From contig BCKZ01000019.1 in assembly GCA_001600815.1 (NCBI GenBank), forward strand, positions 373,981 through 437,980: DNA of 64,000 nucleotides. The letters are read 5' to 3'. The DNA is from Alloascoidea hylecoeti. Taxonomy: Eukaryota. The position numbers and the translations under genes are program-made. Positions within the stretch are counted from its first letter, which is position 1, and every line of letters starts with the position of its first letter. This document shows positions 1 through 64,000 of the stretch, in pieces. The notes beneath the pieces were generated by a model. It made no database searches and was not told the DNA's origin. It saw only the letters and a list, made by a program, of their open reading frames with translations.

Positions 1-334
1 TTTGAAAATGTTTGAAAATACGATATCAGAGATTCAGAGGTAGTTTAATTATAAGCATAAACTTATTTAAAAGTATCAATTTTGACAGAATAGGTGTAAA
101 CGTTTGATATCAAGCGTCAAATGTAACGTTACAGATAAGCTTAAATATTTTACTATGATATTAATTAATATTATAAATTATTAATAATAATATGATAGAA
201 TATATATTGATGAAAAAGGGTATAGTCATATTTTAAAATATATACTGTTTAGCTTATAATAGCTATGATATAAACTATATTCCATGCCATGATAAGAAGT
301 AACCAAAATAAATACAAAAACCTTTAATTAAAAT

Positions 335-1810
335 TTAACCTCTTGAACCTTTTAAATTTGAACCTTTTGAACCTCTTGAACTCCTTGGTGATTGTTCCTG
401 TTTAACCTGTTGAGCTCTCTGAGCTGCTTGAATTTGTTGAACTTGCTGAGCTTGCAATTTCTGAACTTGATGAACTTGATGAACTTGATGAGCTTGTTGT
501 AATTGAGAATTACGTTGTGATCTTGATCTTGATTGAGAAAATTGTTTTTGTTGTAAAACCATTGAATTTTGATTAACACAAATAATATCATTTGGATTTT
601 CAACACTAATCATACATGCTTCTCCAAGTATTCTTCCAACACCTGAATTATCTGAACTTTTTGGTGCAAAAGCTTTTGAAAACATTTCTCTCATTCTAAA
701 AAAATTTGTTCTAACAACAGTTGGTAATATAACTTTACTTTCTAAAGGTATTGGTTCAACTCTTTGAACACCAGAATAAACTTCTTCAACTTCTTCATCT
801 TCATCTATTGGACCATTTTCTTCTTTTTCAATTGCTAAATGTTGAGCATTTAATAATTCTGTATTTATTGCATGCTTTCTTCTTTGATAATTTGATAATA
901 AAACATCATAAGTTGCTGATCTACCAGGAACTGATCTTTTTGCAGACATTGAATGTGTTTTACAAGTTAATGATCTTGCACAATATTTACCATTTGGTAA
1001 TTTAACACCACATTGAATTTCAATATTAACTGGTGCATTTTTTTTAGAAATTTGTATTGGTTTTTTAGATTTTAATTTTTTTGTTGTTGATGATTCAAGT
1101 TTTTGCTTCCTTGTTTTTTTATTATTATTTTTTTTATATTTAGTTGGAGTTAGATTATCATTATCATTATCAATTTCATTATCAATTTCATTATCATTTT
1201 CATTATCATTTTCATTATCATTTTCATTATCAGATATTGAGAATGCTTTTCTTTTTTTATTTGGAGTTCCTGGTCTTGAAGAACCATAATCTGAATCACT
1301 TAAAAATGCTGATGACATTCTAACAGATTCACTTCTTTTATTATTATTTTTAATGATTTTTAATGATTTTATTTCTTCTTGTTTTAATTGTTGTTTTTTA
1401 ATACATTTTGTAATATGATTTGAAATAACAGATGATAATATTGGTCTTGAACAATAATTACAAATTCTATAATCTAAAGGTTCAGATAAAGGATTTTTTG
1501 ATTTAAATGATGACGTTAGTGTTAATGAAGAATTTGGTAAAGATGATAATGATTTAACATGAGGATCTGATTCTGGAGATGAATGATCTAAATCATCAAT
1601 ATATGAACCAAAATCTTTCCAAACGACTATTTTAGGTGATGATTTTTTCGTTTTATTGATCATGTTGTTTAAATGTGATGGAGTTTTATCAGTATCATCA
1701 TTATCATTATTTGTTTTAGATTTTGTAGTACCAAAGACTTGTTTTAAAATGGAATCGGATACATGAAGTTGTTGTCCTTTACTCTCGATGTTATTATCTA
1801 TGAAATTCAT
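335..1810 (-). CDS. SGF73: SAGA deubiquitination-module subunit Sgf73 / ataxin-7 family
   Basis: N-terminal zinc finger YRICNYCSRPILSSVISNHITKC; SCA7 domain QCGVKLPNGKYCARSLTCKTHSMSAKRSVPGRS; N/D/E-rich and Q-rich low-complexity tracts. Confidence 0.9.
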   Translation of the reverse strand: MNFIDNNIESKGQQLHVSDSILKQVFGTTKSKTNNDNDDTDKTPSHLNNMINKTKKSSPKIVVWKDFGSYIDDLDHSSPESDPHVKSLSSLPNSSLTLTSSFKSKNPLSEPLDYRICNYCSRPILSSVISNHITKCIKKQQLKQEEIKSLKIIKNNNKRSESVRMSSAFLSDSDYGSSRPGTPNKKRKAFSISDNENDNENDNENDNEIDNEIDNDNDNLTPTKYKKNNNKKTRKQKLESSTTKKLKSKKPIQISKKNAPVNIEIQCGVKLPNGKYCARSLTCKTHSMSAKRSVPGRSATYDVLLSNYQRRKHAINTELLNAQHLAIEKEENGPIDEDEEVEEVYSGVQRVEPIPLESKVILPTVVRTNFFRMREMFSKAFAPKSSDNSGVGRILGEACMISVENPNDIICVNQNSMVLQQKQFSQSRSRSQRNSQLQQAHQVHQVHQVQKLQAQQVQQIQAAQRAQQVKQEQSPRSSRGSKGSNLKGSRG

Positions 1811-2408
1811 TAATAAAACGAAATATATAACAAGAAATGATATATATTATTTTTGTATCCTTTTTTTGTGTTTGTGTCTTCGTAGCCACAGTAGTTCAGA
1901 AAAAGTAAAAAATTAATAGTCTACACATACCAAGACCAGATTCAAATTCAAATTCTTTGGTTTTAAACTTATGATTAATCATGTTTAATACAATGAATGA
2001 TGTATTAATCTCCAGTGATAAATAAATAAATAAATAAATAACCCTTTTTAAATAAATAAAAATATTAAATTTTGTTTTTTATTTCCATTAATTATTTCTG
2101 CAATTTTGGTTTTTTTCTCCAATTAATTTTATTTCCATGTGGGTGGACGGGTGTCCGTCTTCTCGAGCATATTTGGAGCGGCCGGCGGGTGCGCATTTGG
2201 CATCCGTGGAGGCAGGCCAATTGGTGTGGCATTTGGCCGGCGCTTTGTGATACATGACATTTTAGTTAAATGATCATAGAGATATCATGAGATATGTAAA
2301 CTTTCTGAATATATTTGATTCCGTTTGCCACTTTTGTTTGCCACCTTTTCTTTTCCTCTCAATCTTACAATTATCTGATTTCAAATTTCAACAATATAGA
2401 ATATTAAT

Positions 2409-3058
<650 letters not shown>

Positions 3059-3534
3059 TCGTCTTATATCATAAGCTTATTACATTTGAAAATCCTTTTT
3101 TTTTTTTTAACTTGGCTTGTGTGTTTATGTTTATCTTTAATTTAGTGAATTTATTTACTTTTATATTTATCAATTATTGCTATGATACCTTTAAATTGTT
3201 TTAATAAATCAAAATATATGTGATCATCATTATCATCCTATAGGATATCGTATCTATACATGATCTTTAGTGTCTATCGGATCGGATAAGCATACAAATT
3301 TGCCGAAGTATACCATATTAAAGGAAATCTAAAAGCTTAAGAATTGAAAAAATCCTTATAATTGCATCATCATTTGAACATTAATGTATTAAGGTTGAAA
3401 TCATGACAAATCGTGAACTATTATTAATAACTTTTATTTTGTAAGTACATGATTAACAAATCATATTATTAAACTGATCATGATCATTATAATTGCTTTT
3501 GATGATTATATAATTTATAGGGACCTCGTTCTAA

Positions 3535-4754
3535 CTACTTTTTTTTTCCAATTTTCCTCGCAACTCCTCTTGCTGGATCCCATTCATAAAGATCATATTC
3601 CTTCTTTTCTTTCACTCTTTCTAACCATATTTCACACTCTGAAAATTCATAAACTGTTATACCATCATACAGTACATCTCCTATTAATATAAACCATTGA
3701 ATAAATGAAAATAAGGTAAGAGCTATCAGTTAAATAACAAAATGTTAGTTTATTGATTGTTTAAATATTGCAACTTGAAAATGCATACCTCTTTTAACTC
3801 TATGAATTTTATACTGATAATAACTCCAGATTAGAACAGCACCCAACCCTGATAAATAAATAATTCCTTTCCGTCTTAGTTTATAAGATTTAGAATCCTT
3901 GATTGAACATTGAAGGGATAGAAATATCCAAGTTATTGTTAAGAAAGTATATGAAGTGAGCATGGTGTTTCGATCAGATGGATCATCAGAAGGAGTGATA
4001 CACACTGAACAATAAAAAATTGTTAATTATATATGAAATATGACTGTAAATGACCATAACTTACCCCATCCAGCATAGGCTATTGTTCTTAAAATACCAG
4101 TAAAAAGAAGATATTTTGAAAGATTTGAATTTCGAGATCTTGCGATTAAGTACCAAGTAAGAACCATAAGAAATTTAGGACCTGTTTAAACCCAATTTCA
4201 ATTACAATTAAAATTGATTGGAGATATTATTATTATTCATGGTTGAACATAATTTAAAAAATCAAATATCTAATACTTACCCATGGTAATAGCAATTGTC
4301 ATTTTGAAAAAGCTTCGTTCTGGATACTTTGCAGATATAATATCAGATAGTTCGATAATACTATAAATAGTTATTATTACATTAATTAAGAATAAATATT
4401 AATTGATACTTACACACCATATAAGGAATATAATTCGCGTCCTCGATGGATTAATGCAATAACCAACACAATGAAAAAAGAGGCTTAATATATGATATAT
4501 CAATGACAAGCATAGCAAAACAATTAGTTTTCGAAATTAGATAGTTTTTTATTTCTATCAAAAACAAATTTGAGGATATATACAAATTATTGTAAATGTA
4601 TGAAAAATCGATACATCTTTTGCATCTATCTGTATCATATATCAAAGTTGGTTAATAGTTATATGATTAACAGAAGAGCAATCAGCAATGATATATAATA
4701 TTGTAATGAATACAAACATACAGCAACTCGATTTTTCGATTCAAATCTCAACAT
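3535..4754 (-). CDS. Stand-alone PGAP2/Frag1 (Cwh43 N-terminal domain-like) membrane protein, 7 exons, 249 aa
   Basis: Exons spliced by hand: 4754-4722, 4629-4584, 4483-4414, 4360-4281, 4181-4065, 4004-3789, 3722-3535 (750 nt, open frame, all introns GT-AG). The product has KYPERSFF..IAITMGPKF, GILRTIAYAGWVCITPSDD, YQYKIHRVKRALTLFSFIQW..GDVLYD, collinear with Cwh43 N-domain motifs (RYPERS..GPRF, GW.Y.TSTDD, QHKVH..GAY..YA.FEW). Confidence 0.85.
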
Positions 4755-5230
4755 GATGGTGAGGAATTTGTGTTTTTTTGGGGGGATTGATGGCTATGTT
4801 ATAAATTATTATGTAATATCGGGAGGATGAATTATTTCGCACATATGTAGTATGCGTAATTAACCACTCTGTAGATAGGCAATTGGTAGCTGTAAGACCT
4901 AATTTTAATAATTTTAATCTCATGATCAACATACGATATTTGTAGATATTACCATGACTAGATGAAAAAAGATTATATTTAGGATGATAAGGTTATATGA
5001 AGGCTATGTATTACGTAAAGGGCTAGGTCCAAATCATGTGTGGCGATGGATCATAATTTATTAACGACAATGACACTTTTGATTTGTTTTTGAGACAACA
5101 TTTAAACCATTTAAATAGAGATCCATATTCCCATTCTTTTTTTTTCCTTCTTCTTAATTGCCTTTTGAAATTTATTTTACAACCGAATTATATCTAAACT
5201 TCAAATATTTTACATAGAGTTGAATGAAAT

Positions 5231-8200
5231 ATGGTGTTTTTTGACGTTGATGCACTTCGATTATTAGAGTTAATCATATCTGGAGTTCAAAGATTAAATG
5301 ATAAAATTGAAAATACAAATGATGAAAATATTAGAGAATTTTCACAATCTGTATTTGTTAAAAATATTTATAATCTTTATAAATTAATTAAATATAAAGA
5401 TGATTTAAAATCTCCAAATTTAAATTCCTCAAATTTAAGAATGGCTTATAATTTATTAAAACCAATTGAATTTAGAATTTCTGAATCTGATGAAATATTA
5501 AGTGAATATGTTGATGATTTTGAAATTAATGATAATAATATTATTAGTAACGATGGTTCTTTATCTCCTGGTAGATCTCCTGGTAGATCTCATGGTAGAA
5601 GGTTAGGTCATAAACGATCAAGGAGTTTATTATCAAGAATGAGAAATAAATTACATTGGAATTCAGATTCAAAACGTCTTGCAAAATTAGTACAAGAAAG
5701 TGAAAAAATGAGTCAAGTATTTGTTGAATTTATGGAACAAAATAAAAAACAATTACAATTAACTAAACTTCAACAACCAAAAGAAGAAGAATCAACAAAT
5801 TTAATTCAAAATTCAAAAAAACAAGATTATGATGATTGTAAAGTTGGATTATTATTACCATTTGAAAGAAATTCTAAATTTACTGGTAGAGAAGAAGTTT
5901 TAAATCAACTTGATGATATATTAACATCTCATAATCCATTACAAACATTTAAAAGAAAATCAATTATATTACAAGGTATGGGAGGTATTGGAAAATCTCA
6001 AATATGTCTTCAATATGCTTATAATAATGAAAAACTTTACGATTCAATACTTTGGATTGATGCAACAAACAATCAAACAACAGATAGATGTTTAAAAGAT
6101 ATTTTTGATGATTTAATATCATATTATACATCATCATCAAAATCATTTAGAAAAATAAGTAAATTATTTGGTATGCCAGAATTACTTGATTGTAATGGTA
6201 ATATTCAAACAGAAAATAATCCAAATAATGAAGAAATGATATCAACATTAAAATTATTAGCATTATCATCAAATCAAAATAAAAAAGATAATAAAATTTT
6301 CATTAATCAAAATCAACAAATTCATAAAGCAATTAAAAATTGGTTATCAAATCCAAAAAATATGAATTGGTTATTAATTATTGATAATATGGATAATCCT
6401 GATTTTCAATTAAATAATTTAAATTTCTTAATACCAAATGTTGATTGGGGTCATATAATAACAACAACAAAATTATCATCATCATTATTTTCAATAAGTT
6501 CAAGTTCATTATCAATTAATAATAGTTCATTTAAAGTTCACGAAACAATTGAAATTAAAGATTTTGGTGAAGAAAATAGTTTTAATTTATTATTAAAAAC
6601 TTCTGGTAAAATTTTAGATGAATTAACAAATGAAGAATTAAAATGTTGTAAAGCAATTTGTTTAGAATTAAATAATCATCCATTATCAATATCAATTGCT
6701 GGATCATATATTTTTGAAACTTGTTGCTTATTTGATGATTATTTAAATCATTTAAGAAATGATGTTGATATTTTTAAACCTGAACGTGATGAAACTTTTG
6801 AAGTTGTTTTTCAATTATCATTAAATTGTTTAAATGATTTTGAAAAAAAAATTTTAAATATTTGTGGTTTTTTAGCAAATGAAAATATACCGAAAATTTT
6901 ATTAAAAGAAATAATTAATGTTTATAACAATGATCATAATAATAATGAAGATGATAATGATAATGATAATGAAATTGAAAATTTAAAAACTTTTAATATG
7001 GCAATTAATAATCTTGATAGATATTCAATGATTACAAGATTACAAGATACAGGATCAATTAGAATTCATCCACTTTTACATAATTGGTTTAATATTCAAA
7101 TGAATAAAGATTTAAAAAAACCAATTTCAAAAATGATTTTAATTGCAATTTATCAATTAACTTGTTATAAAAATAATGAAAGTTTAATTTATGATCGAGA
7201 TTTTTGTTTTAAAATTTTATTACATATTCAAAAAATTATCGAAATGTTAAATACAATATTTTGGAATAGTAATGATAAAGAAATTTTAGATTATTCATGG
7301 AAATTAGGTAATAATATGAATTTTTTTAAACATTATCAAGAATCTGAATCATTATTTACTTATTCAATGATAAGATATGAAAATTTATATCTTAATAATA
7401 ATTTAGATAGATTAAATGTTTGTTATAATTGTGGAATTTCAAATTTAAATATTGATAAACCAATTGAATCAATTGAAATTTTAAAAAAATGTTTAAATAA
7501 TAGATTTAAAATTAAAGATTCATTATTGGAACCAACAGAATTACAAATTAAATATCAAATTGCAAAAGCTTATGAACAATCAAAAGATTATGAAAATTCA
7601 AAAAAATATTTAATTGATTGTATTGAAATAAGTAAAAATGAAATTCAAAATCAAAAATTAGAATTAAAAATATCAAATGAATCAATAAATTCAACATTTA
7701 TGTTAGCAATAAATTATAGTCGTTTAGGAGATTATGAAACTTCAGCAATTATATTATTAAATGGTTTAAAACTTTGTAAAAAAAAATATCCAGGAAATCC
7801 ATCAAATAAATTTACACCAAAATTTTATGATGCTTTAGGTACAATTTTTTTTAAATTAGGAAAATATATGAAATCAGAAAAATATTTAAGAAAAAGTTTA
7901 ACATTATATAAATTAATTTTAAATGATGATGATCATCCAAAATTATTAGGTATTTTGGTTAGTTTAGGTGATGTTTATTTACATGGTGATGAAACAAAAT
8001 TAGCGTTACAAATTTATGAAGCATGTTTAGAAGAATATGATGAAGTTTGGGGTTTTACAAGTTCTGATAGTTTAGATGTTGCCAGAAGAATTTCAGAATG
8101 TTATTTAATTCTTGGTAATGATGAAAATGCAAAAAAAATTCTTGAAAATAGAGATACAAGTTTAAAACATGTTTTAACTGATGAAGGAATTTATACACCA

Positions 8201-9319
8201 ACAAATCTTATTAAAAGACACGATTCTCAAGTTAAATTACAAAGTGTTTATAGGAAACTTTTAAAAAAAGGATTAACAGATCAAAATTTAGATGACAATA
8301 AAACATCATCAATTGTACTTCATGATGGTAGAAGAGCATCTCATACACCATATCCAGGGAGATCAACATCTCCATTAGCAAAATTTAACACACCTAGTTC
8401 TGATCTTCATGAGAAATTACAAACGTTAGAAATTCAAGATTTACAACTTCAAATTGGTGAAAATAATGAAATATTAATGCCATCATTACCTGGTTTAGAT
8501 TCAGTAACAATGGATGAAATGTCACCATTATCACCTGAAGGACAACACATGTTTTTATCAGGTGTATTAAGTCCTGAAGGTAAAGATCATAATGAAAAGC
8601 CTCTTCCTTCATTACCTGTTGTGGGCGGATCAAATAATCTAGAAGATGATGATGTTTTCTTATTTTCTTTTCCATCTATTAGAAGAAATAAAAGTAATCA
8701 ATCGGAACAGAATGATTCTTTACCATATCCAGATAGAGGGACACATGAATCAGATACTCAAAATTCACATGTACCATATCCTAGTTTAAATCTAGAAGGT
8801 CTACAATTGAGTGATTTAGATAATGAATTTGGATTTCAAGAACAAGTGCAACAACCAGTTAAAAGTAGAGCAGGTTCAGCAGTCCCATATCCAACAACTC
8901 AGGGTTTAACATTTGGGGGATATGATTATCAACCACAAGATGAAGTTCAGAGTCCAAGTTCACCGTATCCAACAACTGACGGTCTGAAACTATCTACATT
9001 TAATTATTCCCAAGACGAAGAAGAATCGGATCAACATCAAAGTCCTAGTTCACCATACCCCACAACTCAAGGATTAAACCCGTTTAGATCTGAAGATTAT
9101 CAAACACAAGATGGCGATTCGGATAAAAATAAAAGCCCACCGTATCCAACAGACGATGATTCTCAACATGGGACAGAATCCCGTTCACCATATCCACAAA
9201 TGGACGCAGATGACAAAGTTGATAAAGAAAGACCGGCACTGCCATATTTCAACAGTGAAATGAACATTGAGGATATTTCAGCAGAACAGAAGGAAGCATT
9301 TAACGTAGATATATATTAG
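5231..9319 (+). CDS. NLR-like STAND protein: helical N-terminal domain + NB-ARC + TPR repeats + PYP-repeat acidic tail
   Basis: LPFERNSKFTGREEVLNQL; P-loop GMGGIGKS (5975-5998); ILWIDAT; Walker B WLLIIDNMD; GHIITTTK; HPLSISIAGSYI; IHPLLH; TPR-like units such as YDALGTIFFKLGKYMKSEKYLRKSL and DHPKLLGILVSLGDVYLHGDETKLALQIYEACL. Confidence 0.9.
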   Translation: MVFFDVDALRLLELIISGVQRLNDKIENTNDENIREFSQSVFVKNIYNLYKLIKYKDDLKSPNLNSSNLRMAYNLLKPIEFRISESDEILSEYVDDFEINDNNIISNDGSLSPGRSPGRSHGRRLGHKRSRSLLSRMRNKLHWNSDSKRLAKLVQESEKMSQVFVEFMEQNKKQLQLTKLQQPKEEESTNLIQNSKKQDYDDCKVGLLLPFERNSKFTGREEVLNQLDDILTSHNPLQTFKRKSIILQGMGGIGKSQICLQYAYNNEKLYDSILWIDATNNQTTDRCLKDIFDDLISYYTSSSKSFRKISKLFGMPELLDCNGNIQTENNPNNEEMISTLKLLALSSNQNKKDNKIFINQNQQIHKAIKNWLSNPKNMNWLLIIDNMDNPDFQLNNLNFLIPNVDWGHIITTTKLSSSLFSISSSSLSINNSSFKVHETIEIKDFGEENSFNLLLKTSGKILDELTNEELKCCKAICLELNNHPLSISIAGSYIFETCCLFDDYLNHLRNDVDIFKPERDETFEVVFQLSLNCLNDFEKKILNICGFLANENIPKILLKEIINVYNNDHNNNEDDNDNDNEIENLKTFNMAINNLDRYSMITRLQDTGSIRIHPLLHNWFNIQMNKDLKKPISKMILIAIYQLTCYKNNESLIYDRDFCFKILLHIQKIIEMLNTIFWNSNDKEILDYSWKLGNNMNFFKHYQESESLFTYSMIRYENLYLNNNLDRLNVCYNCGISNLNIDKPIESIEILKKCLNNRFKIKDSLLEPTELQIKYQIAKAYEQSKDYENSKKYLIDCIEISKNEIQNQKLELKISNESINSTFMLAINYSRLGDYETSAIILLNGLKLCKKKYPGNPSNKFTPKFYDALGTIFFKLGKYMKSEKYLRKSLTLYKLILNDDDHPKLLGILVSLGDVYLHGDETKLALQIYEACLEEYDEVWGFTSSDSLDVARRISECYLILGNDENAKKILENRDTSLKHVLTDEGIYTPTNLIKRHDSQVKLQSVYRKLLKKGLTDQNLDDNKTSSIVLHDGRRASHTPYPGRSTSPLAKFNTPSSDLHEKLQTLEIQDLQLQIGENNEILMPSLPGLDSVTMDEMSPLSPEGQHMFLSGVLSPEGKDHNEKPLPSLPVVGGSNNLEDDDVFLFSFPSIRRNKSNQSEQNDSLPYPDRGTHESDTQNSHVPYPSLNLEGLQLSDLDNEFGFQEQVQQPVKSRAGSAVPYPTTQGLTFGGYDYQPQDEVQSPSSPYPTTDGLKLSTFNYSQDEEESDQHQSPSSPYPTTQGLNPFRSEDYQTQDGDSDKNKSPPYPTDDDSQHGTESRSPYPQMDADDKVDKERPALPYFNSEMNIEDISAEQKEAFNVDIY

Positions 9320-9472
9320 GTGCATAGTTAAATAAATAGCAAATAAACGGCAGTCAATTAGCAATATCCTGCGCATAAATGTTATGCGTAGTTTCAGAAG
9401 ACGGCATAAAACATTAAAGTTGTTTTTTGACAGCTCCTCTTCTGAAAAAGATCCAAACCACCAAAACAAAAA

Positions 9473-10189
9473 ATGGAAGAAGAACAAATTATTTCCACCG
9501 ATTCTGGAAAAGAGACACTCATAACAAATACTGCCGGTCTCAATCGTTCTTTGGAAACCTCCTCGGATGTCCATCTGTCCTTGTCCCGTTCGTCCACTCC
9601 TTCCATATCTGGTGCTCCACGTCGTACTAATCCCCCGCAATCTGATCCCTTGAAAACCCCAACCGTCAGAGAATTGGAGGAAGAAGGTGCTCTTATTAGT
9701 GGTGAAGAAGTGGCAATTTCCGATTTAAGTCATGCCCAGCAGGATTATTTGAGTGATGAAGCAAAAGTCAAAAAACAACAAGAATATGGGGAAGAGGCAA
9801 CAGATCTCAAAACGAGTAGAAAATCAAATAAAATATCAATTAAAGATTTATTATCTTCTTCTTCTTCTTCAAATAACTCAAACAACCCAAAAATTAAATC
9901 TCCATTATTAACACCTGAAATTCCATTGAATACTTTGATATCTAGAGATGTTTCAATCCATTCACATGATGATACTCCACATACTCCATCAACTCCAAAA
10001 CGTCCTCCATTAAAACAGACAAGCTCAAGTTGTTCAACTGCAACGGTTCATGATTTACAACAAGAGGGTGCTTTATTGGATGATGCTTATATCAACCCGG
10101 ACCAAGCTGATGTTTATCAAAGAGCCTTGAAAATGGCTGAAGATGGTGTTGTTGTTAATGTTAATTTAGAGGATTCCGACAAAGAATAA
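9473..10189 (+). CDS. Hypothetical disordered protein with a duplicated TV(R/H)(E/D)LxxEGAL motif
   Basis: 238-aa ORF with an A-rich start context (AAAAAATGG); two related segments PTVRELEEEGALI and ATVHDLQQEGALL; no recognisable domain. Confidence 0.75.
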   Translation: MEEEQIISTDSGKETLITNTAGLNRSLETSSDVHLSLSRSSTPSISGAPRRTNPPQSDPLKTPTVRELEEEGALISGEEVAISDLSHAQQDYLSDEAKVKKQQEYGEEATDLKTSRKSNKISIKDLLSSSSSSNNSNNPKIKSPLLTPEIPLNTLISRDVSIHSHDDTPHTPSTPKRPPLKQTSSSCSTATVHDLQQEGALLDDAYINPDQADVYQRALKMAEDGVVVNVNLEDSDKE

Positions 10190-10409
10190 AATGCTTTACA
10201 ATTGTTATTAAAATCAGATATCTCATAATTATAAATGATATTCTTAAAAAAAATAGATAAATAGATAAATGAATAAATAGATAAATAAAATATACTCGTA
10301 AAATGCCTTTCAATGTTCTAATTCTAATTCTAGATCTATATTTTTTATTGTAAGCTACATATATCTCACAACAAATAATAGAATATAAATATTTGAGTAA
10401 ATGCTATAC

Positions 10410-12590
10410 TTAATCAAAGATAGTATCAGCATTTTCGAAAAATACATCTGGTCTTGTGCAAGTACCAAGAGATCTTTTAGCATGACTATTCAATAATGTT
10501 AATCCGTAAGTATAACTTGCATTAACCCATCCAAATCCTTCTGTTGCAACTCCTTTAAAATCTGCTCCTTGATTTCCATATTCTGCATCCACTCTATGAG
10601 GATCAACTTCTCTTGTAACATCATATTTCTCAACAACTATACCATTATAATCAACAAATGCTTTTGTTATAAGATATAACCAACGATAAATAAGACGTTG
10701 AGCATCATCTCCATAACCATATTTAATTAATCCATTCCATGCTAAAATTTGTTGAGGTGCCCAACCATATGGATAATCCCATTGTCTATTTGGACGATTC
10801 AATCCAATTTCTCCTCTTGATTTTTCTGTACCTGCAACCAACCCACCAAACATTTCAAATTTTGGTAATGCAATATCCATTAATTTAACTGCTTGTCTTG
10901 GTGTTGCAACTCCTGCCCACATTGTCCAAAAAGTAGTTGCTGATTCATAATCTGATTGAATTTTTAATTCTGTATCATAATCAAAAAACATTCCTTCTTT
11001 TTCATTCCAACAATATTTATTTATATTATCACGTCTCTTTTTAGCTCTTCTATCCCATATAGCTGATTTTTCAATAATTGTTGAATCATCATCATCCATT
11101 GATAATTTATCATTAAATTGAGTTCTTATTGTATGTGCAATATCAATTTCATATTTATATAATAATGAATTTAAATCAATTGTTGCTAATCTTGCACATT
11201 TTTTTTCTAATCTATAACTTGTATCATGACCTGATTCTCTAACTGCTCTATCATTTAAAAAATAATCATCTAATACTGGTTCTTTTATAATACCATCATT
11301 ATATCTTTGTTGAAAAGTATTTAAATCAATACCATGTTTATCAGCATATGGTTGTAATAAATGAATAAAATGACTTGATTCAGTTTCTGGTGGTATACCT
11401 ATACCATCAGGCCTATATCTTGATAATCCTGAAATTGGATCTAATCTTGGTTCAGAACACCAAACTGTTTTATATTCTTTAATTGCTGCTCTAATTGATT
11501 TTTTTAAAAAAATTTTAGAATTTATTTCATCATGTTTAATTTTTTCATAAACTCTTAAAGCCATATCAGTTAAAAATGGTGGTTGTGAACGACATAAATA
11601 ATAACTTCTATTTGCATTTAAAATTTTTCCATAATGATTAATTTCAAATATAAAATGTTCAACCATACCTTTTGCTAAATCAATTTGATTATCAACTAAT
11701 AAACCAAGAGAAATCATATAAGAATCCCATCCATAAAATTCATTAAATCTACCACCTGGTACAACATATGGTATAGAACGTAAAGTTGTTTCACCAGTTG
11801 TTGGATCATGACATTTCCTCATTGCTAAAGCTAATAATCCAGGTTTATCATTAACTGATTTAACCCATTCAGGTGTAATATTTTTTGGTAAATATTCAAC
11901 TTCTAATTTAATATCAAAATTATTCCTTGATGCATTTAAAAAATATTCATATTGTTCTTTTTCATCATATGGTATATAAATTCTTGGATTATTACTTTTA
12001 GCTTTTGAATCAGTTGCTATTTTAATAATATTATTCGCATCAATATTTCTAATCAAATTATTTAAAAATTGATTTGTTATTAATCTTGATAATCTTTTAA
12101 CTGGATTTTCATTTAATCGCTCTTCACTTAAAATCATTGAATTTCTACCAAGTTTTTTTGCCATTGTTAATTCTTGTAATAAATTTGATAGCATATATGT
12201 GCCTCTTATATCAATTTTATTAAAACCATTTGAATTTGCTGTACCTAATTTTAAAACTTTTGGTCCCGAATCTTCAATTGTAATTTGAAAATTCTTATCA
12301 GTATCTTCTGTATCTAATAAATCTTTCAATGTTTCATCAACATCTGATATTAAAAAAGTTCTAGCATATTCACTTGCTTCCAAATCTTGTGAAGCTCTTC
12401 GACGTAGAAAATCAAGTGAATTGACATTTGTAACTCGACGATCAATAATTGACATTGTACGTGCTCTAGCAAGTTTACTGCCTTTTTTGGTGGTAGCTGG
12501 ATCCGTTTCTGGCCCATAATAAATCTCGGATGATGCAAATGGATCAATAAAACTTGAAGAAGACCTTCTTCTATTAATATTCATCGACAT
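10410..12590 (-). CDS. NTH1: Neutral trehalase (GH37)
   Basis: Ca-binding [44 protein letters not shown]; RRxS PKA sites in the N-terminus. Confidence 0.97.
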
Positions 12591-12773
12591 TCTTATTCAA
12601 TTCAATTCCCGTAAAAATTATAAACCTACCCGTGTAAAAAATAATAAACCAATTCCTTTTTTTGTAATCAAAATAAAGTGGTGAAGATAAAAAACGGATG
12701 GATGATAATAATTACATCATTTATCGCATGACTCCGCGTATATCTCCGTCCGTATGTATATTTCAGTATTAAC

Positions 12774-12781
12774 CCGGGTAA
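12774..12781. promoter_or_regulatory. Reb1-type site in the NTH1/YRB1 divergent promoter
   Basis: Exact CCGGGTAA in the ~280-bp intergenic region. Confidence 0.55.
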
Positions 12782-12869
12782 CACTGTTTTCCTTTTTTGC
12801 ATTCCAAACACAAATCAAAAAAATCAATTCAGAAAAAAAAATTAGCAGTTGATAATTATTTTTTGAAAA

Positions 12870-13702
12870 ATGTCTGATTCTGATAACAAAACTCCAGTTG
12901 AAACTCCAAAAGATACTTCAAAAGAAGAACCTAAAAAGGAGGAAGCTAAAATAGATACTTCATCAAATGTATTTGCTTTATTTGGAGGAGGTGCACCAAA
13001 ACCTCAACCAGTTGCAGAGGTAAAGCCAGAAGAACAAAAAGAAGAAGAAAAAGCTGAAGAGGAAGAAGTTGACGTTCATTTTGAACCATTGGTTCATTTG
13101 GAAAAGGTTGATGTTAAGACAAATGAAGAAGATGAAGAAGTTTCTTTTAAAATGTATGTTAGTGTTTTTGTTGATGATCTGACCTTGATCTTTGTGGCGA
13201 TCATGGTGTTGTTCGTTTTTTTACCACCCGCATTTTATTGATTCAATGATTTATAAATACTAACAAATTAATTTTTTTCGATGATTATAGAAGAGCCAAA
13301 TTATTCCGTTATGATGCTGCTGCCAAAGAATGGAAAGAACGAGGAACTGGTGATGTTAAATTCTTAAAACACAAAACCACACACAAGGTCAGACTCGTTA
13401 TGCGCAGAGATAAAACTTTGAAAATTTGTGCCAATCATTATAGTATGTATTTATTATTATTCTTATTTTTTATTATTTATTATTCATTAACTAATAATTT
13501 TTATTTTTAAGTTTCTCCTGATTATGAATTGAAACCAAATGTGGGAAGTGACCGTTCTTGGGTTTATACTGTTACTGCTGATATTTCAGAAGGTGAACCA
13601 GAAGCACAAACTCTTGCTATTCGTTTCGGTAACAGTGATAATGCTAAGAAATTTAAGGAGAACTTTGAAGAAGCTCAAAAATCAAATAATAAAGCAAATT
13701 AA
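12870..13702 (+). CDS. YRB1: Ran-binding protein 1, 3 exons
   Basis: Exons 12870-13153, 13291-13442, 13512-13702; GTATGT donors, TACTAAC and AACTAAT branch sites. The spliced product has [43 protein letters not shown] and LAIRFGN. Confidence 0.95.
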
Positions 13703-16700
13703 ATTGCAAATTAAATTGCAAATCTTCAAATTAATTAACGAAAACGAAAATCAAAATTAAACATCAAAAATTGAAAATTGAAAATCCTCATATTTATCAG
13801 TATATATTAATAGCTATAAATATAGAATACAAATATGAAAACTGAAAGAAAAATGTTATCTTCTTGAATGTTATAATTATTTAAATTCTATATTTATCTC
13901 GTTATCCTTTGTTCTACGTGTCGTTAGTTTTTTGATTGAATAATATTAGAAACAAACCAAAACAGGAATTTCTTAATTGCAAACTCACCTACACCAACCA
14001 TTAAATAGTTATATAGTTTTTAATAAATTTTAAGTCTTAACAATTGCAATATTAATATTAATATTAATATTGTTACTAATAATTGCCTAAACCTAAGCCT
14101 TAAATCTAGTTTAACGTTTACCTTGGCCAACTCGCAATTATATTCATCTTTCAAACAAGTGGTTTAATGAAAGACCGAAAGCTAATATTGATCTATTAAC
14201 GGCTTTAATACATTTCTTTTTAGCTAAAAAGAAATCGGAGTAAAGATGCACATGTTGATTCTCGATCAATGATCATATACATTTGCCATATAGCCGTCAC
14301 GGATATATCATATGTTGTATTTATATTACTGTGTCGTAGCCTGAATACACTTATTTTAATCAATTAATTGTATAAACATTTTTGTTAATTTAATAATCTT
14401 TAAATTTTGGAGTGCATGTATTATAATGAGGAATATTAATAGTGTAATTATTAACTACTAACTACTAACTAGTGCTAGAGTTGCAATTACTGACTCGTTC
14501 AATTATAATATCGTATAGATAAAATTTATTTGACCCTATAATAGTCATAGCTTCGGCTAGATTCAACTAAATCTTTAAATTTGTAGTCTCAATTGCAATT
14601 AATTTGGTAATATTAAGCATTAGTATTAATATTTATCTTATCAACATACACTGTATAAATGGGCCTATCTCGCGGCTCTCTCGCCTTTATTTTACCGCCG
14701 GATTTAACTAAACCAGTATTGGTGAGGAGGAGTATTAATAATTAAACAAGATCTAACTCCATGATCATGATATATAAGCATAGCCATAGCCATGGGAAAT
14801 GTTAACAGATCTTTAACATCTTAAACGGTAATTATAATAATCATGTTCAATATCAATATAATTCAATGAATTGGTAACTTTTATACTTTTTACCCAGAAT
14901 TGAAAACAGAATGAATTGGTCGCATGCAACAAATGACATTGGTTCCATTCGCATAATCTTTTTATCGTCAAAAATGTTGTGTCTGTATCTTTTCTCTCTT
15001 TAAGTCAATATTGTTACAACTTCTTATTCATTTAACATATAATATGTATAAAATTAAAAAAAAATAATCCAAATAGATTTCAATTACAATAACTAATCAA
15101 CTAAATCACTCATCCCGTTTCAAGATTATTACAATATTTGTTTATATTTTCCTCCTGGATCGGAATGGAATAGTTCGAATTTGGGATTGAGAGTTTTCGT
15201 GGGGATTCGAAGATATATAATATAAAAAGAGGAGAGAAATAGCAAGATGTTAATTGGATACAATTTCCCCCTATATTGGCTCTCAATCTTTTATTTTCAG
15301 TTCAAAGTTGGAGTTTCATCTTCCTTTTTACTCAGTTTCTAATGCTGCTTATCTCAAGTACAATAATTTCCTCTTTCCATGACATCACCGACTGCGGGAT
15401 TTTCTTTGAGTATCTTTTCCTTGCTTCTATCAGCTTTACTTTACTGTTTCATTTTCATTTTGTTTTTTCAAGAGCTCTGGCTCTCAAGGGTAACAATTGA
15501 ACCGTTTAAGTTGGTCTCTCGTTGTAAACTCTAAATTTAAAATAGGTCTTGCATCTTACGCATAGTATGCATATTGTGAGTTTTAGGCCATTCTCACCAA
15601 TATATGTTTCTATTTGACACTATTAAAAAAACTTCATTAATTTCTAAAATGATTCAAATTTTTTTTAATTATCAAAAGAATGAACAAACGAAGAGGAAAA
15701 AATTGATGGAATATTAAGTGTTCGTCTTCTAAATACAGTTGTTGTTCATAGATAAACTGATCATGATGCAGTTTTCATCAATTTCATTTTAGAAGGGTGA
15801 AACTAATCAATATAGAATTATCTTTGATTTAAATTTTTTACACAGATTTTATTGAAATGATTTAAAATGTTGTAAATTTTTTTTAATTAATTAGAATATA
15901 TATTATAAACTAATAAGTGATAACATTAATACAATTATTTATAAAAAAAACTGTAATGATAAGAGAATAAGATTAACTATACGACTGGAAAAAAGAGATA
16001 AAAGCTTAAAGACAATATTGCAAGACACGTCCACGAAATTTTTTTTTAGAGAGGAAATAGTTTATACTTGATTATGATTTTATCATGATAAATGATGACT
16101 TTTTTTTATTTCAATTAATATAAAATGACAAAATTGCATTTTTAACGATTATTTATTTTCTGTGCTAATGATAAATATATAATTTTCAAAAGAAGAGGAC
16201 AACTAAAAAAGAGATTTTTTTTTTTAACACATTTTTATATAACAATTGGAATTTAAAATTAAAATTGGAATTAAAATTAGAATTGGAATTGGGGAAAGGA
16301 AAAAAAATGAAAATGAAATTTATATTATGAAATGAAATGAAATGCGGAGATATATAATGAGGTCAAAAAGTATAAATGCAATAAATACATTAATTATAAA
16401 AAAGTGAAATCTTTTCTTTTTCTTTTTTGAAAAAGATCAAAAACAAGGACAAGGACGAGATACGAAAGTTTAAGAAACAAGGTGAGGATATGAGGAGAGA
16501 GAGAACAAAATCATAAAAGTCAGTTAAGTATAGTTTAATAATAGAACGCAGAAAAGATGAAAGATAAAACATAATCCAAAGCCTTTTTTATATTTTAGCA
16601 GAGATATTCATCATGATAAAAAAAAAAAAAACTTTATAATAAAAATGACAAACTTTTTTTGTCTTATTTCTTAAATGTTTGATGGCAGATGAGATGAAAT

Positions 16701-16831
16701 TGTATAAAAGATTTATCAAATATACCAATTAAAGAGTAAGTTGTCGATTTTGTTAAAAGTTGGTATGGGTATAAAATATATATATAAAAAAGAAACTTCA
16801 TAATATTGTCTGAACGAAACCAGAAAGATGA

Positions 16832-18859
16832 TCATATAGATTCAACTGAAGAGGAATAATAATCACCAAAAACACCCCAATGAAATTTAGCCAAAGTACC
16901 AATCTTACCATTTAAAAGAATAATATCTTCTAAAACTTCATTCATAACCATAAGTTTTTCATTATTTTTATTTGTTGATCCTTGTACAGTAGATGTTGAA
17001 TCTTTTGATTTTATATCACCAAAGATTAAAGTCTTTATACCACCTAAAGTTCTTGACTCAAAAATTTTATATAAATCTGAAGTTGGTTGAGTTTGTTTTA
17101 ATAACCAATTATAACTAAAATCAATTAAATTTTCAGGTAATGAACTTTTTAAATCATGAGAATCAGTTTGAACAGTTTTTGAAACTAATTGTATAGCAAT
17201 ATTATTTAAATTTCTTGTCCATTTAATATTACCATTTTCATCAACTATTAAAGCTAAAATATCTTTTCTTAACTCTAATAATTTTTCAGAATTTGTTTGA
17301 CTTTGAAAAACAGTTTTATTTCCTTGATGAAAAATCATATTTAATTGTCGATATAACGTTAGACATAATTGTAAACAAACAACTTGACGAACTTCTGCTC
17401 TTAATAATACTAAGCGTGTATGATCAAAAACAAATGAAGATGGGAATTCAGAGACAACTTTCCTGCATGATAATAAATCACCAATACCATCAAGTAAAAC
17501 AAATTGTAAATCATGATCTTGACTATATGATCGAGTTTGTTGTTGTTTTTGTTCATTATCTATTTTTTGTCTTTCTTTAAATACTAATGATTGTTTATAT
17601 TTATCTTGAAACCAATCAATAGCATCTTTTAAATGTGATTTATCTTTTAATAAAAGTTTATCAAAATAATCTCTTTCAAATTCAGTTGCAGTTTCTACCA
17701 AAATAGCACGTAACATTCTAATTTGATGATTTGCAATATCTAATTTCATCGCTTCTAAAATTGCAAATACCATTCTAAGACTATCGACGATTTGAACAAC
17801 AGATTTATTTTCAACGGCTGCTTCGAAATTTTCAGACATTTCATCTATCCAAGCATCTCTCATTGGTGCACAATGATGTTTTAATATTGTGGCCAGGTAT
17901 GAAGATAGTGGTAATAATGGAGCGGGAGATTTAGTGTGTAATAGTTGTTGTAGCAATAAATCAGTATCCAGCACATCACCCACATCAACTTTATCCTTTT
18001 CTGGTAATAAAGAAATTAAAATCCCTTTTAAGGTTGAAAATAATGAAGGTAAACGAGAAGAAAGGGGATTTAAAGATGTTAATTTTGAAGCATACAAATC
18101 AGTAATTTCTTGTTGAATAACATCCCAATATTTATCAACTTGTAATTTCTTCTTTTTACCTCTTTCACCGTCTAAATTTGGACGGAACTGTAACTGTGGA
18201 TCGAATAAAATATCATGCCTTAGTTGAGGATTTTTCAGGATCTCCGAAAGATCAATTTCACGTAAAGATGTCAGGTTTACAGGAGGTTGGATCTGCACAT
18301 GAGGAGCGATAAGCGTCGTCGTCATGGGGCTAGGAGAGTGACTGAGTGTTACCCGGTTGTGGACAGAATGGACAGAATGGGAATGTGCCGATGGCGATCC
18401 GACAAATCGCCTGGATTGGGAACTTCGTCTTCTGTGATGTAAATAAATATTAGGAAGAGATCTTGATCTAAATCTTCGTTGGATATCGTGTTGGAGAGAA
18501 GACTGTATGGGTAGGGGGCAAGGAGAAGGCGAAGGGGCAGGCGAGGGTAAGGCGATCTGATCGTGCACATTTGGTTTTGTTTTCAGTGAAGTATTAACCT
18601 TTGGCAAAGAGGTTTTAGCTTTGACAGACTTTGAAGTAGTTAAAGGAGTTGAAGGACTTGTCTTTTGGATTTTTATATTCTGCTGAAGATCCATTTCCAT
18701 TTCTATGTGTTGTTCCATATGGTCCATTTCCATTTCAATGTCCATATCCATTTCCATTTCTAGTCGTACGCGTTTGTTGGAGTCAAAGAACTGTTGGGAC
18801 TGAGGCTGAGGACCAGAGACGTCCTGTTTTTCAGATTTGTTGTTGATAGGAGAGTTCAT
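16832..18859 (-). CDS. SOK1: Sok1 / TCP11-family protein
   Basis: PPVNLTSLREIDLSEILKNPQLRHDILFDPQLQFRPNLDGERG, HCAPMRD, LEAMKLDIANHQIR. The start is probably MNSP at 18859; the frame stays open upstream to 19012. Confidence 0.9.
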   Translation of the reverse strand: MNSPINNKSEKQDVSGPQPQSQQFFDSNKRVRLEMEMDMDIEMEMDHMEQHIEMEMDLQQNIKIQKTSPSTPLTTSKSVKAKTSLPKVNTSLKTKPNVHDQIALPSPAPSPSPCPLPIQSSLQHDIQRRFRSRSLPNIYLHHRRRSSQSRRFVGSPSAHSHSVHSVHNRVTLSHSPSPMTTTLIAPHVQIQPPVNLTSLREIDLSEILKNPQLRHDILFDPQLQFRPNLDGERGKKKKLQVDKYWDVIQQEITDLYASKLTSLNPLSSRLPSLFSTLKGILISLLPEKDKVDVGDVLDTDLLLQQLLHTKSPAPLLPLSSYLATILKHHCAPMRDAWIDEMSENFEAAVENKSVVQIVDSLRMVFAILEAMKLDIANHQIRMLRAILVETATEFERDYFDKLLLKDKSHLKDAIDWFQDKYKQSLVFKERQKIDNEQKQQQTRSYSQDHDLQFVLLDGIGDLLSCRKVVSEFPSSFVFDHTRLVLLRAEVRQVVCLQLCLTLYRQLNMIFHQGNKTVFQSQTNSEKLLELRKDILALIVDENGNIKWTRNLNNIAIQLVSKTVQTDSHDLKSSLPENLIDFSYNWLLKQTQPTSDLYKIFESRTLGGIKTLIFGDIKSKDSTSTVQGSTNKNNEKLMVMNEVLEDIILLNGKIGTLAKFHWGVFGDYYSSSVESI

Positions 18860-21729
18860 ATTTGGGAAAAGGAGGTGAAAAAGGAGGTGAAAAGACAGAA
18901 AGAAAGGGGACTGTTTTGTATTTGAAATAGGAAAAGCCCTCATCCAATCACCCGGTGGAGGAATCAGCCAATGTATGCATGTGCTCATGCAGAAATGCCT
19001 ATTCGGAGCCATATGTGTTTACCATGCATCCCTCTGCATCCGGCCTGCAGACTTTAGTCCCCAAAACCGATTTTTAACCTCAAACTTGCGTGTCGCCCAT
19101 GGTTTTAATAAATTTTTATTTTTTCTATTTCTCGAAGTTAGTCTGCGGTTCAAGGGAACCTTGTTCCTAATCAAGTTTAACTCATCATCTATTCTCAATT
19201 TGGAGTCTTGTGAGCTCCCGCGACCCCTTACTGACGTCGGGGAATCTCCCGATATCCCTTTGGGTATACCCCCGTTCGGGTCTATGCTACACTGGCCGGA
19301 CAGTGCCATAAACACCATACCATACTAACTACGCATACTCCTACAATAGTCAGCTCAGCATTCTATCATTTCATGACTGTTTCAAATGGGGACATGAAGG
19401 TTTCGTCAAGTCGGTTATATCAGAGAACTCACGTGGGATGCATATGCATATGTAGATATGATTATAAACCACCCAATGTAGGTATCTGCCTGTCTTTGAT
19501 GCTGAATTGATTATATCTGCATCTGCAAATGAGGAAATGGGGAAATGAGAAATTATAAGTTTCTGCTTAAAACCATGTCAAAAGATCAATTAAGCAGCCT
19601 GAGAATATGAGAATATATTGTAATTGGTGATGGTTAAGCTTATTGCCTTAAATAAAGAGGATCGTATATTTTGTAAATTATTTCAAATATCTTCGTTGCT
19701 GAAGAATATTTAAATTTAAATTACTGGTATGTAATTATAATAATAAGGATAAATGGATGTAACTTGTCTTGATCATGAATTACAGATTTAAGGTGATTAA
19801 CATTTATGACGGTGAAATATTTTTGTTTTGTTAAAATTACTTTGCAAAATTAATTGTCCATTTTTTTTCTCACTCGTAATTAATATTTCTGTCCTCGGAT
19901 CCAAAATTTTCATTACCTAACCGAAGAGTAATGACTATCCCGCGGTAAATTTGCAACTAACATTATAAGGACTGATAACCGAGTGATAACTAGTTAACAG
20001 TTATAAATATATATAATGAAATCGGTATTATATTTAAAATCAACCACAGTTATAAATCCTTGCTATTAGAATCGAAAGTGCTTTTGATAACTATAAGACA
20101 CAATTAATAATATTCACTTGGTTGGGATAACGGATGATTAACATTATTATTAATAGAGATAAAAAGAAATGATATATTAATAATAATAATGATAATAAAT
20201 AAATTTTTCGCTCATTAATTTTTTTCACATCTGCATGATCAGAAAATTAATATTTCATTTTTAATTCTGTCCTCCTTGAAATGTCTGCAATTGTGCATAC
20301 TTCTATTTATATATATAATTTATTGATCATGTGACCAAAAACATTATTGATTCATACAGATTTTAAGTTCTAACTAGGAAAAGATTTCCCAAACAAATAT
20401 AAACTTACTTTAATTTATCATTATAATTAAAATTAAATGCTAGCATCTAGGAGTTCGAAAAGTACATTATAACGGTACAAGTGAAGTACAATATTTCTTA
20501 CAATTGTAGAACGATAGAAGACATAATAAAACTTTTTTGTGGGGTTTAATTATCAAGTTGTACACAATAAAGAATGAAGGCCGTTGTGACTAATATGGTA
20601 TATATACGGGTAGTAACTTAAAAGTCAGTTTTAGTCCTTCTGTAGCGTCATTACTATTCTTAACTTAGCTAGTAGAATATGGCCATTTATATAAGAATAG
20701 ACTTACATAATTGGGGATGGTTGTATTTAGTATTAATAAGTTTATCTCCTAGTGTAATAATGGCGACATTTGGCATATATGTTAATTGCTAGGAAAAGTG
20801 ACAATTTCTAGCAATTAACAATATACATTCATTTGCTTGGCAGATCACTTTAGTTCTATTTCACTTTATGGCGGTGGAAAAAGTTCTTATAGTCGCAGTT
20901 GTTGCTCTAGATCTTTAATTATGTTTAACCTTTAGATCTAAATTTCCTTCAGTTATTATACGACTTGGTAAGTTCATATGGCACACTTGAGCAGTTCACA
21001 GAAGGTCAATTGGCTTTTTGGTGTAACGACAAGATACAGGCCAGGATCAGAATTATATTTTTGAATCTTGAATCAGTTATTAGTATCCATTGCCAATATA
21101 CATCTATAATTATATATTGTGCAGTATACGGCCGCGGTGTATACCTATAGTCAAGACTCAATATATAGTATAAGCCTTATAAGATTGATAAGATTATTCC
21201 CTCGATAATCGATATACATCACGCTACAACAGTAATATTATTATCGATAGATAGTATAAGTTATGTATCGGCTGGCTTCTATTTATGTATGGACGCATAC
21301 AACTTACACTACATGATATACATATAAAACTTTATATAGAAAAATTAGAGTAATTTCAAATTTCAAATGTACAAATATTATTCGATGGATCGATATTGAT
21401 TTTTAATTACAAATTATATACAACTGCATTAATTAATTTATTTTTATCAATAACAACAAGAATAATATATAGATACTTATAGGCCTATATCGCAGAAACT
21501 CTATCGGTAATGAAGTCCAGTTTTGACACAGCCTAAAACTTATAATTATGGATTTTGCCGCGGCCTCATTTACGTAAAGCGGCAAATGCAATATACACAC
21601 GTAGTTATTTATATACATAATTAAAAATGACAGCTGCATACTGTATACTGCTACCTATGGAATTATTAAATTTTTCATCAATGGTAAATTGGTAACAAAC
21701 ATTGGTTCAACTTAATTTAGTCCATTCTA

Positions 21730-23100
21730 TTTACTAGCCATCAGCATTTTCCATAACTAGTTTTCGGCCCATTATTACCTTTAATATGCACTGCAGGGAA
21801 GCATTTGGCCTAAAGGTTATTTCACCAGTATAGCCGAATGTTTATTCCAACTGATGGCCGAAATTAAGTAGAATAAATGTTTGAACACTCCTTATAATTT
21901 AGTAAATTTTAGTGACATACAGTTCAACTTCAATTTAAGAGATATAAAATTAGCTATAATATATTGAACCTAAGTTCATTTAAAAAGTACATAATTTCTT
22001 TATATATATTGCATTTCAACCTTAATCTATAGCTATTCCAACCCTAGGATCACCCGTATGTAGGCCTCGTACACACTCAATTAGAAGCTGCGAAATTCTC
22101 TTAGTTTTGGCATACTCTCAGTCAGGTTAACTGTGTACATAATACTACACATGGTTATAAAGCGGAACTCAGTTGAAAAACTGTTACTAATTGAAATGAT
22201 TTGAAATAATGACTTACTCAATAATACTCAATGCATTACTCATACATGTTCTTTGTGCAAAGTTTCTTTAATCGTAAAAAAAAAACAGGAAATCCACCTG
22301 GTTTTGTGATCGATGAATTGTCAGTTAACTTTGTAAAACCATTCAGTCATATTTTCTATTTGATTTGAATGAATTGATAAAACCTCTAACTAACATCTAT
22401 ATCTTTTCATGAGTTGGTTCTAAACTCAGTTACGAAATGGAAGATAACAATGCTAAGTACGCCAATCTAAATATAACTAAAAAGAGTGTAGATACTTTTA
22501 TAGGAGATACACAATTGCAATCTTTCGCAGGAAGTCAGATATTAACTTTACGATAAATGTTAATCCTTAGGAATAAGCCATTTTTGTGTAAAGAATTAGT
22601 TAGATTTACGTAAAGTCTTATATAAACTTCCGGATAAATGATAACTCATATTCGATAAACCTAGGGTCCATAGAATTCATGCGTAGTGAACTGTTTAGAA
22701 CTTTAGATTGATACATCATGATCAATACATGTATTACAAGGGATATAATACATCTACAAGGATAAGCTTGACAGTTGGTAGATATTAGATATTATATTAG
22801 ATAATGAGTTTCGGGAATAGGGTTAACGTTGAAAAATACGGAAAATAAACATTGGTTTATTTAGCATACTATAAGTTATATATCCTTGAAAAAGGTTAGG
22901 CCACTTTGTAAGGCTACTAAGGCACTCTTCGGTGACAATTTCGGTAGGTGCAAGGAATTGTATTGGTCGGGAAATTATGGATGCTAATGGGAAACATTCG
23001 GTAAATGGCACAGCAATTATCAGGATTCCGGCTGACTGATAGGCATGATGAACTTGGTATCGATGGCTATGACTCCTAAGAGCTCGAGTGTTAACAAGGA
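21730..23100 (-). mobile_element. Highly decayed Ty3/gypsy pol relic (RT-RNase H)
   Basis: Minus-strand fragments in the expected order: NPIPETHYLI (YPLP-like, ~22820), GLTFIVKLISDFLRKIAIVYL (PFGL..VYLDD-like, ~22570-22505), QVDFL (~22290), VHIKG..NADG (NADALSR-like, ~21790-21740). Many stops and frameshifts. Confidence 0.45.
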
Positions 23101-23734
23101 AAGATAAATTTAAAGTAGTTGCTAGATATTAGTAGATAGATAGATCAACAAATTTTTGAAGTTAGGGTAAAGGAACCAGTAACATTTCAGTGTAGCAATT
23201 AAATAGGAACAGTTTTACTTTTCTCCGCGTTTATTTAATCTCTTTGGCTCTTTCACCTGGTAAAGAAATATTGGAATCTCTTTCATGGATATCATGTTCA
23301 ACAACTTGACAACAAGTATTTAATTTTATCCATAGCAAGTAACAAATATTTCTTTTAGAGCCATATGTTTCGTAGATTTAAAAACATTAATCCGTCATAT
23401 TTAGGTAGAATATATTCGTAGAAAATTCAATAATTGGCCACAATAAAAGCGATTTTGAAGAGATACACTAAACATTACTGCCAAATTTATTTACTCATTT
23501 GAGGCAAGCTCTAGATCTTTAAATTTTAACTAATATGAAGAAACTGTTCTTGTTATCAAAAATACACTGTAATTTTTTTTTCAATTTTAATCATTTAGCC
23601 GATTATTAGAGTTGGTATAACTAATCCTTACTATTATACAAAGTTTAAGGTAGGTTATTTCTAATACATCGGGATGGATCAAGGAAGAAACTGTCATCTG
23701 CTGCGATCTTAATCATATTATGTCAATTTAGTAT

Positions 23735-23771
23735 CTATCTCTATCTCTATCTCTATCTCTATCTCTATCTC
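23735..23771. repeat. (CTATCT)n microsatellite, about 6 copies
   Basis: Directly visible tandem hexamer. Confidence 0.9.
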
Positions 23772-24379
23772 ATATTAATCGGCTGAATGACTAGGATAAA
23801 GAAATTAGTTTATCTTGGGTCTTGATGAAAACGGATTTTTCAAATTGACTAAATGAGTTTGTTTCAACTTAAATGCGTTTAATTCGTCTCAATCTATTAA
23901 ATACGTTTTTATTTATAAGCTGATTAACATTTGTGTTTTAAGTAGTATTAATATGTAGTTAAGAATGACTTTGCAACTTGTATTTATATATTATTTTTCA
24001 CTAATATTATCACGTGGGATAATTAAGATATGACACTAGCTAACTTCACACCGGTAGTAAGTTGATGCCCCTCCAAAAACAATCCATCTTTTTAAATATA
24101 CCATAAAATGACCCTTATAAGATTTCGGGCAACAGTAATTCTAAAGAAAAATTATAACCAGAGAAGCGGACTGAAATTTGTAATCTGAATTGGGAGCCGA
24201 GCTATTTCCGAACGCCTCGAACGCTAAAAAAAAATTGGCTGATGCGCGGTCTAATATAGACTGAAATTTGGAAAGGAATTCGTACTAAACCATATAGAGT
24301 GGTGGGCGATTCTAATGACAGAAAAAAGGGAGCCGCTTCACTTTCCTAGATATAACTTCTGGAAGAGGTCTTTGATGAT

Positions 24380-24706
24380 ATATATACTTAATGGCCCTAT
24401 CCATGTAGGATAAAATATCTATCCATAACCCTGGGATCACGATGAATTGATTTTGTGTGAAGGAGATATCGAGGTGTTAGAGGTGTCCTATTTGCCAGAA
24501 TTGAATCCATTTGAGCACATATGGAATCTCCTCAAAAGAAAGTTCAACATTCGGTAGGAATTGAGATTATCAGGCTTCCAAATGCTGTAGAGATGAATGA
24601 AGATCTATTTTTTGAGTCTCTGTCAAAAGATTGGAATCTCATGGATCGGGATACCATTGATAAGCTGCTTCTGCTGTTTGTTAAAGGAGCCAATAATAAA
24701 TATTAG
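24380..24706 (+). mobile_element. Tc1/mariner transposase relic (C-terminal DDE half)
   Basis: Frameshifted translation *DKISIH...*F...IEVLEVSYLPELNPFEHIWNLLKRK matches QDNAPIH..W..WP.YSPDLNPIE.IW..LK; it ends KDWNLMDRDTIDKLL..KGANNKY*, like the Tc1 GG.TKY terminus. Confidence 0.8.
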
Positions 24707-25440
24707 ATATCGATCTAAAATATCATATTGCATAGATTAACATAATCTTTAGTATCTACGGAGCATTATGGTTTAAAGCCTCTTAGAGTATTGATAAGCA
24801 ACAACATGAAATGAAATTGTGTAGAAACTAAATTGTGGTACAATTTCATATTAAGTGATTAATACAGTTAACTTTAAAGTATAAATAATTTATGACAAAT
24901 AGCAACTTTTTAAGAAAAACAAGAATCTACATAAAATTACTTTGCAATGGTGTTCATCAGTATTCAGTATATATACGTAGTTGGATATAATATTATTTAG
25001 AGGGGTGTTTGAGAAAAGCTTTAGGTATGCTAAGGCATTAAGAACGTCCCAATTTGACAACCCGTGGGTCCGTGATTTCTTTTTGAAAGGGTTGCCGAGG
25101 ACGAATCAAGTAATGGTACTAGTATCATTTAAACTTTGAACAATCCTCAGATAAAACATAATCTGACTAAGCATAGTAGCCTCATTTCAAATAGATAGCT
25201 TAGTATATAAAGAGATAGACTTTCCTTTGGTATATAACGTCTCATTCTCTCATCTCCATATATTGTCTCACAACTTTTTATATCATTACTCTACTTTTAG
25301 ATATGTTATTCAATTCCTTCATTTTGGTGTGCCGGTCTATAACATCTATAATCTTTCAGTGCCCTAAGGCTAATATTATTTTTAGATATATTATTCAGTT
25401 CTGGTCTTTATCTATAATGAATATTGGAATATGCTAATAT

Positions 25441-25559
25441 TGAGAAGAGCTATTGGTTTCATCCTTTTCAATGCCACATATGTTAAACAATTTAACTTTT
25501 TACAGTAAGTTGTTCCACACAGGTGACATTCAAAGGGATTAAGTCAATAGCTCTTCTCA
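25441..25559. repeat. Long imperfect inverted repeat (54-bp arms, 11-nt loop)
   Basis: 25441-25494 versus the reverse complement of 25506-25559: 43/54 identical by manual alignment; the outer 15 bp (TGAGAAGAGCTATTG) are perfect. Confidence 0.9.
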
Positions 25560-27182
25560 GAGCACTATTAACCTCCTAATTCGATAACTCCGATATTATT
25601 TATCAGGTACGAATTCATCAACGATTGAGTTTCTAACTTTTTTACAAATTAATTATAAGCCTTATATAGGCCCTATAGTTTTGACAATTTTCGGCTTCAA
25701 AAGTTGTAACTTAAATATATTATTGGCTGAATTCCAATCTTTACTTGCACAAAATCATATGATGTCGATATCAATTGAAAGTAGTTGTTTTTCCTGTGGA
25801 ATAACGTGGCGAAACTTGAACCCGAACCCAGTTAGTTTATCTTAGGAAAATAAGACCTGACTGTTTTATTCTTGCTTTATGTAGATCACGTGATATATAC
25901 GATTCGGTTTATAATGATACTTTATCAGGATTATCGCATTATTTAGTGTTCCTTTCATCCCCTCAGGAGATAATTCAGCTTTGGTGGATCCGGATTATGT
26001 TTTTGTTTACGATAGATTGGGCTTTCATCCCTTGTTTGTCTTAAGTTCTTCGGTTTTTAGTTTTATAATTAGTACTGTGCATAGTTGTTATCGCTTTAAG
26101 ATCACCAATGTATAATAATACAATCATGTATTAACAGATATAGTATAACTTTTACATTAAAATATTACAATTATACAAGACGTCAAAGCTTTTAAATTCG
26201 GGTCGAATCGACTTGCTTTGGTTGCAGCTATATTTTTATATTTGATGGTGAAATAAACTGTAATAGCCGTCTTTTGTATTAACGTCGGAAAGTCGAAGTT
26301 TGAAACACCAGTTTCCATTGAATTTTCATAATAAAAAAAACACGATTTTGGATAATGTGGAGCTTAAAGCATCGTTTGTTGTTACAGTCGCATAGGATTA
26401 GCTCATAATTCAACACTTTACTGTTCTCCTCTCGGTTGCGATGGTGGGATATTGGCTTATAATCTTATATTAGATTGGACTTAATCACCAATTGCAATTG
26501 TAAATGTTTTTGTGGCATCTAGAAATATCATAATAAGCTTTAAATATTAAACACAATGTACCTGGATTATTGCAACCGTTTCAGCTAACATTACAGTGTT
26601 TCAACATTGTTTCATTTCTCTCCCGCGAATGCTCAATTTTATTCTTCTATCTGTTAATGATTGCTGCCTTTATTGTTGTATGAAACAATTAGATATAATT
26701 AATGATAATGATATTGTTATATACTCATACGTATAACTTACATGATCCCAGTACAGCTATACGATAATTATAATGTAGATGTTTCTATTATATAAAAGAC
26801 TAAAGTTTTAAATTTAAATATATAAAGTATAATAAGTATATCAAAAGTAAATAAATCTATGTATAAAAAGCACAAAATCGCAATATCACAAATCAAATCG
26901 GTAAATAAAAGAGAAAAAAAGTTTTATTTTCTATAATGATATATATATAACATACCTCATGACCCGATTTAGTTAATTGTTGATAGAGACCACTTTAAAT
27001 AAATTTAAATAGATAGTTCTGTTTATGAATATAAAATGAAATGAAATAATAAATACAAATATATGTATATATGCCCGGTACGTACCCAATACCTTTATAA
27101 TTTAAATAAGTACTCGATATCTTTATCTATTAAGTGTATCACATATAGAGGTGCATGTGCCATCATCAGGTTTAAATTTTCT

Positions 27183-28175
27183 TTAAACAATATTATCATT
27201 TTTTCTTGGAGCCTTGTCGGTTGAAGGTAACATAACCATTTCAGTATCAGGCTTTGAGGTAACAGTCACCTCTGATTGAGCATTACAACTATCACGTCTA
27301 GATCTATCAGCGTTTTCATACTGATAGGTATTATAACTGTCTCTAAGAGTTTCATCACGTTCTTGGGTAAGTAATGCTTCTTGAGCATATTCGGGAGAAT
27401 CGGATGGAGAAATATGAATACCAGGAATGCGATTTAAGAATCTTGCAATTCCAGATTCGACCTGTTTCTCTTGAACGTAACGTTTCGAACTCTTGGCGGC
27501 TGGGTATAAGTCCCAGGCAAGATCTATAAGGTAGGTGCCATACCAGAATGCAAGAGTCCATTCACACACAGCAGCCTGATTTTGATAATCTAATTTACTT
27601 GATATAACAAAACCCAAAGCTAAGCCAAGTGCTGAAAGCATCCATAAAAATTTGAAATAACATGATATTCGAAGCTGAATAACTTCTCTGTGTGCTTTAT
27701 CCAAAATTGAAAATTCGGATGCAATACATCCGGTTGAAATTAACATGCCAACTAAAAATACACCAAGCATTGAAATATGAACATTATGATGTCGCTTTGT
27801 ATCAAAAATGGATAGGAATATAATCCCTAACTGTCCTAAAAACCCAAAGACGATTGCCAGTATACTAAGTGTCCGATCTTTCTTCTGCGTATTGGGAATT
27901 AATCTTCTTTTATGTCTGAGAAATCTCTCAGATAACAGCGCCAAAAAGAAAAATAGGCCCTGGATAATTGTAAATGTAATAAATAAAGGCTGTACAGCAG
28001 TGGCACCAATATCTGATATATAAATAAACGTAAGCTTATCACTAGTGAAGGAATAATGAGGTCTTCCTTTACCTGCCCAGTAACCGAGCATTCCTATCAA
28101 GCAAACCCACCAGAATATTACGGCAAGTATCGGCAAGCCCCAATGATGAACAGGACTCAACTTTCTAAGATTCAT
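27183..28175 (-). CDS. SFK1: Sfk1 (Frag1/DRAM/Sfk1 family) plasma-membrane protein
   Basis: About six TM segments; W...GRPHY, YISDIGA..QPLFI, SERFLRH..RL, LSIFDTKRHHNVH, AAVCEWTLAF. Confidence 0.88.
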   Translation of the reverse strand: MNLRKLSPVHHWGLPILAVIFWWVCLIGMLGYWAGKGRPHYSFTSDKLTFIYISDIGATAVQPLFITFTIIQGLFFFLALLSERFLRHKRRLIPNTQKKDRTLSILAIVFGFLGQLGIIFLSIFDTKRHHNVHISMLGVFLVGMLISTGCIASEFSILDKAHREVIQLRISCYFKFLWMLSALGLALGFVISSKLDYQNQAAVCEWTLAFWYGTYLIDLAWDLYPAAKSSKRYVQEKQVESGIARFLNRIPGIHISPSDSPEYAQEALLTQERDETLRDSYNTYQYENADRSRRDSCNAQSEVTVTSKPDTEMVMLPSTDKAPRKNDNIV

Positions 28176-29434
28176 TGCGTATGGGATGCTTCAATGAGTC
28201 ATAAATCAAAAATTAACCAATGTGAAGTACAAAAAGAAGAAATCAGAAAAGATTTTAGTAAGAAAGTGGGAAGTGTTTGTATATATAAATCTGAAATATT
28301 AATTAAATTTATAGTATGCTCGTTATGTTGCTTAGCCTTTGTGCGAGCCGCATATACATACTCAATTAATTATTCCTCAATAGCTTATAAAAGTCCAAAA
28401 TTGTTAATAGATAGTTAAGGCTGTATCTATATGTTACATGACTTAACCCAAAATCAAAAAGACGTCAGCATTGAAATTTGTTGCTCGGTCGTGTGACATG
28501 TTTTTTTTATTTCTAATTCTTTTTAATTGCCTTTAAGTTTACAATTAATTGCGATTACAAACTGTCAGTTTAATCGGACGATCGCCTTTACTCTTAATTT
28601 CTTGGAAGTTTTTTTGTGCGCGGATGTTTCGAAACGCCTACACGAAGATACTATTTATAAATCGGAAAATCAAAACGAAATGAATGTGTTACCTATAAAC
28701 TTAAAAAGACTGAATAAGCGTTTTAATGCATGGCTTACCAATACCTGCAACTTACATCATCGATTAGATATAGATTTAGATTTTTCCGCGTTTATCTCTT
28801 TGGACCTGAAGTGAAAACTTATGTGACTTTCATAGTACTCATATATACACGATTTGATGGGAAATCGGTTGCCAAAAAGAAATACTAAACTTAGCTAATT
28901 GGAACGAAATCAATTTCAAAAAATATACGGGCAATTGCAACGTTAACAAACAAATTTGATTTTGATACCTGTGATTTACGATTTACCTCAAAATATAAAT
29001 CTTTGGCAGTTCGATGACTCATATAAATGGTACTTTTACGTGGTTATGAAATAGAATGGATAGCTAAATAGCTTAGGTATAAGCCTTATATTGATCAATA
29101 TTAATTGCAAGAATATTTCCCGTGAGCTCGCGTGAGAGGTCTGATAGCCACAGATCTGTTACCCGGGGTACATGATGCACTATAGTATGTACTTCTCCAT
29201 AAGTTAGATCAATTAGAGGGATTTAACAAATGACAGCAAGAAAGCATTTACAATCGCTATATATCGATCTATAATATGATAAGCTTAAGATTTATATAAT
29301 GTCAAGATCCCAAAACGACAAAGTTTCATACATCTATATTATAATTATTATTAACTGGTCTACATCTGTGGCAAAAGTTTTTGTTTAAAATAGGTATAAT
29401 TTACGGTTAGCCGTTATTTCCGATTTTACTTATA

Positions 29435-30024
29435 CAGCCGGGTCAAGTCTAAAACTACGCTTTTTATCGGGCAAACTTCCACATTCCACCCTAAGAAGCC
29501 TTCTGAAAAAACATATGGGACATTTTCAGCATGTAAAAGGGCTTTTCTGAATGAGAAGAATTAGATGAAGATAATGTATGAAGATATATTGGCATGGACT
29601 GGTCTCAGAACGATAGGAATGGTGTTTTATTCAGTGACGAATGTTTGGTCGTTACAGTTTCGAATTCCGGAATAGTATAAGCTCTACTACAATCAGCCTA
29701 GCCTTGAACCTCAAAATAATATATTTAAGGAACTCTGGGCTGAACTTTGGAAAGATGGCTGTGGACTTAGTATGAAGTACTATTAGGGCCCTATTATACC
29801 TCGTAGTGTGTCGCAGTCGTTCATGACATTAAGGGCGCTAGCACTAAAAAGAGTTTAAGATTTCATTTTATATAGACTGTTATAATATCTAGAATTTACG
29901 CAACATGATTCACGACTTTAGGAACAGTTTAAGGCCTTGTAGAGTGCTCACTGCTCACTGTTCAGTAACTGGTTACGATATATTTGATGTGGTGCGAAAA
30001 AGAAGCTTAGACTTGACCCGGCTA
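29435..30024 (+). mobile_element. Internally deleted Tc1-like element (590 bp) with TIRs and a TA target-site duplication
   Basis: Left TIR CAGCCGGGTCAAGTCTAA (29435-29452) and right TTAGACTTGACCCGGCTA (30007-30024) match 17/18; TA lies on both flanks. Internal peptides KRAFLNEKN, DWSQNDRNGVLFSDE (first catalytic D) and IKGASTK. Confidence 0.88.
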
Positions 30025-30286
30025 TACCGAGAGTAGATAATACATGTAGATTCTGAAACAATACAGCTTTATAAATATATTATAATTATTATTGATCTAT
30101 CTGTGATTCTGTGACGAAAGTTTTGTTGATTGCAATTGTGTTACTTCCCGTTCTACTAAAACCTAGTACTCGTCATAACTATATTATATAACTTTATGGT
30201 GAATAGAATATAGATCCATTAATGTTAAATAAATAATCTGCTGACTAGTATAATTAGACCTCGGTTAATAAACAGGAGTTTACTCT

Positions 30287-30983
30287 AGTAGTCGCAAAGG
30301 TCTCGCACAGACCCATGACAATACTCTCGCACGGCCTTCTCCAAACGTAAACCCCGAAGTCTTTGTCACTCGTCCGCAATCGCCAACATTTAATGTTAAA
30401 TTACAAAAGAAGCCTCAGAGCTCTTGTATCAACAGACAAGGAAGTGGGAATAGTTCAAGTCATGGCAAGAAGTATACCAAACTATGACAAACACCAAAGT
30501 GAATGTGCTAATTAATTTGCCGTTTTGAAAAAGATCGTTAACTGCATTTTAGTTTTATATAACTTATAATTATTAGTTGGTGGACCAAAAATATTAAGGA
30601 TGCATCACCAAAAAAAAAAAAATAGAACGCCATTACTGGCCATTATGCGAGTAATAATTGGGTAGATGGTTTTCTCAGGAGGAATTCGAGGATTTATATT
30701 ACCAATACAAGGGGACTATACGTATATAGGTTTCTTAGCTAGTAATAAAGAGGACCTTGAGCGGTGGTATTAATACCTTGATACCCAAATATCACAACAG
30801 CCACAGTGTAACGACGTCACAGAAAAATTTATTAGGATAAGTAGTCTATATATATACAGAGAATCTAGTTAATTATATACGTTGTTGTTGGTGGTTGTTT
30901 TAGTAAACATTATATTAATATAACTTTAGTGGTGTTTTTGAATGTGTGAAAGTATTGGTCTGTGCGAGACCTTTGGAAGTACT
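30287..30983. mobile_element. Second TIR-bounded non-autonomous element, probably Tc1-derived
   Basis: Perfect 19-bp inverted repeat CAAAGGTCTCGCACAGACC (30295-30313 / 30957-30975) with imperfect extension on both sides; weak Tc1 C-terminal-like peptides inside (SWQEV, VNVLINLP, VGGPK). Exact ends uncertain. Confidence 0.7.
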
Positions 30984-31999
30984 CTGTTATTTTAGAAATC
31001 AACCTTTCACATCTTTTTTCTCCACTTGCAACTTCAGCATTTTCTTCAAATTTTGTATCTACAATCCCCTCAGAATTTTAGGAATTGCTTTAGGTTTGAG
31101 TTACCCCCTTTAAGATAAATGTGTAATTAAGCTATAATAATAAGATCACAATATGTAGGTGCCATCTCCATCTTTATTTTCATTTAACCCAAAATTGAAC
31201 TGAAATATCATTGACAGTATTACATAAATATGTCCCTCTCATCTTTCTTATCTCTAATTTTGGTAAACTCATGAACAATAGGTATTTTCGAGAAATAAAC
31301 GTATCTAAAGGTTTACATATACATACTCACTCCGGGTGAAAACAAACAAAACTTCCGGAGTGTATTTTTACTGAATGAATTGCAGGAATCATTGATTTCC
31401 GTCTAAAGTTCCTTACATTTAATCAAGCTTGGTGTTCACTGTTCACTGTCCAGTATACCTGCTCCCTTTATATATTTAATTTCATCGTTACGTAGAGATT
31501 TTAGATATTTGTGAAGGTTACTACTGATTACTATCGACAATGAATGAAATATCCATTTCTCATACAAGTCCTGATGCATATGTTAATCCACTCTTTCGTC
31601 CATACACCCGGAGGTTTCTACTCTGATATTCCGGATTTGATTTTTCTGTGATTATATTTTTAGATGATTATGAGAGTGACTTATTCAGCTCTTTTTCACT
31701 TTCTAAAAGGAAGACCTATAACCTTTTATATTTAAGTTACCTGGTTTGTGATAAAAAAAGTTTCAAACTATATAAGGTATAGTACTGTTTGCGATTATAT
31801 TGAGTTTAAATTTTATTTACGACCTTCGAATCAAGAGAATAGCACCAGTTAGCCTTGGGATAATTCTCTCAGAAAACTTATTACATTGATGTATCCTTAA
31901 TTTGATTCTTTACAGTTCCATAGATTCTAATATCTATTAGCGCTAGCGCTGGCTATTATTGAAAATCTTAAGCTTGTTGTAGTCAACCTCTGACCTTCT

Positions 32000-32780
32000 C
32001 AACTAGTCAAATCGCAAAACTTTTCGGTATGCGTTTCTGTCTTGCTTTAGGAGAGATTGCATGTCGGTATAACACCTTTCAATGAAAACTCATGTTCATC
32101 AAGGGTTAGAGATACTAACAACTTAGTAACAAGTACTACGTATACCTTTATTATTACAATACTCGAGCTTTATCATGTCACGTGGTAGACACATTGTCGT
32201 TATTTTGGAAACCCGGGTTAAAGAGATCAAAAGTTACGGTAAGTAAGGCCTATATATAAATTTAAGTATTAGAAAAGTACACATCTTACAGAAGAATTAA
32301 AAATTATTAAGTTTTGGTCTTTACGTTTGAAATCTTTAATCTGTAACAAGCTAAACGTGGTATGTATCAAAAACAAAAAGATATTGTTGATAAAAGCATA
32401 TACATTACTATGTGCTCCCCTGGTACTGTGTCATCCGGAGTATTTAGATGTGTAGTCAAGAAAATTAGAGAGAGGTTTTCAATCAACTTTGAATTCTTGA
32501 AGAATAATATCATTACGTATCAGCTTTATTAATGGGACCAGTAATCCGGACTTGCCTGTCGTACCATTATTGGAATATAGAAACGAACTTTGGTATCCAA
32601 CTATAAAGAAAGACATGCTACTTTTATTTTACATAATAGTTGAGGGAGAAAATTTTTGGATGCTATTAAATAAACTCCCATTAATATTGAAAACATACAC
32701 AAGGTATAAGAAAATTGGGGGTAAGAATCCCATCTCTATTAAACGAAGGACTCAAACAGCTATAGCTAGCTAATATGGAT
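32000..32780 (+). mobile_element. Decayed Ty3/gypsy RNase H-integrase relic
   Basis: Fragments HQGLEILT (TDH..L-like), LLLQYSSFIMSRGRHIV / HVVDTLS (N.VADALS-like), HP..KKIRERF and LWYPTIKKDM (integrase zinc-finger region-like). Heavily disrupted. Confidence 0.4.
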
Positions 32781-34049
32781 TTAACAGGAGACTTAAACCT
32801 TCTGAACTCTAAGGCTTTAAAATAATAGGATCATAACTCAATAGCAAGCTTGGTTTGATAGAAGTATAGATGAAACATTTTATAGCATTTTTTTTTTTTT
32901 TTTTTTGATGTGAAGCTCTACCCTCAAGTTGTTTACCTTTCCTTTATATTTAAAAACAGAGGCGCGAAAGATAAAATGATTATTGCACATACAAGCCTGT
33001 CGATTGTATGAAGACTTACACAAGGTTTGGTTTAGCCCGCAAGATGGTGTTCACCACCGTCCTCATTGCTACTCCAAAAGGCATAGAAAACCTAGCAAAG
33101 GTTGTTGAAAATGTTCATCTTCCTGGCACGTATTAAACACTCACTTAAGCTTTAAATTTTTTTTCCATCAATGGACCACAACAATTTAAGAGTCAGGTCT
33201 ACTTTGTTTTTAATCGATTCGAGCCACCAAAAAGGATGTGTGTCCTGTATATTATCATTTCAATACCTGATGATTGTGGTTAAAACATACTTTTTAAACC
33301 TTCTTGACATAAATAATTTACTATATAACTAAACAATTCCACTGGAAACGACTGAAATAATATACCAGTAATATTCGCTTATGATCACATTCTAATGGGT
33401 TTTGTGAGTTGCTCATAATATAAGAATAATTTATAAATATATATATATATCATATTCGACCCACATGATTAACAAAAAAAGAAATTTTCGGGTATAATTT
33501 TCGAACGAAATTATTTCTTAGACAGTTTCTAAATCTGTGTCAAATATTTGAGTTAAAGGTATTTTATAAATGTAAAAATTTTAACTACTGAACAATAATA
33601 TCTAATATAAGTAATAACTTTATATAAGTGTGGTCGATTCTATAAGTTAGAGCTGAATATTAAATTTACGATTATAAGTGGCCAATCGTTAATGCCTATA
33701 TCAAATTAAGGTATTTTTTGCCATGTTTCTGTAACCTTAAGCTTTAAATCAATGACAAGTAACGAAACTGTCTATATTGAGGTCTAGTTTCATCGATCTA
33801 TGGCTAAGTTCAAGTTGGTTTATTCCATTGTATAGCTACCTGTCGGCAATGGAACAAAGAAAAGTATCTGTGACCGGTATGTATAAGAGTAACCTACACC
33901 TTATCACAACCTTGATACTGCGCTTTATTTGGAAAAATTAAGGTAAATTGACTTTTCGATGGATCTAGAGTAAATATCTGACCGGACTCATTTCTTTTTC
34001 GCTCTCTTTTAATTAACCTTTTTTATGTCACCACTCCTTTCCTGTCGAG

Positions 34050-37000
34050 ATGAATCTGCCATCGAGTAATCAGAATCAAATTACTCAAGGTCTGAATATG
34101 TCACATCACACTAGCGGCGATTCTGTGAACAATAATCAACAACAACAACTACCTCAACGACAACCTCAACGACAACCTCAACCCCAACCTCAACCTCAAC
34201 TACAACATCTACAGCAACGATATCACCATCAGCTACAACCACCACCATCACAACAACTGCAACAATATCAACCGCCACCACAACAACAGCAACAACAACT
34301 CCAACAACCTGGAAATGGGTTACCGATGTTAAGTCAAAATATTAGTACGCCGCACCTGGCTGGCGCTGTAGCCCAAGGGACTAGCTATGGTCAACCATAT
34401 CTTGGATCTATGCATGGCCAACCTTCGACATTTAGGCCTCTCGGGTCGCAACTGATTAGTAATAACCTTTCTCTACCAGTCCCACCGGCTTTTGGGATGG
34501 ATGTTGGAACTCTTCACATGATGCAAGAAAGGCCGGTAAAACACGCAAAAAGAAGAAGAGTAGCAAAGGCTTGCGCTCAGTGTAAGCGCCATAAAATTAA
34601 ATGTGATGGTTTGCTACCGTGCGCTCGTTGTAAAAAACATGGACAAATCTGTAAATATACTGGTCCGCTGTCGGGGCAAGCAAATAGTAAACAAGCTGAG
34701 AGCGATTTTTTTGATTACCAACAAAATGATCAATTACAGTCGAGCAACACTAATACGCCAAATTCTAACTATATTAATACTAGAGAACCTACGATAGCAG
34801 ACAGAGATGGGTATGGAAATCGAAATGGAATTGGAGATGATAACTGTATCACCAGTAATGGGTTCAATGTGTCTAAGCCAGGAAATGATGAAACTGCAAC
34901 CGATAGTGTTGTATCAGCGCTTCTTTCTCGAATTTCGGATTTGGAATCTCGCCTATCACAAAAGCCTTTGGAAAAATCGATATCCCATGCATATACAAAT
35001 ACTGCAAATACGACCAACAAAAATTTACCAAAGCAACAAAAAGTTGAAGCAGAATTATTGGAAAAAGTTTTTGACACTTCAATGAAAACACGAATTCCCC
35101 ATCGGTCCCTATTATTATTAACTCCAGGTTTTGGCTCTTATATACACCAATACTTATCAACCGATTCTCAAAAACAAATTACCGCACCAAGAGTTCAAAA
35201 TTATGGTTTCAATTTAGGAGGTCGACATTATTTAAAATCTCGGACGATAACAAACAAGTTTACACTTTTTGAAAAATTAAATAGACAAGAAGTGGATTCA
35301 CTAGTTGAATTTTATTTTAAAGAGGTTAATCCATTTTTTACGATAGTTCATGAAAAGGTCTTTATGGATATTTATAGAAAAACATTGGATATCTCATACC
35401 CGCCCACTAGTAAACCTCTAGTATTGTTTGCCGCAATCACTTCATTAATCTGTGCAATCGCAGTACGATTTTCGGAATCAACTATTATATCTTCAATGAG
35501 ACGTCCTGACTTAATGAACTTTTCGAATTTATCTCCTGGCGTCAAATTCAAATTCACTGCATCTAATAAAAATAACAAAGATACTGTAAGTATTGTTAGT
35601 TCGGATAATAAGTGGAGATTTATTCTAGGATTAGAAGAACAAATGTTTGAAGAGAGTTATAAAATATTAGAAACAATTTCTTTTGATTGGGAATCGGTTG
35701 AAATTGTTCAAGGGTGGCTTTTAGTTTCTTTTTATTTAAGGGCATGCTCAAGACAAGTATCAATATTTAATATTTTAGGAAGGGCAGTTAGAATGTCACA
35801 AGGTTTGGGTATGTCTATTGATCCAGCAAATTATAAATCAATGATGAAATATCACGTTCTAAAAATGAAGAGAATATTTTGCAGTTGCTATACCATTGAT
35901 ATACTTTTCAGTAACGATTGTTGTAGAGTACAAGCTTCGCACGAACCTGAAATTGAATTCCCAAGTTTTGAACTTTGGGAATCTGAATTAAAAGACGGTT
36001 GGTGTTCTCCGATTACTCTTTGTTTAATTCATGTTGCTAATGCGATAAGTAAAATACGTCCTATATCAAGTCTTTATGATAATTCACCCGAAGAATTGGA
36101 ACATGCTCAAGCCTTATTAAATGATTTACAGAGTTATTCAGAAAAATATAATTTGCATTCAGACACAATATTATGCCAAGCAGCTAATATATCACCTCCT
36201 ATTGTCGCTCATTATCGTATAACATATTATGATGCAGTTATTACTATTAATGTGAGAAAACTTTTACCTTTATGTATCGATTCAGATGAAGAAGTTGAAA
36301 CAGCACAAAGAGGTAGAAGTTTATTTAAGTGTCTTGAGGCCTCAAGAGGAATCATAACAGTAATGGAATCTCTAAAATCATTAAATGTTGGGAATTTGTT
36401 GAGACCTTGGTGGAATTTTTTAAAAAGTGTCTATGATGCCACAGTGATTGCAATTATTTTAACGAACAGTAATTTATATATGAAGGAAAATTGCCAAGGT
36501 TTAATTAAAAGGGGTGTTGATTTGATTTGTTTTTATTCAAAAGATGTGGAGGAATTTAACCTCCCACAATTTAGAGAAGGTAGTGGAAAAATGGGGGTCA
36601 ATAAAATAGATATTGATTCCACTATGTTTAGATTGGCAACTGAATGTGAATGGGCTACCAAGACATTAAATAAAATGGTTTTTTTACATTTAAAAGAATT
36701 GTCATCGAGTTTAGTGAATGTTGGACTTGATGAGGGGTCGGCTGATATTAATAAAGAGCGTTTCCATGAAAGAGGTAGATTTGAAAATAATGGATTTGTT
36801 GAGAGTGTAGCTGAATCACATCCCCAAAAGAGTAGAAGAAGTATTGATTCTTTAGTTGGTAATAATCAATCATCTAACATGCCTTTCTCTGGATCTATTA
36901 TTAAATGTAATCAGAATTCAATTTCAACGACTACAAGCAATGATAATAGTAGTGGGACACCGATATCACCACATACAAAACTTCGCACTTCGTCTTCATT

Positions 37001-37313
37001 ATATCCTCTAATTAATGAAACTCATACACCACCACAAATGCTTTCCAATCCAGAACAACCAAATTCGCCCATTTCGTCTAATTCCAATATGGATGGAGGC
37101 ACTAATTCGACATCGAACTTGTATACAACACCTGCTACCTCTCGAAAGAGTGGGGATTCGAGAGATTTAAACTTAGAAGATCTAGATGTTTTTAAACTTT
37201 ATGAGGATTCTGATTTTGCTACAAAAATAGCAGGCTCAAATGAAGGTGGTGATAATTTACAATGGTTTGATGATCTATGTTTTAATGTCAGCATGGAGAT
37301 GAACAATCAATAA
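34050..37313 (+). CDS. Zn(II)2Cys6 fungal transcription factor (possibly Stb4-like)
   Basis: ACAQCKRHKIKCDGLLPCARCKKHGQICKY zinc cluster; fungal TF middle homology region (LVEFYFKEVNPFFTIVHE, LGRAVRMSQGLG); Q/P-rich N-terminus; PRVQNYGFNLGGRHYLK recalls Stb4. Confidence 0.92.
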   Translation: MNLPSSNQNQITQGLNMSHHTSGDSVNNNQQQQLPQRQPQRQPQPQPQPQLQHLQQRYHHQLQPPPSQQLQQYQPPPQQQQQQLQQPGNGLPMLSQNISTPHLAGAVAQGTSYGQPYLGSMHGQPSTFRPLGSQLISNNLSLPVPPAFGMDVGTLHMMQERPVKHAKRRRVAKACAQCKRHKIKCDGLLPCARCKKHGQICKYTGPLSGQANSKQAESDFFDYQQNDQLQSSNTNTPNSNYINTREPTIADRDGYGNRNGIGDDNCITSNGFNVSKPGNDETATDSVVSALLSRISDLESRLSQKPLEKSISHAYTNTANTTNKNLPKQQKVEAELLEKVFDTSMKTRIPHRSLLLLTPGFGSYIHQYLSTDSQKQITAPRVQNYGFNLGGRHYLKSRTITNKFTLFEKLNRQEVDSLVEFYFKEVNPFFTIVHEKVFMDIYRKTLDISYPPTSKPLVLFAAITSLICAIAVRFSESTIISSMRRPDLMNFSNLSPGVKFKFTASNKNNKDTVSIVSSDNKWRFILGLEEQMFEESYKILETISFDWESVEIVQGWLLVSFYLRACSRQVSIFNILGRAVRMSQGLGMSIDPANYKSMMKYHVLKMKRIFCSCYTIDILFSNDCCRVQASHEPEIEFPSFELWESELKDGWCSPITLCLIHVANAISKIRPISSLYDNSPEELEHAQALLNDLQSYSEKYNLHSDTILCQAANISPPIVAHYRITYYDAVITINVRKLLPLCIDSDEEVETAQRGRSLFKCLEASRGIITVMESLKSLNVGNLLRPWWNFLKSVYDATVIAIILTNSNLYMKENCQGLIKRGVDLICFYSKDVEEFNLPQFREGSGKMGVNKIDIDSTMFRLATECEWATKTLNKMVFLHLKELSSSLVNVGLDEGSADINKERFHERGRFENNGFVESVAESHPQKSRRSIDSLVGNNQSSNMPFSGSIIKCNQNSISTTTSNDNSSGTPISPHTKLRTSSSLYPLINETHTPPQMLSNPEQPNSPISSNSNMDGGTNSTSNLYTTPATSRKSGDSRDLNLEDLDVFKLYEDSDFATKIAGSNEGGDNLQWFDDLCFNVSMEMNNQ

Positions 37314-38039
37314 TAAACAACCTTCTAATTTAAGCGCTAATAGAGTATATTTCTAAGTAATATAAAAAGCAAAAGACTGTACAATACTGTAACAATATTT
37401 TTTATAATGGGGAGGAATAGTGTATGTATTTAGATATTAGGATATTTAAAAAGAAGTACCGGTACGCATATTTAATACTTCAAAATAATGACATGTACAC
37501 TATATAATATATATATAATAATTAATAATTCCAAGTACTATATTATATAGAATTGCTCCTACTTATCACGTATGTTGATACCCTATAACGAAAATTATAT
37601 GCCTATTAATTTTTTCTTCATATGTATAGCAGTATGTATATAACAGGTTAAAGTATATAAGATATGAAACTAGTAGTTATAAATACTATAACTAATGATT
37701 ATTTGGATTTTTATTGGAATGCGTTTCAACAGCCTTCCAAAGTTGAGATGTATTTATTAAAGACTCCTTAATAATGGTAATAATTTCATGTTGTGGTAGC
37801 TTCCGAACTCGTTAAGGTTGACACTGACAGTGACATTATAATTAGAAAGATATCTATTAATCAACATTGATTTGTGAATTTTTTAACTTAAAGAAATTCC
37901 CAATTTTTTCATGCAATAATAAGGAATTAGTGAAAGTTTTATTCATTTAAAAGTTTTAATATAATTATTGGTGTCAGTCTTAATTATAACATCTTCAATA
38001 CCACATGAAAGTCTCAAGGTGTCCTCCCAGTGTTGGCAC

Positions 38040-38409
38040 AACTATCAATTGACTTTTCAAAACAGAAGTGAGAAATAGTGTTGATGGATATAGAGAGGTT
38101 ACTTATTGACTTTCGAAGAGTGAAATAAAATGTGCACATACAGGTTTGGGAATACAAGTCAATTGGAATATTAACTGTAATCTATTCATAACCAAGTGAT
38201 TACACTAGCAAAACTACCCACAGTAGTATACGGAAAGAAGAACCAAATAAGTAAAATTTAATAGTAAAATCACGACAATCACTGAGCTGGAGTATCAAAA
38301 TATTAGCTCTCGCGTTGTGGACGGACTTAGAGGGAGTATAATATTTAGGAAGAAATTCGGTTCTATCGTTTAAACATCTCTTTAGCCATTTTTTAAATCC
38401 TTTCACCAC
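38040..38409 (-). mobile_element. Possible Mutator-like (SWIM) transposase relic
   Basis: Minus-strand FQLTCIPKPVCAHFISL (~38168-38118) followed by YIHQHY resembles the MULE SWIM pattern FQ..GIPC.H..YIH..Y. Weak. Confidence 0.3.
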
Positions 38410-38719
38410 AATTCACTTTGATTTTAGTAGTTAGTATATTCCAATCCTTGTATATTTCTAGATTGATTATTTGACTTGTGCGCTTGTTCACAGTTTTCTA
38501 AGAATCTGTGTATACATAACCACTTAATAAAGGGTTATCCTTATTTCAACGGGTTTTATAACTAATGAAAAGTTAGAATTACTTATAACCACCATTACGA
38601 AATTTAAGTGAGCATATGGAAATATCGGTTTGTAGAAAGAAATATAAATATAGCATTTCCACACACAATTGGTTCCAATTTTTTACCAATCTATCCTATC
38701 AATATACTTATTTGTAACA

Positions 38720-39431
38720 ATGGCCTCCAATCTACCAGGACAATGCTGCGTAGAAGGTCAAAACTGGAAACTCAATTGGTTTTGACGTTAAACCTTACAA
38801 TATACCATCTTACGTCGTTGGTGATATGAATCTCTAAAGTCCAAAAACATCGTTGTCATTTTATATATCTATGGTTATGAGCTCATTAATTGCAGACCAA
38901 TTTGCAAAGGCAGGTTATTACACTATAATTCCGGATATTTTAGATGGTGATCCAGCTGTCGTTGGTAAAACAAATATTGTGGAATGGCTAGCTAATCATT
39001 CTCCAGAAAAAGTTCGCAAAATTTCAGATGTCGTTATTGATAGATTAATCGCACACAAACTTAAATTTATTGGTGCTGTTGGTCTCTGTTTCGGTGCAAA
39101 ATATGTCGTTCTATATTTAAGAACCGATAAGATCCAGGCTGGAGCAATCGCACATCCATCATTTGTCACTATTGATGAAGTAGCAGCTATCAAACACACA
39201 CTGTTGATCAATGCAGCGGAAACAGATCAAACGTTTACTCTGGAATTAAGGGCGCAAACAGAGGCTAGGTTAAAGGAAATTGGAGCTAGATACTTTTTAA
39301 CCTTTGGCAGTGGAATCTCCTATGGTTTTATGATCCATGGTGATGAAAGTAATCCAGTTGTTAAGTTTTCTAAAGATAAAGCTCTTGCTGATCAAATCAC
39401 ATGGCTAAACCTTTTTTCAGGCTCAGATTAG
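38720..39431 (+). pseudogene. Dienelactone hydrolase family (Aim2-like) pseudogene
   Basis: Starts MASNLPGQCCVEG at 38720, then at least three frame breaks before LIADQFAKAGY. The G-x-C-x-G nucleophile (GLCFG) is kept, but the catalytic HGF reads YGF. Confidence 0.8.
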
Positions 39432-41570
39432 AAGATCAGCTATTGACATAAAAAATGGTAATTCTAGTAACTTGTTTTACCCACAGTGTCTAGATGGATC
39501 TATACATTAATATAAATATATAACTTATATGTATACGTATATATACAATCATAAAACTTATAAATGAAGTTGAACGGCCAAATAAATCGATATCTCAGTT
39601 GATACCCGTACCCGTAGTTTCAGGATACCAAATTATCACTGAGTTTCCTAATATAATTATTAACAAGTTTAGCGCTCTGTTTCATTCCAGTTAGATCTTG
39701 CTCCAAAAATTTCTAAGGCATATACCGGTATACATCATTCTACACTTAAGCTTAAGCTTGTGTGTATAAAACGGTGGACCAATATCTTAATGCCTAGATA
39801 AGCATTGTTTTAATGGCTTGGGAGTAGAAGATTTATATTGAGATAAAAGCAACACATTCTGTTCGTATACTTTAATAACCTTAGGAGGGGAAAGTACATC
39901 CTGGTGATCTCTAGTTTAAGCTGTTCTAGACTTTCTTCGATTCTGCTGAATAGACCAATTGGGTATTATTGAGATATTTAACAGCAAGAGTTTAATCTTC
40001 TAGATGTAAATGTATATCATTTCAGTATATGTAGTGATAATTATGAAAATGCAACTGCACTCAAAATATATCGATCATGAAGAACTTCAGCTAGCGATAT
40101 GCGCATGTTGTATGTTAAGTCAAAATCTGTGTCGGAAGCCTGGAGATAATGGACTTAATGGGCCAAATCATAGAAGAACGCTAACACCACAACAAGATTT
40201 ATAATAAATATATATTGAACATATGTTATCAGAATTATGATAGTGAATTTTAGTAATACTATTTTAAATAATTAATATTTTTTTTGGCTTTGGAATTTGT
40301 TGGTGAAATGTAACAATTTTAGGTGTTCCAGTAGCGTTTGTGTCGTTGGCAATTGACTAACAAACAAATGACGAAACATTAGAAACAAAGTACCAATATA
40401 TTCTACCACCCAGGCACCTAATATTTAAATTTCTTTTCCCGAAACAACATCCACTCACTCTCCGAATAATTACAACTTCGCAATAGATAGAAATATTGCA
40501 ATTGTATTTAAATTACAAATGCAACGGTCGTAAATAACGAAAACATGCTCCGCACTTTTACAATTTTAGTTTTAATATAAATCCTAGCCAGAACCAACCC
40601 CATGGCCTCAAGGCTCAAACACAAATATTGCACAGTTTGTACAATATTCGTTGTCGATCTAGATGATCAATATATGCATAGATGACCTGCGAAAATATAT
40701 AAGTCTTATAAATTTTAGTATAGACCGGTATTGATAACTAGCATGTTTTATTAATTTGTTTTTCCGGGGAAGTGCATTTTTCCTGTGCACCTGAGAAAAA
40801 TGAGTTTTTAGACTTGTTGATTGAAATTGGCTGGATACGATGATTTCCAAGTACTAAACATAAAAAAAAAATTTCAAGTTATAAATTAATGTTAATAAAA
40901 GTGAAAAAAAAAAAAAAAATTGATGGTTTGCTAACAGCAATAAATAGATATATAACTGTCTAAATTTGGAGATATGTAGGTGATATTAATGCAGCTGTAG
41001 TATAACTGTACCAACCTGTACAGGTCAATGTTCCGATATTTTAAAAATTTCTTCTCAGATGATCTGTTTCAATTTTCTAAAAGAGGAACAGTATCCGTTA
41101 GTAAGTTGGATCAAAAGATTTAGGTTACTTAATATTTGTATTTTAGAAAACGACGTCCAAGGCTAGTTAAAAAAATATGAATATCAACTATCTTATAGCC
41201 TAATAACAATCAATTTTTAGCAATTGATTATTATAATATTATCATTAACAAAATACGACAGCTCCGTATGCGTGGCTATATAAAATAGCAAGATTATTAT
41301 ATTTTTGTGATTACCAAATTAACCCATTTATATAGTATAATATCAAATATCCTTAACAAAAGGTATAATAAGCATTGAGAAAGCTTGTCTCTGTATGCAT
41401 GTAAGAAAAAAAGAAACTAAAAATTACAGAGCGTGCGGATAATTGAAATTTGAAATCATATATGGGGAATATATATTATAAAATTTGCATAAGATCTTAT
41501 ATATAAGTCCCTCGGATCCTTCAAACTTCTTCTCTTTTTATTTATCATTTATTACATCAAAATCAAAGAA

Positions 41571-42452
41571 ATGCCAGATTTTAAAGGTGCTCCAGCTCCA
41601 CCAGTTGTTCCAACACCTCCTTCTGCTGCAGCGATAGCGGCAGCAATAGCAGCAGCTCCAAAAAGAGAACCAGGTGCTAAAGACTTTTTAAAACAATTTA
41701 GACTAGAAGGTAAAGTTGCTGTTGTAACAGGAGGTGCTGGTGGTCTTGGATTTGCAATGTCTGAAGGTTTATGTTCTGTTGGATTACAAGGAATTGCAAT
41801 TATTGATGTTCAATCGGATTCTGGTTTAAAGGCAATTAAAGTTTTAGAAGCATCTTATAATGTTAAAGCGAAATTTTATAAATTGGATATTAGAGATGAA
41901 AAAGCAGTTGAGGATACAATTGAAGAGATTGTAAATGAATTTGGTCATATTGATATATTTCTTAATTCTGCTGGTGTTGCAGATTTAGTTCATTCAACTG
42001 ATTATCCAATTGAAAAATTTAGAAGAGTTGTTGAAATTAATTTAAATGGTACATTTATAATGGCAACTTCAATTGCAAGAAAAATGTTGAAACAAAATAT
42101 TAAAGGTTCAATAATTTTTATTGCTTCAATGTCTGGTTCAATTGTTAATTTTCCAAATCCACAATCTGCTTATAATGCATCGAAAGCTGCTGTGAAACAC
42201 TTAGCAAAATCATTAGCTGTTGAATGGGCTTGGAAAGGAATTAGGGTCAATACAATATCCCCAGGTTATATGGACACTCCATTGAACAGATCATATACCC
42301 AGTTGTTTGATGAATGGACTTACAGAACACCTATAGGACGATTGGGGAAACCTGAAGAATTAGTAGGTGCATGTTTATGGCTAGCGAGTGATTCTAGTTC
42401 TTTTTGTACTGGAAGCGATATTCTCATTGATGGTGGTTATACTTGCTTGTAA
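41571..42452 (+). CDS. Short-chain dehydrogenase/reductase, polyol type (D-arabitol/mannitol dehydrogenase or sorbose reductase-like)
   Basis: TGGAGGLG, NSAG, ASMSGSIVNFPNPQSAYNASK (YxxxK), KSLAVEWA, ISPGYMDT, IDGGYT. Confidence 0.92.
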   Translation: MPDFKGAPAPPVVPTPPSAAAIAAAIAAAPKREPGAKDFLKQFRLEGKVAVVTGGAGGLGFAMSEGLCSVGLQGIAIIDVQSDSGLKAIKVLEASYNVKAKFYKLDIRDEKAVEDTIEEIVNEFGHIDIFLNSAGVADLVHSTDYPIEKFRRVVEINLNGTFIMATSIARKMLKQNIKGSIIFIASMSGSIVNFPNPQSAYNASKAAVKHLAKSLAVEWAWKGIRVNTISPGYMDTPLNRSYTQLFDEWTYRTPIGRLGKPEELVGACLWLASDSSSFCTGSDILIDGGYTCL

Positions 42453-42826
42453 AGCCTATGAATGTCTGGTGTCTTTTTTTATTTATTTATTTATATTAAT
42501 ATGTTCAAATAGAATTAAAGTTAGTTTTATCTCACTATGCACGTGATCTAGACTTTTATAAAGTTGCCCCTGTTTTATTTCATATCATAAACATTTAATC
42601 AAATGGATCGAACAAAAATCTAACATTGCGATTGATCTTTAATTAAGTGGTCCAAAAATTTAGATATAGTACTGCAATTGATAAGTAACTTTCAGGTCTG
42701 ATTATGTAATTCTATTCTAAAAACATGGCTTAGAAAGCCAAAACAGTGTACGATGCATATTTAGATTTAGAACTAACTAACTTCCTTTTTTTTTCTTTTC
42801 ATATAAATCACACACAAAATCTTCCA

Positions 42827-43447
42827 ATGGACTTCAAATACAAATATTCAATTGATAAAATTCTCTCAGCTTCAATATTAATATTTTTTCATTATACAAT
42901 TGGAACATTTGGATTTATCGCGCCGAATGTTGCAAGTGACGGAAACATTACAAGTTTTGTGTGCGGTTGCAAATCAAACGAATATTCGTGTGGTCAGGTT
43001 AATAATCATATTTGGAAGGTATCTGATATCCAAATAGATACAACTAGTCCTACGAAAGGTGATGTCTTGGCAGTTTCTGTTACCGGTATTCTCACGCAAA
43101 ACTTGACGAGTGAAGTCCTCGATAAAGCATATGTTCGATTAACAGTTACAGACGAATCAACTGATGCTGCTGCCTTTTCTCCAACATTTACACGTTTGGA
43201 TGGCCTTTCCTCTTTTTTATCCTATGCTACAAATTATTCAACTATATCTGAAAATACTACTGGCACTGAAGAATTTAAACCAACTACAATAACTGGTAAT
43301 CTTTTCATACCAAGCACACTTCCTATCGGCGCTTACTCTGCATCATTGTTTGCTTTCATCAATATGCAAGGGACTATTAGTGCTGCACCTACTAATTACA
43401 AAAAAATTATTACCTGTTTTACTATAAAATTCAATGTTCAGGCTTAG
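42827..43447 (+). CDS. Secreted ML-domain (NPC2-like) protein, tandem copy 1
   Basis: Hydrophobic N-terminus; CG..VSDIQIDTTSPTKGDVLAVSVTG; IPSTLPIGAY; ITCF. ATG at 42827. Confidence 0.65.
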   Translation: MDFKYKYSIDKILSASILIFFHYTIGTFGFIAPNVASDGNITSFVCGCKSNEYSCGQVNNHIWKVSDIQIDTTSPTKGDVLAVSVTGILTQNLTSEVLDKAYVRLTVTDESTDAAAFSPTFTRLDGLSSFLSYATNYSTISENTTGTEEFKPTTITGNLFIPSTLPIGAYSASLFAFINMQGTISAAPTNYKKIITCFTIKFNVQA

Positions 43448-43789
43448 GCTTAGGCTCAAATTTATGATTCCGACCAGGAAATAGTTGTTGGTGCTATGAA
43501 AATGTTACAATTGAGATGGGAGATAGTATCCAAATTAAAATATTTATTCTGTATAATCATATTATTTGTCAACGGTATAATCTTGATAAAATAATAACAT
43601 TTTTTATTTTGTAAATATATCCGTGAATTCATTCAATGAATGTCACAGCGCTTAATTTATTAGAAATGGGTATGGGTGTATAAGTTGAATATATAAAACT
43701 CCAAAACTTTTATTTTATTCTTTTCTTTTCTTTTCTTTCTTGACTTCTACTTCTACAAGTAAAAAACTATCATCTTTCTTCAAGTAAAT

Positions 43790-44566
43790 ATGCTTTTCCG
43801 AGTTTCTTTACTTCTCTTTACTTGTACAATTACAAACTTCGTTTCCAGTTTTCACGTGGACCTTGATGAACTCAAACCGCCATCATTAAAAGTTTCAGGG
43901 TTTGAGAACAATAATGATAACAGTCTTGCAAATGATTTCTCCAATATAGATAAAGGATATTGTGATGATGATATTGAAGAACCCGAAGAACTCGAAGAAT
44001 GTGAAGAGTTCGAAGAACCTGAAGAACCTGAAGAATGTGAAGAAATCCAAAATATCGAAGTACCCGTTAACAATTCGAGTTTTGTCTGTGGTTGTCAACC
44101 AAACGATTACACATGTGGTCAAGATAATATTTTCAAAGTTTCTGATTTTCATATTTCTCCAGTGTCCCCAAAGAGAGGAGATACAATCTTGTTTTATGTA
44201 ACAGGTATTATGTCAATGAACTTAACAGACTCAGATTTTGCAATGACTCGTTTTTCTATTTCAAATGCTACCAAACTTTCAGCGTTTCCCGCTGTCTATG
44301 ATCGTTTTGATAAGCTTTGTAACTTTTTAAGTGATACTACCAATACTACCTGCGGTGACAATTCCACGATTACAACTGGGGAATTCCAAGAAACCACAAT
44401 ATTAGGTCATATTTCTGTACCAAATAATTTGCCTAATGGGGTGTATGACTATTCACTTCTTGCTTTTTTAACTTCTTCTGGTAGAGAAACAAATAGAAAC
44501 ACCAGTACTATCACCTGTTTGACTACAAGGATCACTTTAGAGGGGGATGATTATATAAATGGTTAG
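43790..44566 (+). CDS. Secreted ML-domain (NPC2-like) protein, tandem copy 2
   Basis: Signal peptide MLFRVSLLLF; ISPVSPKRGDTILFYVTG; KLCNFL..TTC; VPNNLPNGVY; ITCL; acidic (EEx)n insertion. Confidence 0.72.
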   Translation: MLFRVSLLLFTCTITNFVSSFHVDLDELKPPSLKVSGFENNNDNSLANDFSNIDKGYCDDDIEEPEELEECEEFEEPEEPEECEEIQNIEVPVNNSSFVCGCQPNDYTCGQDNIFKVSDFHISPVSPKRGDTILFYVTGIMSMNLTDSDFAMTRFSISNATKLSAFPAVYDRFDKLCNFLSDTTNTTCGDNSTITTGEFQETTILGHISVPNNLPNGVYDYSLLAFLTSSGRETNRNTSTITCLTTRITLEGDDYING

Positions 44567-44888
44567 TGGCTATTAACTGTGTTGGAGTTTCAACTAACAG
44601 GAATCAAATATAAATATCAATATAAATTTTTTTTCATGATGTATCAATCTTTTTATTTTATTTTTGGGATATATAAGTACTGTTCATTAATGTATCCTAT
44701 AAAAATAATGAGTGATATTAATCTTAGCTTTAGCGCTTAACTTCAATTATGTAGTTGTTTATAAATAGCTTGCAATTGAAATTGTGTAATTTGTGATATT
44801 AAAAGAATCGAAAATTTTAATTTATTCTTTTCTTTTACCATCTACCTCACAAGTTAAAAATTACCATACTTACTTGAACAAATTAAAA

Positions 44889-45548
44889 ATGTTTTTACAG
44901 GTTTCAATACTTATTTTTTACGCACTTATAAATTTCGTTTCTGGTTTTCATTTGAATATTGATGAACATAAACCGCCGTCATTAAAAGTTTCAAAATTAA
45001 AATACGATAATTATAACAGTCTTGCGATCGGTTCCTACAATAAGAATGCATATTTGCATACCCCAATTAAATCGAATATTCACAAATCAAGTTTTGTTTG
45101 TGGTTGTCAACCAAACAATTACTCATGTGGTCAAGAGAATATGTTCAACGTTTCTGATTTTCATACTTATCCTGAGTCCCCAAAGAAAGGAGAGACTATC
45201 ACATTTAATGTAACTGGTACCATGTCAGAAAACATAACTTTTTCAGATTTTCCAGCCTCTCGTTTTACTATTTCAAATGCTTCAGGAGTTTCGGTGACCC
45301 CCATTCTATATGATCGTTTTGACTTTTTGTGTGACTTTTTGGAAATGGCTACTACTGCTAGGTGTGGGAAAAATTCCTCAATTACAACTAAAGAATCTCA
45401 AAAAACTACAATCATCAGTAGAATCAGTGTACTTGATGAGTTACCCAATGGTGTCTACGACTTTTCATTTGTTGCCTTTACAAATACTTATAGAAACCCC
45501 AAAATTATCACTTGTTTAACCTCACGAATCAATTTCAAGGGCAATTAG
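44889..45548 (+). CDS. Secreted ML-domain (NPC2-like) protein, tandem copy 3
   Basis: Signal peptide MFLQVSILIF (ATG 44889); YPESPKKGETITFNVTG; FLCDFL..ARC; LPNGVY; ITCLTSRINF. Closest to copy 2. Confidence 0.72.
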   Translation: MFLQVSILIFYALINFVSGFHLNIDEHKPPSLKVSKLKYDNYNSLAIGSYNKNAYLHTPIKSNIHKSSFVCGCQPNNYSCGQENMFNVSDFHTYPESPKKGETITFNVTGTMSENITFSDFPASRFTISNASGVSVTPILYDRFDFLCDFLEMATTARCGKNSSITTKESQKTTIISRISVLDELPNGVYDFSFVAFTNTYRNPKIITCLTSRINFKGN

Positions 45549-45845
45549 AAAAATGATTGTTGCTTTTAGCTTTTTTTGTTGCTTTGACTATAAAGAATTA
45601 TCAATATAAATAGAAATCACCAATATGATTTTTTCTTTAGTATAATTATAATTACAGTGTAGTTGCATAACCTTGTTTGTGTATGGTATTAAAGACAGCA
45701 CACAAACAAAATTTAAATTTTACCTCACGACTTTTAACAATTGTATAAACCAACATCATCACTGCAATTCATATCATACCTAATTATCAACACCAATAGA
45801 TTTTTTGTATTAATCATATTTCCACCGTTTTGAAAAAGAAGAAAA

Positions 45846-46995
45846 ATGGGCTCCGAAAACTTTAGGCCGAAAGGGAAGAGATCTATTGCTGATATACCAG
45901 CGTTATCGATTGGAGCATACTGTCTTGGATCGATTACAATGACACTTACAAATAAATATGTTGTTTCTGGCTATAAGTTTAATATGAACTTCCTGCTATT
46001 AATGATACAGGTATGATAGTTAGTTAACTAGAAGGATCCGGGCATAATAACACAATATACTAATTATAAATCTATTAATATAGTGCTCGGTATGTGTTAT
46101 CGCAATAACAATTTTAAAACAACTTAGAATCATTACATTTCGAGATTTTAATTTAAGAGAAGCCAAATTATGGTCCCCAATTGCTTTCATCTTAGTAGCT
46201 ATGACATATACTTCATCAAAAGCATTACAATTTTTATCAATTCCTGTATATACAATCTTTAAAAATTTAACAATTATATTAATCGCTTATGGTGAAGTTA
46301 TATGGTTTGGTGGAAAAGTTACTTCACTTGCTTTATTTTCATTTTTTTTAATGGTTTTATCTTCCGTTATTGCTGCTTGGTCAGATGTAAAATCGATATT
46401 AATCGCTTCTACTGAATCAGTTGCAGTTGCGAGTTCAAGCTCACAGGCTAATACTTATAATATTGGTTATTTTTGGATGTTTGTTAATTGCTTCTTTTCT
46501 GCTGCTTTTGTGTTAATTGTTAGGAAACGGATTAAACTGACAGGTTTTAAAGATTTCGATACAATGTTTTATAATAACTTATTATCTGTTCCAATCTTAA
46601 TTATTTGTTCATTTCTTTTAGAAGATTGGTCAAAAGAAAATCTATTAGTCAACTTCCCACTTAAGAATAGAAATGCGTTACTATCAGCAATGGTTTTTTC
46701 AGGTATAGCTTCTGCAGGAATATCTTATACCTCTGCTTGGTGTATCAGAGCGACAAGTTCAACTACTTATAGTATGGTTGGTGCTTTGAATAAATTACCA
46801 ATCGCTTTATCTGGTTTGATATTTTTTGATGTGCCTGTTACTTTTGCTTCTGTGACTGCAATCTTGGTGGGGTTTTTAGCAGGTTTGGTATATGCTGTTG
46901 CTAAAAGGCAGCAAAAAGACCTAGAGGTTAGGATAAACCCAGAAGAGACGCTTTTACCGGTTGTTGGGAATCGTAATCATAAGTTCAAAGAGTGA
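45846..46995 (+). CDS. VRG4: Golgi GDP-mannose transporter, 2 exons
   Basis: Exon 1 45846-46010 ([21 protein letters not shown]); intron 46011-46083 (GTATGA..TACTAAT..TAG); exon 2 has [21 protein letters not shown] and GALNK. Confidence 0.96.
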
Positions 46996-47123
46996 TTTTA
47001 TTATATGTCCGTATAGACCCAATCGGGAAATAAAACCAACCTCCATTTAAATATTTATTTAATTGCGATATATCACACGTGCACTTTCTTTCTTCCTTAT
47101 GACACCTCCTAATTTAAAACTAA

Positions 47124-48323
47124 ATGACAACGTCTTTTAAAAACAAAGAGAATCGTCTCCAAACGCGTACGCACTGGGGTTCTTTGAAAGAATCTACTGA
47201 AATGTCATTTAAGGCAGCGAATAATAGCACACTGGATAATCCATTTCTATTTAAAACACCTCTCCGACAACAGGACAACAATGCAAACGTACGATTCACT
47301 ACAAATAATAATAATAAAGGAATTAAACTATTCACGACAACAACCAGACCTAAAACTCCGATTGATAAAATAAAATTTCAACGCGTCGCCATAGAAGATC
47401 AAGATATGAAAACGAATACAAAAGGGGGTAATGGGCGAGGGGCCGATGAGAGGAGTTTAGTAGTTAAAAGAGATGACACAACAATCAATAACAATAGTAC
47501 TGACAAAAGCACACCCGGGTCTTCAACTAGAAGACGATCTAAGAAAAGAAGTCCAATCAAGAAAGTTAAATTCGGTGATGATTTAATTGTGGGACCTCCG
47601 TGTGATATGGATCAGGAACAAGTAATCAATTATGAAGATATGGAAATTGAATATATGCCAGTAAAAATGGAAGAAATCAAAGAAATACCGTTAGATTATG
47701 AACCGATTTCACTCGATTGGTTCTCAAATATAAAGAGAATAGATATTGATCCCGATATCAATGCAGATTATATTGAAGCGAGAGATCTGTCGTTAAAATC
47801 AGATAATGGGTTCTTTGAATTGGAGCCATTGAACACATCATCAGATGAAGAGTTTAATAATCAACGAAGACCTATAGCAAAATGTAAATCAAACATACAA
47901 CTTAAATCAAAACCTTCAATCCGAGCATTTGATTTCTCATTCCCTAAACCGCCACGATCGTTTTCAACATCAACACGTTTAAACAACCGCCCTTCAAAAG
48001 TGTTTAGTCTCGATCTTCCAAAACAAAGATTTAATAATAATAATTACCAACTTCAAAGTAGTCTTTCCAATTCACGACGATCATCAATTGATGATTCTAA
48101 TTCAAAACGATTTATGACAGAAACATTATCATCGAAGGCCAAAAAATCAATGGTACACTATCATGATACTAAAATTAACATTTCTGCTGATAGGTACAGT
48201 ACTTCACGAGTATCATCACCTAGATTTAGACATAGTTTCAGGTTGAATGATGATAAATCATCCTTTCCTAATTCTGGTGATGTTGGCTTAACAAGTGATG
48301 AACTTAATGATCTATTAATATAA
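47124..48323 (+). CDS. Securin (Pds1)-like disordered protein, putative APC/C substrate
   Basis: N-terminal KEN box (NKEN), D-box-like KTPLRQQDNN, and an EIEYMP motif typical of fungal securin separase-binding segments. Confidence 0.55.
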   Translation: MTTSFKNKENRLQTRTHWGSLKESTEMSFKAANNSTLDNPFLFKTPLRQQDNNANVRFTTNNNNKGIKLFTTTTRPKTPIDKIKFQRVAIEDQDMKTNTKGGNGRGADERSLVVKRDDTTINNNSTDKSTPGSSTRRRSKKRSPIKKVKFGDDLIVGPPCDMDQEQVINYEDMEIEYMPVKMEEIKEIPLDYEPISLDWFSNIKRIDIDPDINADYIEARDLSLKSDNGFFELEPLNTSSDEEFNNQRRPIAKCKSNIQLKSKPSIRAFDFSFPKPPRSFSTSTRLNNRPSKVFSLDLPKQRFNNNNYQLQSSLSNSRRSSIDDSNSKRFMTETLSSKAKKSMVHYHDTKINISADRYSTSRVSSPRFRHSFRLNDDKSSFPNSGDVGLTSDELNDLLI

Positions 48324-49032
48324 GAAAAGAAAGTTGATTCGTTTAGAATACACTCTTGTAATGATATAGAGAGAGCCTGATAACTTTATATTTATATTTT
48401 ATCCCACCATTCTATTCTATTAGCTAACTAATTATTTATTTATTTTCATTTTCATTTGATTTCTATTTTTGTCTATGTTTTTTTAACACACAACTTTGTT
48501 TATTACTTACAATTGTTCTAAATTATCCCTGATTTTAAATTATTGGGATTATTGGATCCTAAATTGTAAACTTCTAAGTAATTATATCTCTATTTATTAC
48601 GGCGCGTGGAATAAAATCAATCCATTTATTTCTTTCTTTGCTTCATGATTATTACTTGCAATTGCTTAATATTTTATACTGTTTCTTGTATTTGTGATGT
48701 GATATGTTTGATTTTCTGATTATCATAGTTTTTAATAGTTTTGTACCATAAGATTAATATTATGGCTTTCGGTATATATCGGGGGTCCAGGATAAATATC
48801 TACTTTTTAATTGATTATAAGCTTTTTCAAGGAACCCAGTTGACCATGTTATTGCACCCAGCAAGTGCATTTATATCAAGATTAAGATCTCTAGATCAAT
48901 GAGATAATCAAAACAGTTCCATTATCGGGGCTTTAATAGAAAAATAAATAATAGCTATATAAGAAATGAACCATACAAACCTTTTTTTTCTCAAGATCTA
49001 CTCTGAACCATCTTATAATTTTACATTTAAAA

Positions 49033-49468
49033 ACTTATATAAAGCCTCTCATCTCAATCTTTAAATTCTTATATCCAATTTTAAAAACTATTGATGGAAT
49101 GTGTGTCAAGAAATCCACATTTTAAAAATGTATAGGTATCTACACAGCTACTTGCAACAAGGATTGTGTCGTACTCCCAAACAATTATGGTTTAGTGTTA
49201 AGAAAACACTCGCGGCTCGGGAGCAGCACGACAATTATATTAGATGGGAAAACTCGAGAAGTTTCAATTCAAACTATATTTCCCGGAAGTTTCTCCTTTC
49301 ATTTTATACAGTATTAATAGGTCAGCCTACATTTCCTCTCGTACTCTACTTGGGCTCTCAAATCTAATAAGAACTTACTTATATATAATCTTCTCATCTC
49401 AATCTATTTAATTCTAAAAACATTTTATGGCAGGGCATTCGAGAAATCCGCCCTTTAAGATAAATGTG
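49033..49468. repeat. Degenerate direct repeat, ~90-bp units about 345 bp apart
   Basis: ACTTATAT..CTCATCTCAATCT..AAAAAC..ATGG..AGAAATCC at ~49033-49125 and ~49377-49460. Confidence 0.6.
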
Positions 49469-50693
49469 CAGTGTGTACAAGGAGACTTATCTCCGGGCGA
49501 AATCATACAGAAGTTCCAGAAAATATAGCCTTATAGTTTAAATTGTAAGAATTTGATTTTTGGAAGATTATCATACATTTGGAATAGTTGCATGTCAATT
49601 GTATATGGGGCTTCCTACAAGAAGGAGAGTAATGACTGCAGCTTTTGTTTTGTGAGGAGTCTAAGGACTCAATTTCCTGACAAAGCGTGCTTAAGTACAG
49701 TATCACAAGGCCACAAGTTTCATCTTATTGGCCTCAGTGAACAATATCGACACCCCTATGCCTCACTCTACCAGTACAGAAGTACTATGCATAACACATT
49801 TTATTTTTCTTCTGAGAAAACTCTAGAGAATAGCAATATTCCTTTACCACCTCTTAAAACAGCTATGGATATAGTTTTGGGAGAAGTGAAGGCCTGCATC
49901 AACAACAACCGGAAATTTCCTTTCTCCGTAACTGAGTTTATGTTTATTGAGGTCTAGATTTAATTGCGGGAATCATTCAACACAATCGGCCAAAGTTACC
50001 CTCAGTTACATATAGTCAAACTTAGTGTTTAGTAAAAACCCCAATTCATAAACTCTGGATCCGTTTTTATCTCTAAGTTTCTCGTGTTTAAAATAAGTGC
50101 GATAATTATTAGGTAGAGTAATAATATAACTGATGATGTGTATAACATTTATATACTTTTATCATTAACACTTAATTATGTGAATATTTGCTTCTAAATT
50201 TTAGTCTATATACTACATCTACACCACTGTTTCTACACTTACATGTATTTTATTTAAATCAGTATTTTAAATTGAAGGTATAATTTCTAATATATGACAC
50301 TTGCGAAAAACTATGAAAGAAAAGATGGACATGTCTAAAATAAAAAAATTACGAATACGTAATAAAATAATATTCACACATCTATCCCTGCATCGAGTCG
50401 CAGTTAAGATTAAATTTGGACCTGCTATTTAATAAACTCAAGTTCATAATTATGAAGACCGGTTCTATAGCTACAAGTTGCCTACAACCAACAATTACAA
50501 TAGTTTATATAGATGCATAAATAATTGTATATTTTGATATATGTTGGATATATATTACACTCTTAGAACAGTTCACTAAAGAGTCGATTGGCTTTTTGGC
50601 GCAACTGGGAGAACAGGCGCTTTGAACTTTAACAATATATATGTAAAATTTTAGAATAAATAATATATATGGGGTATTAGCCAGCTAATTAAA

Positions 50694-51833
50694 TTAAGCC
50701 CATTTACCAAGAACAGCCATCGTTGCAGCCCCTGCCATAACAGCTAGTAAATTCCAAGTAATTGTACTGATTTTCCTTGGTCTATGTGGATCATAAAGAA
50801 AATCATATGCAAGTAACTCAACAACACCACTATAAACAAGAATACCACCAGAAATTGCATCTAAAACACCGGTGACGACCATTGATTGGTAAGAACTTGC
50901 ATTATATTTATTTTTAAGAGAAAGACCAATTGCAAAACAAAGTGGTGTTGCCAAACCATAAATAACACAGAGAAGTATTGGTAACCATTTGGCATATTTT
51001 TTTGGCATTGGGATGGCTGATAATCTTGCACCAATACCTAAACCTTCAAATGATTGATGGAAAATAATAGCAATATAAAGAGTTTTAAACCCATTGTTTG
51101 TTACACCTAGATTAAGACCAATCATAACAGAATGAAATATAATACCAAATTCCAAGATGAGGAAAGCACCAATTTGCCTACTAAATTCAATTCTCTCGAG
51201 ATTTGTATCACTAATAGCACTAGTTTCTGTTGTAGTTGCTTCATTCTTTCCAACCAATGAGGTTTCAGCGACAGATTCTTCATCTTCAACAGGATTAAAC
51301 GTTGTTATCCCTTCATTAGCTCTTGTTGTAACCAAATCCATTGCTAAATCATCACTGTGTCCACCTTTCACACCATATTTAGTTTCAACCCAAATATTCG
51401 AATAAACATTAACAACGAAGATAAGAAACAAAGAAGAGACAATCATAGCGGCAACATATGGATACCCAGACCAATTTCCTGTTTGTCCAACACAAGATAG
51501 CCCTCCAATTTCTAAATAAGCAGGATCAATTAAATGGATAAAAGCTGTAGCAACAATAACACCGGTACCAAAAAATCTTGCCAGTAAATAAAATGTAATA
51601 GGGATCTTTAATCTTTTATAACCTCTTGCAACAACTGGAAATAGTGTGAAACATGTTGATACAAGAAACACAACGAAAACAGCAGATATTCTGCCCTTTA
51701 CATCTCCTGTGAAACTTTCATTTTCACCGTAAACACCTTGGAGAACGCAAGCCTTCCAGGCTTCATCAACAGTATCGTTTGTTAACGTAACCTCGTCTGG
51801 ATTCCACTTATTAATATATTCTTGACTAGGCAT
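50694..51833 (-). CDS. ZIP-family zinc/iron permease (Zrt1/Zrt2-like)
   Basis: ARFFGTGVIVATAFIHL, LEFGIIFHSVMIGLNL, FHQSFEGLGIGARL, GVVELLAYDF, LGKWA*. ATG at 51833. Confidence 0.95.
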   Translation of the reverse strand: MPSQEYINKWNPDEVTLTNDTVDEAWKACVLQGVYGENESFTGDVKGRISAVFVVFLVSTCFTLFPVVARGYKRLKIPITFYLLARFFGTGVIVATAFIHLIDPAYLEIGGLSCVGQTGNWSGYPYVAAMIVSSLFLIFVVNVYSNIWVETKYGVKGGHSDDLAMDLVTTRANEGITTFNPVEDEESVAETSLVGKNEATTTETSAISDTNLERIEFSRQIGAFLILEFGIIFHSVMIGLNLGVTNNGFKTLYIAIIFHQSFEGLGIGARLSAIPMPKKYAKWLPILLCVIYGLATPLCFAIGLSLKNKYNASSYQSMVVTGVLDAISGGILVYSGVVELLAYDFLYDPHRPRKISTITWNLLAVMAGAATMAVLGKWA

Positions 51834-53644
51834 AATTGATAAAAACCTATGAATTTGGGATTGAAATAACAAGTAAGGAGAAGCTTTCTATTTAAATATT
51901 CTTTTTTTTTTTCATTGCTATAGCTATATTTACTTGTCTGCTACTATTTTTTTCCATTAATATATTGCTAGATTACTATGAAAGGGAAAGAGCCTGCACC
52001 AACATATGCGCCAAGATTTGGTAATAATACTTTTCTTTCATACCATGGATGTAAACGAGGTTGTACCGCGACTGGTACCAATTAATATGTATCCTCCACA
52101 ATGCTACAAAGAGATACACTTATATATTTAGAGCTTAATAATCGTTAATGAGCAACTTCAAACTTGAGTCCTACTTCACAAATTCACAATTATAATTAAT
52201 GGCATTTATTGGCGGTTGAATTCTTCTTTTATAATATAGTTGTACAGGATTAGTTCATTGTGAAAGGTTTAATTGACATCGCTTACAGGGATTGATTTAA
52301 TCAGATTCATCAAATGCATATATCTTTCATTGAAAAGTTATCTGTATCGTAACATTTAAGCTTGCAGCATAGGAACTACGAAAAGTATAGATTACTTGCA
52401 TTGACATCCAAGCTTACCTGTGAATCGACATCTACATTTAACTTATAATTATAAGTTATAACTATGTAACAATTGCAAGATTAGGCTTGATTATATCGAC
52501 TGGGGTTGAAGTAGGAAGTTTTATCAAACGTGAGTTCTATCCCACACAAAACATATATTACACTGCCCAGATCTAAACATGTAAGGGTACAAAGCAAGGA
52601 GACCCTATAAAGTCTGGCATTATAATACACCTCAGGTCCTGATACTAGATACCCGGCCTTAAAGTTAAAGTATTTCTCCTTCTAATAAACCAATAAAACT
52701 GCTCTTCCCTTACATCTTAACCTTAGGCTTCTCCTATTAATTAGAAGTATAGACATGTCAGTATTCTCAATTTCTCATCTATAAGCTAATGTATATCGAA
52801 CAATGAAATTACAGATCTAAAAATGAATATTTTTTATAGTTATAGAATCAATGGACAATAATTTCAACTTATAGCCCTATAATTATTAATAAGTCTTATT
52901 AGTTATATCAAGTTATACGTAACGTAGATATATAAAACAATTACAACTGCAATTTGCTAACATCAAAGTTTTAGCTTAACCTTCTCGGTCTTTTGCCAGT
53001 CACAGTAATTATCATCAAAGAATTTCAGAGCTTAAATAAGATTTTTTATTTTTAATATATTTATCATAATTACTATCACAATGGTGAATCATTCGAAAAT
53101 AGGAATATACCGAATTCTATAAGATACCTAGCTAGATAAAGTTTGACATTTTATTATTATAACTAACGATTGATACTTGAGCAATTTCTTTTTTAATGTC
53201 TTATTATAATTCGAAAATTATCACCTGAAAACTAAAGTTGTTTTGTTATAGCTTAAAAAAAACCCCGTTATTAAAAAGATTCTAGATCATTATTTTCCGG
53301 AGTTTTCAGACATTATTTCTTCCGGGCCATAAAGGCTTTCGATGCACCACTATTTTTCATAGTTAACAAGCTTATCGTTATGGATCACCTGTATAACCAA
53401 TAAGAAGTCAGTCTTTGTCTTTGAGTGCGTTACACAAAACGAAAACCACCTCCGCATTTATGCTGAAGCGTCTAAGTTTGAAAAGTTTACATATCACCTT
53501 ATTTAAATCTTGATTTCTGTCCACTTGAAAGATATGAAATAGGGGAGGTTCAAGCATATATTTCAAAAGTATCGTTTTTGTTACCTTCATCTTCAGAAAA
53601 TATTGCTTACTTTTCTGAAGCTATAAAAAAAGAGAAAAGAAAAA

Positions 53645-55141
53645 ATGGGTCGTGGTGGTCAGATTATCCTAAATGATGCCATAAATTATTATTCAAATAT
53701 ATTTTCAACAAAGACTCATTTAAACCGAGGAGTTCGACAATTTAGTTCTTGTATTGCTTTAAACAATGGCTCATCTTCCTCGCTTTCTCCATCTCCATTA
53801 TTACTTGATAGTTTTTTCAATGCAAATCTAAATGATAATTCAATCTGGAGAATTAAACTGCCAATAGGCTTTACTTCGAATCTTATGATTCTAAGGACAA
53901 ACCGACCTTTAACATCAGAAACTCCAAATAGAAACCAAAGGATATCTGATGATGATAATGAAATCTCTTCTTGTATAATGAAAAATCCAACTGCGTTTAG
54001 TACTGTTGCTGCTAATGCTATATCTTGCCGAGACCCAATTGATAAATCAATTACTGCTGCTCTCAATATTCCCATGAACAATAACAATCAAAATGTAAAC
54101 TGTTCCCATATACCATTTGCAATCACACCTAAAGATAAAAGTTCAGAACCTTCACAACTAAAAGCATCTACTTCCCCAAAGAAGAAAACTTTATCTCAAA
54201 TAGCTAGCCCATATATTGTACTTATGAAACCAAATCTTACAACATTGGTTGTTTTATCAGCAATGTCATCTTATGCCCTATCACCTAATGCCGCCACAAT
54301 TACACAACTTATTTCTCTCACTGCTGGTACCGCTTTGGCTTCTGGTAGTGCAAATGCTATCAATATGGGTAGAGAACCCAAATTTGATGCTCAAATGACA
54401 AGAACAAAGGCAAGACCTGTCGTGCGAGGAATAGTTACGCCATCAAATGCATACACATTCGCAGCAATTTCTGGTACATTAGGTATATCAATATTATATG
54501 TAGGAGTTAATCCAACAGTTGCAATATTGGGTGGATTAAACATTGTTTTATATAGTTGGATTTATACATCATTAAAAAGAAAATCAATTATAAATACCTG
54601 GGTTGGTGCAATTGTTGGTGCTATACCTCCATTAATGGGTTGGGCAGCATCAAATTCATTGTTATTACCTGCTGCTTGGATGCTACCATTACTTTTATAT
54701 GCCTGGCAATTTCCTCATTTCAATGCCTTATCTCATAATATAAGAAATGAATATAATAATGCTGGCTATGTCATGACTGCTTATACAAATCCACAATTAA
54801 ATGCAAGAGTTGCTTTGAGGTATTCATTAGCAATGTTCCCAATCTGTTTTGGTTTATCTTATTTTGGTGTCACTGATTGGATATTCCCATTTGATAGTGG
54901 TCTATTGAATTTATGGTTAAGTTATTGGGCCTACAAATTTTGGAAACAACAAAAAATTAATTATAAATTAGGAAATAACGGAGGAACATCTCAAGGGAAG
55001 CAATTAGCAAATGTTTATGCAAGAAAAATGTTTTGGGGTAGTATTTGGCATTTACCAGGAGTAATGGTTCTTGCAATGTTACATAAGAGTGGACTATGGG
55101 ATAGAATACTTGGACTAAATAAAGAAGAAGAACAATTTTAA
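53645..55141 (+). CDS. COX10: Protoheme IX farnesyltransferase (heme O synthase)
   Basis: LMKPNLT, NAINMGREPKFDAQMTRTKARP, NTWVGAIVGAIPPLMGW, WQFPHFNALS. Confidence 0.96.
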   Translation: MGRGGQIILNDAINYYSNIFSTKTHLNRGVRQFSSCIALNNGSSSSLSPSPLLLDSFFNANLNDNSIWRIKLPIGFTSNLMILRTNRPLTSETPNRNQRISDDDNEISSCIMKNPTAFSTVAANAISCRDPIDKSITAALNIPMNNNNQNVNCSHIPFAITPKDKSSEPSQLKASTSPKKKTLSQIASPYIVLMKPNLTTLVVLSAMSSYALSPNAATITQLISLTAGTALASGSANAINMGREPKFDAQMTRTKARPVVRGIVTPSNAYTFAAISGTLGISILYVGVNPTVAILGGLNIVLYSWIYTSLKRKSIINTWVGAIVGAIPPLMGWAASNSLLLPAAWMLPLLLYAWQFPHFNALSHNIRNEYNNAGYVMTAYTNPQLNARVALRYSLAMFPICFGLSYFGVTDWIFPFDSGLLNLWLSYWAYKFWKQQKINYKLGNNGGTSQGKQLANVYARKMFWGSIWHLPGVMVLAMLHKSGLWDRILGLNKEEEQF

Positions 55142-55243
55142 AGTAAAAGAGATATTACAAGAATGCCATTTGTTATAATACTGTATATAAACTTTACTTA
55201 AAAGAAGGCTTTCGAACTTCCTTCTTAATAAATCGATAGTTAG

Positions 55244-56350
55244 TTATAACTTAGTATACTGTACAACTTCATCAATTTTTGACTTATGAATATGTAAAGC
55301 TGGATTAACCCAGATTCCACAACTACATCTTGAGCCTTGCCAACTGTATCCCCCGATTTTTGTAGAGCATTTTGAGCAATTAAATTTTCCATCCAGTTGA
55401 CCTTTACTAAGTTCATCTTTCATCCAAATAATAGGTTCTAGGAAATAATGAGTACATTGAGCATTAGGGTCGACTTCTTCCACTCTGGAAACCATTCTTT
55501 TAAATCCTGGAGTATGACGAACAAATTTAGACTGTTTTGTGCCTTCAGCAGGAGGAGTATGAGGTATAAAACTCTTAGTTGTAGCAATAATGTTTCTACA
55601 TTTCTTACACCTAGCTTCAACAAATTTCTTTTTAGTGTCATTATTAGATTTTGAGACTGATTGTGATTGTGACCGTGGTTTAATAAATTGTCCTGTGACA
55701 AGATCAGTTTCTGTTGGTACAGTGGGCTGAAAATCTACCTTTTTCAAGAAATCTAGATCATTTGAATCCTTTTTAAATATTAACCTTTTAAGTAGCCATT
55801 GACGATATATTAGATTGGCTGGCGATGCATCATAGCCAGTTTTTTCGTATATTTCTAGTTGTTCCAAAAATGATGGGTTAGGACCAGCTACTGGCCTTCT
55901 TTTCTTTATCACAGAAACTGCCTGGTCGGCTGTTAATTTATATTTCCACATTAAATAAGCAGCAGTGATTGTAACTGATCTTGAAACTCCAGCTATACAA
56001 TGAATTAAAATAGCACCTCGATGGGCGGTTGATTTTTTATCCGAATCAGCATTTTTTTGAGTTTCAAGATTTGAACCCCCCGATATTATTTGATCATCAT
56101 TAACAGCAGGATATAAAGCACTTTCTATAAATTCATTCGTTTCTGTGAAATATTGTATTAAATTTGTTGATTCCTCATCCAATTCATCAATATGTTTCCA
56201 AGTATAACTTTCAATTTCAGCATTTATAGGCATATCACCATTCATTATTGATAAAATATGAGTAATGTTATTTGATTTCTTTAATCTACTACCAGAAAGT
56301 AATAAAGCATTTAAAGAACCAACATATATTCCACCGATTATTCTATCCAT
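55244..56350 (-). CDS. YVH1: Dual-specificity phosphatase Yvh1
   Basis: IHCIAGVSRS active site plus the C-terminal zinc domain (RCKKCR..H..CTHYF..CSKC..WQGSRCSCG.W). Confidence 0.95.
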   Translation of the reverse strand: MDRIIGGIYVGSLNALLLSGSRLKKSNNITHILSIMNGDMPINAEIESYTWKHIDELDEESTNLIQYFTETNEFIESALYPAVNDDQIISGGSNLETQKNADSDKKSTAHRGAILIHCIAGVSRSVTITAAYLMWKYKLTADQAVSVIKKRRPVAGPNPSFLEQLEIYEKTGYDASPANLIYRQWLLKRLIFKKDSNDLDFLKKVDFQPTVPTETDLVTGQFIKPRSQSQSVSKSNNDTKKKFVEARCKKCRNIIATTKSFIPHTPPAEGTKQSKFVRHTPGFKRMVSRVEEVDPNAQCTHYFLEPIIWMKDELSKGQLDGKFNCSKCSTKIGGYSWQGSRCSCGIWVNPALHIHKSKIDEVVQYTKL

Positions 56351-56432
56351 CTTTTTTTTTAAAAAAACAGTGAATAATTTATTGATCCTTCAATAAATAA
56401 ATTCTTCGATATTACTGTATATGACGAAAAGC

Positions 56433-56460
56433 CCGGGTAATTACCTCCAAATCCGGGTAA
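56433..56460. promoter_or_regulatory. Two tandem Reb1-type sites in the YVH1/CDC60 divergent promoter
   Basis: CCGGGTAA at 56433-56440 and 56453-56460, exactly 20 bp apart. Confidence 0.65.
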
Positions 56461-56607
56461 TTTCACGGTTTTTCATATCGATTTTCAATTTTTTTTGTGA
56501 GTCACTTCGATTTTACTATATTTCCGATTCTAATACGTTTGTTGTTTGGTTTGACCTTATTTTTATATTATCTTTAATTATTTGATTCAACCTTATTTTG
56601 TGTGAAG

Positions 56608-59600
56608 ATGGTTGAAGCAACGACTGCAAAAGGTATCCAATTCGAGAATGTAAGTTCCTTGCAATTGATGATCTTTGTCATTCAAGATCTGATTCAATTC
56701 TAACTAACTTTCGCTTCGCCTTTTCTATTCTTATTATTAATTTAAATTTAATATAGACTTCAAGACGTGATGCTTTAATTGAAATCGAAAAACGTTATCA
56801 AAAAGTTTGGGCTGATGAAAAAATCTTTGAGCTTGATGCACCAAGAGATTCAACCCTCTCACCAAATGAACTTCGTGAAAAATATCCAAAGCACTTTGGC
56901 ACAATGGCTTATCCATACATGAATGGTGTCTTACATGCTGGTCATTGCTTTACTTTATCAAAAGTTGAATTCATCACTGGGTTTGAAAGAATGAGAGGTA
57001 AAAATGCCTTATTCCCTCTTGGGTTCCATTGTACTGGTATGCCAATCAAAGCTTGTGCTGATAAATTGGTCCGTGAAATTGAACAGTTTGGGGAGAATTT
57101 TGAGAATGTTCCAAAAGAAGATGAAACTGAAGTTGCAGAACCTGCTAAACCAAAGGCAAAAAGAGAAGATATTTCTAAATTTACTGCTAAAAAAAGTAAA
57201 GCTGTTGCCAAAGCAGGAAGATCAAAATATCAACATGAAATTATGTTACAGTTAGGTATTCCCCGTGAAGAAGTTAAAAGATTTGCTGAAGCTGAATATT
57301 GGCTAAGATATTTCCCTGGTCTTTGTGAAAAAGATTGTACAAGTTTTGGTGCTCGTATTGATTGGCGTCGTAGTTTTATTACTACCGATGTTAATCCATA
57401 TTATAATCGTTTTGTTGAATGGCAAATGAATAGACTTCGTGAATTGGGTAAAATCAAATTCGGTGAAAGATATACAATTTATTCAGCAAAAGATGGTCAA
57501 CCATGTATGGATCATGATCGTCAATCTGGTGAAGCTGTTGTTCCCCAAGAATATGTAAACATTAAAATTGAGGTTTTGAAATTTACAGAAAGTGCTGAAA
57601 ATGTTCTATCAAATGCTAAATTTACTCAGGAAGGTAAAAAATTCTACTTAGTCGCTTCTACTTTACGTCCTGAAACCATGTATGGACAAGTATGTTGTTT
57701 TGTTAGTCCCAAGATCACATATGGTATATTTGATGCTGGTAATGATAGTTACTACATTTGTACAGAGAGGGCCTTTAAGAATATGTCTTTCCAAAAATTA
57801 ACACCAAAACGTGGTTACTATAAGCCTGTTGTTGAAATCAAAGGTAGTGAGTTAATTGGTTCTGAAATTCATCCTCCTCTTTCAGTTTATCCAAAAGTTT
57901 ATGTTCTTCCCATGGAAACGGTTCTCGCTTCGAAAGGTACTGGTGTTGTCACTTGTGTTCCAAGTGATTCACCAGATGATTACATCACTATGAAAGAATT
58001 AGCGCATAAACCCGAATATTACAATATTAAGAAAGAATGGACGGATTTTGAAATTGTTCCGGTTCTTAAAACACCAACCTATGGTGATGTCACTGCTAAA
58101 ACTTTAGTTGAAAAATTTAAGATTAGATCTCCCCGTGATAAGGATTTGTTAGCACAAGCCAAGGAGATCGCTTATAAGGAAGGCTTTTATCAAGGTGTTG
58201 TAGTTATTGGACCATATAAGGGGTCTAAAGTTGAAGATGCCAAGGCCAAAGTTAAGAAAGATCTAGTTGATAGTGGCGCAGCATTCATTTATAATGAACC
58301 TGAATCATTAGTTATCTCACGTTCTGGTGATGAATGTGTTGTCTCTCTTGAAGATCAATGGTATTTAGATTACGGTGAGGAAACATGGAGAGCACAAGTT
58401 GAAGAATGTCTTTCTGACTTAAATACCTTCTCCCCAGAAACACGTAATGGTTTCGAAGGTGTTTTAGGATGGTTGAAAAATTGGGCTTTATCTAGATCTT
58501 ATGGTCTTGGAACTAAAATCCCATGGGATCCTAAGTATTTGGTTGAAAGTTTATCTGATTCAACGATTTATATGGCTTATTATACTGTTTGCCATTTTTT
58601 GCATAAGGATTATTATGGCGCAGAGACTGGTTCTTTAGGTATAAAACCCGAAGAAATGACTGATGAAGTTTGGGATTACATTTTTACAAGAAGAGATGAT
58701 ATTACAAATAGTCCAATTTCAAAGGAAAAACTTGACATTATGAGAAATGAATTTGAATATTTTTATCCATTAGACGTTAGAGTTTCCGGTAAAGATTTGA
58801 TTCCAAATCATTTAACATTCTTTATGTATATTCATACAGCAATTTTCCCAAAACAATATTGGCCAAAGGGTATTAGAGCAAATGGTCATTTACTTTTAAA
58901 CAACGAAAAGATGTCAAAAAGTACTGGCAATTTCTATACTTTAAAACAGATTGTTGAAAAGTTTGGTGCTGATGCTGCTAGAATTGCACTCGCCGATGCT
59001 GGTGATTCATTTGAGGATGCCAATTTCGATGAAAGTAATGCGAATGCTGCAATTTTGCGTTTAACTACTTTAAAAACATGGAGCGAAGAAATAATCCAAA
59101 ACATTGACTCTTACAGAAGTGGTCCTTTAGAAAGTTTCTTAGATCGTTCTTTTGATAATGAAATGAATCAAATCATTGAGAAAGCTTATAAAGAATATGA
59201 TGAAACAAATTTTAAAGCTGCTCTAAAATATGGCTTATTTGATTTCCAAACTTCAAGAGATTATTACAGAGATTCAACTTCTGATTCTCTTGGAATGCAT
59301 AAAGATTTAATTTTAAAATATATTAAAACCCAAGCCTTGTTAATTGCACCAGTTGCACCACATTTTGCTGAATATATTTATAGAGATGTTTTAAAAAATA
59401 AGGAAAGCATTCATAATGCTAAATTTCCTAGAGCTGAAACTCCTGTTGATAAATCACTTGAGGCAGCTCTTGAATATGTTAGAGATCTACAACGTTCAAT
59501 TCGTGAAGCTGAAGGATTATCTGAAAAGAAGCAAAAGAAAGGACATGGTATTCAACTTGATACTACAAAACCGGTCGAATTAACAATCTTCATTTCTCCC

Positions 59601-60014
59601 TCTTTTCCAGTTTGGCAAGATGAATATATTGAACTTGTTAGAGGATCATTTGATAAGTTATCATTAACATTTGATAAAGATTTACCAAAAAAAGTATCAA
59701 AATTAGGTGATATGAGACGTGGTATGCCATTCGTTAACTTTTTAAAACAAAGACTTCAAAAAGAATCTCCAGAAGTGGTTTTTAATAGAAAACTTATTTT
59801 CAATGAAATTGATACAATCAAACAAGTATTACCATTACTTAAGCGAAGTCCTCCAAAATCAACAGTAGAAAAATTAAGTGTTTATGCATTGAAAAGTGAT
59901 AATCAGGTTGCTGTTGATATTATTAGTGGTGAAGAAATTGAAGTGACCGCCCCTGCTAAAACGATTGAGGGTGCTGTTCCAGGAAATCCAGCCGTTTTAT
60001 TGAAGAATATATAA
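56608..60014 (+). CDS. CDC60: Cytosolic leucyl-tRNA synthetase, 2 exons
   Basis: Exon 1 56608-56649; intron 56650-56756 (GTAAGT..AACTAAC..TAG). The junction gives ENTSRRDALIEIEKRYQKVW; YPYMNGVLHAGH (HIGH) and KMSKS motifs present. Confidence 0.97.
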
Positions 60015-60177
60015 GATCGTAAATACACTATAATATGTTCATTTATTGTTCACTTGGGTTTATTAAACATAGAAGGATTAAAGTGGATATATCTGGATCT
60101 ATCTAGCTATAATCATAACATAAATGTATATATCGATATTCATATATAATAATAATCATATACATTTTACTATTGGA

Positions 60178-60221
60178 CCTAAATTTTTGTGAACTAAAAT
60201 TTTAGTTCACAAAAATTTAGG
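60178..60221. repeat. Perfect 44-bp palindrome with no spacer
   Basis: CCTAAATTTTTGTGAACTAAAATTTTAGTTCACAAAAATTTAGG equals its own reverse complement. Confidence 0.95.
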
Positions 60222-60476
60222 CCTTATCAGCCATCCATATAACTATTTTTCGCCCGGATTTGGCACCCGAAGTGTGATGTCCCTGCATATTAACATACCG
60301 GTAATATGCATGGTGCAGCCCAAAATTAGTTATGGGGATAGGTCAATAATTAGTAATCAGAAAGGCCTAAATTAAGTGGAATCATTGTTCGAAAATTTAA
60401 AAAAAATTAAAACATTAGAAGCTATATAATTATAAATCATTAAGTGGAGCCCGATAATGCCTTACACAGGCGCTCT

Positions 60477-61263
60477 CTATAGCAGCTCTTTCGCAGCTGC
60501 ACTAATGGGCCTTTTTGGGCTAGAAATTGATTTTCTTTTTTCATTCATTTCCTTTACTGAACCTTCTGTAATAATTCCAGTTGAAACGTTTGTTGTTACG
60601 CCAGTTAAGTACCTTGTAATTGTCAAAGGACTTGTCATATTCGTAGGTAAATAACTGATCTGGTTGTGGTTTAAGTGAGTAAAGTTGCTCTTATGCATGT
60701 TCACCTCCTCCGTGGGTCTAATTGTCTCATCTTTTTCGGCTGGCATCGCACACACTCCTTTAACTGCAATTCTTTTGATGGGTGGCTCTCTCAATTTGTA
60801 ATTCACCTTGCGCCACTTTCATTCTCATCCAGAATGTTTTCTTTATACTGTAGCTTGTTAAAGAAAACGGACGACAATTTACCGAATTTGATTACATTGT
60901 GATGCATTAATTAACGATAGACAGTAAAACATACAGCGAAAGTATCAAATGAAAAAAACTGATGAATCACCAATTTATCACATCGATTTCATCTAACTAA
61001 TTTCTTTACAGAGATTAATTTTTCAAATATTTGATACAGTGCGGATTTAACTACTGCTAAATTTGTTAGTCGATCCTCAAACTTTTGCCAATATTTCGTG
61101 CCTTGAATAAGCGTTTATCAGCGCTTAGTATTTTTCACCAAAATACAGCTATATTTCTAGCTGTCTCTAGAAGCGGAGTGTTTATGTTGATGTAATCTTG
61201 TAACTGAAGAGAATTAACATCTTCCGAAGTCCAATTCTCTTTTTTTGCACCCCACCTCGTCAT
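60477..61263 (-). mobile_element. pogo/Tigger (CENP-B-like, DDE_1) transposase relic
   Basis: HKSNFTHLNHNQISYLPTNMTSPL matches the DDE_1 pattern H..L.NI...FLPPNTTS.LQP; upstream TPLLETARNIAVFW..LFKARNIG resembles the CENP-B HTH. Interrupted by stops. Confidence 0.65.
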
Positions 61264-64000
61264 CAATTTATAGCCTAGCTAATACTATGGAATGTCAAAA
61301 TTTGAGATCTTAATATCGATCTTACGTGAACAGACTTTCATTATAATTTTAATGTTTTACTTTAACTAATTTTATAAGTTTACACATGTATAAGGTATAT
61401 TATATAAATAAGCTTATATCGGTTCGTAAATTCAATCTCAGATATATAATAACTCTCGCACAAATACCGTACAGATTCGCGACCATAATCATATTATATT
61501 TTCATATTTTAAATTTGATTTATTAATATTTCTATGGAACAGTTAAATTGGCTTGGATAATTGTAGTTTTGGCTCTGAGCAGCTGGATAAATGTAGCAAC
61601 TCATGATCGGTTTTCAAGTGACAGCTGCAGTTTTAGAATAATCTTTTTCTACATTCTCAATTTATACCTTATATGTGTTTACTATGATCAGTGAAAACAT
61701 ACGGCTTCTAATAATTGGTTCGCGAGATCCTCAGGGGTTTACAGCACGAGGCGTTACACATCGCTCTCAAGGATGCTTCATTGGCAAGAATTGCTTCTCT
61801 GGAAACATATTTCAGATTTATTTTTTTATTCTTATACATATTAATGATAAAGTTAACCTTCGGTTACCTGTGACAGTTCCCTTTCAATTTCAACCGCCAG
61901 AACTGTTAAGCAGTTGCTGTTATAATCCCTCTTGGGGCATTTTATACAAATATCTGTTTATTTACTATCCTTGATAATTATGTATAATATATTACTTTAT
62001 AACTGACCTCAATCCAAATCATGATCAATTCATCATACTAAAACAGTGCTTCTTTTAAACTAATCCATATGTCTAATTAAAGCATAATTTCAAACACTAA
62101 AAAGCAGAATTCTCCTTTAATTTGTATGGATCAAATAAATCTTTTGATCAACAAATATAAATTATATAAGAATTTAAATGCATATGGCATATGCATAATA
62201 TACTTACACCACCCACGTGTATTTAGTTTAACAGTTGATTGATTAATTATCTATATCTATATCTATTTATATAACGTAATTATTGAAATGTTAGAAGTTT
62301 ATGAAATTGCTTCAGGTAGCTAAGTTGATTCAATAAAATATAGATGCCGAACTTAAAACTTCAGCATTAGGGTCCTCTATAACGAGTCATATTTTTATTT
62401 CTAACAAGATTTATTATTGACCCAAGAGTTAGAAAACTCAATTGTAAATTTAAAAATCAAGCAATTTTTATTAAAACGTATAAATGATCCAATGGTAATT
62501 ATAAATTAACACTTATACCGGTATTGAGATGCTGATTATTTGAGCAATCTAGTTGTAGTACGGACGTTTAGCACCTATATTTAGTTTTCTTTACAGAATT
62601 ACATACTTTCCTATTGAATTATGTTCTTTTGTTTTTGTTCACTTACTACCGAATTGTTAGCTTGCTATTAATCCTTTTGATGATCTTCCACGTGTTCTAA
62701 TTGACTACTTAAATCATTAACTTCGTGTTCGATCTAGTATACTATCAACGAACGCATGATACCAAACCAAATAAGGTGAATTTAGGTCCAAATTCAGGAT
62801 ATTAGCCTTAAGATATAGATGTATAATATAGCCTCTTTGATTTATGGTTTTATGGTTTTATGAATTTTTGAATATTGTTCAACTTTTGGAGAACGACCTG
62901 TGGAAACTTTTAATCAAGGTGTTTCTCCTGTGGTGTTGTGTAACAAAATACAATAAGAATAAGAATAAGTCTTACATTCGTAACTTTAGCTGCATATACT
63001 TTATTGCTTTCTTAGTTTAATTTGGGGATCTACATGTATACCTTTAAATTAGTATTAATATTATGTGGAGTAAGTTTAGCTATAAATATAAATTCCTATA
63101 ATTGATCGGCTGTTAATTATTGCGTATTAATGATTTTTTATTAATTTGTTATTTCTATTTCTATTCGGAATATATAATTTTCCGGATTTTTTATAATAAA
63201 CAACATATTTTATAGAACTCATTCATTTATCATTACTGATAAATAATGCCAAAGCCTTTCGGTTATTTATTATTGTGATTGAGAATTAGAAGAATCTTGA
63301 TGGAGATTGTACAATTGAGATCTCTATTAACTGTCTTAACCTGAAGATACATATTTTACCTTTGACATGATCACCTCTCTATTGCAATTAGTTGCTGCTT
63401 TATTATAGCATAATTAACATTAGTACTAGTGGGCCTTCAGTTGATCCCTGACAGCAAGAATAAAACCTTTCAGAACCTTCTTTATTGATAAAGCTTACGG
63501 ATTTAAAGTTTAGGTTCACTTATAATGCCCCACATGGGGTGTGCGGAATAGTAGTTGATATAGAGAGCGCTAGAATTGTAATATCGACCTCTTTATATTC
63601 GCCCACATTTGAGTAAGTATTCGCCTACTGTTTGATAAAAATGATACATTAATATTATAATTAATAGTATCTTGGAGCCCACGTCCACATAATAGATAAT
63701 TATAATTAATTATTAACGGAATTCAACATCTATTATACATATTACATAGATCTAGATCTAGAACAGTAAAGACAAATAAGACGTTAACCAAAAATTTATT
63801 TAATTAATATCATAATTAAGATATAGACAGAAGTTATATGGTTATATATTAGTTATTCATAAATCTAATCAATCAGATTTAATATTAATTAAAAATAAAA
63901 GGCTCTAGCTAGATCAAGTTTAATACTCCGGTATTAATATTAATGATTTATATCATAATAAAATAAAAATAAAAAAAGGAAGAAAAATCCCCATATATAT

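Follow-up and report, generated by a model that had tools for sequence, protein, structure and literature searches.

Filamentous fungi mostly carry tens to hundreds of NLRs. Among those of Pezizomycotina, the HeLo/HeLo-like–NB-ARC–TPR proteins (Rhizina undulata KAL7271330.1, P0132; Ascobolus immersus RPA74722.1, P0149) consist of a helical head, an LPFxRNxxFxGRE lead, NB-ARC, a DUF7779 winged helix and TPR_10/TPR_12 repeats. In Podospora anserina, according to PMC12881547, an NLR controls a helical-bundle membrane-targeting executor in the NWD2/HET-S and PNT1/HELLP systems, and PNT1 is an NB-ARC-TPR protein; the executor is separate from the receptor and is activated through an amyloid motif. 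In the plant CC-NLR resistosome formers ZAR1, Sr35 and NRC2/NRC4 and the helper CC-R NLR NRG1, NB-ARC is preceded in the same protein by an N-terminal bundle of four helices, and the sensor is LRR. Apaf-1, CED-4 and Dark share the NBD-HD1-WHD order but differ in their CARD head and WD40 sensor. In prokaryotes, Streptomyces AfsR and Pyrococcus PH0952 have NB-ARC followed by TPR, AfsR being a transcription activator with a SARP DNA-binding head.

Budding yeasts are the described exception. Dyrka 2014 gives 0 matches across 38 Saccharomycotina genomes, and reviews of 2017 and 2022 name Saccharomycotina as an exception from which NLRs are absent; an earlier note on this DNA had likewise described them as generally regarded as absent or rare there. 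From this absence, the literature argues that NLR immunity goes with filamentous, multicellular growth. Here, we describe an ORF with the same domain order as the Pezizomycotina NLRs, located in a 64-kb stretch of DNA (the window). It is a genuine, intact and chromosomally resident STAND gene of NLR architecture, and we read it as a fungal helical-bundle/NB-ARC/TPR NLR in an unexpected lineage. The gene and its neighbours lie as follows.

5231..9319, + strand: the whole ORF, 1362 aa, with helical-bundle head, NB-ARC, TPR and disordered tail
335-1810: SCA7/SGF73-like neighbour
2522-3058: Arf neighbour
10410-12590: neutral trehalase (NTH1) neighbour
56904-60014: class-I tRNA synthetase

The frame is a single uninterrupted ORF of 1362 aa plus a stop codon. 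The stop-codon probability in its DNA is 9.6% per codon, which puts the chance of the frame staying open at ~1e-60 given the base composition, and the longest open stretch in the remaining five frames is 93 aa; the earlier note's uninterrupted ORF is indeed the sole long frame there. Its further claims of a setting among yeast housekeeping genes and of an AT bias shared with NTH1 and SGF73 also stand: the four neighbours are of this kind, and GC3 is 0.077 in the NLR ORF, 0.081 in NTH1 and 0.069 in SGF73. The ORF is single-copy within the window. No mobile-element repeats were seen around it, the downstream orf238 belongs to no family, and neither an amyloid motif nor a partner gene was observed adjoining the NLR gene. 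Three data sets independent of one another, runs X1 and X2 and the metagenome X4, contain contigs that connect it with ARF, orf238 and NTH1; because they bridge the gene and its flanks, the contig is not chimeric, a risk that the note had named. The nearest proteins are 27–35% identical and no match exceeds 37%. This distance, together with a composition equal to that of the neighbours, supports the long residence that had been proposed.

X4 represents a strain from a wood-decay metagenome. On the listed contigs, it differs from the window by six SNPs and no indel across 3572 of the 4089 nt, so that 87% of the ORF is without a frame-breaking change. Within the covered parts of the head, the NB-ARC module and the TPR region there are two synonymous and no non-synonymous changes, and the 2.2 kb upstream spacer has 11 SNPs and one indel, all of these being tiny counts. 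A trehalase tree, a 'quick' run of one gene that was left unfinished, places the host within Saccharomycotina, the window and P0012 being sister (97) to a group of Ascoidea, Pachysolen, Phaffomycetales and Saccharomycetales (98). The budding-yeast-like host of the earlier note is thereby retained as regards the subphylum; on this single-gene tree, however, it branches outside the crown orders.

Within the protein, the following features were delimited.

5231..5785, + strand: N-terminal domain, aa 1-185, a predicted four-helix bundle (AF2 model)
5855..5893, + strand: lead motif LPFERNSKFTGRE, aa 209-221, before the P-loop, aligned to the LPFxRNxxFxGRE consensus of the fungal NB-ARC-TPR family
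5858..7180, + strand: NB-ARC oligomerisation module (NOD: NBD, helical domain, winged helix), aa ~210-650, from the model, Foldseek and the family profile against the PDB
5975..5998, + strand: Walker A/P-loop GMGGIGKS, aa 249-256, from motif and alignment columns
6203..6325, + strand: Asn-rich NBD insertion, aa ~325-365 (alignment columns 501-550; low pLDDT at model residues 131-160)
6368..6394, + strand: Walker B WLLIIDNMD, aa 380-388, with W, L, D and N nearly invariant
6455..6472, + strand: sensor-I strand IITTTK, aa 409-414 (alignment A4)
6677..6691, + strand: HPLSI, aa 483-487, a motif of GLPL type for which the alignment has the consensus LPLAL
6845..7111, + strand: winged-helix region (Pfam DUF7779), aa 539-627, 21.8 bits, below the cut-off; 18/19 relatives carry DUF7779
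7064-7081, + strand: MHD-type motif IHPLLH, aa 612-617, aligned to the IHPLV consensus
7328..8200, + strand: TPR region, aa ~700-990 (Pfam TPR models)
8201..9316, + strand: C-terminal tail, aa 991-1362 (372 residues), S/P/Q/D/E-rich and disordered, from composition and motifs

The five motifs quoted in the earlier note are all present in the order given there, FTGRE (aa 217-221) preceding the P-loop, Walker B, HPLSI and IHPLLH. GMGGIGKS conforms to the Walker A pattern GxxxxGK[ST], and its G, G, G and K occupy invariant or nearly invariant columns in the family alignments A4 and A5. LLIIDN (aa 381-386) conforms to Walker B (hhhhD followed by D/N), and HPLSI and IHPLLH to the GLPL-type and MHD-type histidine patterns. 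An arginine of the RNBS-B type was not found at sensor I, where K414 stands in a column with R in at least 90% of A4; the change is a conservative one. The Asn-rich insertion in the NBD is shared with P0232 and in part with P0131, and is absent from the Pezizales relatives. Because K414 replaces a nearly invariant Arg, the ATPase competence of the NB-ARC is uncertain.

Pfam on its own is borderline for NB-ARC (PF00931), since the score of 23.5 bits equals the cut-off of 23.5 and the match is partial (residues 228-297, profile positions 9-76 of 248); DUF7779 reaches 21.8 bits against a cut-off of 27 in the whole protein. The assignment is secured by phmmer, by matches of the family profile to the PDB and by Foldseek matches to the model. 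With the whole protein as the query, phmmer finds 9937 proteins at E<=1e-3 and 24 at E<=1e-30, the best of them being NB-ARC/DUF7779/TPR proteins. The best named matches are the Pezizomycotina NLRs (E 1e-46 to 1e-31, 26–35% identity). The family profile matches AfsR (7.7e-13), ZAR1 (1.6e-8), Roq1, PH0952 (8.5e-7), Apaf-1 (1e-6) and NRC1, AfsR and PH0952 being the prokaryotic NB-ARC-TPR proteins mentioned above. The NOD model (residues 201-700) has a pLDDT of 86.2 and a pTM of 0.85. Foldseek returns 133 PDB matches at E<=1e-3, of which the best 50 are nearly all Apaf-1, CED-4, Dark and plant NLRs; the named ones (Apaf-1, CED-4, NRC2, ZAR1 and Sr35) span E 4e-11 to 7e-7. Closed states fit best, namely ADP-bound Apaf-1 (3shf, 4.2e-11; 1z6t, 2.7e-10; TMq 0.57–0.58) and resting NRC2 (TMq 0.53). 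Identity to the apoptosome ATPases (Apaf-1, CED-4, Dark) is 13–14%. The plant CC-NLR modules match at 6e-10 to 7e-7 with 12–16% identity.

Four Pfam TPR models match the whole protein above their cut-offs: TPR_12 (57 bits, cut-off 30.1; 2.2e-15), TPR_8 (43.1 bits; 2.8e-11), TPR_2 (31.2 bits) and TPR_10 (28.5 bits). With the region searched alone, TPR_12 reaches 8.5e-19 and TPR_8 8.1e-16, accompanied by TPR_2 and TPR_10. The region is short compared with that of the relatives, and no hypervariable high-identity repeats were seen among its TPRs. Head (1-185), NOD (~210-650) and TPR (~700-990) together give the tripartite architecture of fungal NLRs, and the NB-ARC domain, the TPR-like repeats and the NLR architecture of the earlier note are all upheld. 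The 372-residue tail has no known relative and is missing from the Pezizomycotina NLRs. It has a GC content of 0.35, against 0.20 in NOD and TPR, and carries nine [STLV]-P-Y-[PF] motifs (aa 1040, 1165, 1182, 1219, 1245, 1275, 1304, 1320 and 1338). No Pfam family and no Atlas look-alike was found for the tail, which may be a regulatory or docking region.

The head is predicted to form helices at 8-28, 32-59, 66-91 and 133-181, with a basic, Ser-rich disordered loop at 97-131, in an AF2 model built from a two-sequence alignment (mean pLDDT 70; helices 85-95). In the alignment, this layout of four helices with a long loop before the last follows the order of the HeLo heads of the relatives. Membership of HeLo (PF14479), HeLo-like or MLKL families was not found by any significant sequence or profile match: no Pfam family matches the head (whole protein, E<=1; head alone, E<=0.01), hhalign against the HeLo heads of 11 relatives stays below significance (Prob 18% when the linker is included; P 0.033 and Prob 1.5% when it is left out), and Foldseek finds no match at E<=1e-3. 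In VIA-align with the same two-sequence model, Rx-CC (Z 10.7–11.1), NRC2 CC (9.8), NRG1.1 CC-R (9.5), AtMLKL3 (9.4) and MLKL (8.3–9.3) lie within the range of generic bundles, which score equally or higher, IncA reaching 12.5–13.4. Rx-CC, NRC2 CC, NRG1.1 CC-R and the MLKL 4HB superpose over nearly their whole domains with rmsd 2.5–3.4, and Atlas feature leads are PigL_N, SesA, HeLo and MLKL_N at 0.79–0.84. The likeness of the modelled head to plant CC and MLKL death domains thus appears no better than that to generic helical bundles.

After the two closest proteins, the nearest relatives are NLRs of Pezizales and Orbilia, several with HeLo heads. Among 19 relatives scanned, NB-ARC is found at E<=0.01 in 15 (ten at or above the cut-off), DUF7779 in 18 and HeLo in six. 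In the NOD tree, the ORF falls in a fungal clade, separate from the clade with a Ktedonobacteria protein. This 29-tip clade (support 0.96) has 14 members with taxon names, all Pezizales or Orbilia, the nearest being Kalaharituber and Sphaerosporella; the ORF pairs first with the AT-rich P0131 (0.92) and is only weakly tied to the Pezizales pair (0.77). In P0232, another relative, the P-loop is gone and the protein ends after the sensor-I strand, and decay therefore occurs in the small clade of the ORF and P0232.

We lean towards the view that the protein is an NLR switch and an old resident of its lineage, either retained from an ancestor shared with Pezizomycotina or acquired long ago. By analogy with the family, it would rest as a closed ADP-bound monomer kept shut by the TPR region. 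Some ligand, or a modified guarded partner, would free the TPRs, and the module would open as nucleotide is exchanged at K255 of the P-loop and H613 of the MHD-type motif. The NB-ARC domains could then form a ring, like those of apoptosomes and resistosomes, bringing the N-terminal bundles together. In the least certain step, the clustered bundles might attack a membrane or recruit an executor, so that the cell or hyphal compartment stops growing or dies, an output modelled on the HeLo/HELL heads of fungal NLRs and the CC heads of plant NLRs. The immune receptor, and possible core of a defence or cell-death pathway, that the earlier note had proposed is in this sense a candidate role. Unlike NWD2/HET-S and PNT1/HELLP, the bundle is here fused to the NLR.

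A rather unlikely alternative is that the protein is a STAND/TPR scaffold or regulator acting in development, stress or self/non-self at cell fusion, with the bundle as an adaptor, and not an immune or death receptor. The head without a significant HeLo, HELL or MLKL assignment would suit such a role, as would the single copy in the window, the TPRs devoid of hypervariable high-identity repeats, the two strains without a non-synonymous difference in the sensor region and a long motif-rich tail suggestive of regulated docking; the closest solved relative of the family profile, AfsR, is itself a transcription regulator. However, bona fide HeLo heads occupy the equivalent position in 6/19 scanned relatives, the head is colinear with them in the alignment, and its fold matches repeatedly include 4HB and CC domains of cell-death proteins. 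The sensor-I Lys, the Asn/Ser-rich low-complexity insertions in the NBD, the reduced TPR region, the decayed P0232 and a search for RNA evidence that came back negative might instead mark a relic whose frame is open but whose protein is no longer a nucleotide switch. We consider this very improbable: a frame of 1362 codons at such a stop probability cannot persist without selection, both Walker motifs and the MHD-type His are preserved, the second strain keeps the frame with no non-synonymous change in the covered folded domains, and the NOD is modelled confidently.

As regards origin, the Pezizales/Orbilia clade, the reported lack of NLRs in surveyed yeasts and a decaying-wood habitat signal, common to many filamentous ascomycetes, would fit horizontal transfer from an early-diverging Pezizomycotina of the Pezizales or Orbiliales type, in place of vertical descent. 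This appears improbable, as the identity ceiling is low, the codons match those of the local host genes fully in composition, the flanks are housekeeping genes free of mobile-element repeats, P0131 groups before the weakly tied Pezizales pair, and vertical descent likewise predicts grouping with the earliest Pezizomycotina classes; any transfer was necessarily ancient.

An intact and compositionally native Saccharomycotina NLR is a counter-example or boundary case to the absence of the family. If the host is hyphal, the rule linking NLRs to filamentous growth would be refined; if it grows in yeast form, the rule would be broken. Since the host seems to hold one intact copy, with at most a decayed relative, knock-out and ligand hunting should be unusually clean. 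Possible, if doubtful, is a working Saccharomycotina NLR lineage that descends from the ancestor which budding yeasts share with filamentous ascomycetes, was lost in the surveyed yeasts and gates helical-bundle death or growth arrest. Were this true, the view that 'yeasts have no NLRs' would be overturned, the fused bundle/NB-ARC/TPR death switch would predate the Saccharomycotina/Pezizomycotina split, the tail with its PY[PF] repeats would represent a novel type of NLR module serving in regulation or as a decoy, and a single-gene fungal NLR would stand next to yeast genetics.

The NLR gene at 5231–9319 on the forward strand is one frame that runs uninterrupted from ATG to stop over 1362 codons. 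With 75% A+T in the stretch, the stop probability per random codon is 0.096, so that 1362 open codons would be expected by chance at about 1e-60; the longest opening in the remaining five frames at the ORF is 93 residues. All five motifs named in the earlier note are found in the correct order, FTGRE (residues 217–221), GMGGIGKS (249–256), WLLIIDNMD (380–388), HPLSI (483–487) and IHPLLH (612–617), which confirms its description of an uninterrupted ORF with ordered NB-ARC motifs. No second NLR locus was detected in the window, as tblastn with P0001 (by context the window protein) and its database relatives P0131 and P0232 returned this locus alone. That Saccharomycotina lack NLRs is stated in several studies. 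Dyrka et al. (2014; PMC4986451) searched 38 Saccharomycotina genomes, reported NLR matches in none and proposed an association of NLRs with filamentous growth, and two later papers (PMC5658179, 2017; PMC9119436, 2022) also give Saccharomycotina as being without NLRs. No published NLR from Saccharomycotina, including Lipomyces, Alloascoidea and Sporopachydermia, was found in main texts; the species tables of Dyrka et al. (2014) or the census of approximately 36,000 NLRs cited in PMC9815663 may hold exceptions.

In Pfam the TPR matches of the protein are clear (TPR_12, 2.2e-15; TPR_8, 2.8e-11; also TPR_2 and TPR_10). NB-ARC reaches 23.5 bits, which is also its cut-off, over the P-loop end alone (residues 228–297). 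DUF7779, which corresponds to the winged-helix region behind NB-ARC in fungal NLRs, has 21.8 bits, under its cut-off of 27. Since the former is borderline and the latter below cut-off, Pfam by itself would not settle the identity of the protein. An exhaustive phmmer search of 1.84 billion representatives with residues 1–1000 returned 9937 proteins at E<=1e-3, of which 2126 reach E<=1e-10 and 24 reach E<=1e-30. Nineteen relatives were scanned with Pfam, 18 among the best phmmer matches and one (P0002) from a word-based search. NB-ARC is present at E<=0.01 in 15 of the 19, ten of which reach the cut-off; DUF7779 is listed in 18, TPR families occur in all except P0232 and P0149 (Ascobolus immersus RPA74722.1), and a HeLo domain at the N-terminus is found in six.

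A profile of the nucleotide-binding region (NOD) and 15 short relatives (alignment A4) matched AfsR (7.7e-13), ZAR1 (1.6e-8), Roq1, the archaeal STAND protein PH0952, Apaf-1 (1e-6) and NRC1 in the PDB, the other matches being kinesin light-chain TPRs aligned to the profile end. These matches required the family profile, as the single NOD sequence reached a best E of only 0.24 (Sr35, CNL9) in phmmer against the PDB. The AlphaFold2 model of residues 201–700, based on a 74-row alignment, has a mean pLDDT of 86.2 and a pTM of 0.85, and Foldseek matched it to 133 PDB chains at E<=1e-3. Apaf-1 is at the top (3shf, 4.2e-11; 1z6t, 2.7e-10; TMq 0.57–0.58), with CED-4, NRC2, the NRC1 NB-ARC, Sr35, ZAR1, Dark and Roq1 also leading the list, and the highest TM-scores belong to closed or resting forms. 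Thus, HMMER finds the TPRs clearly and NB-ARC at threshold, and the NB-ARC assignment, secured by the phmmer relatives, the profile and the Foldseek matches of the NOD model, is sound. One defining residue deviates in this protein: Lys414 occupies the sensor-I position, where 90% or more of the aligned family have Arg. Its nucleotide-binding domain (NBD) also contains Asn/Ser-rich insertions where the model confidence is low.

The head (residues 1–185) has no Pfam family. Its sole sequence relative found is P0232, a protein of 423 amino acids with 35% identity over residues 9–415, which was also the only protein returned when the head profile was used in a word-based search at 'longer' lengths. 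A model from this two-row alignment shows helices at 8–28, 32–59, 66–91 and 133–181 (pLDDT 85–95) and a disordered basic loop at 97–131, i.e. three helices, a long loop and a final long helix that continues into the NOD's LPFxRN lead. MAFFT places the head in this order against the HeLo heads carried by the relatives from Rhizina, Ascobolus and Melanomma. HeLo, HELL, SesA and Goodbye heads are described as fused to fungal NLRs and linked to MLKL and plant CC domains in PMC12881547 (2025). In hhalign the comparison with HeLo heads was not significant, either with the linker included (Prob 18%) or without it (colinear 10–174 versus 19–257, P 0.033, Prob 1.5%), and Foldseek of the head model against the PDB gave no match at E<=1e-3; neither method therefore gives statistical support for head–HeLo homology. 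VIA-align superposed the head on potato Rx-CC with Z 10.7–11.1 and rmsd 2.5–2.8 over 107 of 107–108 residues, followed by NRC2 CC (Z 9.8), NRG1.1 CC-R (9.5), AtMLKL3 (9.4), MLKL executioner domains (8.3–9.3) and MLA13 (7.4), values that helical bundles can attain through common arrangement alone. Interspersed among these are IncA (Z 12.5–13.4), designed bundles and Cbl 4H domains, and the HET-S HeLo domain is absent from the best 50 matches listed in either run. Language-model features of the head associate it with PigL_N, SesA, HeLo and MLKL_N clusters at 0.79–0.84, a lead-level signal only. The head is thus modelled as a four-helix bundle where relatives carry HeLo, and it may be an executioner of the HeLo type.

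The TPR region (residues ~700–990) is shorter than in the relatives, and DNA tandem-repeat scans of the ORF found no high-identity or long arrays of TPR repeats; codon repeats occur there in short runs only. The tail (residues 991–1362) is rich in Ser, Pro, Gln, Asp and Glu, has a GC content of 0.35 versus 0.20 for the NOD and TPR regions, and is coding, as its 372 codons stay open. It is missing in the aligned relatives and has no Pfam family, no Atlas look-alike and no DNA tandem repeat. This disordered tail contains nine [STLV]-P-Y-[PF] motifs at window positions 8348–9250 (amino acids 1040–1340), three of the nine as SPYPTT(Q/D)GL; no match of the PY[PF] motifs to a known short linear motif was made.

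The following features surround the gene or lie further right in the window.

Genes in the window
335–1810, reverse strand: SCA7/SGF73-like gene
2522–3058, forward strand: Arf GTPase
9473–10189, forward strand: 238-residue Ser-rich acidic ORF directly 3′ of the NLR; no Pfam family; GC 0.385
10410–12590, reverse strand: neutral trehalase (NTH1)
12870–13702, forward strand: RanBP1/YRB1-like gene with two introns (exon pieces 12870–13160, ~13290–13450 and 13511–13702)
56904–60014: class-I tRNA synthetase

Tcp11, a Zn2Cys6 factor, an SDR, a ZIP transporter, UbiA and a dual-specificity phosphatase are also encoded in the window, in which no tRNA genes were found. The gene therefore lies among ordinary fungal genes, in agreement with the housekeeping setting originally described. 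An E-E-G-A-L-(I/L) motif occurs twice in the 238-residue ORF. The trehalase gene is head-to-head with the RanBP1/YRB1-like gene; NTH1 (YDR001C) and YRB1 (YDR002W) are presumably also divergent neighbours in S. cerevisiae, and given that arrangement the pair would be a very old conserved synteny.

The GC3 of the NLR ORF (0.077) is close to that of SGF73 (0.069) and NTH1 (0.081), so the claim of a shared extreme AT bias holds, and it is lower than that of genes further right (0.14–0.29). Composition changes in a regional step, from GC3 0.07–0.08 in the left 13 kb (SGF73-like, NLR and NTH1) to 0.14–0.29 at 16000–64000, and GC falls to 0.19 at 6001–8000. No long direct or inverted repeats suggesting a mobile element flank the gene; repeat pairs are limited to (AAT/GAT)n coding runs that the ORF has in common with SGF73. 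These runs, which encode Asn/Asp stretches, lie at 1154–1238 in the SGF73-like gene and 6910–6982 in the NLR, and in each of the three DNA runs the Logan contigs break at them.

The host was placed through its trehalase, whose best named matches are Saccharomycotina proteins with 62–71% identity. In a quick maximum-likelihood tree of 30 named or key rows picked from 120 listed, the window trehalase pairs with its relative P0012 (SH-aLRT 97), and the two together form the sister group (98) of Ascoidea, Pachysolen, Cyberlindnera/Wickerhamomyces and Saccharomycetaceae. The Lipomyces clade and Pezizomycotina plus Neolecta fall elsewhere in the tree. This single-gene placement puts the host inside Saccharomycotina and outside the crown orders, as proposed for the subphylum. 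Orders such as Alloascoideales or Sporopachydermiales diverge in this region of the tree.

Four sequencing runs contain the stretch, three of which share one organism label and may be the source; no RNA data set was listed among those containing the stretch. The remaining run, X4, comes from a wood-decay metagenome in which 0.81 of the sampled words are present. Within window positions 1–13000, contigs bridging the NLR to its flanks come from X4 (3010–6558 and 8259–13000), X1 (6989–12105) and X2 (4490–6921 and 6989–10794), so the assembly is not chimeric here. X4 represents another, conspecific strain, for which 28 substitutions and one indel are listed over these 13 kb. Of the 4089 bases of the ORF, 3572 lie in its listed contigs (uncovered: 6559–6568, 6922–6988 and 7819–8258), and over them six sites differ without indels. 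Three are synonymous (Q170, F399 and A1217) and three, all in the tail, are not (N1053S, T1278A and N1358T). In the 2.2-kb spacer upstream, 11 substitutions and a single insertion of 2 bases are seen, and NTH1 has three substitutions; both differences in the 238-residue ORF are synonymous. These small numbers are consistent with constraint on the folded domains, and in them there is no sign, between the window and X4, of the hypervariability of some fungal NLR sensors. The source of X4 hints at wood decay as the habitat of the organism. Contigs of the metatranscriptome X7 gave only 24–40-nt matches with mismatches, which are uninformative on expression either way.

No database protein exceeds 27–37% identity to the NLR. 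A word-based search with residues 200–960 gave nine distant matches, and the window protein itself is among neither the word-based results nor the HMMER representatives. In a FastTree analysis of the NOD using 69 of the 74 rows of alignment A5 (five, P0232 included, were dropped at <50% cover), the window protein groups with P0131 (0.92) and next, on weak support (0.77), with proteins of Kalaharituber and Sphaerosporella. Its clade has 29 tips (0.96), the 14 named members of which are all Pezizales or Orbilia; a Ktedonobacteria protein falls in a separate large clade. An NBD insertion is common to P0131, P0232 and the window protein and is not found in the Pezizales proteins. P0232 has a lost or degenerate P-loop and ends just past the sensor-I strand, and its FYMINK fraction of 0.371 equals that of the window protein. 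From this loss, early end and equal amino-acid bias, P0232 probably represents an orthologue or paralogue in decay, derived from a genome as rich in AT as this one, and possibly a paralogue within this very genome.

Recent transfer of the gene is ruled out because its composition is native and its identity to other proteins low. Vertical descent from the common ancestor would account for the grouping with those classes of Pezizomycotina that branch earliest, and so would an ancient transfer. The earlier interpretation stands for the NLR architecture and for the Saccharomycotina host; the immune or cell-death role that it raised is suggested by family resemblance only. The gene belongs to the fungal helical-bundle/NB-ARC/TPR kind of NLR, and is unusual in its host lineage, in the divergence of its head, which is too great for classification, and in its added motif-rich tail.

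Follow-up and report, generated by a model that had tools for sequence, protein, structure and literature searches.

An NLR-like gene in a 64,000-nucleotide stretch of DNA (hereafter the window) raises the question of why a receptor of this class should continue, past its sensor repeats, into a long tail in which one short Pro-Tyr-Pro (PYP) motif recurs eight times, and what such a tail might do. The features of the gene product (P0001) are collected in Table 1.

Table 1. Features of the NLR-like gene and its C-terminal tail; nucleotide positions are those of the window.
Feature	Residues (aa)	Position (nt)	Strand	Basis
Whole NLR-like ORF, P0001	1362 in all	5231..9319	+	single stop-free frame
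Helical N-terminal domain, putative effector	1-200	5231..5830	+	predicted model
NB-ARC nucleotide-binding module with winged helix	about 205-635	5843..7135	+	Pfam, alignment, Foldseek
P-loop, GMGGIGKS		5975..5998	+	
About seven diverged TPR-type helix pairs	683-978	7277..8164	+	Pfam TPR_12, model
Capping helix after the TPRs	990-1016	8198..8278	+	predicted model
Acidic, Ser/Pro-rich, mostly disordered tail	1017-1362	8279..9316	+	composition, low pLDDT
PYP 1 (TPYP)	1040	8348..8356	+	motif scan
KPLPSLP	1123-1129	8597..8617	+	one residue off Pbs2 KPLPPLP
PYP 2 (LPYP)	1165	8723..8731	+	motif scan
PYP 3 (VPYPSL); sole YPxL match (YPSL, aa 1183)	1182	8774..8788	+	motif scan
Tandem unit 1 (after V), PYPTTQGL...SPSS, 26 aa	PYP at 1219	8885..8962	+	repeat comparison
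Tandem unit 2 (after S), PYPTTDGL...SPSS, 30 aa	PYP at 1245	8963..9052	+	repeat comparison
Tandem unit 3 (after S), PYPTTQGL...SP, 29 aa	PYP at 1275	9053..9139	+	repeat comparison
PYP 7, sole PPYP	1304	9137..9148	+	motif scan
PYP 8 (SPYP)	1320	9188..9196	+	motif scan
Degenerate PYF (LPYF), ends second class-I-type KxxPxxP	1338	9242..9250	+	motif scan

Sequence comparison and AlphaFold2 models built on 72-73 relatives show a nucleotide-binding switch followed by helical repeats. Pfam's NB-ARC profile matched with 23.5 bits, at its cut-off, and DUF7779 fell short of its own, while the repeats matched TPR_12 (E 2e-15) as well as TPR_8 and TPR_10. Besides the P-loop, the module contains a Walker-B-like motif, WLLIIDN, and the motifs HPL and IHPLLH; GMGGIGKSQ and WLLIIDN line up with the relatives in the alignment. 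The NOD was modelled confidently and gave NRC2, Apaf-1 and CED-4 as best Foldseek matches (E 4e-10 to 2e-9), and the TPR block was modelled as 14 helices, or seven pairs, at pLDDT 79-98. The N-terminal domain, for which Pfam gave no match, was modelled as mostly helical at pLDDT of about 40-77. With an NB-ARC STAND domain that carries a P-loop and a Walker B motif, and with repeats after the NOD, P0001 reads as an NB-ARC/TPR NLR-like protein of a known receptor class. Fungal NLRs usually end at the sensor repeats, whereas here another 346 residues follow.

The host can be placed from other genes in the window. The best matches of its LeuRS (56757-60011), at 65-69% identity, are in Geotrichum, Blastobotrys, Nadsonia, Magnusiomyces and Trichomonascus, genera that we take to belong to Saccharomycotina, and every species-named LeuRS match (49 of 49, among the best 120) falls in that subphylum. 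The genes that flank the NLR are ordinary ones, coding for an SCA7-domain protein, an Arf and a neutral trehalase. Together, the LeuRS matches and these flanking genes indicate that the NLR gene is chromosomal and belongs to a deep-branching budding yeast of the Saccharomycotina.

No orthologue of P0001 was found by a word-index search, by phmmer over 1.84 billion proteins, on metagenome contigs or among 80 NLR loci. The word-index search returned 7 matches at 20-42% identity and phmmer, among its top 150, best matches at 23-42%; in none of these 150 phmmer matches did the best-aligned stretch lie in the PYP region. Ten matches were looked up, six of them from Rhizina undulata, one from Ktedonobacteria and one from Hydra. 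A NOD tree, which took 143 of 156 sequences (13 were dropped for short or over-long matches) and has few named rows, placed P0001 on a long branch (1.06) within a 31-member group that includes six named Rhizina proteins (support 0.90). The nearest named proteins, KAL7271330.1 and KAL7269006.1 of R. undulata, have the same order of N-domain, NB-ARC, DUF7779 and TPR_12/10 at 21-31% identity. P0001 differs from them, and from the class described by Dyrka et al. in 2014 (PMC4986451), in belonging to a Saccharomycotina yeast, in having fewer and more diverged TPRs, in an N-domain that is not recognisably HeLo and in its 346-residue PYP tail. A HeLo domain is present in five of seven relatives scanned, and a HeLo assignment for the N-domain of P0001 was not supported, as its score on the profile made from the relatives did not stand above shuffles (5 of 300 scored higher; hhalign probability 1.7%). 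The best match overall, an NCBI protein (P0019; 1045 aa, an N-terminally truncated call; E 7e-51), is a weak sister of P0001 in the NOD tree (0.53) and shares with it the site of an insertion ahead of the Walker-B region, but is only about 24-27% identical, carries far more TPRs and stops directly after them, without a tail.

The sequence-only reading had described an acidic, disordered tail with eight PYP motifs, a degenerate PYF and three clear tandem duplications. All nine motifs lie where it placed them, and the duplications are evident in both protein (43-67% identity) and DNA (57-72%), the three units being recovered as DNA repeat families D1, D3 and D8. The acidity is equally clear (57 D+E against 22 K+R in 333 aa). 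Disorder holds for most of the tail but not all of it: the composition agrees with disorder, one helix is predicted at aa 1057-1080, and pLDDT is mostly below 50, a score which, in a region without alignment depth, is not independent proof of disorder. The disordered part also begins earlier than had been proposed, at about nt 8279, some 20 codons upstream and just past the capping helix. Eight PYP are far more than 100,000 shuffles of residues 1030-1362 yielded (0.15 on average, 4 at most), and the other 18 window ORFs of at least 150 aa have none. Downstream of aa 1165 the PY[PF] spacing is 16-30 aa in six cases out of seven and 37 aa in the remaining one. The outer copies have PYP in common and almost nothing more.

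We considered whether the tail could be an artefact, either a separate gene mis-assembled onto the NLR or a segment absent from the mature mRNA. Synonymous GC3 gives some colour to this idea, being 47/340 in the tail against 23/988 upstream of it and so near the value of the next gene (0.25). Per 100 codons, however, GC3 climbs smoothly (0.00, 0.04, 0.06, 0.09, 0.17, 0.27); this rise looks regional and unlike a fusion seam, and because it is gradual and without a step, a sharp fusion junction can be rejected, while an old fusion of the tail to the NLR is still conceivable. Contigs from two samples of two studies (X1, record 5; X2, record 13), from either of which the window itself may derive, cover 6989-10600 and bridge the TPRs and the tail with no differences and no gaps, and an assembly error is therefore unlikely. 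A further contig (X4), of wood-decay metagenome origin, which begins too near the TPR/tail junction to serve as a bridge, spans 8259-10600 with ten substitutions, no gap and all motifs kept. All three samples keep the 346-codon tail frame open; it has no stops, whereas the other five frames have 12-48, and its GC content by codon position is 0.53/0.39/0.15. A splice-signal scan found no canonical intron signals inside the ORF, and one metatranscriptome (X7) gave three partial matches only, of 31-37 bases, which speak neither for nor against expression. Given the two bridging contigs, the smooth GC3 and the uninterrupted frame, we regard an artefact as highly improbable; the tail is presumably translated with the rest of the receptor.

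Comparison with relatives suggests that the tail is peculiar to this gene. The expectation that fungal NLRs normally end at their repeats was borne out for the relatives assembled here: the remainder after the last detected repeat has a median of 27 residues and reaches at least 100 in nine of 137 (one of these a kinase domain), none of them with PYP, and these lengths are upper bounds for diverged proteins, the local repeat profile having caught only one repeat in P0001 itself. Among 162 relatives, one PYP occurs in 15 and two in none, and the 80 metagenome NLR loci never show more than two PYP in one frame segment. No homologue of the tail was found in those 80 loci or the rest of the window, among 2745 candidate proteins of 30-748 aa, among 103 pattern matches on metagenome contigs, or in the ESM Atlas, Pfam and PDB sequences.

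The tandem units allow the motif and its linkers to be compared codon by codon. With the three pairs summed, the eight-codon core PYPTTxGL has 13 synonymous differences at 21.6 sites (pS 0.60) and 4 non-synonymous differences at 50.4 sites (pN 0.08), against 14.6 at 32.6 (pS 0.45) and 50.4 at 129.4 (pN 0.39) for the linkers, which were obtained by subtraction; in this test the core was picked for its likeness, the three pairs are not independent and the locus was itself picked from a genome scan. At silent sites the core is no younger than the linkers, but it is far better kept as protein. In a neutral simulation, crude in having a star tree, no indels and unit 1 as a stand-in ancestor, an eight-codon window anywhere combined no more than 4 non-synonymous differences with 13 or more synonymous ones in 1-8 of 4000 runs per setting; for the limit of 4 non-synonymous differences by itself the figure was 25-347 of 4000. 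The synonymous excess over the whole unit was not significant, being reached in 355-1030 of 4000 neutral runs (9-26%). With 13 synonymous against 4 non-synonymous differences in the core and linkers near neutrality, the pattern provides moderate evidence and suggests that PYPTTxGL has been maintained at the protein level.

The same data bear on a neutral or nearly neutral origin, in which tolerated disordered sequence was lengthened by tandem duplication, the PYP being only what can still be recognised of the unit that was copied. Such an origin would fit linkers in which pN about equals pS, the non-significant whole-unit test, a tail with a homologue nowhere searched, and TPRs that are few and diverged relative to those of the relatives, as under relaxed constraint. 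It would also fit the four tail SNPs in the wood-decay contig, three of which change a residue (N1053S, T1278A and N1358T; the fourth is silent), although none of them hits a PYP; in the NLR body two SNPs were seen, both of them synonymous. T1278A sits inside a PYPTTQGL core and shows that some change is tolerated there. A neutral origin accounts less readily for a core whose residues are kept while its synonymous sites are at least as diverged as those of the linkers, for outer copies that have kept PYP and almost nothing more, and for the frame that is intact across three samples. We consider it a real but minority possibility.

The reading that we favour, at a probability of roughly 0.55, is that the tail is a lineage-specific, putative multivalent docking tail. 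In a deep-branching budding yeast, a chromosomal NLR-like switch of the NB-ARC/TPR type would have gained a long disordered C-terminal tail in its own lineage; one short Pro-Tyr-Pro motif would have been multiplied by tandem duplication, after which selection kept the motif while the linkers drifted. Each PYP(TTxGL) may bind a partner pocket weakly, so that strong binding would need several copies on the flexible acidic linkers. NLRs oligomerise upon activation, and an active NLR wheel would therefore display dozens of motifs together, converting activation state into partner recruitment. The protein-level conservation of the core over diverged synonymous sites, and relatives that end soon after their repeats, agree with the multivalent motif tail that the sequence-only reading had proposed; the partners it named are not supported by the motifs. 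Against a docking tail stand the non-significant whole-unit test and the residue-changing tail SNPs described above; there is also no orthologue for a between-species test, and no complete known motif is repeated.

The partners proposed from the sequence were Bro1/ALIX V domains, ALG-2/Pef1, the Vps23 UEV domain and the WW domains of Rsp5. LPxY is a variant of the PPxY ligand of WW domains. In the tail there is one YPxL, one PPYP and no match to LYPx(1-3)L, PPxY/LPxY, P[TS]AP or PxPGF, which leaves Rsp5 WW and Vps23/TSG101 UEV poorly supported. YPxL and PPYP each occur in one of the eight PYP, with a chance probability of about 0.5-0.6 given eight PYP. Compared with the YPxL/I of Rim101 that Rim20 recognises, and with the LYPXnL late domains bound by the ALIX V domain, the tail shares its single YPSL, which is at chance level and is not repeated, the tandem units having Thr in the Leu position; docking to Bro1/ALIX V domains by YPxL is thus poorly supported. 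The complete ALG-2 type-1 motif, PPYPx4YP, is likewise absent from the tail: the gaps from each PYP to the next YP are 123, 15, 35, 24, 28, 27 and 14 residues, where the motif needs four. The tail resembles the type-1 ligands of ALG-2 (ALIX and PLSCR3) and the tandem elements of Toxoplasma GRA8 in its PYP core, several copies, disorder and possible avidity, but a second YP is missing where the motif requires it, PPYP occurs only once, and the flanks are acidic rather than Pro-rich. GRA8 itself, in the available text of PMC13419437, carries three tandem ALG-2-binding elements with complete Pro-rich motifs.

A narrower form of docking is mostly a sub-case of the docking tail: in it the tail would recruit Pef1 (the ALG-2 homologue) or Bro1/Rim20 and thereby connect the NLR with ESCRT or with membrane repair. 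As pocket-1 half-sites of ALG-2/Pef1 (PPYP or PYP/PXYP), all eight PYP qualify, one of them as PPYP. The accessible portion of PMC5037681 states that PYP may replace PPYP for ALG-2 at lower affinity, and proposes that several suboptimal motifs compensate jointly; because PYP is reported as such a weak half-site, Pef1 could still bind. Fungal Pef1 gathers at sites of membrane damage, according to the part of PMC13232526 available, which gives no partner motif, and HeLo domains, present in NLRs among the nearest named relatives, attack membranes, as the available text of a 2022 preprint has it (10.1101/2022.03.16.484565). The single YPSL and the single PPYP point the same way. The chance-level counts and the missing PPYPx4YP, PPxY/LPxY and P[TS]AP argue against it, as do flanks that are acidic and Ser/Thr-rich and an N-domain that does not score above shuffles on the HeLo profile. 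The yeast homologues of ALIX and Sec31, moreover, are described as lacking ALG-2-type motifs (PMC5037681, as available), and yeast Pef1 binds a Pro-rich region of Sec31 when Ca2+-free (PMC3394733 and PMC5037681, available portions); those texts and that of PMC13232526, as far as available, report no fungal protein that binds Pef1 by a type-1 motif. We rate this narrower form unlikely on balance, and name Pef1 only tentatively, and with some doubt, as the best candidate partner, ahead of Bro1/Rim20, Vps23 and Rsp5.

A more specific version would have a budding yeast keep or acquire a working NLR whose tail, on oligomerisation, would recruit the Ca2+ sensor Pef1 together with membrane repair, so that the receptor carried its own brake on damage by its N-domain. 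This version is distinctly doubtful; if true, a subphylum believed to be devoid of NLR pathways would turn out to have one, and fungal Pef1 would have a ligand of the PYP type.

The tail might instead act in cis, its acidic PYP units folding back into the TPR groove of the same protein, where as a pseudo-ligand or decoy they would set the threshold for activation. TPR grooves take extended peptides, and TPRs of the kinesin-light-chain type bind Tyr-acidic motifs; the repeats of P0001 match TPR_12/TPR_10, and the tail, besides being acidic, is tethered to them in cis. In a single-chain model of aa 620-1362, however, no PYP unit gained confidence (almost all pLDDT was below 50, in the absence of alignment depth), and a cis ligand would have no need of eight copies. 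A complex prediction of the TPRs (aa 674-1019) with part of the tail (aa 1212-1312), in which the alignment was not used and the controls were not folded, scored 0.24 against a mark of 0.34 and favours neither side. We judge regulation in cis very unlikely.

Another kind of short motif in the tail suggests a phospho-regulated scaffold, in which KPLPSLP and the S/T-P sites would tie the NLR to Sho1/MAP-kinase signalling and the PYP would lie within repeated SPxSPYP phosphosites. Class I SH3 ligands follow the consensus [RK]xxPxxP, and the tail has two matches, at aa 1123 and aa 1332, which are candidate ligands; two [KR]xxPxxP occur in 2.1% of shuffles. The first matches in six of seven residues the Pbs2 segment KPLPPLP, bound by Sho1's SH3 domain in the available text of PMC12505296; it had been missed by the sequence-only reading and is a single copy with one Pro changed to Ser, and a KPLPSLP-shaped pattern, chosen post hoc, occurs in 0.025% of shuffles. 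The tail also has 12 S/T-P sites, and FSFP at aa 1145-1148 fits what we take to be a kinase-docking pattern (8.7% of shuffles). Yet these patterns were picked after looking, isolated motif matches in disordered sequence often prove false, it is a proline of the motif that is altered, and the conservation of TTxGL would be left unexplained. A scaffold of this kind is a long shot.

If the favoured docking tail is correct, a repeated and apparently selected motif past the sensor would be a bait for an NLR partner with a built-in Y>A control, and could establish a short linear motif that is new; were the tail neutral, it would be a local curiosity only. The larger surprise is the presence of the receptor in a budding yeast, to which the tail adds a singleton architecture and moderate signs of selection. 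In its available text, the survey of Dyrka et al. counted no NLRs among 38 Saccharomycotina genomes (PMC4986451), a review likewise describes Saccharomycotina as without NLRs (PMC5658179, available portion), and the 2022 preprint, as far as its text is available, states that NLRs were not found in unicellular yeasts (10.1101/2022.03.16.484565); that preprint and the survey, in the same portions, link NLRs to multicellularity. Our literature search, weak for the PYP motif and with most subscription journals outside its coverage, found no prior yeast NLR and no fungal PYP tail. An intact NB-ARC/TPR gene amid yeast housekeeping genes is a counter-example to these surveys, and one that could be tested in S. 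cerevisiae.

When the three tandem PYPTTxGL units of the NLR tail are aligned, the CTG codon at aa 1252 pairs with TTA (Leu) in both sister units, a pairing consistent with CUG being read as Leu in Alloascoidea hylecoeti. In the N-domain, a short tandem repeat encodes SPGRSPGRSHGR within a disordered loop and is followed by HKRSRS, which matches an HxRxxS kinase consensus.

Features of the NLR and other genes in the window
Feature	Position	Strand	Description
12-base tandem repeat	5563-5599		3.1 copies, in NLR N-domain
CTG codons of NLR tail	8939-8953 + 9002-9019 region		aa 1252, aa 1337
P0002 ORF	9473-10189	+	238 aa, orphan, rich in Ser/Pro
Yrb1/RanBP1-like gene, 5′ part	12870-13290	+	intron-interrupted
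Three adjoining ORFs	42827-45545	+	206-258 aa each

Base composition varies strongly at local scale between 300 and 12600. Very low values of synonymous GC3 mark the SCA7-domain and trehalase genes (0.05 each) and the body of the NLR (0.02); GC3 climbs smoothly along the NLR tail and is higher (0.15-0.25) in Arf and P0002. The latter ORF, which begins 153 bases past the NLR stop, had no match in Pfam and forms a singleton cluster; it contains the motif TVx[DE]Lx[EQ]EGAL[IL] twice, with EGAL at aa 71 and aa 198.

Further downstream, the presumed Yrb1/RanBP1-like gene contains a predicted intron whose donor (GTATGT) and branch site (TACTAAC, 13258) have the form typical of budding yeast. The three adjoining ORFs are probably a tandem cluster of lipid-binding ML-domain genes, since the third matches Pfam ML (E1_DerP2_DerF2) and the second and third share similar starts (LLLF/ILIF...NFVS.FH...DE.KPPSLKVS).

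P0036, an NB-ARC/TPR relative of the NLR recovered by phmmer, carries a protein kinase domain C-terminal to its TPRs, which may be a genuine C-terminal fusion or a gene-model join.
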